Source: Octopus vulgaris
Lineage: Eukaryota
NCBI GenBank assembly: GCA_951406725.2
Contig: OX597825.1
Location: 69,688,001-69,752,000 of the forward strand
Direction: 5' to 3'
Length of the DNA stretch: 64,000 bases
The translations under genes were made by a program, and so were the position numbers. Shown here piece after piece: positions 1 through 64,000 of the stretch. The notes under the pieces were generated by a model. It was not told the origin of the DNA and made no database searches. It worked only from the letters and a program-made list of their open reading frames with translations. The first letter of the stretch is position 1, and each line of letters starts with the position of its first letter.

Positions 1-295
1 GTATAAATCGAAATATCTACATGAAAATATACCGGCGGCGAAAGACTTGCGGTAAACACCACGATATTTTAAACCAAAGATTTCTTTTACAAATTTCATA
101 CTCGTAGTTTCCGACTAATATCGCTTACGGTAGAAAAAAACGAGCTCAATTTTAAGAAGACTGCTTTCGAATGAAGAGCCACTTCACAGCGATGCCAAAT
201 TCTCCCCTGTTCAGAGCAGGTGATACAGAAACTCATTAGGTTGAAAAGCATTTACACTTATTTCTATTGTAAGGCATGTGATGTCGTAACAGAAG

Positions 296-390
<95 letters not shown>

Positions 391-479
391 ATACATACAT
401 ACACGCATCCGTAGAAGCTTGCATACATAGTTATATATATATGTATATATATATCGTTTTTGGACTTCATATCGTTTCA

Positions 480-580
480 AGAGTCAAGTCTATTGCAAAG
501 GTTGCAAGACGCCACGAAAAGGAATAAGTGGAGATTTTACCGGTGAGTGCGTTAAATTATAAGGCACAAAAAGAAAACGT
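480..580 (+). mobile_element. Fragment of a hammerhead-bearing palindromic repeat family (same family as 55408-55655 and 58238-58420)
   Basis: Shares 'ttttaccggtgagt..gttaaattataaggcacaaaaagaaaa' and 'gttgcaagacgc.acgaaa' with the 55.4-55.6 kb copy; embedded in (TA)n. Confidence 0.65.
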
Positions 581-597
581 ATATATGTATGTATATA

Positions 598-677
<80 letters not shown>

Positions 678-1252
678 TATATGCATATATATATATATCT
701 ATATATATATTTGTACATATATATATATATACATACATATGTATATATATGTATATATTTATATTTATATATGCATATATATATATATATATATAGTTAC
801 ATATATATATATACATATGTACATACGTACATACATCCGTATGTATGTACATATACATGCATATATTTATACACGCACATACATATCCAAATATATATAT
901 ATATACACACATAAATATATCTATGCATTTATACAAATATACACACACATATTCATATATATGCATGTCTGTGTGCGTGTATGCATACACACATATCCAC
1001 TCAGGCACACACACACATACACACACAGCACACCTGTATAAAAGCAAATTGGAACTAGAACCTAGAGTGCAGCTGATGACAAAGAACAAGTGATTAGCTA
1101 TCGCTTTTTTCCGAAACAATTTACTTCCATTCTATATATCATCGTTGCACTTGTGAAAAACAGGAACCTGAAATGTCAAGAACTTAAATATCAAGCTAAA
1201 GTACGCAGGTATCACTGGCATGTAAGCAATTGCATGTGTATGTGAGTATCTA

Positions 1253-1331
<79 letters not shown>

Positions 1332-1484
1332 ATGTGTGTGTGTGTGAGTATGTGTGTATATGTATATATATGTATATATGTATGTATATATATATGTATA
1401 TATGTGTGTATATATACAAATATATATTTATTTATATATATATATGTATATATATATGCGTGTGTATATATAAATATATACAAA

Positions 1485-1679
1485 GGCGTAGGAGTGGCTG
1501 AGTGGTAAGTAGCTTGCTTACGAACCACATGGTTCCAGGTTCAGTCCCACTGCGTGGCACCTTGGGCAAGTGTCTTCTGCTATAGCTTCGGGCTGACCAA
1601 AGTCTTGTGAACGAATTTGGTAGACGGAAACTGAAAGAAGCCCGTCGTATATATGTATATATATATATATATATTTATT

Positions 1680-1725
<46 letters not shown>

Positions 1726-1920
1726 TTTGTGTGTCTGTTCCCCCAACATCGCTTGACAACAGATGCTGGTGTGTTTACGTCTCCGTCACTTAGCGATTCG
1801 GCAAAAGAGACCGATAGAATAAGTACTGGGCTTACAAAGAATAAGTCCCGGGGTCGATTTGCTCGACTAAAGGCGGTGCTCCAGCATGGCCGCAGTCAAA
1901 TGACTGAAACAAGTAAGAGT
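1485..1920 (+). mobile_element. tRNA-derived SINE family A (CORE-like, octopus OR-type) with internal (TA)n/(TG)n
   Basis: A-box 'gtggctgagtggt', B-box 'ggttcagtccc', CORE-like 'ccttgggcaagt', tail 'cagcatggccgcagtcaaatgactgaaacaag'; many copies in the window. Confidence 0.9.
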
Positions 1921-1923
1921 GTA

Positions 1924-2049
<126 letters not shown>

Positions 2050-2527
2050 GTAGATAGATATAGATATATAGATATATAGACATTTAATTTAGCTTGGTGT
2101 TGAAAAAATAATTAAACGGCGCTGGTTGGTTAACAAGTTCTCGAACAGCAGCTGAACTATATGTGAAAGTAGAAAACTCATTAACAGTTAATTCACTAAC
2201 AGTGATTACATTCGTCAAATTTTAAAATGAATTCCCAAGTTTTCCCTTTTCTTTACTAAGTAAGGGGTCCTAATTAACAAAGCAGATAAGTCAGAGCAAA
2301 TGACATACTGATTATTGATATACTAAATTATCGCAGGAGGACAGTCATTGTAAAATTGAGGCTAATCGATTGCATTGATCCTATTATTCAACTTGGGTTT
2401 AATTATTCGACCCAGAATGGATAAAAGGTGGAGTAGACCCAGGTGGAATAAGAACAAAACATAAAAAGAGAAATAGAAGAAATTCTGCTAAGTATATTGG
2501 CTGACATTTTTTGTCTTTAATTTCTTT

Positions 2528-2997
<470 letters not shown>

Positions 2998-3626
2998 AAA
3001 ACCACATGTCGCCGCTTTAATTTTTTAAAAGAAATCAATAGCAATAATTATTTTCATCATTAAGAAGTGGATAATGTATGACGCTAATGAGTACATCGGC
3101 TAAAATGTTAAGACGCGAAAATCAAAATTATTAAGACAGATATGCTAGAGAATAAAGAATTACGCACTTTTAATTACAAAGCAGTGCATAAGTGTGCACA
3201 TCCACACGCTAGTTTGATGATATGTCACTCCAATCTTTGCAATCGCACATATCCTGCATCATAACACATGGAACCAATTAAATTGTAATGCTTTAGACGC
3301 AGGATGGTACTTAAATCGTTGTAAGAACTAATAAAGATGTGCTAAATTCATTATTAGATTTCATATTTGAATTACATATTTTATATTTGAAATATTTCAC
3401 ATTTCTTATTGGAATTATAGATTTTCAGTAGTTATAGTGATACATTAATAAATGTATATTTTTATTGTTTATCTTTTAGTTGTTATTGTCACTGGATTGC
3501 AGGTAGACTGTGACACGACTGGGAAGGCTTAAGTCGAAACAAAATCAATCTGACGTCGGCCTGGGGTTTTATTTTAAAGCCTGATGCTTCCTCTATCTTT
3601 CTCTCTGCTGAAGATGCAGCACGGAC

Positions 3627-3676
3627 TTTGTCAGTGAACAGGTCGCGGATTTTAGCGACGAAAATATTTTGACAAA
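3627..3676 (+). ncRNA. Minimal type I hammerhead ribozyme motif, G3-C8 core variant
   Basis: TTTGTCA | GTGAACA | G GTCGC-ggatttta-GCGAC | GAAA | ATAT T | T | TGACAAA: perfect 7-bp stem I, 5-bp stem II, palindromic stem III (AATATT). Confidence 0.75.
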
Positions 3677-3756
3677 TTAAACTTAAATGTTGAAGTGAAT
3701 CGAACGGCTTTTGTGTGTTTCTTAAATGGCTTATAAACACCTTCCACGCTGCAATT

Positions 3757-3806
<50 letters not shown>

Positions 3807-4194
3807 ACAGACACAGACACAGACACATATACACACATTTATAGTTATGAATATGTTTACTGATATATTATGCAATCAATATTCTGACATATTGATTATC
3901 GACGCTAAATCTTTGAGGTGTGTATGTACTATATAATGCTATGTATATATTATGAAATATCAATATCTAAATGGACCAAAATGTTGATGAGAATATACAC
4001 TGAGATATCTCACTGATGTCTGGATTTGAACTCTGAATGCAAAGAATTCAGAAAAAAAGAACATTCTTGGAGTTTCATCAATTTAACACTAGTTAAATAT
4101 ATTCAATGAGAATATTATATACTGAATTTATATCGAGTGCACTATTGTATCAAAGTAGTAATACTATTAATGTATTTATATATTTAATATGAGT

Positions 4195-4778
4195 TATTAT
4201 ATACATATATGATTTTTAATAATATATTATTATTAGTATTAGGAAATCAATATCAAAACTCCTCAGAAAGATATACACGTGTGAAAAATAATTGTTGTAT
4301 TAAAAATACATAAATAACTAAATATAAATATGTATAAAAATATATGTAGATATGTATAAGTATAAATACTACATTACACATTATATATTTTTAATTATAA
4401 AGGCGGCGAGCTGGTAGAAAGGATAGCACGCCGGGCGAAATGCGTAGCCGTATTTCGTCTGCCGTTACGTTCTGGGTTCAAATTCCGCCGAGGTCGACTT
4501 TGCCATTCATCCTTTCGGGTCGATAAATTAAGTACCACTTACGCACTGGGGTCGATGTAATCGACTTAATCCGTTTGTCTGTCGTTGTTTGTCCCCCTCT
4601 GTGTTTAGCTCCTTGTGGGTAGTAAAGAAATATATTTATAGTTATACATATTTACATTTTTATATCTATTTATTTATATAGTTTTAATACAATTATTTTT
4701 CACACGTGTATATCTTTCTGAGGAGTTTTGATTTCTTAATATTAATAATAACATATTATTAAAAAATATATATGTATA
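4195..4778. repeat. AT-rich inverted repeat (arms ~4195-4330 / ~4660-4778) interrupted by a SINE
   Basis: 'aaaactcctcagaaagatatacacgtgtgaaaaataattg' vs 'caattatttttcacacgtgtatatctttctgaggagtttt'. Confidence 0.8.
4400..4632 (+). mobile_element. tRNA-derived SINE family B (Nin/Deu-like central domain, octopus OR-type)
   Basis: 'aggcggcgagctggtagaa...ggttcaaattccgccgaggtcgactttgcc..tcatcctttcgggtcgataaattaagtacc...gtgggtagtaaagaaa'. Confidence 0.9.
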
Positions 4779-5593
4779 TCAATTTACCACTCTAAAGTGT
4801 GATATTTTTATTGACTCAGAATAATATATGATGAAGCAGACCTCGGCCAGATTTGAACTAAGACTGCGGATAGAAAATAATAATCGCGAGTCATATTAAA
4901 CAAAGAGCTCAAATCTATTTTGATTCGAATTCTTTCCCTTCGATAGGTTCATTCTTTCAACCACTTCTCAGTAAGTTCCACCTGATCATATTTTATGAGC
5001 ATCACAAATCGAATCCTTCAGCTGATTCTGATTGACATCACCTCAAGAAATAACAGGATATTCGCATGTGGAGACGTCGTCCAATACACTTCCGATAGTT
5101 ACAAAAGTTTTCCGATATAGAAGCTGTAGATGATATAGAAGCCATAAATGGCGAACAGTTGTCAAGAAGGGGTTCCATTGATATTGTACAGAAATGATGG
5201 AATAAAATTTATTCAAATATTTGTCAATCCAAACAATCTTTATTGCATATCAGTTATTCTTCATTATCTGAACATCTTTTTCATAAACTAATGCGTATAT
5301 ATAATTATATATGCACAAAACCAAGGACCCAAAAATGAATATGCTAATTATTCATGGATACAACAACAACATGGAAACCCATGAATATTTATATTTCTAA
5401 AGCAGACAATCGCACATCCTGTATTTAAAATCACGTACACAGATACAGTGTGCGTGCACATATATTGTGTGCGTGTGTGTGCGCGTTTGTAGCTATACAA
5501 GTAGTTGTATTTATCATACATATAAACACACTTTTACACATACACAGACATACACGCACATACACACAAGCATTCATATGTATTCACACACAT

Positions 5594-5639
<46 letters not shown>

Positions 5640-5690
5640 GAGTACATATACATAACTATATATATGTACCCCATATATTTATTAGGAGTA

Positions 5691-5736
<46 letters not shown>

Positions 5737-7659
5737 CCATTACTGGGAGTATGTGCATATATATATATATATATATGCATTATATATATGTATTATATAT
5801 GTATGTATGTATGTATATATGTGTGTGTGTCTGCTCCCAGACTCACAGGTGCACATATATTTAAATAGATATACACATTTGTATGTATGTGTGCGTACAC
5901 GGATATGTATTTTAATGTATGTATAGATAGAAGTGTGTTAAAGCTTGTTGAATAACTGAGAGACATAGAAACAACAACTTGGAAAGATACAACAAAATAG
6001 TTGAAAAAAACTTGGTAATATAAATATAAGAACAAAATTTACTTTTCACTTAGAACAAATAATTGCATGATAATTCACTTTAAAATATTTTCTTCACAAA
6101 ACCAGTAAAACTTGAGAAGGAATAAGGAATCGTTTGAAGCTGAATTTCTTATAAAGTTATAAGCGTTCAGGTTGCTGAAGTGTAACGCACGTGGTACAGC
6201 ATATTGTATTTCTTGGATTTTATCTCAGGTTACTTTTTTGTCAATAGTTAGGGTAAATCTATATGTGTGTGAGGAAAATCGAGTCAGTCTTTGCGTTTTA
6301 CGGTTCTGCTTGGATTGTTTAGATTAGGTAAGTGGACAATTTTCTTGCTGCTTATTCAGGGATGTTTTGTTTGGTCTAATGATGATGGTTTCTTTGATCT
6401 GTTAGTTACCAACATCTTTCCCAGCATCTCTGATTTCAGTCATGATGCTCTGTATCATTTATTTAAATGAGATATATGCAAAATATTTTGAGAAGTAGTT
6501 TCCATGAAATAATAATCGATCATGAGACAGGCCGCACTACTATAACGATTCAATGTAAGTTTTCTTTTGGTTTATCATTCAAAAAGTCCCTCAGGTCGCA
6601 GTTTTCCTATGATCTTCATTCTATGGAAATTTTTGCCCAAAGGTAAATGTTTGGGGTTTTCTTTTGAAGGAAGTTAACTAAAAGATGTACGTAATCTTTA
6701 CCATTCGTCTTTTGTAATTTCAAGATTTAAATATCTTAAATTCCCAATTCTAAATTCCTAATTCCCAATTCAAATTTTCCGTTAAATATTTAACTGCTTG
6801 GTAATTCAAACAGGGTTTGTTGCATAACGTGCTTGACATATTGAGATTAAACTTTTTGTTTTAGTGTAAAAGGCAGATATACCTTTATTCTGTCGAATTT
6901 AAGATCTTGGCAAATGCACTTAATATTTTATTTCTCACTCGCATATGGATAGAAATTTCTACTACGACAAATAAATGACATTCCCTTTACTGGAATATTC
7001 TGCTGTAATGTGATATTTGCTCATCCGTTGATTCTGATGTGTTATATAGGTTTTTGCATAAAAGGAAATATAGAATTGTTTCTATACTTGAATAAATTGA
7101 TAAACTGGAAACGTCCAGAGCTGAAATTGATACATAGACCTCATATATGAATTTTATGAATCACCTACTGCTTTAATACAAGCTCTATATACTATCCTTT
7201 TTCAGCAGGCATCTCCCTTTAGGTAGCAATTTATTACATATCTATTCTTGCATTTACGTTCAATTTGTGGGTTATGTTTATATTTCCAGGCTTTATTTAA
7301 TGTCTTGTGTTTCCTAAACTGATGTATCTGACTTAAACATAACTTTTATTATCTCATGGTATCTATGGAATATACAGGAATGTTTGTGTGTATGCTTGTT
7401 TGTGTATGAGTATATTTTCACATAAGCAAACATCTATAATAGTTACACTCCTATATTATTCTTATATGCATATGTATCTTATATGCATTTTTCGATAAAG
7501 GTACGTACAGCCCTCAAGCAAAGGATAATTACGGTTTCATACCTTATAAGAACTCACCACACATTTAAAACCTAGAAGACGATCTTATAAAGTTAGTAAA
7601 AAAATGTAAAATTCAACCAAAAATGCAAGTTCCAACACACATCACAGACAGAAAGTTCT

Positions 7660-8550
7660 CAGGATCCAGCCAACCAGCCGTCTGCAATTTGTTGCTATCT
7701 TGGTAATGCGCACTTGGAAAGAGGTATCATCATGCATGTCGATACCCAGGTCACGCCCTGATTTTGGTTCCGGGATTGTAATCCATCCTGGGCCAGTGTA
7801 CCCTGTAAGTTTTTCGTTCCGTTTTGGGTATTAATAGCGCATGGCTACGAATTTTCTAGCATTAAACTGCATATTATTGTCTTCAGTCCATATGTAAATT
7901 GCATGCAGGCGTGCAACATCGCTAGGCGTTTGAATTTTCTGCGAGACTTCAGAATCGTCTGCGTTGTTAACAAGGGTGGCTATTCGGGTAGCTGAGGGTA
8001 TATCTGAGCAGGCTACTATGAAAAGCAGTGGTCCCAATCAGTGCCTTGTGGAACGCCACTCAGTATTTGTATTTCCTTTGAGGTGTCTCCATTGGCCACC
8101 ACTACCTGACTTCTATCTTTCAGAATGTCAGGTAAGCATTCTCCAAGTTTTCAAGCTATGCCAAAACCGCGCAGTTTGTGGCATATCATAACATAATAAA
8201 CTTTATCAAAAGCTTTTGAAATGTCAAGGTCTATTATGTCCACACTGGAGTTGTCGAGTAACTGCTTCAACGCCCAATCATAGTGATGTAGAGGTTGTGT
8301 CAGGCAGCACCTATTTGGTCGAAAACATGCAGGGGGTCACTCAGCAAATCGTTTTCATCAAGGAATGTGATTATTTCCCCTCTAACTATTCGTTCCATGA
8401 TTTTGCTGTGTGAAGTCAGAGAGATAGCTCTATAATTTTTGGCATCTGCTCTGCTTTCACCTTTGTGGATTGGGCATATTATTCCCTCCTTCAGTTTACT
8501 TGGTAGCTTACCATTTATAAGAAAACTCTGGAAAGAGGATCTGTTTTTCC
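7660..8550 (-). pseudogene. Decayed CR1/L2-group LINE reverse transcriptase fragment
   Basis: ICPIHKGESRADAKNYRAISLTSHSKIMERIV, GVPQG, GPLLF...NADDS (YADD-like); frameshifted. Confidence 0.85.
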
Positions 8551-8792
8551 TGGGCACGTTTGCACAATTTGAGGAGGTTTGCTGGGAAACCAAATTAAAG
8601 CAAATTATAAATAAATAATCTGCCTAAGGAACATCATTTTTATAGGATTATTATATTTCTACATTTTATTTCAAAATACAGTTGGGCATTCTTCTTTAGG
8701 TATGCCATATGTGTAATATAACGACACAGATAATAACATTGTGTATCGGGGGGTATAATTATAATAATCTCCATTATATATATATATATAAA

Positions 8793-8960
8793 TTAGGGAG
8801 TATGGCTCCAAACTTACAGGGAAAAATTAGATTTAGTATTAAATCAAATTTCACAGTATAAATATATAAAATATGAATTAGAGATAAAACTACTATTAGG
8901 CAACTCAAACAGTGATAGACATAAACCAATACATAAATAACAAAAATATATATATAATTA
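8793..8960 (-). repeat. (TA)n-associated repeat fragment, also present at ~34500-34615
   Basis: 'aattagagataaaactactattaggcaactcaaac...ccaatacataaa' is the reverse complement of 34545-34610. Confidence 0.6.
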
Positions 8961-8981
8961 ATATAATATATAATATATATA

Positions 8982-9020
<39 letters not shown>

Positions 9021-9054
9021 TTTTTTTTCCCAAAAGTATAAATATAATATAATA

Positions 9055-9129
<75 letters not shown>

Positions 9130-9322
9130 TATATAGATAGATAGATAGATAGATGATCTGTACTACTTATCTACCGAGTCTCCACCTATCTACCGAGTCT
9201 TTACAAACGTGATAAAGAGAGGCAGAAAAAAAGGAAATTTCTCTACTATTTGAAAACTATGGAAATATTTAACAAAATATTTCATTTAATTTTTCCACAA
9301 TTGAATTTTTTTTCATGCTTTA

Positions 9323-9366
9323 CTCTAAGTTGAAAAAGTCGCGAAGACTGAAACCGTTACTAAAAT
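9323..9366 (+). ncRNA. Degenerate minimal hammerhead motif, U3-A8 core variant
   Basis: TTGAAAA | AGTC-gcgaa-GACT | GAAA | CCGT T | A; stem I only partly paired and stem III one mismatch from the ACCGGT palindrome. Confidence 0.5.
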
Positions 9367-9522
9367 GTTCTTCAAAATAATTTAGTATTTTCTACCTTAT
9401 ACATATCAACTCGCGTGTTAATTTTCAACCTTCTACGCACACACACGCACATATATGTATACATATATGTATATATATATAAATGTGTATATAAATATAT
9501 GCATCTATATCTATCTATCCAC

Positions 9523-9597
<75 letters not shown>

Positions 9598-9699
9598 CAT
9601 GCACATATCTATATCTATATATCTATGTATGTATGTATGTATCTATTTATTTTTTCTTTTCCTTTTTTTTTCTTTTTTCTTTTTTTTTTGTTCTTTTTT

Positions 9700-9820
9700 C
9701 CCTTTTACGATCCCTTTTGATCGAAAAACTACGCCACCTTTTTTTTTCTCCCCCAAAAGAAAAGCTCTACCTTGTAACTTGTCCCATCTGTGTGCAGCCT
9801 TATGTGGCCAATAAAGAAAC
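9700..9820 (+). mobile_element. Probable LINE 3' end fragment (L1/Tx1-like?) ending AATAAAGAAA before (TATC)n
   Basis: 'ttgtcccatctgtgtgcagccttatgtggccaataaagaaa' resembles the SINE B tail but has no SINE body; LINE clade is a guess. Confidence 0.4.
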
Positions 9821-9942
<122 letters not shown>

Positions 9943-11080
9943 ATCTTTATATGTATATATGTATATTTTTATAATTTCATATATATATATACACTTAGAA
10001 ACACACACACTCGTACACACACATATATATACGTGTGTATGTGTGTGTGTAGGTGGTGTTTTTGTGTGGGTGGTGTTTTTGTGTGAGTGTCAGTATGTGT
10101 ACACCAGTTATATATGCGAATGTTTAACTGGTTGTTTGTATCATTTATTGAATATTGGACAAATACCGTTGTCAAATCGGAGGTCAATTAAATATATCTT
10201 AGATTTGTGGTTGTAGTTCTTTTGGATTAAACCAGCTCTGATCTACTCATCGAGGCATATCACTACGAAATTTTATTCTTCACATTTTTATTGGTGACAC
10301 AATTTTCTGTCGTACAATATCTAACATATACTTCTGTGCTAAATTTCTACCTGTGTAATTTACAGACACTTAGCAGGTATTTTAGCCGTTAAGTTGAAAA
10401 TCTTGAATAAAACGTCACCCTACTATCTCCATCGCACTTGTCTGGGATTCAGTATTAAGCAGCAAATGATCTGTTAATGTTATGATGAGCAAACAAATTC
10501 CTGCGTACTTGTCACTCATGCTTCGTTGCGTTTTACATAAAACGCAAGCGATAAGAGCATAAAATAGTAATTAGCTGGATCTTTTCTCACACTGTATGTT
10601 TTAAAGAGACACTACAGAATTTTCTCTTCTGCAGTAGGGACCATTTCATTAGAAAATCAATATCAGCGGTCTATGCTAGTTAGCATGTATAAAAACACCC
10701 TTTATACATCGTTTACAAGACTCCCATACCGACTTTATTGGCGAAATCCAGCAATCACATGCACAAATACGATTTTAAGCCATGTTTTATGTAACGACAG
10801 ACATTTACCCAGTTTAGTTCCTTACGTCTCTCATGCAGAAAAACCAAATGATCCAAGTGGAACTCGATAACAATAAGATATTCGATTTATTGGATTAATA
10901 CCGGGATAATTTTAATTTTTCATGACGGTCTTCATTAGAACAGTTGAATACATCTGTTTATAATATATCGAGCGAGATTTAGTGTACTGTAATATATACA
11001 GACATATGCATACGTATACATACATACACACACACATATATATACATATATACAGGTATGTATATGTATGCATATATAAA

Positions 11081-11118
<38 letters not shown>

Positions 11119-11138
11119 CGAAGCGCATATATAGGTGC

Positions 11139-11180
<42 letters not shown>

Positions 11181-11310
11181 TAATGTGTAAAATTTCATTG
11201 ATTTACGTTTTATTCCGGTGTCTTATGTATTACGCAATATATAATATAAAATAGTATATACATTATGCATATAATTCTGTCTATGTGTACAATATACGCT
11301 TGTGTATAGG

Positions 11311-11367
<57 letters not shown>

Positions 11368-12298
11368 TTGTATATACATATATACATATATATATATATA
11401 TACACACATGTGTGTGTGTGTCTGTGTGTGTATACTCAGATACTTACATGTGTCAGTATATGCGTGTATATATGTGTGACGAGTTTTTTTACGTTTATCT
11501 ACATTCATTACAAGAAATGTCTCTCTCACTATTCCGATTCGCCTTTTTTTTTTTGTCGTGTCAGTTTTTTTCACAATGTATATACTGAATATTTGACGGA
11601 AGGTTACTTTTCATGTTAAACAGAAAAAAAAAAAAATAATAATTATGGCAACGAATAAATGAATAAATAAAATGCATGATCTGCATAAAAATTAGAGCAG
11701 CAAAAAAAACTCGTATGAATGTCTAAATGAATCGATCAGGAAGAAAAAACTGATGAGCTGCATGTTTCTGATTGATGATTTCAAAGTAACGAATACATTG
11801 TCATGCTTCATACCACACCTAATCAAATATTAATATAAACCTTGTATCGCAATATATTTAGAACTATTACCGTGGTTTAGATTTTTCCTTTGGTGTTTTT
11901 ATTTTGTGAGACAAATCTAGCCAGCTACTTTTTTCTCATATCAGTTTGATCTACAAAAATGAGTGTTCTCATTAAAAACGTTCCGACCGTTTCATCATCA
12001 AATACTCACGCTTTTACATCTTGTCACCCTTAATCAACTTTCATAAGCTACTGATAAATTCAGCAAAAAAAAACTGACAAGTTCCACGTTACTACGAGAT
12101 ATTTCACTATTGTGTCCTTGTTTTTGATGTTATAGGACAGCAAAAATCGTCGTCAGGAATTTTTCAATAAAAAAAACCTGAAGATAATCTTGCTTCGATG
12201 TTCGTTGACTCATGGATAAGTTACTAACTTTTTCTGACAAATAAATTGGTTTTACATTCTAATGGCTTAGATAATATACCGCTCTTTTTTATTCAATA

Positions 12299-12681
12299 CT
12301 AGCAGTATCGCCCGGCGTTGCTCGGGTTTGTAAGGGAAATAACTATATAAGCATTTTTAGAGAGTTATAGCCAAAAATGCATTAGAAATGGAAAAAAATT
12401 ATGGTAATTTTTTTTTTTAAATCCTTGACTCATCGTAGACATTATTAGAGAGTTACTTCCCTTATATAATAGCGAAAAAATGCATTAAAATGGAAAAGAA
12501 CGATGGTAATTTTTTTTTAAATCGTAGACTCATCGTAGACGCGCGCTAATACCCAGAAGGGCTCGATATGAATCATGACTATAAGATACCCGGTTTTGGT
12601 TAAACTGCACCGCAAAATATGGAAGTAGTTAGGAATCTAAATCGTAGGAGACAGACACACAACTTCACTTTTATATATAAA
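12299..12681 (-). mobile_element. Non-autonomous Helitron
   Basis: Minus strand ends with hairpin CCCGAGCAACGCCGGG then CTAG|T; 5' end 'T(T)TATATATAAAAGTGAAGTTG'; termini shared with 38176-38569. Confidence 0.8.
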
Positions 12682-12743
<62 letters not shown>

Positions 12744-12763
12744 TTATTATTATTACTATTATT

Positions 12764-15540
<2,777 letters not shown>

Positions 15541-15632
15541 ACATTATTATTATTATAACATTATTATTATTATTATTATCATTATTATTATTATTATCAT
15601 TATTATTATTATCATTATTATTATTATTATTA

Positions 15633-15687
<55 letters not shown>

Positions 15688-16747
15688 TTGGTGGCAGCAA
15701 GAATTTAGGATTCTCGCAGATTACTTTTCTTGCTGGTTGACAATATCCTTCCAATATCCTTCATCATCACATATAACAGTTTAGTGATTGTACAAAATAA
15801 ATTTTCTTAGGTTATCATTCATTCAACTAACATCTCAAATATTAACATCCCTGAATTTTTCTCGGCCATAATGCATGTTTCATCCCCTTTAAAACGACAG
15901 GACGTGATATGAAGCGTATTTAGCTTCTATAAGCAAAATGTATATTGATCACAGAGATGCTACATTATACGCTGGCTCCCTACGAATCGTTCTCTTTGTT
16001 ATCGCCGTCATATAAAAGATATCTTCGTTAGTTCGTGTCCACAGAGAGTTTTCTTTGTTCACTCATCTTCTTTGTGATTAATCTGCAACAACAGACAATA
16101 CGCCATTAGATACTTCAAGCGCCGCTGACTCCACCTTGGAATTATAGTTTATTCAAACACCAATTTTTATACCATGATAAGAACTACAAGCACTGAATTC
16201 ACCTTTTTATCGATGCCGATTCTATCTTTGTGAGTATATAACTTCAAAACGTAAAATTATAAAGAAGAGAAAGAAATATAATTCTTGAAATTATAGCAAT
16301 TGTGCAATCATAAAAGATTAATTTACTTCTGAAGTTCTACTAATTACCTTTTATCTGTACCGTTTAGAAAGTATTGTATTTTATTTTTTGTTATACAAGT
16401 GACTATTAACTGTTACAAGTTAGGTGCAATGAAGTTAAAATTCTAACGGTGAATAAAATTTATGCAAAAGTTTACTGTGGATATCTACCTTGAATCTCAA
16501 GAGAATTTTATCAGAAACGAAAACTTATCATTGTTGCTGTTCTTCAATGAACATCAAAAAAATTTCCTTGTGACATTTAGTTACGACGCTTTACGTTCAA
16601 AGTTCAAATCTCGTCGAGATCAAGTTTTGCACTTCAACCCAAAGAGTAATCACATTTAGTACCAATCAAGTACTGAGATCTATATACTCCATTAAATACA
16701 TCCTTCTCAAACAGCTGGCGTTATCAAAATTTTAAATCATCAGTCAC

Positions 16748-17114
16748 ATGAACTGGCAGAATGGTCTGTGAGACAGACAGCATGCTTAGTGGTATTTCTT
16801 CTGGTATTTTTTTCCTAAGTTCAAATTCCACCGAATTCAATTTTGTCTTTCATCCTTTCGGGGTCGATAAAATGGTGATATATGTAGTCGATTGCCATAA
16901 AAATGACACTGGGGTACAAATTATTTCTTATAATTGTCATCATTATTATTGTTTTTGTTGTTACTGTTGCTGTTCCTGAGGTGGTGTATTGGTAGAATTG
17001 CTAGCATACCGGAGTCAATAAATTAAGTACCAGTTGCGTAATGGGGTCTAACTAATCGACTGGCCCCTTACTCTAAAATTTCAGGCCTTTTGCCTTATGC
17101 CTATAGTAAAAACG

Positions 17115-17191
<77 letters not shown>

Positions 17192-17405
17192 GGTAGGGAG
17201 CTGGCAGAATGGTTAACAGTCTGGACGGAATGCTTAGTGGTATTTCAACTATCGTTACGTTCTGATTTCTTCAAATTCCGAGGTCGACTTTTCCATTCAT
17301 CTTTTCGGGATCGTTTCATTAGGTACCAGTGAAACACTGCGGTCGATGTAATCGACTAGTCCTTGCCCCCGACTTTCAGGTCCTGTGCCTTTAATAAAAA
17401 GGATC
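16748..17405 (+). mobile_element. Cluster of decayed SINE B copies (alternative tail ending in (ATT)n)
   Basis: 'ttcaaattcc', 'tcatcctttcggggtcgataaa', tail 'aaatttcaggcctt..tgcctatagtaaaaacgattattatt'. Confidence 0.7.
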
Positions 17406-18349
17406 ATTGTAATTAAATCATTTCTGGTGCACACTTTGGGCTGGAGGGATGTAGACAGTAAGGAATGAAAGGAAGCCCTTAAATTTTGGTGAAAGTTAAT
17501 GATACAGGCTTGAATGCCACGTTCTCGAATCACACTGTAATTGCATCCACACTACCGCCATTTTATGAATTCTGCTTTTTCTTCCTTTTGTTGCGTGTCG
17601 TTATAAATTATTTTTATTATTTTCTATGGCTTAACGTTGTGTCATTGATATTTTCGTACTTGCCTGTCTACTACTCTCTTTAAAACATTAATCGTTATTA
17701 CCACCCTTAGTTTTTCATTCTATTTTTAATGCCGTAGGATATGATAAGAAATACATTGGATGGTGACCCAAGTATGCCTTTCACAGCATAGCTGTTACGT
17801 TTTTGCATAAATACCTTCGTCGACGCCATTCTAATGGATCGAGCAGTCATATAAAGGTTTGCTCGTTGGTTCGAAGCAGCGTAGATATTTGTACTTCACT
17901 CAGCTTGAATGTCATCAGCTGCTGTGCAGAACAGACTATGTATAATTAGGTATATATCAACAACTGAGATCTCCCATGGGGATACCTGTCTTATTTAAGC
18001 ACTGAATATACTTTTGAATTATACCAATAACATGATTACCCTATTATGTTTATTCAGTCAAATAGGGGGGAAATAATCATTCTTAAAATCTTAAATTATA
18101 AATAACTGTACTGCTGTCATATATGATTCATTTACTTAAGTTCTTCTAATTAACTTTTATCAGTTTCCGACTGGGAAGATAAAAACTAATTTTCTCTAGA
18201 GGTTAATAAGTGCAATAATGTCTAATTTAGAATTTTATGAGTGAAATTTATTCAAAAGATTACTGCGGATATCTCTTTGGTTTTCTCAACGGACATTGTT
18301 AAGGACTACAAGAATTTATAGTTGTTGGTGTTGCTCTTTTGTTGTTTCT

Positions 18350-18540
18350 AGATTGGCAGAATCGTTAGAGTGTCGGAATAATTGTTCCGATACTTTTATA
18401 TGTTCGGATACTTTCCGTTCTGACGTCGAATACCATCGAAATCACATTTACTGTTTTTCAAGGGTCGATAAGTAAATATCAGGAAATGCTGGAGCTGATG
18501 TCATTCATTAAGTCTCTCTGCCAAAATTGAATGGCCTTCT
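18350..18540 (+). mobile_element. Decayed SINE B
   Basis: 'tggcagaatcgttag...gggtcgataa'. Confidence 0.5.
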
Positions 18541-18574
18541 ACCAAAATTTTAAATAAGTCTCTTTTCTTCTCCT

Positions 18575-18613
18575 TCTTTCTCTCCTCGTTCTCCTCCTCT
18601 TCATGTTCTTCTT

Positions 18614-18644
<31 letters not shown>

Positions 18645-18990
18645 TTCTTCTTCTTCTTCTTCTTCTTCTTCTTCTTCTTCTTCTTCTTCTTCTTCTTCTT
18701 CTTCTTCTTCTTCTTTTTCCTTCTTCGTTCTTCTTTTTTTTCTACGTCTTCTGCTCCTTTCAATTATTCATCTTCTCCTACTTCTTTTCCCCCTCCCTCA
18801 CCCCAGAAGTAAATTAAGAACGAAGAAGAAAAAGAAAGAGGATGACGAAGAGGAGTGGTCAAGTGGTGGATGGTGAAGGAATGGACATAATAGAAGAAAC
18901 AGGAGGAGGAGTATAAGAAGACGAGGAGGAGGAGGAAGAAGAAGAAGAAGAAGAAAACAAGAACAAGAACAACATCAACAACAACAATGG
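18575..18990. repeat. (TTC)n tract followed by complementary (GAA/GAG)n tract
   Basis: Direct reading. Confidence 0.9.
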
Positions 18991-19664
18991 TCGAGGCTGC
19001 AACAACACTTTCAGCCCGCAGAAGTAAATGCTTTCATATCATCTTCAATCGCAGAACCGAAGAATGATTATCTACGATCACATAAATTTTCTTTGGTCTT
19101 TTGTACTCAGTTAAAGACTTTACACTTGCAAGACATAAGTAAAGATTTCTTAAAACTTCTCAGCCAGTTATTTGCAGATATTAGGCGATACAGTGGAGAT
19201 GTGCAGAACTAAAATGTGGACACACAAATAAAATAATTCATAAAAGGAAAAGACAGCATAAATTTCTTTCTTTACTGAAGAGTTTCGCTTTTAAATCGCT
19301 ATCAATAACTTCGCTGATAGGGAGATATCCTTTCAAATCAGATCCAAATAATTTGTATACGTAACTGCATTTTGATACAATGTGTTGACTACATGCGACG
19401 TTTTCATTGAAAAAGATTACTTAAGACTACGTATACTGGTTGTATCCTGAGAGAATATTATGGTATTTAGTATAGTTTGGAAAACTTACGGCATGTTAAT
19501 GATATATTAGACAGAATATTCTAGAATTAATGTCGCTTGTTTGTAACAATTAAATTAAGTATATAGTATCTAGGGTAAAAAACAATTACCATCCATTAGT
19601 GTCATATTACGTCAGAGATGGGAGTGAGGGAGGAACATGGGAGAAACTACTGAACGAGCTGAGC

Positions 19665-19713
<49 letters not shown>

Positions 19714-20175
19714 GAAGAAAAATCGGAGAGAGAGTGAGGATAGAAAGACAGAGGAATTTGAGAATTCCCTTATATTCTGCTACCTTACATATTGAAAGTT
19801 GTTGTATTCAACCGCTTTTATCATGTATGTTATATTGCAGACGTGGACAGTTATATACGCAATGTGATGTGGGAAACTAAGCGGAATATTCGATATAATT
19901 AATAATGATTTCTTTCCTGAGGATAAGGAAAACAGTTAAAGATGTGAAGTGCTGTCGATTGGTTCAAATCCGATATAACAATGGAAACATGTTTAGCGAA
20001 CCCAAGAGTATAAAAATACTAAAGACATCAGAATTTGATCTCGTAAATTCGAAAGATGTAAATGAATGACCGGTAGTACTTCGTCTAGTTACTTTAAGCC
20101 TCGATCATTTTACTGTTTTATCTTAACAAGTATACAACTTTTTGTGGTTTAACAATTTAGGAGATAACTACATTA

Positions 20176-20427
20176 TAGTCTTGCCCAAAAGTTAGGAGTA
20201 TTTTTTTCAAAATTAAAATTGTGCCCAAGTATAATTCGATTCAAATATAAACAAGCTAGAGATATACTTACCTAATAGGTGATCAAGTGGTTCACAATCT
20301 AGAAGAAAAATAAGCAAAATCAAAAATATAGTTGTAGACTAAATTGCTTACTTTTAATATTACTGTGGGCATTTAATATAAAAATTCTAATTTTCAGGCC
20401 TATGTTCCGAACTCTTGGCGACGACTG
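20176..20427. mobile_element. Tc1/mariner-type MITE
   Basis: Imperfect TIRs 'tagtcttgcccaaaagttaggagta' / 'tgttccgaactcttggcgacgactg', TA on both flanks. Confidence 0.55.
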
Positions 20428-20596
20428 TATATACAACATAAATTAGACACAGTATTAATGGAAACAAGGTGGGATGGCCTGGTCCCGTTTCGAAAAGTTG
20501 CTATCATCAATCATAGCTGAAGTAGAGATCATGAATGAGATCAATGGTTGATAATCGTTGCTGACGTATAGTTAATAAACAACCGCAATTGTCCAA

Positions 20597-20818
20597 CCCT
20601 TTCGATACCAACCCGCCTGAAACCGCCTCTGGCTCTGTAGTACAAATGTCTTGTTTTCATATGTTCTGAATGAAAATCTGCCACCAAACCTTAGTCACAA
20701 TTTATGTTCCTAATACAAGCTGATTGATAACTAAGTTATTTTACTAAATTCTTTGTTATATTTAAAATTAATTGACAGGAACACAAAGAATCTCAAAGTA
20801 TATACGGTAACGAAAGGG
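20597..20818. mobile_element. piggyBac-type MITE
   Basis: TIRs CCCTTTCGATACC / GGTAACGAAAGGG; right TTAA site, left CCAA (decayed). Confidence 0.75.
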
Positions 20819-21628
20819 TTAATTCCACCTTAGACTCTAAGATGTTTGCTTCAGTGTTCTTACTCCGAGATCGGTTCTGTAGTATTGACTCTGTATCGTT
20901 GTAATAACATGAGAATCGGATGTTGTTATACATCGATGGTCACGATGAGCATACTCGTATTGCTGTAACTTTCGAATGAAGCCACACTACTGACTGGGCG
21001 GGAAGAGTTATAGCGAATAAGTGACCGACGAGAATTACAGCATTCTCCTCAATCAGCATGACAGTTTGTCGGCGGGTTACCTATTTACGGGTGAGTGAAC
21101 AGGAGCAAAGGAAAGTGTTTTGCTGAAGGAAAAAAAAAACGCATGTCCCATTTATCGAATCGAAACTGCGATCTTGCGACAGGATAAGATACCTTGTTTT
21201 GTACCACAGGGTTAAAACTTGTTCTACCTTTGGTTCAAAATTACATATTTTGGTGGGACTACAGCCTTGTAGATTATCATATCAGCCCGAAAATTTTACT
21301 AGTACATTCTTTATCAACTTCAGAAGGATGAAGAACAAAGTTTACAAGACTAGGATTTGAGCAGAGATCGTTAAGTATCGGAATTAGTTACAGTGTGTTG
21401 GTTCGCCTGACACTCTGGTCAAAAACACGATCAATACGGGGTATGTATACATTGATTTCTAAATGTATTACTAAGAAAATATATATTATAAAGTTTTATA
21501 TAGATACACTTAGGACAATTTTCTCTCCAATAAACTTTTACGACTCCATGCATTGCAGAACATTTTCTTAATTAAAATCTAATTCCATGGCTTCATCATT
21601 TCATATGGTGCTTTCTCTCTCTCTCTCT

Positions 21629-21697
<69 letters not shown>

Positions 21698-21786
21698 CAT
21701 ACATACGTATATACATGCATAATATGTGTGTGTGTGTGTATAGTTGTATATATACATATTTCTGTAAGTATGTATATTAATATATG

Positions 21787-22050
21787 TATACCAGAATGGA
21801 TAGAGACGCAACATGGAGTACAATGGAAACTTTATTGATTACAACGATCGCTTCGACACATCCTGCATCGCTACCTCGCGGGCGGGAAACTATACACATA
21901 ACTTCAGCGCAAGAAGTTCACCGTGGGATGAAGTAGAACTAACTATATAGTTTTCCACCTGCGAAGGAGCGCTACAGGATGTGTGGAAATGATCGTTGTG
22001 ATCAATAATGTTACCTGTATATTCCATTTTCCGTCTGTATTCCTGATATA
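21787..22050. repeat. Inverted repeat element; arms carry GAA.Y-GATCGTTGT..TCAATAA
   Basis: 'tattgattacaacgatcgcttcgacacatcctg' vs 'caggatgtgtggaaatgatcgttgtgatcaata'. Confidence 0.75.
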
Positions 22051-22316
22051 GATCGTGTACATATGTATATATATGTATGCGTGTATGTATGTAGTTATAC
22101 GCGTTCGTGTGAAATGTCAGTAAAAAGCTTACTCAATACCATGGTAGAGGTTAATGAATTATTCAAAAATGCTGTATACATGTTTACATATATGGATAAA
22201 TATATATGTGTGTGTGTGTGTGTCTGTGTATGTATTTTATCTCTCTCTGTCGCACTCTCTCTCTCTCTCTCTCTACATACATATATACATACATACAAAC
22301 ATAGAGCATACATACA

Positions 22317-22357
<41 letters not shown>

Positions 22358-22361
22358 TAAT

Positions 22362-23447
22362 TAAGGGATCAGCAAAAGTTGCTTCACCACATACCGAAAT
22401 TTAGAAATATCAGTCAAAACTACTAATTCTTCTAATACAATATATCTCCACAGATATATATACACACATAAAACTCAGTGGTTAAAAAATAAATATCAGA
22501 ATTTGGCAAACAATTTTATATCATCCCCGTATATTCACACTGTTCAACATAAATAAATACATATTAAAATACCAGGGTGTTCAGCACACAATACCCGAAT
22601 CTATATGAATATATAAAAAGGTGTGAAAAACCTGTGTATGAAAGCCTATCAAGAAAATATGAATGTATATAAAGCAATGCGACTAAAATTTACAAAAAGA
22701 ACGAAATAGTTTATATTATTAAAGGTAGAAGGAATCCAGCATAATGTCCATCGGAAAGTGCAAGGTGGTATTCAAGTCATCCAGAATAATCAAACTTGAA
22801 GGAAGAATGCACGTCTATGGCCAGAATCCATTAACACCTTAGAACACCAAAGCGCTAATGACCCTTCACCAAGATATTTTTCCTGATGAAGGGGCCATTA
22901 CCGGTTTGGTATTTTAAAGTGTTAATGGTTTGTGGCAGTGGTTCCTGAAACGGTCGTAGACTTGAATTCTTTCTTGCAATTTACGAGGGACATTATTCTG
23001 GATTCCTTGAATTGAATTCCTCCTTGCACTTTACGATGGACAATGTTCTGGATTCCTTCTACCTCTAATAGTTTAATTAACTTATTCTTATTTCAAATTT
23101 TTAGACGCCTTGCTATATATACATTCATATTCTCTTTATGGAATTTCGTCACACGCATCATTCCTTACAGTTTTCTTCACCCATTTTTATATGTGTATAT
23201 ATGTATATTCTTATTCCTTCGGGGGTTTTTTTGTGCTGAATATGCTGGTATTTTAATATGTATTTATTTATGTTCAATAGTGTGGATATATGGGGATGAT
23301 ATAAAGTTGTTTGCCGAATTCTGATATTTATTTTTTAACCACTGAGTTTGTCTTATGCCTTGTTTGCTTTTACTTGAACACTACTATTTGCAGCCCTATA
23401 CTTATTTTATTTTTTGTTTCCTATAAGGAGAATCGAAATATTAAAAT

Positions 23448-23520
<73 letters not shown>

Positions 23521-23632
23521 CAGGGATATGTCGTATGTGGAGTCTTATTTGTAGAAAATAGAAATAAACAGTCTTTGACTGCTATTTCTAATTTTTTCGG
23601 TATGTGGCTAAGCAACCTGTTGCCTACCTTTT
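22362..23632. mobile_element. Large head-to-head palindromic element with a hammerhead at its centre (Penelope-like pLTR-type)
   Basis: Arms ~22362-22870 and ~22880-23350 plus 23560-23632 are diverged reverse complements; (TA)n flanks. Confidence 0.75.
22878..22960 (+). ncRNA. Type I hammerhead ribozyme motif, canonical core, long stem II
   Basis: CTGATGA 22883-22889; stem II AGGGGCCATTACC/GGCAGTGGTTCCT (12 of 13 pairs including GU); GAAA 22947-22950; CG-GTC cleavage triplet; stem I 4 of 5 pairs. Confidence 0.7.
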
Positions 23633-23766
23633 TTTATTTATATGCAAAATATATATTGAACTTTTATAGAAGTTCCTACCGTTAATGGTTATATTTACAT
23701 GCCGAAATCTACCAGTAAATAGTTGTTGGTTTTTTAAAAACCATTAAGGCTATTGTTTACTCGTAT

Positions 23767-23860
<94 letters not shown>

Positions 23861-24117
23861 TGTATACATTGAAAGGTTTGGCAGTTACTTCAAATTTTTG
23901 TGTTCGTGAAAACTTTCAGAGAAAGCCAATAACCATGGTAATAATTTATTTCAGAATCTGTATGTAATTTTTACATACATATACCAATATATATATGAAT
24001 CTATCTATTTATATTTCCACACACACACACACACACACACAGAGTGATATTTTTCTTGCAAAAGATACAGACCGCATAGAAGTGCGCAAGTCGCGCCTGA
24101 GACGTTAGACAATTATA

Positions 24118-24821
<704 letters not shown>

Positions 24822-25050
24822 CAGTGAAAGGTTTAGCATTTACTTCAAATATTCAGTTGCATTCATCAAGTAGTTTGTGGTGGAAGACAGCTAAACAGAA
24901 ATATACATGTAAATCTCAACCTCTTCCTCGTACAAGTTTAATAAATATGTTGCTGTACTGAGACTTATTCAATGTTTCTTTAATTCAATTTGAATATCTG
25001 TCAGTCTCTATATATGCATACATACATACATACATACATGCTTACATACA

Positions 25051-25633
25051 TACTATGTCTCTATGCGACATAACGTTGTCGCAAGAACAATATACAAAGC
25101 CTTTTCCGTAAAAAGAATGTCCTGGAATAAATAAAGAGATTCCCCCTGTTGTTATATACATACGAAAATACCAGGGTAAGGAACATTGCCATTAAATCAT
25201 ATGTCAAGGTTAAGCATCACAGACCAGATTTTGTTGTTTGGGACAGACAAGAAAACGTATGTGTACGCATAGAGGTCAGATGTCTGGCTGGCGTGAATAT
25301 CTATTCGAAAATCAAAGAGAAAATTAACTGCTTCGAACCCTCTAACTTTATATCTGGATAACAAATTTACACTTATACCAATAATAATTGGAGCACTTGT
25401 TTTTTTTTAACTAAATGCCTAACTGCAAAGTCTGGGTAAGAAAACGAAATCAACCGACTCGCACATTGCAAATACAATCGGTAATTGGAGAACTGTAAAC
25501 CTATGCTTTTTCTCAGATTTAAAATGTGATATTCTAAACGTTATCTACATTCCAAAGTTTGAGTTTTGTAAGTTTGTTAGAAAGCTGCTCCTTTACAGGA
25601 AGAATTTAAATGATTAAATACAGAAGAGAGAGA
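25051..25633 (+). pseudogene. 3' fragment of an RLE non-LTR retrotransposon (R4/Dong- or NeSL-like), flanked by (CATA)n
   Basis: MRHNVVAR; VKHHRPDFVVWDRQENVCVRIEV...KIKEK (PD-(D/E)xK nuclease); PIIIGAL. Confidence 0.8.
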
Positions 25634-26034
25634 TACATACATACATACATACATACATACATACATACATACATACATACATACATACATACATACATAC
25701 ATACAAACATACATACATACATACAAACATACATACATACATACATACATACATACATGCATACATACATACATACAAACATACATACATGCATGCATGC
25801 ATACATATATACATACATACATACATGCATGCATACATACATACATACATACATACATGCATACATACATACATACATACATACATACATACATACTGTT
25901 GAATCGAATACTCTATTTTATGACCGTGAAACGAACACTTAAACTCTCACTTCCAACAGTGTCTTAGCATTTACGCTTGTTCTTTTCTATAGATGTTTTT
26001 CTTTTTCTGGTAATCGCTAATGACAGATAATGAC

Positions 26035-26250
26035 ACGGCGGTTATCTACAGATTCATTAGCATGCTGGGCGAAGAGCTTAGCAGTATTCTGTCCGTCTCT
26101 CAGTCTCTGAGTTCATATTCCACCTAGGTCGACTTTACTTTTCGTCCTTTCGGGTTTAAGAAACTAAATAGCAGTTGAACACTGGGTTCGATGTAATCGA
26201 TTTACCCTCTGTCCCCAAATTGCTGGCCTTGTGTCAAACTTTCAAATCAA
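26035..26250 (+). mobile_element. Decayed SINE B
   Basis: 'gagttcatattccacctaggtcgactttacttttcgtcctttcggg'. Confidence 0.65.
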
Positions 26251-27238
26251 TAATGCATAATTATAATCATTCTTGATTTGCTAAAAGAAGCACATTTAAA
26301 ATAAGAAGATATTTGGGGTTTGATAATACACGTCTCATTTCTAACGTTAGATGTAATTTACTTAACTGCATTCACCTCTAAAACCTGCTATGGTAGAAAA
26401 TATAATTCATTTAGTTTTGTTAAAATGTATAAAGAACATACAGTTAGTGGATTCCTACCTTTTGCCAAAGCAAATATAAGCCTAAATGAATTGAACCTTA
26501 CTCTGTTGCACATTGGGAAGGTCATTATGACAATAATAATATACGCCCTGGTTCTGTTTCACTTCTTTGATTACTATTAATCAATCGATTCATTTATCCA
26601 ATTAACTAATCCTTTGTTTGATTAATCCGTCAATGACTGACGAACTCACTCACTCACTCACTCACTCACTCACTCACTCACTCACTCACTCACCCACTCA
26701 CTCACTCATTCACTCACTCAATCAATCAATCAGCTAGGCTTTTCAAACTCTTTTCGTCACAACGCGCGACTACCTAAACGATATGCTCTCTCTTCGGGAC
26801 TGCCTCAGGGTGAATTGAAACATTTTCCCTGTTAAGTTTTAATTTGCTTCAGTAATTTTGCTGTATTGTGCAGTTCCCTCTTAGTTTAGTACAATTTAAG
26901 CAAATAATAACTATAAATATCATATCAGATTGTGTCAGAAAGAAACAGTTGAGATTCCCATTAGCATGGAGTGTGAAAAATTTCTTTCGATAAAATATCT
27001 ATAAATTGGATTTAATGTTGCCTCTTTTAATTGCCTAATTGACGGTGAAGTAGCAAATAGATTTGTAATAAAATTTGCTTTATAAAATTTGCGAAGTTCT
27101 CAAATATAATGTATTATATTTTCATTTCATTTAGAACTCATTTCGTAAAATGATATATCTGGAAGAAGCCGTTGATATTTCTAAAGTGAAACTCATATAC
27201 ACAGTCGCATACAGACACGCATTGAACCAAAATAAACA

Positions 27239-27295
<57 letters not shown>

Positions 27296-27452
27296 CGCAT
27301 GCGTATGCATGTATAGATAAATAGACGTGTGTGTATACATATATATATACATATATACTTACACACACACACACACATATATATATATGTATATATATGT
27401 GTATATATATATATGTATATATATATGTATATATATGTATATATATATATGA

Positions 27453-27484
<32 letters not shown>

Positions 27485-27611
27485 GTATATATATATGTGT
27501 ATATATATGTGTATATATATGTATATATATTTATATATACATATATATATATATATGAATATATATGTATATATATATATGTATATGAATATATATGTAT
27601 ATATATGAATA

Positions 27612-27687
<76 letters not shown>

Positions 27688-28739
27688 TAATGTAATGTTC
27701 CGTGATGGTAAGATCAACACAAATGCACTCCATCTAGTGAGAGACAAATATTTATCACACACATATAAGCATACTAGAGGCATAAGAAAACAAACATACC
27801 TACATATATACATTTACGATAGCAAAATTAAAATCATCTGCAAACATATTTATATTGACAATTATGTTCTTTACGATCTTAACTTACTGGAAAGTAATAT
27901 GAAAGCAGACATTCATATTTCATTCAGTTGCTTCAGTCATTGTATAACGGCCATGCTGGTGCACTGGCTTCGCAGTTGTTAGTCGATTATATCGATACCA
28001 GTAATTCCGATACTCATTCTGTCAATGATACCTGAAGAAGGATCGGTTCGATCAATCTTAAAAATCTTACCCGAAATTTTCCTTAAGGTTATGTCGGTAA
28101 TCGTGGGAGTCCATTAACTGCTTAACTCATCTTCCAAACCCCATGATTCTCTGTTCCCCCTATCACTATTTTTTCTATTTCCAGCTTTAATGTATCTCAT
28201 ATTACAATATCCTCTCCGTTTTCTCTTGCTGACGCTGACAAGGTGTAATTTGAGAGATTTGGTTGCTATTTCTAGAAAGTTAAACATCCACATATAGGAT
28301 TTCCCTTTTGGTTCGCAAATACAGTCGTATCCGGCAGTGACATGAGTGATATATAATACGTGGAATGATAGTTAACGATAATGATTCTGTAATTGCTCCT
28401 TAAGGGACAGGCTCTGTGATATGAGGTGGTGGGCGATGCTTATGACATATCCATTAATGAATTATGTAACATGAAATATCTTTCTCTATCAATGAAAGCC
28501 TTTAGCTATGAATGTTTTCTGCTGAGAGCGTTATATCCTACGGTGATCATCGAAAGAATATTAAATGTAATGAAAAATGTTGTAAAGTGGATATGATTTA
28601 TTATGCAATATGATGTGAGTGGAATTTTACGAGTGGGTTTACAACGGAAGATGATGAATTTGAAACGATGAGAGACTGTGAGGTACAGTATGCGCGAACG
28701 GGTGATGAGCATAATGAAAGAATGATGAGGTAAAGAATG

Positions 28740-28806
<67 letters not shown>

Positions 28807-28974
28807 ATTTGGGTAGAAGGCAAAAAGAGAGATATGATAGTTAAATAGATATATCATAATAAGGGAAAATATTCTGCTGCGGAAAGAGAAGAAACAAGAT
28901 GTATGGAAAGAAGGAGCGATCTCAAGAGCAATAAATAAGGCATAGAATAGAAAGAATAGTTTTGTAAGCAGCCA

Positions 28975-29370
28975 CTTGGCGTGTGGTTGAGAATGTCGCT
29001 TGGCAACCAAACGGCTTGGAGTTCGATCTCACTGTGAAGCAACCTGTCTTCTACAATAGCCCTGCTCGGGCCAACCAATGTCTTGTTTGTAAATTTGATA
29101 GAAAAACATTATGTCCATATACGTCCATATACGTTTGTGTATGTGTGTGTGAATGTGTGCATGAGTTTGTGTGCGTTTGTCTGCATATCTTTATGTCTGT
29201 TCGTCTAACGTTTCCCACCTGGTATTAGTTAGTTTACTTTTACGACCCCTATATAAATATATAAGTATGAAACCTACAAATACGTGCTGGGATCGATTTG
29301 TTTGAGTGAACAGTTGAAGATGGGCCCCAACAAGGCCAGTCTTATGAATAGAAGGCGTACGTAAAAAATA
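28975..29370 (+). mobile_element. Decayed SINE A
   Basis: 'tggcgtgtggtt...gttcgatctc...tgtcttctacaatagccc'. Confidence 0.55.
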
Positions 29371-29600
29371 AAATATAAGTCTAGCTAATTAGTAGCACGA
29401 AAAATAGCTTCAACAGAACGGTAGAGATAATGGAGAAGAGAAATAAAAAGAATAGTTATTGCTTTTGTCTCTCGTTTTTATGTTGTTATGATGAAAGTAT
29501 TTTTATTGTGATATTAACTACACATTAAACAAATTAAAGAAATGAAAGCTGTAATATCAGAATAGTGAGAAGATTTCTATATGGTGTGTATAAAAATATA

Positions 29601-30868
29601 CGAGGGACGTTCAATAAGTAATGCCTCTGAACCGCTTGCAGTTGTTTGATCATGTGCAGTCATGTATATCTTTATAGAGTAAGTGGCAAATTACAGCTCT
29701 GAACTAATTGTGGTTTCTGATTTACAGGTGTTTGAACCGAGTCAAGTGTGAAATGGAGCCTGTTGAGTGTCGAGCAGTGATCCGGTTTTTGTATTTGAAA
29801 GGACGCACACCACGGGAGATTTTTGATGAAATGAAAGTAACTTATGGTGATGATGCCCCATCATATGACCTTGTAAAACGCTGGCATCGTGAATTCAAAC
29901 ATGGTCGGAACTCTGTGGAAACAGCTCCCAGATCTGGTCGCCCCTTCTGCCATTGATGAGGCATCTGTCCGTCAAGTTGAGGCTGCCATTTTGGAAGATC
30001 GACGCATAACTATTCGTCAAATAGCCCATGAGGTCAAGATTAGTACCGGGTCTGTGGAAACTATCATTCATGACCATTTGCATATGCAAAAGGTGTCTGC
30101 CAGATGGATTCCCAGGTTGCTCACGCCTTTCCAGAAGCAAGAACGCGTCGAGTGCACGAGGGTGAATTTGGAGATGTGCCAAGAAGATGAGTCAAAATTT
30201 TTCAAAAGACAGATTACACAGGATGAAACCTGGGTCCATCACGAAGATCCAGAGACCAAAGCCCAGTCAATGCAGTGGAAGCACCGTGACTCACCCCCTC
30301 CAAAGAAGGCAAGGGTGCAGCCCTCCGCTGGCAAGGTCATGCTCACAGTCTTCTGGGACCAGGACGGAGTAGTGATGACAGATTTCCTGGCAAAGGGTAC
30401 CACAATTGCAGGAGCCTATTATGCTTCACTTTTGAGGAAATTAAGAGAAGTTATCAAAATCAAGAGGCGGGGCAAGATCAGCAAAGCATCCTCCTCCTGC
30501 AGGACAACGCTCCGGTCCACAACTCGCTTGTCGCCAGATCAGAAGCACAGGCGTATGGCTATGAACTCCTCCCCCCTACTTTCCTGACCTTGCACCCTCT
30601 AATTTTCACCTCTTCCCAGTCATGAAGTTGTTTTTGAAAGGAAAGCGTTTCCCAGATGATGCAGCCTTGATTTCTGAAGTCGCGTTCAGGTTGGAGGACC
30701 AAGCTGGGGTCTTCTACAAAAACGGTCTCCAGAGCTGCATCAAACAATGGGAGAAATGCGTAACTCTGGGTGGTTCCTATGTAGAAAAAGACTAATAACT
30801 GTGCCAAGATTCGTTGCTCTACTACTATGGGAAGTGGGTCAGGGGCATTACTTATTGAACGCCCCTCG
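29601..30868 (+). mobile_element. Full-length mariner transposon (irritans-like), 1268 bp
   Basis: TIRs CGAGGGACGTTCAATAAGTAATGCC / GGCATTACTTATTGAACGCCCCTCG; TA duplications at 29599-600 and 30869-70. Confidence 0.95.
29753..30795 (+). pseudogene. Mariner transposase pseudogene
   Basis: MEPVECRAVIRFL (HTH), WIPRLL, TQDETW, LQDNA, YFPDLAPSNF (third catalytic Asp changed to Asn), ends GSYVEKD*; frameshifts near 29945 and 30485. Confidence 0.92.
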
Positions 30869-31849
30869 TAGTACCTGATCGTTTGATATATAAAATGCTA
30901 GAAGATCTATCGGGCAATATGAGTACCATAGCGCAAAACACCGTTGTATTTGTAATTATTTGAAATGTGCAATGTTATATATGGCGTACGTTCTGTGTTC
31001 ACATACATTTCCGCGATAGGTTATTTTTTATATAACCACAACCGACTATTTATTTGTGTAATACCATTTCACACCAGACGTGTATGCCCATGTCATCACA
31101 GTATGTATGTGTGTATATGCATGCATGTATGTATGTGTGTGTGTGTGTGTGTTTTACTTCCGTATGTATGGGTGCATGTGTGCATATATATTATAACGCA
31201 AACATTTGGTAGCAGTTCATAAGCGAGGTTGTTTGGCCGAATGGCTTCAGAAAAATGCTTTGTGTCATTTTCCGGACCTTTTACGTTCCGTGTTCAAATA
31301 CCTTATAATATCAGAGGAATACTGGGTACTATGGTTGAAGGTAACATCAAACGTTACTATCCGTGTATCTAAACCAGAAACCATAACGTAACAGTTTAGT
31401 AAAACTTTGAAAAATAATTTATTGATAAGACACCTTTCAACATAATTGTTCTAAGTAGTGCACAGTACAATACATGGATATATGTACTAATGTGAGTATG
31501 TTTGTATGTGTATTGCTATATGTGCGAGTGTTCATGTATATGGCGGGAGGATATAATGTCTAACTAATAAATGAATATATCTGAAAGGATTGAGCGCTAT
31601 ATGATACGCCAAGGGACATAATCAAGAGACATATCCAACGAATAGTTCAGTCAGAAAAGCATTTTTAAATGCTAATTCTTCTCTAGACCTCTGCCGCATT
31701 AGATCTGCATGGCGGGGTACGTCACAGTCTGGCAGACAGATAACTGAAGGGTAATTCATGTAACTGTAATGTAGTTATGCTTCGTAATGCATACAAAGAA
31801 ACTAATTTTATTAACGACTGGGGAATAATCAAAATTTATTCTGCTAGCA

Positions 31850-32080
31850 AGGCTGTATGGTAGAAACGTTAGCACGGTAGGCGAAATCCTTAACGCTATT
31901 TCGTCTGGCGTTACGTTGTGAGTTCAAATTCCGCCGAGGTCGTCTTTGACTTTCATCCCTTCGGGGTCGATAAATTAAGTACCAGTCACGCACTGGGGTC
32001 GATGTAATCGACTTAATACCTATGTCTGTCCTTGTTTGTCCCCTCTATGTTTAGCCCCTTGTGGATAGTAAAGGAATAGG
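31850..32080 (+). mobile_element. SINE B
   Basis: Full body and tail match 4400-4632. Confidence 0.85.
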
Positions 32081-32084
32081 TATA

Positions 32085-32623
32085 GGTGAAGTGGCGGCCG
32101 TGTGATTGACAAGCTCTCTTTGTAGTCACTTGGTTTCGGGTTCAATACCATTCAGTGGCACCTTGGGCAAATATCTTCAATTATACGGCTGGACCGCATA
32201 ATGCCTTTTGAGTGGATTTGGTAGACGGAATCTGAGTTGAGTGAAAGTCTATCACACACACACACATACACACAAACACACACACACACACATACACACA
32301 CACACATACATACAGTAGACTTCGACGGTCTTCTGCACATTTATAGATGTGCGTGTATTAGTATTTGTCTCTTCGCCAATTTGTTTCGTCCCTGTAACTA
32401 GCAATTAATTTTAGTTATAGAAATTATAGCTTACTTTTAAATGTGCAGGAATGGTTGTGTGGTAAGTAGCTTGCTTGCCAACCACATGGTTCCGCGTTCA
32501 GTCTCACTGCGTGGCATCTTGGCCAAATGTCTTCTACTATAGCCTCAGACTGACCAAACCTTTGTGAGTGGATTTCGTAGACGGAAACTGAAAGACGTCC
32601 GTCATATATATGTGTGTGTGTGT

Positions 32624-32657
<34 letters not shown>

Positions 32658-32886
32658 CTGTGTATGTTTGTGTGTCTGTGTTTGTCCCCCTAGCATTGCT
32701 TGACAATCTATGCTGGTGTGTTTATGTCCCCCGTCACCTAGCGGTTCGGCAAAAGAGCCCGATAGAATAAGTACTGGGCTTACAAAGAACAAGTCCTGGA
32801 GTCGATTAGCTCGACTAAAGGTGGTGCTCCAGCATGGCCGCAGTCAAAGAACTGAAACAAGTAAAAGAGTAACAGAGTAAAGAGTA
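32085..32886 (+). mobile_element. Two adjacent SINE A copies (32085-32400 decayed; 32442-32886 near-intact)
   Basis: Match to 1485-1920. Confidence 0.85.
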
Positions 32887-33289
32887 GCATCCATATAATT
32901 AGATATATTGTTGTGTAGTCATTTAAATGGAGCATAATAAATTCCTATATATCACTAGTTACAGAATATATGAAAAGATGAATGGATAAATGGATAAAAA
33001 CACGCTGGTGTCTGGTTTGCAGTGACTAAACAAGATTAAGTACGTCAGAATAATGTCGCTGGTAGATGGAGCAAAATAATAATTTCAAATTATAGCACAA
33101 ACTCAGAAAGGAAATAAACCGATTCCGTCGACCTCAGTAATTTACAAGCACAATAATTTATTGGCACAGTAAAGGAGAAGAGGAAAAGCTGACCACGGGA
33201 GGATTTGAAATCGTACGGTAAGGAATCGGAAGAAATATCACTAAGACAGCTCAGTGATCAGCTAGAGTTTGAGTTCAAATTTGTAGCAG

Positions 33290-33615
33290 CTTCCTGGCAA
33301 AGTCGTTGGTACGTCGATCAAAATGCTTAGCGGCTTTTCTCCACCTTTACCACCTGATTTCAAATTCCGCCGAGGTTGACGTTCGATTTCACCTGTTTAA
33401 GGCAGCAAGCTGGCAGAATCGTTAGCATAACCGGGAAAAAATGCTTAGCATTTCATCCGTCTGCAGGTTCTGAGTTCAAATTCCGCCGAGGTTGATTTCT
33501 GCCTTACATCATTTTCCGGTTGATAAAATGAATATCATATGAACACTGGGGTCGCTGTAAAGGTTTTAGTTCACCCTCGAAATCGCTGATCTTGTACCAA
33601 AATTTGAAACCAATA
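33290..33615 (+). mobile_element. Decayed SINE B copies
   Basis: 'ttcaaattccgccgaggttga' occurs twice. Confidence 0.65.
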
Positions 33616-33909
33616 TCATTATTGTCACTACCGCCACCCGCACATACAACACGGCGAACACCATTTATTTCATCTGCGATGTATTGTCTAACAAAATTCA
33701 CGTATTGGAGGAATAAATGCAATATCAAGAATTCAATACGCGAAATTAACATACGCGCACGCATACACGCACACACGTGCACACATATGCTCACACGCAT
33801 GTATCTATGTATATATGTACAACAAGCAACGTATGTGTACACATGTCAATATACATATATACATATATGAATGCTCACATACATCTATATACATGCATAC
33901 ATATGTAGC

Positions 33910-33990
<81 letters not shown>

Positions 33991-33994
<4 letters not shown>

Positions 33995-34345
33995 TATAAT
34001 AAGGGATGATGACTAATTGGACATTCAATGTGCTAGAAGATCACCTACCATCTAACCTCAAAGAAAATAATGTTCTCTAGAGAGATTCAGCAAAAGCCAT
34101 CTGTCTTGCCCGCTTATGTTCTGGTGTTTATTGAATTTCTCTAGAGAACATTCTTTTCTTTGTGGTCAGATCATAGGTGATCTTCTTCTAGCATATTGGA
34201 TGTCCACTTAGTTGTCAACCCTTATACGCATGTATTACAGTTTTTCTGAATTTTCAGATTTTTCTATATGCTAGGCTACTGGTTTTAAATCGATGTTAAT
34301 TAAATTAATATTCAATTTATCACTCTCATTATTTAAATTTTATAT
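33991..34345. repeat. Palindromic (TA)n-flanked element (arms ~33991-34092 / 34128-34233) plus tail
   Basis: 'tgctagaagatcaccta...tgttctctagaga' vs 'tttctctagagaaca...taggtgatcttcttctagca'; tail 'atatgctagg.actggttttaa' shared with ~41270. Confidence 0.75.
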
Positions 34346-34368
34346 ATATATGCATACATATACATATG

Positions 34369-34416
<48 letters not shown>

Positions 34417-34611
34417 AACATATTTGTGTAGATACATTTATACACAAACATATAAATACATACATGGATATATATATATATATATTTTTTTTTATTAAAC
34501 TTTTAATATTTTTGATATATATTTAAAATAATATAAATTAATTAATTTTATGTATTGGCTTAAGTTTTTCATTGTTTGATTTGCCTAATAGTGGTTTTTA
34601 TCTCTAATTTA

Positions 34612-34699
<88 letters not shown>

Positions 34700-35532
34700 A
34701 CATAGATATATGCATATGCGCACACAATAAAACGAAGAGGGGCGTGAATGCTATGCAAAATTAAGCAGCTTAAATACAATAAGAATCAGAAAATACAAAG
34801 CCATACAGATGCAAACCACTACTTCTGAAGTTAGCCACTCTATACAGCAACCCCTAGGCTGAAATATTGTAGTGAGATCTTCCTTCGTTCTTCTGTAATA
34901 CTTCCTATTATTTTGCAATGAAAATATTCATAATGCTTTAGTTGCAGTGATTCAGTTCTATCCTCAACTCTGCAAATTGCTTTCCTTGTACGGTTTACTT
35001 TGCCATAGCCACAAAACAGAAGAAATTACCTGCCACTCATTGCCAAAAGTATCAGCTGGATAATTCGTATAATGTTCTCCAAAGACAACATAATTATTTT
35101 TACATGCCATATCACCCTTACGTAATAACTCCACATGACAGAAATGATATCTACGCGTTCCCCTTCACGTATGCATAGATGAATATGAATCATATAATAA
35201 ACATAACAAGAAGCGAATATAATGCAAATTACTACCAAACGTCCATAGGTTTAAAAAATAGGATTAATATTGTCAGTAGTAGAAGCTCTAACCTATAGTG
35301 GAAGAAATAAATCTTTAGCAGTGCAATCCTTGTTACAATAATGCCATGAAAGTTAGCGTCGCGAAAGATATCACATGCCGTTGATTTGCAACATCCTTCA
35401 CTAAGGATGCTGTCATGTTCAGATAAACCTCTTTAAATGTTAAGACTAACATTACTAAATCATTCCCTGTTTTGATAAGCAGAATGCACGCTTGTTTCTT
35501 AATATCGCTAGCGAGAAAAAAAAAAGAAAACT

Positions 35533-35710
35533 TCAGCACCGAGATCACCAGATCCCGTGATTTCGATCTTCCTTAATCTCATCAGTGTTTAACGCTCGAC
35601 CGCTAGAGATAGTAGCGACTCATCTCTCCGCTAACGATATGTTGAAAAATCAGTGCTATCAATGAGATGTTAGATTAAAAATCTAGTGATCTGGTGGTCT
35701 CAGAGCTGGC
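35533..35710. repeat. Short inverted repeat with a hammerhead-like core on the minus strand (35561-35585)
   Basis: Minus strand CTGATGA-GATT-aaggaa-GATC-GAAA; arms 'cagcaccgagatcaccagatc' / 'gatctggtggtctcagagctg'. Confidence 0.5.
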
Positions 35711-36039
35711 GTTAGTGAGGAGTTACCTTCCTGCTGGTGATATAAAAAAACAAGCACCAAAGGCCAATATGAGAGTTTCTCTCATGGTAAATGCCGCAGC
35801 CAATTTTGTTTAACATAACATCTGTGTTTAAGTGGGAATATATATTACCTTTCGTTATTAATACCGACTCTATTAATGCCGCTAATATATATCTGTTACG
35901 GATTGTTTTGTTGTGGTAAAAGCACAATAATTTCAAATGGAGAGGAAAAGGTCGTCCCAGCATCGGTCGAAATGCATTTGGCGATCTCACTGATCGCTTC
36001 TGGAACGAATTTTGGAATTCTCGTTTCCCTGTGATGTTT

Positions 36040-36275
36040 AATGTTTGCTGAACCGCTAATTTACGGGGCTACCAGCATCGTTTGTCAAGCGGAGGTGGGG
36101 GGACAAACACAGAAACACACATACACACACACACATACGCACATGCACACAGAGATATACACAACGGGCTTCTTTCAGTTACCGTTTACCAAATTTTTGG
36201 TACCACGTCGTGGGACTGAACCCGGAACCATGTGGTTGGGAAGCAAACGACGTCTCACACAGCCACGCCAACGCC
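36040..36275 (-). mobile_element. SINE A, internally deleted
   Basis: 'gggactgaacccggaaccatgtggttgggaagcaa'. Confidence 0.75.
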
Positions 36276-36669
36276 CAAACAGTAAATTTAAAGACACGTA
36301 AAAGAGTAATAAATAAATAATAAATATGGAGTAACGAAATGCATTCTTTCTCAGCAATTTTGTCACAAACATCATGTTGGGATATTACCTAAATAAGATA
36401 GAGCCCTTCCAACATGAATGGGTCAGCACAAATGATAGCGTATCAGTAAGATCGTAGCACTAGTACCTAATCCTACAAGACACCTACGAACATTTAAAGC
36501 ACATGAGTAATTTCAAGAAATAAGCTACACATTTCTACTGTCGAGGTCATCCAACGAAGCCGCTATGTTATATTTAATAGTTCATATATCAGCAATCAGA
36601 AGTTCCACTCTTTACATGGCTTCCATTAGAAAACAAATAAAGTAAAGTATGTCACATACACATTAATAA

Positions 36670-36865
36670 TCCTTTCTATTATTGGCACAAAGTCTAAAAC
36701 GTTCGCGGGAAAGGCGCAAGTCGTTTACATCGGCTCTACTGCTTAACTGACAGTTATTTTATCGACCACGAAAGGATGAAAGACAAAGCCGACTCCAAAA
36801 CTCAGAACGTAAATTCTGATGACATCCCACTAAGCATTTTTCTAGTGCTGTAACGATTCTGCGTT
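36670..36865 (-). mobile_element. Decayed SINE B
   Basis: 'ttatcgaccacgaaaggatgaaagacaaagccgac'. Confidence 0.6.
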
Positions 36866-37499
36866 ACATCCATTTATTAATAAGATTCACCGCTTTATAT
36901 CCACATATTAATAAGAATTACTTTGGAATCAAAAATAGTTAGAAGCGCATTAAATGTTTTAAATTTACATGACGTAGCTATATTATAATAATTCAATAAC
37001 GAATCCTACATTATTAAGGATAAATCATTCTATTATTTTCTCTTAGCCTCTAGCTAATAGCTTTTCGCAAAAGATTATAATGAATTGTAGAGGATACGAT
37101 GTTGTTACGTTCTAATAAATTGAAGTTGTTTTCTGATTGTGCACCACCAATTTTTGAAAGAGTTTTAAATATATAATTAATAATACGTGTTTCGATGTTT
37201 GTGTGTGGTAGTACATCTGTTACATTACATTTTAAAGTAGATTTATGATTATATAAATTCACATTGTAATATTTTAAATATGAAAAATCTATCACTGTGT
37301 GTACGGTCTCAAAAACGCTTCAAGCTAAATGTGCTAATTAATATTGTTCTTTATTTAATTGCTTATATTCTAATTAAACTTTTACTAAATACAATATTTA
37401 GCCTACCAGTTTTAGAAGTGTAATTTAATAGATTTTTCTGTTCAACTAATGATAGAGGTACCGAGATTTTACGTACGAACTCCTGTTATAATCTAACAT

Positions 37500-38663
37500 T
37501 GATATTCTGTATCATTCCTTAAACGCTGATTTTCTAAAGGCCATCATCTTCTCTGGTGATGAAACAACCTTGACCTTCTTGGGAGCAAGAGAGGAGGGGT
37601 GTTTCCACAGCATGGATTGCTTCTTTCTCTCTGGCTCAAAGTGATGAAGCCATCACTTCTGGGTTAGGAAACTCTCAAGAAAACCAACTGGGTTTTCTTG
37701 AAACGATGTCAGATATTCCCGGGAAGTGATCAGCTTGGTACGCTTTTTACCAAGTGTCAGAAGACGTGGCACACACCGAGCAAATGCATTGTACAGAATA
37801 TTCTCAACTCTCATGAGATATTCTAATAGTATTAGCTAATAGATGTATAGTCAATCGTCTGTTATCCATTACCATGTAGTGAACACGATCAGTGACTTGC
37901 TATGTGGTATACGTTCCATGCCTCAACACTTTAAGTCATCTTCAAACCTCTCCCTTACCCTTCTTACATTCAGCTACCCAATTTTGTACTTTTCATAAAG
38001 CTGGAGCGTCATCACTTAATGTAGCCAGCATGTCTGCACAAATGCTCTTGGAGACGAAACAGTTTTTTATTTCTGCGGGTACTTGATAACACCCGATGTT
38101 CAATTGTGTCAATTTTCAAGAGATCTTGAAATGTTTTTTTGAAAAGACAAGTTTATTTGGAACGAAACAATGTAATCTCTCTATATATAAAGCTGAAGTT
38201 GTCTGTGTATGGCAGGTTTGGTAGCCTTCAACTAACACTATCTTCTCCGAGACTCAGCGGCACAAGTTGTCCAAAATTGAAAGCATGATAGAAGAAGGCT
38301 TGCTCTCTTTTCCGTAGAGGAAAACATTTCAAATCGGACCATATTAATACCAAAAATTATTTACATCAAAAAGGTGCTTTTTTTCTATGAAAATCCCTAT
38401 TTTTTTACGACTTTTTGACTGCTGTGTCGCCATTTTTCGGTGTATTTCAACCAGAAAAATGTTTACTTAAAGAGAGTAACAAGCTACACAATGCAGAGTT
38501 TTTACTTTTCAAAAATTCTAATTCTAAAGGGTCGAAACAAACCCGAGCAACGCCGGGCTATACTGCTAGTTATGAATAAAAAGCGTTGAAATTAATGCTT
38601 GCAAGATTTCAGTTCTAGTAGCCCTCCTTCATAGTCAGGATATGAACTTCCCAGCACATCCTC

Positions 38664-38668
<5 letters not shown>
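37500..38668 (-). pseudogene. Decayed mariner (5' half) interrupted by a Helitron
   Basis: Minus-strand peptides DMLATLSDDAP, VQNWVAECKKG, ARCVPRLLT, WLHHFEPERKKQSMLWKHPSS; TIR-like 'gaacttcccagcacatcctcatgta' at ~38644-38668. Confidence 0.75.
38176..38569 (+). mobile_element. Non-autonomous Helitron
   Basis: A|TC 5' end, 3' hairpin CCCGAGCAACGCCGGG, CTAG|T 3' end, no TSD. Confidence 0.85.
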
Positions 38669-38699
<31 letters not shown>

Positions 38700-38759
38700 G
38701 TCGGGCATCAAACATAAATGCAAAGACATACGCACATATACTTGCACACGCACATATAC

Positions 38760-38790
<31 letters not shown>

Positions 38791-39868
38791 CATACATACA
38801 TACATACATACATACATACATACATGCATTCATGCATGCATGGGTTAGCTAGCGGTTATTGAAGAAAATAATTCCCAAGAAGAGAAGGAACTGCGCAGTG
38901 AGACTGAACCTGAAGTAACGAAGATGCAAAACGAGCTACTTAACCACTCAGTCACACATTTAGATTTTGTATATCAACTAATATACTTCCGATTCGTTTA
39001 GGTGTTCTCTTGTGTGCGAGCGAATTGCATGTTAGCAACATGGACCTCTGGAGTTCTTATATGAAAACATGGAAATCTTTCGTATTGTTGCTTAATGGAT
39101 TTTGGATTTACACGTGCTTATTTTTACTTTCAGTTTGAATTTGTGTCTAATTTTCTTCCTCAAACTCGATCTACGTTTTTGTAATGCAGCTTAAGGATTC
39201 TGGCGTTTCATGCTAATGCTATTTACATTTTTCTTTACGAAACAATAGTTCCTAAAGTTTATCAGCAAGCCACTGATATTGAATTGAACTACATCATGTG
39301 AATACAATAAAGATTCAATAAATACATCTTTTCATATTAATGGAAACACCATTACCTTTGTCACAATTCGTTATTTCTCAATTTTTATGATATACGTATG
39401 ATATACGTCAGTTAACAAAAGAAATCGATTTTTAAATAATTACAGTAATGTTATATTTAAACAAGTATTTTTAATAATTTGTATAAATTATCCGGGTGCA
39501 GTCACTCTGACATATGACATACATGAATGAAAATTTTCTCACCGAAATTTTACTTACCCTAAAGCTAATTATTCGTTAAACACCTGACGATTAGTCACGA
39601 AGATATATCTAATCAGAACAAAACAATACAGAATCATATTATTAAAGCCTTTAAAAAAATCACTCACCCATTGTTGTCTGTCTATATTTTCCTCTCACAT
39701 TTTTCGTCACAGTAACCCTGCGGCGCTCTCAGTGCGAACACATTTTCGAATGATTTAAGTATCACTAACTTCTTTTCTGCTATTATGATTCATCTCGATG
39801 CTAGGCGTGCCGGCTTTTAAATCGGTTTTATATATTCATTGTGTCCTACAAGTGTTTGCATGTGTACG

Positions 39869-39906
<38 letters not shown>

Positions 39907-39954
39907 CATATAAAAGAGTGTGTGTGTGTGTATGTGTATACATATATATGCATC

Positions 39955-40130
39955 ATGATAGATTGTTAGTCACTACACACATTGTTTTCTCTCCTTGTTT
40001 TTTCTGTGTCCCTTTCTGTAGAAGAGCGTAGACTCGAAACGTAAAATAATTTTTCTATTCCTGAGCGTTATACTAATACATCTGTTTGTTTTATACACCA
40101 CCTGTCTTCGTCTTTTGTTTTTTTCGTAAA
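39955..40130 (+). mobile_element. Penelope-like terminal fragment with a minimal hammerhead-like motif (40013-40046)
   Basis: TTT-CTGTAGA-A-GAG-cgtaga-CTC-GAAA-CG-TA-AAA; palindromic ACGT stem III; microsatellite flanks. Confidence 0.55.
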
Positions 40131-40133
40131 CTC

Positions 40134-40171
<38 letters not shown>

Positions 40172-40186
40172 GCTCTCTCTCTCTCC

Positions 40187-40243
<57 letters not shown>

Positions 40244-41032
40244 CATATACTAATATACGTACACACACATTAACCCTTTTACATTTTCATTTTATTTAAG
40301 CAACCAGCAAAACTTACATTTTTCAGTTTGAAAACAGCTATTTGAAGCTTGAATTTCATACCAGAGTCACAAACTGAAAACATTATTATTAAAATAAAAA
40401 CTATCCTACAAAAAGTCCTCAACTTCACGTTTATTCGCTTTGAGCAGTTAAAAATGCTGGCTAATCTCAGTGAGAGTAGAAAAACTCCGGTTTGTTTATT
40501 TTATTAGATTCAGTAGCTCTTTCCATGGGTAAAGCCACATGTATCTATAGAGACAGCATGTTGTCGGTAGTGAAGAAAAATAATAAACAAATTATTAAGG
40601 AGAACAGAGATTTATATATCCAGTTTTATATATCAAGGTACAAAAATGAAAGACATATAAAAGGGGCTCCCCTGTCCAGTTTCGCTGTATGGACGACCGC
40701 TTTTGTAGATGCATTCATTAAACCTGTCCTTGACAAAATAATTGCGATGAAAGAGGTTGTTCGTCACAGAGACATGTATACCATTTAACGGCATCCTCAT
40801 AGTAAGCAATAGAGCCTGTATGGCACAGGCTCAACACTGGCGATTCGTGTTCGTCCAATGTGTTCCTACACAATTTCTGCGTATAGAGCATCCTTCTTTT
40901 TATAATTGATCCAAGTCTATGAAGATACGTGTCCAAGCTGACACGTAAATAACATTGGACTCGGGATGTTACGTTGGCGAAGCGGTGTCGTAAACTACTC
41001 AGCCATGCCGGCACCCGTATATATATATATAT

Positions 41033-41319
41033 ATACAAAATTTAAAGCTCTGACCACTAAAAGTGGACGGTCAACATGCTAGATATAGACGTCAAAATCG
41101 CTATTTTCGACAAAGAATGTGTTCTCAAATAAATTTTTATTTGAGAACACATTCTTTGTGGAAAATAGCGATTTTGACGTCTATATCTTGCATGTTGACC
41201 GTCCACTTTTAGTGGTCAGTCCTTTAAATTTTGTATGTAAAAATATTTTAACCTTCGGATCTTTTTAATATGCTAGGCCACTGGTTTTAATTGCTTAATA
41301 TCAATTTCTACCCTTATTA

Positions 41320-41328
<9 letters not shown>
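41033..41328. repeat. Near-perfect ~100-bp-arm palindrome (41033-41236, almost no spacer) plus tail, in (TA)n
   Basis: '...gttctcaaataaa|tt|tttatttgagaac...'; only a few mismatches between arms. Confidence 0.9.
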
Positions 41329-41365
<37 letters not shown>

Positions 41366-41613
41366 ACCTTATAATTATAATTTCGGAATTAGATCGGTAT
41401 AAAGAATATAGAATTATACTTTACCCAACCATTATCTTCAGTGCGTGTGTGTGTGTGTGTGTGTTTGTTGTATGTATATGTGTGGATAAACGTTTGCATC
41501 ACTCTCTCTCACTCTCGCACGCACACACATACATACATGCACTTTATTCTCGTAGTTAACAAATTCTATTGTTTTATATATTGTCCACAAATTGTTCGTG
41601 ATAGATAGCCTAG

Positions 41614-41689
<76 letters not shown>

Positions 41690-44671
41690 TACAAGTTTAC
41701 AAATGTCCATATGTATGTGCGGACACGTGTATATGTGTATCTGTGTGTATGTATGTGTGCGTATACATACAAGCGATAATTCTTCACAGTTGCCGTCAAG
41801 TATAAATGATGTTTATGTGTCCATATGCGCTATTTAATCATAGGTTTAACGCGACGTCAGATACAAAATTATTCTAGTTGCTGTGTGTAAAAGCTCATAG
41901 GAATTCTTCATTGAACCAAGTGTTTTCTTATAGCTTTATGTTTCACATAAATGACTTTCAAAACATTTTATTGATTTCAATTTTTTTTAGTTTTTGCTCT
42001 TTACACAGAGTAGTCTGGACTGAGACGACTGTGTCTATATTCTTTTAACCAAACTATTAATCAAATATATGATAGAAATTCTTGCAGTATAAGGGAAATG
42101 TCTGTGAGGAAAAATACTTTATTTTATCTGAATTGAAAACGAAATTAGCTTTTTCTCTTCTTCAAAATGCAATATTGCTTGTGTCTAGTATTGAAAAATC
42201 GATAACACTTTTAAATTACAGGTATTCCACTTATCATGGTATTCTCTTAAAACTGTTTCTATAGAATTATGTGTCCAAAAAAGAAATATATATGTAAATT
42301 TATTCAATTTTATATATTTAATAGAAAAGGAAAAGGTAACAAAGGCATACGTACGTTTTTATTTACTTCGGGAAATATTTAAGTTCACCTTACCTAAGAT
42401 TGAAAATTATGGCTTCTATATAGCAAAGGAACTGGAAACTGGAGCATTGTTAATATAACTAATCTATTTCTTTGATACTGCACTTAATTCCTCGGCCGGT
42501 TTAACCCCACTATTTGATGATTTGGGTGCCTTCAGAAAAGGAAACCCGTCTGTTGTAAGCATTCAAACCAGTTAGGTTACAAGTATGGTGATATATTTTT
42601 ACAACCCACCTGTAAATCATGTTTGACCAATATCAGATTATAGTCGCTGTTCATTATCCATAATTACTCCTTGATGAAAGCTAACCTTCGCCTATATAAT
42701 ATCGTCATTAGGGAAAGGATAAAAACCAAAATATCTCTCATATCACAAATACAAACTTAAAAGCATTGCCTGCATTCTGTAGTATAGCCCTTGGTACACT
42801 TACGCCAGAAGACAAGCATTAGATAGTACACACCTGGTCCCACTTATGCGCATTGAGCACATGTCTGTTAGATCGGAATGGATCTGTGACCAAAACAACA
42901 GCAACAGCAGCTAAGGAATTACTAACTAAATTATCTTCGTCGTCGCCTTCCTTGTTGTTGTCATCACCATTATCATCGCCTACGTAGTGGACATCATCAT
43001 CATCATCATCATGTCCCTCATCATCATAATGTCCAACATCATCATCACCATCATCATCATCATTGGCACCATTCACATCATCGTCATAAGTGAGATTCTT
43101 TTCTCTACGGTAACTGCAGTGTATTTGCCTTTTACCAGTTGAAATGTGACAAACATTTTTCAACTAACCAAAATTCTGCTCATACCTAAGCACTGCTTTG
43201 CGCCACTGTTACGTTATTTACTTTGATCGGGCGATCTACTAGTGCAACTTGTTGACTGAATTATATATAAAGTTACATATTTTTTAAAATTTCGTTCAGT
43301 ACATCTTATTAAAAAAATTCGAAACATCGATGTCTGAGATTCCTTACAGATGGCGACATTGAACGAACTGGATGTTTTCACGCTGTTTTACCATAAGAAA
43401 GATATTTCTTCACAGCAACTTTTAACAGTTGAAATATGTGACAAACATATTTCAGCTGACTCAAATATATATACATATGTATGTATTTAACAACGTATAT
43501 ATATAACCTGCATGTATATATATATATATGCCTATATATATATGTATGTCTGTGTATACATACATACACATGTATACACGGGGGTCTTTTTCCCTGTCAC
43601 CTTCAATCAAATTTTATTAATTTTATTCAGACGGTATTGCCTGACACGATAACCTGAGGCATGCTGAAAAAATACTTGCTCCATAGCAGTGTCCAACCCC
43701 GAGCTATACAGTCCAGACCACGCCTCTTGTTTCCATGCCGAATCCACTGATGTTTCCTCTATAAACTTGGATTAATCACAAATATATTGCAAATGATATG
43801 CGATAACGTTAAGGAAATGACAGCATGTATAATGTCTCCCAGTTATTAGAACACCATCGTTTTATCTTTTAGATATTTCACACAAAATGAGGTAAGGAGA
43901 TGAATAAATAACATAGAGAGAGATAGATAGGGAAATAGAGATATATAGATAGATTGAGAAAAAGAAAGCAGACAAGAGGAATAGAGAGAGGTTTCTGTCA
44001 TTGGTATTGGTCTAAAAATAAAAAAGAAAGCTCTTGTAACACTTTAGTGATAAGGATTCAATGCATTCTTAGATGTTTATCAGTACACATTTAATCTATT
44101 TTAAATGTATACATTAACCTGACATCTAAAACAAAATCGATAAAATTTGATACGATAACACGAAATGGATAGAAAATTCATATTCTACATTTCGATATAA
44201 AACAATCTGGTAATGGATAAAGAAGCAGGAACGGATATGAATATATAAAAAAAAAAAATAATAATAAATAAAACGGTGTCGAAATAGCTTTGCATATATT
44301 TCCACAATAGTATTCGGCATATTCTGAAGTGATTTGCATAACAAATACAATATTTACAATAACGTGAAATTAACTATGACGCACAATTATAGGTTTTTAA
44401 AAAATATTTTTGTATTTTACCCATTGACTTAATTTGAAGGTTATTCGAGCAGGAGGAGAATATATGCGCAACCCTTTGCCCCGGTAGACATATCAGATAA
44501 ATCTTCTTTATCGTGTGTTTGAGAGGGTAAGACATATTTAATAATTGAATCGTATTGTCCTTAGGAAATAAAGTTCTTTAAAGATTCGTTTGCTGTTGAT
44601 TATAAGAATCAACTTAACGATTTCTGAAATTAACGATGGAAAAGAACATTGCTGTAAGAACGTACAGAGAG

Positions 44672-44947
44672 GTTAGTCATCGTTCCCAGATGCACTTCGA
44701 GTTCACCTGATGATGTGGTTGTAACTTATTTTAGGAGATCAGTAAATTATTTTCTTCAGCTTAGCAGGGTCCACCCCAGAAGAGTTCCTGGTAGTAAGCG
44801 TGGAAGGAACCTTCTTATTGCAAAGTTGGCGGATAGTCTGCCAGAATACTCTTTCTGCTGATCTAAAGTCAAAACTGAGATTAATCCCTAATGTCCTCCC
44901 ATGAGTAAACCTTGTACAGCTTTACTGCTGCGGCTGCGGCATTTCAC
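44672..44947 (-). mobile_element. RTE-like LINE derivative, second copy of 48741-49014
   Basis: Closely similar ~275 bp segment with the same end 'gctgcggctgcggcatttcac'. Confidence 0.75.
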
Positions 44948-44959
44948 GTTGGACAATCG

Positions 44960-45130
44960 CCCTTGCTGTATTTATTCCGATTCTTTGTGTTCTAAGTTCA
45001 AATCCTGCCGATGTGAATATTGCATTTCATACTTCCGATGATCGATAAAATAAAATGTCGGTGAAGTATTGTGGTCGATATAATCGACTAACTCACTCCC
45101 TCAAATTCATTTCTTCGACTTATATTGGAA
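44960..45130 (+). mobile_element. Decayed SINE B
   Basis: 'agttcaaatcctgccg...tcgataaaa...ggtcgatataatcgacta'. Confidence 0.55.
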
Positions 45131-46882
45131 GAGGTTATATGTCCGATTAGGTGAGGGGGTGAGGAGACAGGAAATAAAACTGTATCAATAGCAAGACACA
45201 CTGCATCCGATGCTGTGTATGATTAACACTGAAGCTGATTTGATTTGGGACAAAATCTTTGTAAGCTTACATAAGCTATCTAATCGAAACCTATACAATC
45301 AAAGCTCCAACCACCGCGATGCCAATCAGTGGTTCTCTTCATCCACTACCCGATCGATCACCATTGGACTTTAGCAAAGCATGCTTTGTTTGAAGCATTA
45401 AGGGGCAGGCGACCAGCCCAACGATAACTTCTGCAGAGAATCATCGGCAAACCTGAAAAGGCTGAGGAACGTTATACTTCCCAAGTGCAAGACATTTATT
45501 ATTGTTCGAGAAGTGCCATTTTATATCGTTTTCTCTATTAGCAATGACACCAATGTCGTTGCTTATATTAGTTTATCTGAAGTTAATCCCGATCGAATAA
45601 AATCCAGAAGACTATAACATCCTTGTTGGGAAATATCATGCATTTTAAAGATAATCTAGGACTACGTCATCTTATACATCCTTTCGTTATATAAGATGTC
45701 AGGTGAGATGTGGAGTAGGATATTTGGTGGTTATTTCTAGCAGCCTGACACATCTTTTAGTGACGCTCTCGTTGACTCGTCGCTCCAAGATACAAACGCT
45801 GTGCGTTCCGTTACTTTCTATTCTTGAGTCCAATTAGGCTGCAGAGAATTCCATTACCTAAACATTTTATAGAAACATAAAATAATGATTAATTAAGCAT
45901 TGATCTAATACGAGAATCGATGTTGTTACGGGTAGCACAAGGTTTAACAGCCAAACGTCATAGAAATCATGCACCACAGCCTTAAATGCGATAATACATA
46001 TTGGACAGCAATACCAGAGATATAAAATATCTCAGAAAAAAATTGGGGATTGTCATTGACGGAAAGCCTTTGATCATATGTCTGTATATCTGCTCACTTA
46101 ACGAGTTTTGAAATTACCGAAGGAGAAGAACACTGCAGTAAGCACGTACAGAGAAGCGGTCTGAGAACTTGGGTGTTCAGAATTACGACGTTGGACAATA
46201 TATAACTCAGATGATAACGCACGAAGAGTTACTTCTTTCATTGAATTTTTAGCTTTCTTGTTCAAACGTCCATCCTTACTTTCACTACTTTTAAAGATTT
46301 ATATATATCTACTAAACAACGTTCACGATCCTGTTCAACAGTGAAAGATATCTTTATACGATGCATGCTTTCTCGAAATGCTTTATTGCAAATATATCAC
46401 ACTATGTAGAGAAAACTCTATATATAACACGATGGATTTGTATAGATCAAGTGATATTATTTCTAACGCATGTGAATAGCTTTTTTTCTGTCTGTCTATC
46501 CATCTATCCATTTAGATTTGAACTGTATCTTTACAATGTTCACTCATCTGGAGGTGAATTGTCTGTAAGTTTAAGACGATATGCATTCGTATATGCACAT
46601 TGTCGTGCGAAAAACTTCTTACTTTGTTTTCCAGCGAAGATCCGCATTGAATTCTGAAATTGCAATAACCTTCAATGGATATAATATTGAAAATGGCATA
46701 CAATTCGACTGATAGAATTTTGAGAATAGCTTTCAGAGGAAATACGTGATTTTCTACTTGATATGCAGAGAAATTCATTGCCTGTGATTATGAAATATGT
46801 GTGTGTCGAGCATACATCCGATCACATACAAATTCACACCGATGTACACATAATGATACACATACACACGGACACACGCAAA

Positions 46883-46913
<31 letters not shown>

Positions 46914-47559
46914 GACGTCGTGATATTCGACTCGTCACATTTGACATAATTCAATTGTAAATGTGTTACATATATGCTGAGACTTACATGTAACTTAATG
47001 GAAGTGCTAACGTTTCTGCAAGAACAAAGCAATATCGATTTTTTTCTCATAGGATTTAAGTGACGCCTAACACCAAATCATTTAATGGAGAATCCGAGAC
47101 TATCAGAGAATAATGAGCAAAGACCTCATTCAAATGTGTGCAGTCGAATGGATACAATTAATGCGATCTTAGAGCGAAGGAGGGGTTTTAAACCGGGTGA
47201 TGGATTAAACATGCAACCACTAACAGATATATAATTATTAAAGACATTATTGTTAGAATTCCTCTACCACGGCTCTACAACCGGTATTGGTTTGTTTATA
47301 GCGTTGTAACATAGTGATTAGGCTAAGAGGGACAGATACATAAGTATCAGATTGACAAAATCACATTACGGTGGTGCCCCGATATCTCCACAGTCCAATT
47401 ACTCAAACAATTAATGAATGATGTTTTATGAGGAAACCGAAATTCCTGCTGAGTTATAATATTTGCAAAGTAAGAATGTATTAAAACAACGACTGCAATA
47501 ACAGATACCTCTGTTACTCATAACTAAGGCATTCGTTGGTTTAATACGTGTGCGATTTA

Positions 47560-47770
47560 AGATGGCGAGCTATCAGAATTGCTAGCAAGCCGGGCTAAAT
47601 ATTTAGTGGCACTCCGTCCGCCTTCATGTTCTGAGTTCAAATCCACCGAGCTCGGCTTTGCCTTTCGTCCCTTCACGGTCGATAAAAATAATTTCGAGTT
47701 CAGCATTTAGTCGGTGTAATCGAGTTACTCCCTCCAGCGAAGTTGCAACATTGTGCTAAATTATGAAATC
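47560..47770 (+). mobile_element. Decayed SINE B
   Basis: 'gatggcgagctatcagaa...gagttcaaatccaccgag'. Confidence 0.65.
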
Positions 47771-48374
47771 GATGTATGTATGTGTTTGTGCATGTGTATG
47801 TGTATACGTGTTATGTGTGTGTGTGTGTAAGTATGTATGTACTGACTTTCGTTTGACACTTTTGAGGTAAGGCTTAAGGTTGAAGGGTTCAAGGGTTCGC
47901 CAGAAATTATAATTATTTTAAGGATCTAAGCTTCAAAATTGCAACCGGGGATAATCATAAGAAACTCACCATTTCACTTGTATTTCTGAACATAAATAAT
48001 TCCCTGGCCTTTCCTTCCGGAAAGCCCAGCTACTCAACCCATTACATATAATAATCTCTAACCATCTACATGATATCTTTACATGTATTGGCAACTAATG
48101 TTTCTTTATGCTTTCCTAAGATCTCTTCTAGCGAAGCTACACCACATAAGCGTATACATGTTATAATTATGCATTAGTTTGTAAAAAATTCCCGTATAAG
48201 ATGTGTAAAAGCACAGTATTACACATACATAGAAGAAAACACGAAACACATCATGGTTTAATCCACAGTGTAACCACAAATGTTATATCCATAGAGCTGA
48301 AATATATTTTACATTGTTATAAAATCATCTGATGACACTAGATACATAGTTTTTCCTCATTTTTTTCGACCACT

Positions 48375-49015
48375 ATGTTCTGTGAGGGCCATGGAGACAG
48401 AGTACTCGAGAACGTGTTCCGTCAAGACCTATCAGCTGTAACCGTTTTGAAATTGATCCGGATGGATCCCCAAACGAGACACACAGAGCTCTTGGATGTT
48501 ATTCTACCATCTTTATCATGATCTATCCCAGGTTCCCCTGCAGACTGGTTTTACCCGTAAAACCTCACCCGCGATACTTTCTCAATACGTTCTTACCACA
48601 TGTCCGTAGTATCGGAGCTGGGGTTTCTCAATTAGAAGAAGTTACCCTTTTTGAAAATTGGGATTACCATTTGCGCTTGCCACTGCTTAGGAGCCTTTCC
48701 AGAGATTCAGATCGCCTGTCAAAGAACCAGCCTCGGTGATGTTAGTCATCGTTCCCAGATGCACTTCGAATTCACCAGATGATGTGGTTGTGACATTTTA
48801 GGAGATCAGTAAATTATTTTCTCCAGCTCAGGAGGGTTCACCCCAGACGAATTCCTGGTAGTAAGCGTGGAAGGAACCTTCTTATTACAAAGTTGGCGGG
48901 CAATCTGCCAGAATACTCTGTCTGTTGATCTAAAGTCAAAACTGAGATTAATCTATAACGCCCTCCCATGACTAAACCTTGTACATCTTTACTGCTGCGG
49001 CTGCGGCATTTCACA
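48375..49015 (-). pseudogene. Internally deleted RTE-clade LINE remnant
   Basis: Minus-strand peptides DFRSTDRVFWQIARQL, SGKAPKQWQAQMVIPIFKKG, IEKPQLRYYGHVVR; the RT core between the last two motifs is missing. Confidence 0.7.
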
Positions 49016-49299
49016 ACTGCTTTCCCTCATCGAATCGAATCGCATCGCACTTAAATATTGATCCTCACCTCAATTTTTATCCATTTTTTGTTCTATCCAC
49101 TTAAATGAATATTCATTTTGCTGCAAATGTATTTCTAAGTGTATGTTCTAAAATAATTATTTACAGCACAAATTGTAACAACTTTCACTGTTTCTAAATC
49201 ATAAATCACTTTAACTCCATTTAAATCACACTGCAGTAAGCATTATTACACATTTGACAGTCAACGATTGAGCAACGTTGTTACATTATTTCAGCGCCT

Positions 49300-49742
49300 T
49301 AAGGAGGCGAGCTGGCAGAAACGTTAGCACGCCGGACGAAATGATTTGTGGTATTTAGTCTGCTGCTACGTTCTGCGTTCAAATTCCGCCGAGGTCGACT
49401 TTGCCTTTCATCGTTTCTGGGTTGATAAATGAAGTACCAGTTACGCACTGGGGTCGATATAATCGACTTAATCCGTTTGTTTGTCCTTGTTTGTCCCCTC
49501 TGCGTGTAGCCCCTTGTGGGTAGTAAAGAAATAAGAAATGTTAACACGCCGGCGAAGTGTTTAGCAGTATTTCATCTGTCTTTACGTTCTGTGTTCAAAT
49601 TCAGATTCTGCCGAGGTCGAATTTGTCTTTCGTCCTCTCGGGGTCGATAAATTAAGTATCAGTTGCGTACAGGGGTCGAGCTAATCGACTGGACCCCATC
49701 CTCCGAAATTTCGAGCCTTTTGTCTAGAGTAGAAAACAATAT
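49300..49742 (+). mobile_element. Two head-to-tail SINE B copies with different tails
   Basis: First ends 'gtgggtagtaaagaaat', second ends 'tttcgagccttttgtctagagtagaaaac'. Confidence 0.8.
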
Positions 49743-50554
49743 TCAATGAGGTTAATTTCCAAACTACAGTTTAACTATGACGTAGTTGATGATGAACTCT
49801 CATTTCAGTTTTGATGTGTTGAGGTCCAGTCATCCCTTCAACAACACAACTTAGCGTTAAATTAGTGGTCGAGTATTCCACGTACAATATCCCTTTAACT
49901 TACTTCCCTGTGAGAATCACCCTAATTCAATTTGTAGTAAAAATGGACCTTGGAATTACAAGTGCAGTCAATGCGCTGGGTTTCCATGCCTTTTTTCACG
50001 TCTACGTAAATTTGCTCACAGGGCTTGGGTCGATCTGACACAATTGCAGAAGCACGTGCAAGAAGTGTCATGCATTGGGAGTGAAATCTGAAGCCCGTGA
50101 TAGCCAAGTGAATTTTTCAACAATTCAGTCATGCAATCTGTGCCGCACGAAGCAATTAACCACGTTTTACACAAGTGATTTCTTTCAAACAAAATTGTTT
50201 TCTGAATAATTAAACATATCACACATCACGTTAACATGTTTGATATTTTAAATAGGCTCGTTTTGCTTATCATAACAGCTATATCGCTCGCTGATAACAC
50301 CAAAATATCTTTCTTTCCTTCTTTCCTTCCTTCCTTCTGACTTCACCCCTAATAATGATCAAATGCTTACCGTGATTCTTTCCATCATTAATATTCAATT
50401 CCTAATGTTTATCAACACATAAATAATAATGGTTAATAATTCCTTTAAAATGCTGAAATTTGCCAAATAAAAGTTATAGAAAAGTGTAATTCTGGACAGA
50501 TATTTCTAATTTCAGTATCTATCTATCTATCTATCTACCTACCTACCTTCCTTG

Positions 50555-50642
<88 letters not shown>

Positions 50643-50659
50643 CCTACCTACCTTCCTTG

Positions 50660-50716
<57 letters not shown>

Positions 50717-50741
50717 ATAGCTAACTGGTTGTGTGTGTGTA

Positions 50742-50779
<38 letters not shown>

Positions 50780-50780
<1 letters not shown>

Positions 50781-51182
50781 TTTTCTTTTATTCTTTTAAT
50801 TGTTTCAGTCATTTGACTGCGGCCTTGCTGGAGCACCGCATTTAGTCGATTAAATCGTCTCTAGGATTTATTCTTTGTAAGCTTAGTACTTATTCTATCG
50901 ATCACTTTTCCTTAACCGCTAGGTTACAGGGACGTAAGCACACAAGTATCGGTTGTCGAGCGATGGTGGGGGGGGGGGACGAACACAGATACACATACAC
51001 ACTCATATACATATATATACGCCGAGTTTCTTTCAGTTTCCGTCCACCCAATCCAATCACAAGGCCTGGTCGGCCGGAGGCTGTAGTAGAAGACACTTGC
51101 CCTAGATGCCACGCAGTATGACTGAACCAGGAAACATGGGGTTTGGTTGCAAGCTACTTACGGCACAGCCACTGCTGCGCCT
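50780..51182 (-). mobile_element. SINE A
   Basis: Reverse-complement match to 1485-1920. Confidence 0.85.
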
Positions 51183-51241
51183 GTATTTATATTTATATAT
51201 ATTTTTATAAATACATATATTTATAAACATATATTTATATT

Positions 51242-51295
<54 letters not shown>

Positions 51296-51329
51296 CATAC
51301 ATATATATATTTATTTATTTATTTATACG

Positions 51330-51834
51330 TAGGGTGTCATTCCTAGAACACGGTGGTGGGCCTTGAATAACTTCATCAATGCTATTATCCTCTTCCGTCA
51401 TACATCGGCGAAATATATATATATGTATATATATACACCAACAATTAGACACACTCACACACAAACACACACACACACAACATACACACGTATACACACA
51501 CAGTCAACACACGTAGACTCAAACACACAGACAACACAACACACACATACACTCACACACAGTCAACACACATGTAGACACAGACACATACACACACGAA
51601 TGCACACACACGCATGCACACACACGCATGTACACACACATACACATAATATACATATGTCGGTGTGTGTGAGTGTGTACAGTTGGTTTTCGGTCTAATA
51701 CATTCTGCTAACAAAACATTGGTCATCTGGAGGTGAGAAGTGAGAAGCAGTTTCCAAAGTTCATAGTACCAAGATTGGGTCCTGAACTACGCGTCTACGA
51801 AACTGTGTCACCGTGTTCTAGGAATGATGCCCTA
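51330..51834. repeat. 26-bp inverted repeat pair, possible MITE termini
   Basis: 'tagggtgtcattcctagaacacggtg' (51330-51355) / 'caccgtgttctaggaatgatgcccta' (51809-51834). Confidence 0.55.
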
Positions 51835-52949
51835 AAGGCAATGGTTGTTGCATTTCGATGCTGGTGCCGAGCGGTGCTGATGTCACGTGGTGCTGGTGTC
51901 ACGTAACGCTAATTCCACGCGGTGATGGTGCCACATAACGATAGCCTTTATTCACTACCCTCTCGCAGAATCAATTGCGGACAACAAAGGGAAATAATTA
52001 ACGCTTAGTAGGGTAGAAAATAGAGCCAAAAAGACTTGGCTTATTTCCATGCATCACTTTATACTACGAGTTCAAATCCCACTTCATTCTACAAGTTCAA
52101 ATTCCCTCAGAAACCTACTTTGTCCTTACATCTTTCCGGAATTTCAAAATCAACAAAGTGATGACGTCAATACAATATATTAAATTTTCTTTCAAAGGCT
52201 GCTGTTAGTATATATCAAAGTTAGAATAAAGCATTATAAACTAAAACCTCAAAACTGCCATCGTATCAGGTCTGTGAATAAGAAAATATTAATCTATTCT
52301 GAAATGATCTTTGAAGAATTCGGTTCAACACTGATTTAATATTCCTTTGTTCCTAACATGATTATTTTCCGTTTTGGACCATTCTTATTTAGGCACTTAT
52401 ATACTTTGGCGAAAGTTTTGATGTTGAAAGATTAAAAGGTGCAGAATTATTTATTAATGTGCGCTTGGGGTTGCCATATTTACTATCAAGGTTCACTTAA
52501 CGAAATATCTATAAACAGTTCAGAAAAAACTGCTGTATTGCCATTAATTTATTACATCTTAAAATTTATTTTATTGTTTTATTTCAATTTTTTTACTGGT
52601 ATCAATCTTTGCACTGGTGCCATGTTGGCACTTAGCCTTCAAGAGTTTTAGTAACTTGTATTAACACTTGTGATTGTGTTAGGTACTTAGTGCTTTTTCT
52701 CTATTTAAATGGTGGTTAAGTACAACTCGGTGTAATGCGGTAGAATAAAATAGGAATTAATTTTCGTTAGACAAGCTGACTCATCACCAAGCCCTTACCA
52801 AATGCTACACTCATACATGCCTACATAAGTGTGTATGTGTGTGTGTGCGTGTGCACACACTCACACACACTCAGTCAGATATATGCACACAATATGTGTG
52901 TATGTGCGCGCGTGTAAGTAAGTATTTATATATGTATGCATATATGCAT

Positions 52950-53242
52950 GTCACTGTGATCACCGTGACCGACCAGGCTATCAGATGTTGCTACACATCG
53001 CTGGTCACAATGCGCGTCGCATTGTTTTAGCCTTCAAATGACGCCACCCCGCTAGCTAAGCGAGCAGGCCAACAGGAAAAAGAGGGAGGGAAAGTTGTGG
53101 TGAAAGAGTACAGCAGGGATCACCACCACACCCTGCCGTAGCCTCGTGAAGCTTTAGGTGTTTTAGCTCAATAAACACTCACAACGCCCGGTCTGGGAAT
53201 CAAAACTGCGATCCTACGACCGCGAGTCCGCTGCCCTAACCA
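52950..53242 (-). mobile_element. tRNA-derived SINE family C, tail variant 2
   Basis: Head and body near-identical to 62505-62686, followed by an unrelated tail. Confidence 0.8.
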
Positions 53243-53299
53243 CTGGGTCATTGCGCTTCCACTATATGCATGTAAATATAAATATACATGTATGAAAGA

Positions 53300-54096
53300 A
53301 TGAATGTTTGTAGGCCATTTTACTCTTTGATATAGAGTTAATCTTGACTAACTACCAGTTAGTTTGTGATGGAGAAAATACTATTTTGTTCATCAGCTTT
53401 TAAATCTTAATGTCTTACAGAATTTTAACGCATCTCCCATCGTGATCATTTGAAATACACGAACTAAGGAGCTGTGTCCTCTCCTACAAAACCAGGATTC
53501 AGTCATACTTTGCTCCTGACGGGTTGGGACGTATCCTATGTTTCCATAATAATAGGTACGAAACTGTAAGTGTAACTTGGGTACCAGATTTGTAAACAAT
53601 GATCCATAATTGCCATCTTTCTGCTGTACTTTTCTCACCATATTGGTCTCTAGAGGGCAGTTGATATCCACACAACAATATCTGGCCAGTGTTGTTTTAA
53701 TTTGGTGGCAGTTTTAATTTTCAATTTCTTTTGACCCACCGGTCAACTTGGTGGTGGTTTTAATTTTCAATTTCTTTTGACCCACCGGCCTAAATACAAT
53801 CAACCTCGTTTGGTTGTTTTTTTTCTTATCCTGTGACTGTTCTGGCCACTACATCATGCCTTGTGGGAAGATAATATCGGGAACCTGACAATAATATGGC
53901 TGATGTCTTAAGTCTTAGTTTTGGACAGCCTACATCTGTTGTTTGTCAATGGTTTCTGATTTTTATAGTGTAGGTATTTGGTGCAGATCTCTTGTTTTGA
54001 ATTGCATGGAGGTAGCCTTCGAAGTGGGATGTAATAAACTTGACACTATTCCATGCCAAGCTGTTGATGTGATCAATTCCTTCGATGGCTTGTGTT
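53300..54096 (-). pseudogene. RLE non-LTR retrotransposon 3' fragment
   Basis: FEGYLHAIQ, RCRLS..HIIV (decayed CCHC), YLPTRHDVVAR, PD, DINCPLETN..KDGNYGSL; adjacent (TATG)n. Confidence 0.75.
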
Positions 54097-54232
54097 ATGT
54101 ATGTATGTATGTATGTATGTATGTATGTATGTATGTAGGTAGGTAGGTAGGTAGGCATGTATGTATGTGTGTGTGTATGTATGTATGTATGTATGCAGGC
54201 AGGTAGGTAAGTACGTACGTAAGTACGTATGT

Positions 54233-54463
54233 GTGTTCTCTTCTGCTTTTAAATATTTAAATTCTTCCTTTAAGGAAAGAATCATTTTCAGACAAAGATA
54301 CAAAGCCCCATCGTCGAAATATAGATAACAGAAATTTGTCACTTTGTAGACTAAAGAAAAGATTTGCCTATTTTTACTGTTCAACTGACAGACTGTATTT
54401 CTAAGGTGCGAGGCAATCAGCTGATTTCTTTTTCTGAAAATCCAAGCTTATCCAAACAGGCAG
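54233..54463 (-). pseudogene. Short RLE retrotransposon 3' end between (TATG)n tracts
   Basis: CLDKLGFSEKEI..LEIQSV; terminus 'ggaagaatttaaatatttaaaagcagaagaga' matches 25599-25631. Confidence 0.65.
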
Positions 54464-55407
54464 TGTATGTATGTATGTATGTATGTATGTATGTATGTAT
54501 GTATGTATGTATGTATGTTTGTATGTATGTATGTATGTATGTATGTATGTATGTATGTATGTATATATGTGTGTATGTATGCTGGTGTATATCTATGCAT
54601 CTATGTATATGCAGAACACTTTCCCAGCGCAGAGTTCTCCTATGAGCATTTGTTCTTTAGGTATTGGCCGGTTAACCTTTAACCCGAGTCCATAATAAAA
54701 AAAACCACGCATGACGAAAAGTAGAATTAAATCTAGAACTCGGTGGTTGCGAGGTTAATCTTTAAACAATACAAACCTTCCTGTATCTCAGGATTTTCAA
54801 CTAGAAATAAATTATATACTCTAATCACCATTTTCACGCAGAAGAAGAACAGCAGGCCTACAATTCATTCGCCTTTCACAGCAACAAGCCGCTAGGTCTA
54901 CGAGTCATTTTTCATTTATAGCAACAAATTGAAATACAATTTATCATTTTCTGCAGTGCCCTTATACTATCTTGCTACCATATATTACATTTTGCAACGG
55001 AAACCAGTGATTGTTATGCTGTCGTGTTATTTATGATATATTTATTATTAAGAAATTTATTTTGCTACTTTCGCTTTCTTACCTAATTTAAATGAAAATA
55101 CATTCTGAAATAAATGGGAATGAAAGTCAGCCTAAAGAGAACTGTGGTTATGCAGATAAAACGATCGTTTCCTAATTATATGTAGCCGCAGGCCCACCAG
55201 TGCTATGTGGGTGGATTTGGTTGGCGAAAACTGAAAGATGTCGGTGGTATATACACATATATGCATTTATGGATATGTGTATATTTGAACGCACAGGAAG
55301 AGAGTACGAACTGGTATCTTGTACCATTTTGCCCAACACTCTCTCGATGCTGTTGATTCGCCTGATTGATGGTAATGTGCTTATTAAATAATCTCTTTTC
55401 CAAAATT

Positions 55408-55655
55408 CTGTTGTGTCTGGGGAGAGTCATTTTCTTTTTGTGCCTTATAATTTAACATACTCACCGGTAAAATTTCCACTTATTTATATTTTCGTAAATT
55501 TTCGTTGCGTCTTGCAACATTTTCAATAGTCTTAACACTGTCCGTTAAATTATAAGGCACAAAAAGAAAATGACTCTCCCCAGATACAACAGAATATGCT
55601 TCAACACACGAACTCAGACAAAAAATCTTGCCAACCAAATCCAAAAACGAAATAT
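55408..55655. mobile_element. Palindromic element with a U3-A8 hammerhead-like motif on the minus strand (55495-55529)
   Basis: Arms 55408-55458 / 55545-55592; minus strand CTA-TTGAAAA-T-GTTGC-aagac-GCAAC-GAAA-ATTT. Confidence 0.6.
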
Positions 55656-55744
55656 AATAAGCGTTTACAAAATATTTTATGTATGTTGTGAGGTGGCAAA
55701 AACGTGAACGAAACAGAGGGAGATAAAACAGTTCTCAATCCTAT

Positions 55745-56348
55745 TTTCTTATTTCTTTATTGCCCACCAGGGGTTAAAATTAGAGGGGAACAAACAAGGA
55801 CAGAAAAACGGATTAAGCCGATTACATCAATCCCAGTGCGTAACTGGTACTTAATTTATCGACCCCGAAAGGATGAAAGGCAAAGTAGACCTCGGCGGAA
55901 TTTGAACTCAGAACGTAAAGACAGACGAAATACCTATTTCTATTTCTTTACTACCCACAAGGGGCTACACACAGAGAGGACAAACAAGGTCAGACAAACG
56001 GATTATATCGACCCCAGTGCGTAACTGGAACTTAATTTATCGACCCCGAAAGGATGAAAAGCAAAGTCGACCTGGGCGGAATTTGAACTCAGAACGTTGC
56101 GGCAGGCGAAATACCTATTTCTTTACTACCCACAAGGGGCTAAACACAGAGAGGACAAACAAGGACAGACAAACGGATTAAGTCGATTACATCGACCCCA
56201 GTACGTAACTGCTACTTAATTTATCGACCCCGAAAGGATGAAAGGCAAAGTCGACCTCGGCGGAATTTGAACTCAGAACGTAACGACAGACAAAATGCGG
56301 CTACGCACTTCGCCCGGCTTGCTAACGTTTCTGCCAGCTTGCCGCCTT
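55745..56348 (-). mobile_element. Tandem trimer of SINE B
   Basis: One full copy (56108-56348) plus two 5'-truncated copies joined at 'gaaataggtatttcg'. Confidence 0.85.
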
Positions 56349-56496
56349 ATCAGATTTTCTGTTGGCGATATACATGGAAACTAACAAAGCAATAATACTA
56401 CACATCACTCGTATATGATCTAAAAATTTTTAGGCTGGCATTACATGTGTAGTAATATTTAATATTAAAAAAATAGGTGAATATATCAGTTATATT

Positions 56497-56696
56497 ACTC
56501 TTTACTCTTTTACTCTTATATTATTTTCAGTCATGTTACTGTGGCCATGCTGGAGCACCGCCTTTTGTCGAGTAAATCGACCCCAGAACTTATTCTATCG
56601 GTCCCTTTTACCGAACCGCTATGTTACGGGGACGTTGTCAAGTTGATGTTGGTGGTACAAAAACAGACACACAAACATGCACACACACACTCATAC

Positions 56697-56786
<90 letters not shown>

Positions 56787-56935
56787 TATATCGGGCTTCT
56801 TTCAGTTTCCGTCTACCAAATCCACTCAAAAGGCTTTGGTCAGCCCGAGGCTATGGTAGAAGGCACTTACCCAAGGTGCCACGCATTGGGACTGACCCCG
56901 GATTCATGTGGTTCGTAAGCAAGCTACTTACCACT
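56497..56935 (-). mobile_element. SINE A
   Basis: Reverse-complement match including the (AAGAGTA)n tail. Confidence 0.85.
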
Positions 56936-57503
56936 GGTTACATTAGAAGAGTTACTCTTTCAGTAACAAATTAACTAGTGCATCTATTATATTTTCAGTG
57001 ACACTATAGCTAGCAGTCTTCTTTGAAAGTATGTATCACCTACACAATACATCGAAACGATGGAACCTGTAAATTTTTCACAAATTATCACCTGCTTCCA
57101 TTTTGATTTCATTTACATTTAACGTGTGTAATACGTAAAGTAATCTGTCACTGTCACCTTTTTGTTCTCTATCAGCAGCAATTAGAAGATGAGTATGTCT
57201 TATTGCTGAAGCTCTTAACAGAGAGCACTACAAGAACAATAAAAAAACACAACCAAAATCAAATTAGATTCCCCCCCCCCCAAAAAAAAACAATAGCAAA
57301 AACAATGTTTAATAATGCAGAATAATAATATAGAAGGATTAATAATGAGATTTTTAGGAAAAATGTTTGCATCAGTGTAGTTATTTCCTATTAGTGACAT
57401 CCCGTAATGCTAAAATGATAAATATATAATTTGCGTGAGATGTCTCCGATACATTTGTAGAGAGCGTGTGTGCGTGAATGTGTGCGTACGAATATATATA
57501 TAC

Positions 57504-57554
<51 letters not shown>

Positions 57555-57714
57555 TATATACATATATATATACATATATATATAAGTTTAACAATTAAGG
57601 ATAATCTCTTAATAAGGGATCTTAACAAGAAATTATCGGGTAGCTAGCGTGAAAACCTCATAAAAGAAAAGAATCCGAAAATAATTTTTTTCTTTTGAAC
57701 AAATTAATTATATC

Positions 57715-58110
<396 letters not shown>

Positions 58111-58119
58111 TATATATAC

Positions 58120-58152
<33 letters not shown>

Positions 58153-58165
58153 CATATATATATAC

Positions 58166-58237
<72 letters not shown>

Positions 58238-58240
<3 letters not shown>

Positions 58241-58420
58241 TTGTGTCTGGGAAGAGTTTCTTATTTCTTTTCTAAAATTTTCGTTACGTCGTGCAACCGG
58301 TCAGTTATTTACATTGTAACGTACAAAAAGAAAATGACTCTCCCCAGACACAACAGAATATGCTTCAACACACGAACTCTTATAAAGAATCTTGCAAACC
58401 AAATCCAAAACCGAAATATA
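58238..58420. mobile_element. Third copy of the 55408 palindromic family
   Basis: 'caaaaagaaaatgactctccccagacacaacagaatatgcttcaacacacgaactc' shared; partial inverted arm. Confidence 0.75.
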
Positions 58421-58459
58421 CATATATATATACATACACACACACACACACATATATAA

Positions 58460-58705
58460 ATATAAAATATAATATAAATACATGCATATATACATGCGTA
58501 TATATACATACCTACAGATATATGTATATATACATGCATATATGGGTACAGGACATCAAAAAAAAACGTTGAACACAGTGAGAAACGAAAACATAAAAAC
58601 AAAAACATAGAAAACGAACATTTTCTTTTTCGAACAACGAAATAAACAAACAGAGAAACGGGACCTGAAACATAAAGAATATTCCCCTTCATCAGTTGTC
58701 CCAAG
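58460..58705 (-). repeat. (TA)n-associated repeat family, also present as a palindrome at 60465-60700
   Basis: 'tacatgcatatatgggtacaggac' and 'gaaacgaaaacataaaaacaaaaacat' shared. Confidence 0.7.
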
Positions 58706-58724
58706 AGTGAAAACAATGATAATT

Positions 58725-59315
58725 ATCCTTTCTAGTATAGGCACAAGGCCTGAAATTTTGGGAGAGGGTGCTAGTCAATAACATCGACTCTAGTATTCAA
58801 ATACTACTTATTTTCTCGACATCAAAAGGATGGAAGATAAAGTCGACCGCGGCAGAATTTGAATTCAGTTCGTAAGAACGGACGCATTTTGTCCGGCATT
58901 CTAACGATCCTGCCAGCTCGCCGCCTTAATAGTAATGATAGTAAATAATAGTTATTTCTACTACAGACACAAGGACTGAAATTTTGTTGGAGAGGGCTAA
59001 ACGATTGCATCAACCCCACTGTTCAAATGGCATTTAATTTATCGATCCCGAAAGGATGAAAGGCAAAGTCGACCTCGGTGGAATTTGAAACGAAATACCT
59101 ATTTCTTTACTACTCACAAGAGGCTAAACACAGAGGGGACAAACAAGGACAGACACACGGATTGAGTCGATGACATCAACCCCACTGTTCAAATGGCATT
59201 TAATTTATCGATCCCGAAATGATGAAAGGCAAAGTCGACCTCGGTGGAATTTGAAGCGAAATACCACTAAGCATTTTACCCGGCTTGGTAACGACTCTGC
59301 CAGCACGCTGCCTTA
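58725..59315 (-). mobile_element. Cluster of SINE B copies, including a tandem dimer
   Basis: Repeated 'gatgaaaggcaaagtcgacctcggtggaatttgaa'. Confidence 0.8.
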
Positions 59316-59697
59316 ATATTATTGATAATCCTGTCTACGCGTGAAGTTAGGTGGGTGGAGACTAGTCGATTAGATATACCAACACAAATATTTTCATTCC
59401 TGCCTACATTCTAAGGAGTGGAGTCATAATCTTTTCAGCATCTCACAGGGGCTGACGTGTTGCATTGAGAAGATCTTTACGTAGCTTCGCAGTGTTCTTT
59501 CGAGTTTCGCTTTTAGTTTTGCACTCCGTGGTTACTATAATTGTGAGCAGTATTCTGAACTGCTGAGACCAAATGATCCTACACACACACGCGCGCATAT
59601 ACAAGGGTAGAAACCCTCGTCAGTCCCGAATTACCGTGCGATTGCACCTAGATAGTTCCCCTCCACAGCAAAAAAACATCACGTCGAATGTACAATG

Positions 59698-60238
59698 CAG
59701 TAATACCTCATGCATCGAGCACCCAGTACATCGCCGTTCACTTATCACGCACTCAGTACATCGTGGTTAACCTAATGCGTATTCTGTACATCACGGATTT
59801 TTCTGGCTAATATATGTAAATTTATATCGCGGACTCCTCAGCATATCGCGGCTTTCTGCGGCCGATAGGTATTTATATTTTTTTTAGATTTTAATTATTT
59901 CTGTGGTAAAATAAGCATTCTCACGCCTAAAAATTAAATAAACTAATAAATAAAATTACACTACAGTAGTGCACTGTGTAACATATTAATTAAATGTATT
60001 AAAAGAAAATACGTAATATACCGTAGATGAGTAAACAAAGAACCGCACATACTTTATGGAAAACGAAACTCGCACGCGAGTTTATGGTATTGTTTTGAAT
60101 TTATAATAAAAAAAATTATATACAAATTATAAAAACTACAAAAAATATATACAGTACAGTGCTGTTTCTATTTCGAGGATTTTCACCTATCGCTGGAAGT
60201 TTTGGAACGTAACACCCGCAGTATTTGAGGGATTACTG
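59698..60238. mobile_element. Tigger/pogo-like MITE
   Basis: TIRs CAGTAATACCTCA / TGAGGGATTACTG, TA on the right flank, subterminal 'catcgc' repeats. Confidence 0.65.
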
Positions 60239-60308
60239 TACATAAAATCATTTTTTAACAGTGAAAGCACAATTTCTTTTAGCAGAGACGAATGCTTCAT
60301 TGTTTTAA

Positions 60309-60424
<116 letters not shown>

Positions 60425-60464
60425 AAACTTACTTGGAAATGGAAGCGTGGCGTTCGATCATATA

Positions 60465-60700
60465 ATAAAATAATAAATTATACATTTGCATATATACATA
60501 CATATATATGTATATATATACATGCATATATGGGTACAGGACAAGTCCGTTTCCATGTTTTTGTTTTTATGTTTTCGTTTCCCATTGTGTTCATGTTTTT
60601 TTGGTGTCCTGTACCCATATATGCATGCATATATACATATAGATGTATGTACATATATGTACGTATATATGCATGTTTTATTTATTATTTTGTTATTATA
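60465..60700. repeat. Palindromic (TA)n-flanked element
   Basis: 'tgcatatatgggtacaggaca' / 'tgtcctgtacccatatatgca'. Confidence 0.75.
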
Positions 60701-61119
60701 TATATATATATCTATATAGTCAAGATTCAGAGGAATTATTTTCAAAGCTCTCATTTTTCCCATTGGTTTCATAGCTCTCCCTTCCTCTCTCTGTTTCTGT
60801 CTGACTGTCCATCTGTTTGTCTATCTTTATTTTTTTCTCTCTTTAAATCTTTTTCTCTCTTTAATCTACAGGCTTCTTCGTAAAACTTTCTACCGTGGTT
60901 GTGTATAGTCATATTTCAGAGGAATTATTTTCAAAGATATTGAATGTTGTTTTGATAGATATAATGCTAGTTTTAGCTACAGATAAATCGAAGCATATAT
61001 GTAAGAGATACATTGTAATTCTAACAAGTAATATTGTAGTAAGGACTTGGAACTACGTACAGTGTAGGCGCAATGTTTCGGGAGTTGGAGGGCTCTGAGG
61101 AATGGAACCATCTCTTAAT

Positions 61120-61760
61120 TCTGTATTGCCCATAAGGGGCTAAATATAGGGGGGGAAACAAGGACAGACAAAGGGATTAGGTCGATTACATCGACCCCAG
61201 TGCATAACTGGTACTTAATTTATTGACCCCGAAAGGATGAAAGGCAAAGTCGACCTCGGCGGAATTTGAACTCAGAACGTAACGGCAGACGAAATACCTT
61301 TTTCTTTACTACCCACAAGGGGCTAAGCACAGAGAGGACAAATAAGTACAGACAAATGGATTAAGTCGATTATATCGACCCAGTGTGTAACTGGTACTTA
61401 TTTACGAAGGCGGCGAGCTGGCAGAAACGTTAGCACGCCGGGCGAAATGCTTAGCGGTATTTCGTCTGCGTTACGTTGTGAGTTCAAATTCCGCCGAGGT
61501 CGACTTTGCCTTTCATCCTTTCGGGGTCGATAAATTAAGTACCAGTTACGCACTGGGGTCGATGTAATCGGCTTAATACCTATGTATGTCCTTGTTTGTC
61601 CCCTCTGTGTTTAGCCCCTTGTGGGTAATAAAGAAATAGGTACTTATTTAATGGACCCCGAAAGGATGAAAGGCAAAGTCGACCCCGCCGGAATTTGAAC
61701 TCAGAATGGAGCGTCGGACGAAATACTACTACGCATTTCGCCAGGCGTGCTAACGTTTCT
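61120..61760 (-). mobile_element. SINE B dimer (-) with a nested full-length + copy (61407-61638)
   Basis: 12-bp TSD ggtacttattta at 61393-61404 and 61639-61650. Confidence 0.88.
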
Positions 61761-62304
61761 TATCCACTTTTGTTTCCAGTCTACTTTAACCCCGACGTAG
61801 TAGCTCCAGCCAAATTCTAGCTATTGGTTAATTGGCATGTCAATAGATTTCATCTCTCAATAAGTGCTATAAGGGAAATCTGAACAAACGACGGATGTCT
61901 TTCTGGTAAGGACTTGAACACGGTGTCCTCCGGAACCACGCTTACTCTGTAATCTTGAGATACAGCATTGTGGATGTGTCACATTACGTCAGTCAATGTT
62001 GAATATTGCCAGATTCTGAGCAGGTGAGCAAACTACAAATTGTCAACGAGCAGAAATAATTAATTCAGTTAGCGAACTACTGCTATAATCTGTTGCCGTA
62101 ATATGTGCAGGTGAGATATTTCAGCTAGCACTGGACATTATTGCTTTGGGCAAGTCTCCTGACCAGATGACGATGAACAAATAATTTCAGTATATTGATA
62201 TCAACTTCCTACCTTGTTATATTGGTTTCAAATTCTTGCACAAGGCCAGTAATTTCGACACTAGTGTTTAACTGGTGCCTATTTTATCGACCCAGAAAGG
62301 ATAA

Positions 62305-62686
62305 GTGGAAGCACTCCGTCGGTTACGACGACGAGGGTTCCGGTTGATCCGATCAACAGAACAGCCTGCTCGTGAAATTACGTGTAAGTGGCTGAGCACT
62401 CCACAGACACGTGTACCCTTAACGCAGTTCTCGGGGATATTCAGCGTGACACAGGGAGTGAAAAGGCCGGCCCTTTGAAATACAGGTACAACAGCAACAG
62501 GAGGTAAGAGTGAGAGAAATTTGTGGTGAAAGAGTACAGCAGGAATCACCACCATCCCCTGCCGGAGCCTCGTTGAGCTTTTAGGTGTTTTCGCTCAATA
62601 AACACTCACAACGCCCGGTCTGGGAATCGAAACCGCGATCCTACGACCGCGAGTCCGCTGCCCTAACCACTGGGCCATTCCGCCTC
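62305..62686 (-). mobile_element. tRNA-derived SINE family C inserted in an old SINE B (~62205-62805)
   Basis: Head 'tggcccagtggttagggcagcggactcgcggtcgtaggatcgcggtttcgattccc'; 14-bp TSD cccagaaaggataa at 62291-62304 and 62687-62700. Confidence 0.9.
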
Positions 62687-63239
62687 CCCAGAAAGGATAA
62701 ATAACAAAGTCGACCTCGGTGGCATTTAAACTCAGAACATATAGATTGATGAAATGCCGCTAAGCCCTTTGCCCATCGAATTAACGATTCTGCCATCTCG
62801 CCGTCTTCTTCCTGTCTAGTGATGTTAATCAAACTTAGTCAACAAGCATATATGGAGGTTATCCTCTGTACAAGAGCATTAATCCTAATATAACACAGAT
62901 GCATTGTACGATAGCTTGGCTACATCACACAAGTCTTTTAATCCACGTTAGATCCCCAAATATCGTAAAATATTAAAATATTTTCTTAGAGAAAATTTGA
63001 GATCTCACCTCCATATATTAAACAACTACAACCTATTATTAAAATTACTGTTGAAATCCAATAGTTATGCATGTAACATATACCGAATGATGGGATTAGG
63101 CGCAGCTGCGTGGATTCTGACGATTTGGCACGACTGAGTAGACATAGAGCCTGTTTTGGCAACACTACATTAAGGCGGTGGAAGCGAAACACACTCATAT
63201 ACACATACGCACAAGAGCAGAAATATTTACATACAGTTC

Positions 63240-63271
<32 letters not shown>

Positions 63272-63758
63272 ATGTGTGTGTGAGAGTGTGTATGTGCGTG
63301 TGTGAGTAAAACTGAGAGAGAGAGAAAGAGAGGGAGGAATTGCAATTTATTGTAACGTGAGTATCATAAACATTTTCTCTCTTCCTCACACACATACAGA
63401 AATATACTCATGTACATAAATACACCGTACACAAGCATACACGCAGAGAGACAGTGAGCGAATGAAGAGAGAGAGAAAGGCGAGAGAACCATCAACATCA
63501 AATACGTTGCATCAAAACTGCTGCGCCAAATCGTCTCAAACCCAAAGATATACGACTTATATCATCATTACCGCTAAGAATTCTAGAGTTGTCTTTGAAA
63601 CTCTGGAATTCTAATTATTATCAAACGCAGTATTGGGGGGTGATTTGTGGGGGTTGGTCTATATGAGATGTAGATATTTTCGTCTGATGCGCGGTATGTG
63701 AATTTATTAAAATTAATGTACAGATTAACGGAAAATGACAGGAGATGGGAAATTCTAG

Positions 63759-63835
<77 letters not shown>

Positions 63836-63864
63836 TGTGTGCGTGTATACATATATATATGTAC

Positions 63865-63899
<35 letters not shown>

Positions 63900-63942
63900 T
63901 GTATGTAATATATATATATATACGTATATATATATGTATATA

Positions 63943-63976
<34 letters not shown>

Positions 63977-64000
63977 AGTGTATGTAATATATATATATAT

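Follow-up and report, generated by a model that had tools for sequence, protein, structure and literature searches.

The 64-kb window analysed here, a single stretch of 64,000 nucleotides of Octopus vulgaris genomic DNA, carries a hammerhead-like motif within a short repeat (3612–3760, plus strand), together with three regions (2881–2995, 4401–4600 and 55750–56296) that we take to be SINE-like repeats, the last of which is made up of three tandem copies of a 181-bp unit and is related to the 4401–4600 repeat. All parts of the motif were read on the plus strand. The 5′ arm of stem I (3627–3633) pairs with its 3′ arm (3670–3676) through 7 Watson–Crick pairs, and is followed by the core G3 U4 G5 A6 A7 C8 A9 (3634–3640), in which the 3–8 pair is swapped, by an inserted G (3641), and by a 5-bp stem II (3642–3646 paired with 3655–3659) with an 8-nt loop that differs between subfamilies of the repeat. 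Beyond stem II lie G12 A13 A14 (3660–3662), the palindrome AATATT from A15.1 (3663) to U16.1 (3668), predicted to form a dimeric helix III, and U17 (3669), the cut being predicted between 3669 and 3670. The residue numbering at 3660–3669 follows the established hammerhead convention. On inspection of the sequence, every hammerhead part listed in a preliminary description of this DNA was found in its place. That description had counted two core deviations and read them as one compensatory swap, a reading that the lineage comparisons below bear out; it overlooked the G inserted at 3641, which separates A9 from G10.1 and makes a third departure from the canonical core.

The motif has the features of a minimal type I hammerhead, namely stems I and II, U4 G5 A6, A9, G12 A13 A14 and A15.1–U16.1, as well as a palindromic region for dimer formation (AATATT) in place of helix III. 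A Watson–Crick 3–8 pair is also present as G–C, the canonical identities C3 and G8 (CUGANGA) being replaced by G3 and C8. The cleavage triplet UUU satisfies the NUH rule (PMC8495972). The minimum free energy fold contained stems I and II (z −3.4, 1 of 200 shuffles being equally good), and it gives no information on the strand because a similar z is obtained for the minus strand. A structural descriptor allowing any Watson–Crick 3–8 pair had one match in the 64-kb window, the motif site, and no match in 300 simulated 64-kb sequences, whether applied in strict or relaxed form. A search of the motif against Rfam returned no hammerhead match at the gathering threshold or at E ≤ 10.

The repeat that holds the motif is a solo 149-bp piece of the pLTR of a Penelope-like element (PLE), belonging to subfamily F1 and spanning unit positions +1 to +149. 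A genome search with 3460–3760, in which 40 of 1050 candidates were scored, returned near-identical matches to 3612–3760 only, and the identity to this interval was 100% at 37 other loci among those scored. The repeat therefore begins at 3612 and not, as had been supposed, at 3485; the segment 3460–3605 had no match in the same 40 scored candidates of 1050, nor to the element. Just upstream, 3606–3610 (plus strand) is a 5-bp inverted match to 3617–3621, possibly a fold-back remnant like those preceding other copies, though it may be due to chance. Downstream, 84 nt separate the 3′ arm of stem I from position 3760, where the (TA)n microsatellite that served as target begins (3760–3803, strand not applicable), in agreement with the junction described earlier. 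The full pLTR unit is 207 nt long, so that the window copy is without a 58-nt tail, and the unit is 98.6–99.5% identical to the pLTR of copies bearing an open reading frame (ORF). Copy number, which the preliminary description had proposed to establish by search, was high: a whole-genome pattern count gave 5,705 matches with G3 versus 180 with another letter at position 3, and most of the 100 listed among these 180 were single-letter decays of the same families.

The same description had proposed a PLE-type terminal repeat and a search for its autonomous partner. This partner was located, and encodes a reverse transcriptase (RT), a Zn-finger linker and a GIY-YIG nuclease. It is represented by a complete pLTR-body-pLTR copy (L253), by an open frame of 1025 codons that contains YVDD, CX3CxxC and GIY-YIG motifs (L254) and by one of 838 codons whose end lies about 1 kb upstream of the motif (L054); 7 of 29 other fetched loci run upstream into a common 1.2-kb region and the GIY-YIG coding end. 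In the pLTR-ORF-pLTR layout the motif lies in sense within both repeats, and an in-frame ATG is found at unit position +187. The closest protein match was an Octopus vulgaris reverse-transcriptase-domain protein (54% identical). Pfam returned nothing significant for the partner ORF itself and found RVT_1 in 3 and GIY-YIG in 4 of 34 aligned homologs, while a PDB profile search gave a weak RT match and nothing else. Searches by tblastn for a PLE ORF found none near the loci of the older families F3 and F4 described below, and none elsewhere in the window.

The single ORF with RT and C-terminal GIY-YIG domains is that of an EN+ PLE, as are the partial tandem, the inverted 5′-truncated copies and the one-sided tail (L253, L055 and the end mapping below), and we regard the assignment to the PLE family as close to certain. 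The linker that separates RT from EN conforms, as CX3CxxC, to the CX2-5CxxC linker of Neptune, which is shared with Nematis. Likeness to the EN+ PLEs of these two clades (Craig et al. 2021, PMC8557442) extends from the order of RT, linker and C-terminal GIY-YIG to partial tandems, inverted 5′-truncated copies, a one-sided tail and microsatellite targets; it is drawn from domain order and linker, and the octopus tail differs in measuring 58 nt instead of 30–40.

Minimal hammerheads of PLEs, defined with an inserted nucleotide and a palindrome, were reported by Cervera and De la Pena (2014, PMC4209133). Like these, the octopus motif lies in sense in a pLTR, has no helix III but a palindrome from 15.1 to 16.1, and carries a nucleotide between A9 and G10.1, a G10.1–C11.1 pair and a U17, which is common among them. 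It differs from them in having a G–C 3–8 pair, the published natural variant being U3–A8, in the identity of the inserted base, which is G where the consensus is H (G in 1 of 56), and in a longer, perfect stem I of 7 bp. When we counted the hammerheads in Fig. S3 of that paper, G3–C8 occurred in 0 of 56, U17 in 24 of 56 and UUU in one, from the oyster Crassostrea. The UUU triplet, which had been called atypical, was also found in 5 of 13 descriptor matches beside RT relatives in metagenomes; it has precedent in PLE hammerheads, though a rare one, and conforms to the NUH rule.

Conservation of the swapped pair was examined in 102 sampled copies, 37 of which were classed as F1, 37 as F2 and 28 left unclassed. 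Divergence from the column majority was 1.4% in F1, the young subfamily, and 4.5% in F2; the former value, together with the 1025-codon open frame, agrees with the recent activity proposed earlier. Of 207 columns, 14 differ between the two subfamilies; loop II holds 4 of these, and the core, stems and palindrome hold none. G3 was present in 28 of 29 F1 and 27 of 27 F2 copies, and C8 in 28 of 29 and 24 of 29, respectively. As F1 and F2 differ by only about 7%, the lack of change in the core carries little weight on its own. F3, a much older family, could be aligned along the pLTR, and retained C8 in 20/20, G3 in 15/20 and U17 in 17/20 copies; its stem I has a G–C pair where F1 has T–A, and its palindrome is 4 nt long. 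In F4, another old family, which was retrieved with a pattern fixing the motif flanks, stem II and the start of stem I are as in F1. Its copies are decayed, with majority C3 (7/13) and majority G8 (8/13), a perfect C3–G8 pair kept in 3 of 13, no G3–C8, and G15.2–C16.2 in place of A–U; U17 in 13/13 was fixed by the search pattern.

Relatives beyond the octopus families carry the other forms of the pair. Among 79 metagenome loci encoding RT relatives there were 13 descriptor matches, all in sense, of which 7 had C3–G8, 6 had U3–A8 and none had G3–C8, and a metagenome pattern scan for the G3–C8 motif gave 0 matches. In the closest relatives, L266 and L274, the motif lies just after the ORF and has in common with the octopus motif the inserted G and a 6-nt palindrome. 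The six U3–A8 minimal hammerheads (L313 at 1939, L317 at 4994, L318 at 2324, L319 at 938, L331 at 1456 and L333 at 3054) have an AATT palindrome, five of them with UUU, and adjoin distant RT relatives in metagenome contigs. Since G3–C8 is fixed in three lineages that differ in age, and C3–G8 or U3–A8 is found in F4 and in the RT-adjacent relatives, we conclude that the 3–8 pair covaries between lineages. Judged from these sequence comparisons, C3–G8 is likely to be the ancestral state and G3–C8 a derived and long-kept one, the swap probably being a single evolutionary event. Natural covariation of this pair is already known from U3–A8 hammerheads (Perreault et al. 2011, PMC3088659; also PMC4209133); that change consists of two transitions, whereas G3–C8 is a full reversal of purine and pyrimidine. 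G3–C8 itself was found in print as an engineered variant only (PMC3884650, PMC8495972, PMC11167929). No natural G3–C8 hammerhead turned up in the literature searched, which did not include the largest of the surveys of PLE hammerhead variants (Lunse et al. 2017), and a passage search of an octopus repeat annotation (PMC13282606) gave no mention of hammerheads.

The ends of genomic copies were mapped in the same 102 anchor-bearing copies, taken in coordinate order from contig C1, the two arms of an inverted pair being counted separately and a small number of loci being present in duplicate. In this sample 5′ ends fell at −2 to +8 in 43 copies, about 58 nt upstream of the predicted cut, while 8 copies reached −5 or beyond and a single copy, an inversion through stem I, had its 5′ end at the predicted cut itself (+59). 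The 3′ ends fell at +141–151 in 39 copies and at +199–210 in 60, the window copy, ending at +149, being of the tail-less class. The genomic copy ends thus give no sign of cutting, and suggest that uncut RNA served as template. An extra G preceded +1, where the element has T, in 16 of the 21 top-scoring non-full-length copies starting at +1, a score-biased set in which some of the extra G's derive from fold-back arms. Sharp +1 starts, often with an extra G before them, as a capped RNA start would give, were seen for instance in L007, L015, L017, L023, L026 and L030. The inverted pairs L137, L141, L160, L182 and L193 meet at about +1, and their two arms end near +149 and near +207 respectively, which suggests fold-back second-strand synthesis stopping short of the tail.

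On the basis of these features the following working can be proposed. Transcription would start near +1 (3612) in the upstream repeat and give a capped transcript, as the 5′ pile-up and the extra G indicate, consistent with Penelope having an internal promoter (PMC2377424). This transcript, with the ORF presumably starting at the ATG at +187, would contain two hammerheads about 4.3 kb apart, the AAUAUU palindromes of which could pair as helix III. Reverse transcription would begin at internal starts at about +207 or about +149 on (TA)n targets, with mostly uncut RNA as template, so that the cut would be unnecessary for most copies and the window copy would represent a short product of such an internal start. 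A comparable picture has been drawn for PAc, the Poseidon element of the lizard Anolis (Frangieh et al. 2024, PMC11167929), in which the hammerhead cleaves only with the element's protein, C3G/G8C partly restores cleavage, the prevailing template is RNA that has not been cut, reads ending at the cut are absent, and the tail arises from two internal starts of RT. The octopus element resembles PAc in its two preferred 3′ ends giving a tail, its AT-rich targets and the lack of molecules ending at the cut. It differs in that G3–C8 is its natural state and an engineered rescue in PAc, in its Zn-finger linker of the Neptune/Nematis type, and in the start codon, which lies about 130 nt after the cut here and inside the ribozyme there. 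A further reading of the +1 pile-up as a spliced exon junction has in its favour an intron-like branch point, pyrimidine tract and AG exactly at +1 of the full element; it is ranked lower because no common upstream exon was seen and the addition is a single G only.

We consider it probable, from the sequence evidence as a whole, that the motif is a minimal type I hammerhead of a young, abundant PLE terminal repeat with a lineage-wide G3–C8 pair, and that it cleaves itself after U3669, slowly and in a dimer- or protein-dependent manner. Self-cutting is likely to be weak, if it occurs at all. The predicted helix III consists entirely of A–U pairs and is nearly unstable (duplex −0.2 kcal/mol), and a co-fold of two copies gave a different extended duplex instead of the palindrome helix III, both of which speak against activity; a viroid hammerhead was severely impaired by a G inserted at the position corresponding to 3641 (PMC3705267). 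The main rival, which we hold to be unlikely yet deserving of serious weight, is that of a onetime hammerhead that has lost the ability to cut, its fold being retained in the pLTR as a recognition site for protein binding, promoter function or translation control. The three departures from the canonical core and the weak helix III fit it, as do the copies that extend across the cut site from starts about 58 nt upstream of it, and hammerhead mutants of the lizard PLE were without effect on insertion in vitro (PMC11167929). The motif moreover occupies +16 to +65, the region of the internal promoter in Penelope (PMC2377424), so a constraint at the DNA level is possible. A mere recognition site is harder to reconcile with the joint change of both 3–8 partners, with the keeping of U4 G5 A6, A9, G12 A13 A14, U16.1 and a non-G at 17, and with a palindrome that survives a 2-nt change in length; the pattern of kept and co-changed positions tracks catalytic geometry.

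That the 207-nt unit represents a non-autonomous retrozyme in its own right, spreading via cleaved, circular RNA, appears very improbable. Most copies are indeed short and without an ORF, few extend upstream of the unit, and animal retrozymes have been proposed to derive from pLTRs (bioRxiv 10.64898/2026.07.22.740005), but the sampled loci contained solo copies or inverted pairs and none of the head-to-tail tandem arrays, with a hammerhead in each unit, that mark non-LTR retrozymes. The ends, moreover, lie off the cut site, and the unit hardly differs from the pLTR found in copies with the ORF. A chance resemblance in AT-rich DNA, for which the lack of an Rfam match could be cited, is refuted by the simulations, by the partner element, in which the motif is located where PLE hammerheads sit, and by the canonical hammerheads of the same layout in related elements; we assign it a negligible probability.

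The kind of element is known and the core variant is, provisionally, new. Natural covariation of the 3–8 pair gains a third Watson–Crick state, G–C, after C–G and U–A, and the natural core matches a rescue mutant made in the laboratory. We advance only tentatively, as somewhat less than an even prospect, that this is the first natural hammerhead lineage with a reversed G3–C8 pair that combines activity with fixation across thousands of copies that moved recently, the reversal having been kept over several transposition waves. Published PLE surveys relied on CUGANGA-type descriptors (PMC8557442), which miss G3–C8 cores; if the reading is true, PLE clades reported to be without hammerheads may therefore hide them. 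As the family is young, with near-intact ORFs and insertions in thousands, it offers a practical system for studying what PLE hammerheads do.

Two minor observations concern the surroundings of other copies. An open frame of 628 codons with an aspartic-protease-like motif lies beside a truncated PLE copy (L255, minus strand 4559–6442), and is probably that of an LTR retrotransposon. The 1.2-kb 3′ region of the element carries (CATA)n arrays of its own (L054, 7100–7900; L029, 650–1480), and microsatellites are therefore spread by the element besides being targeted by it.
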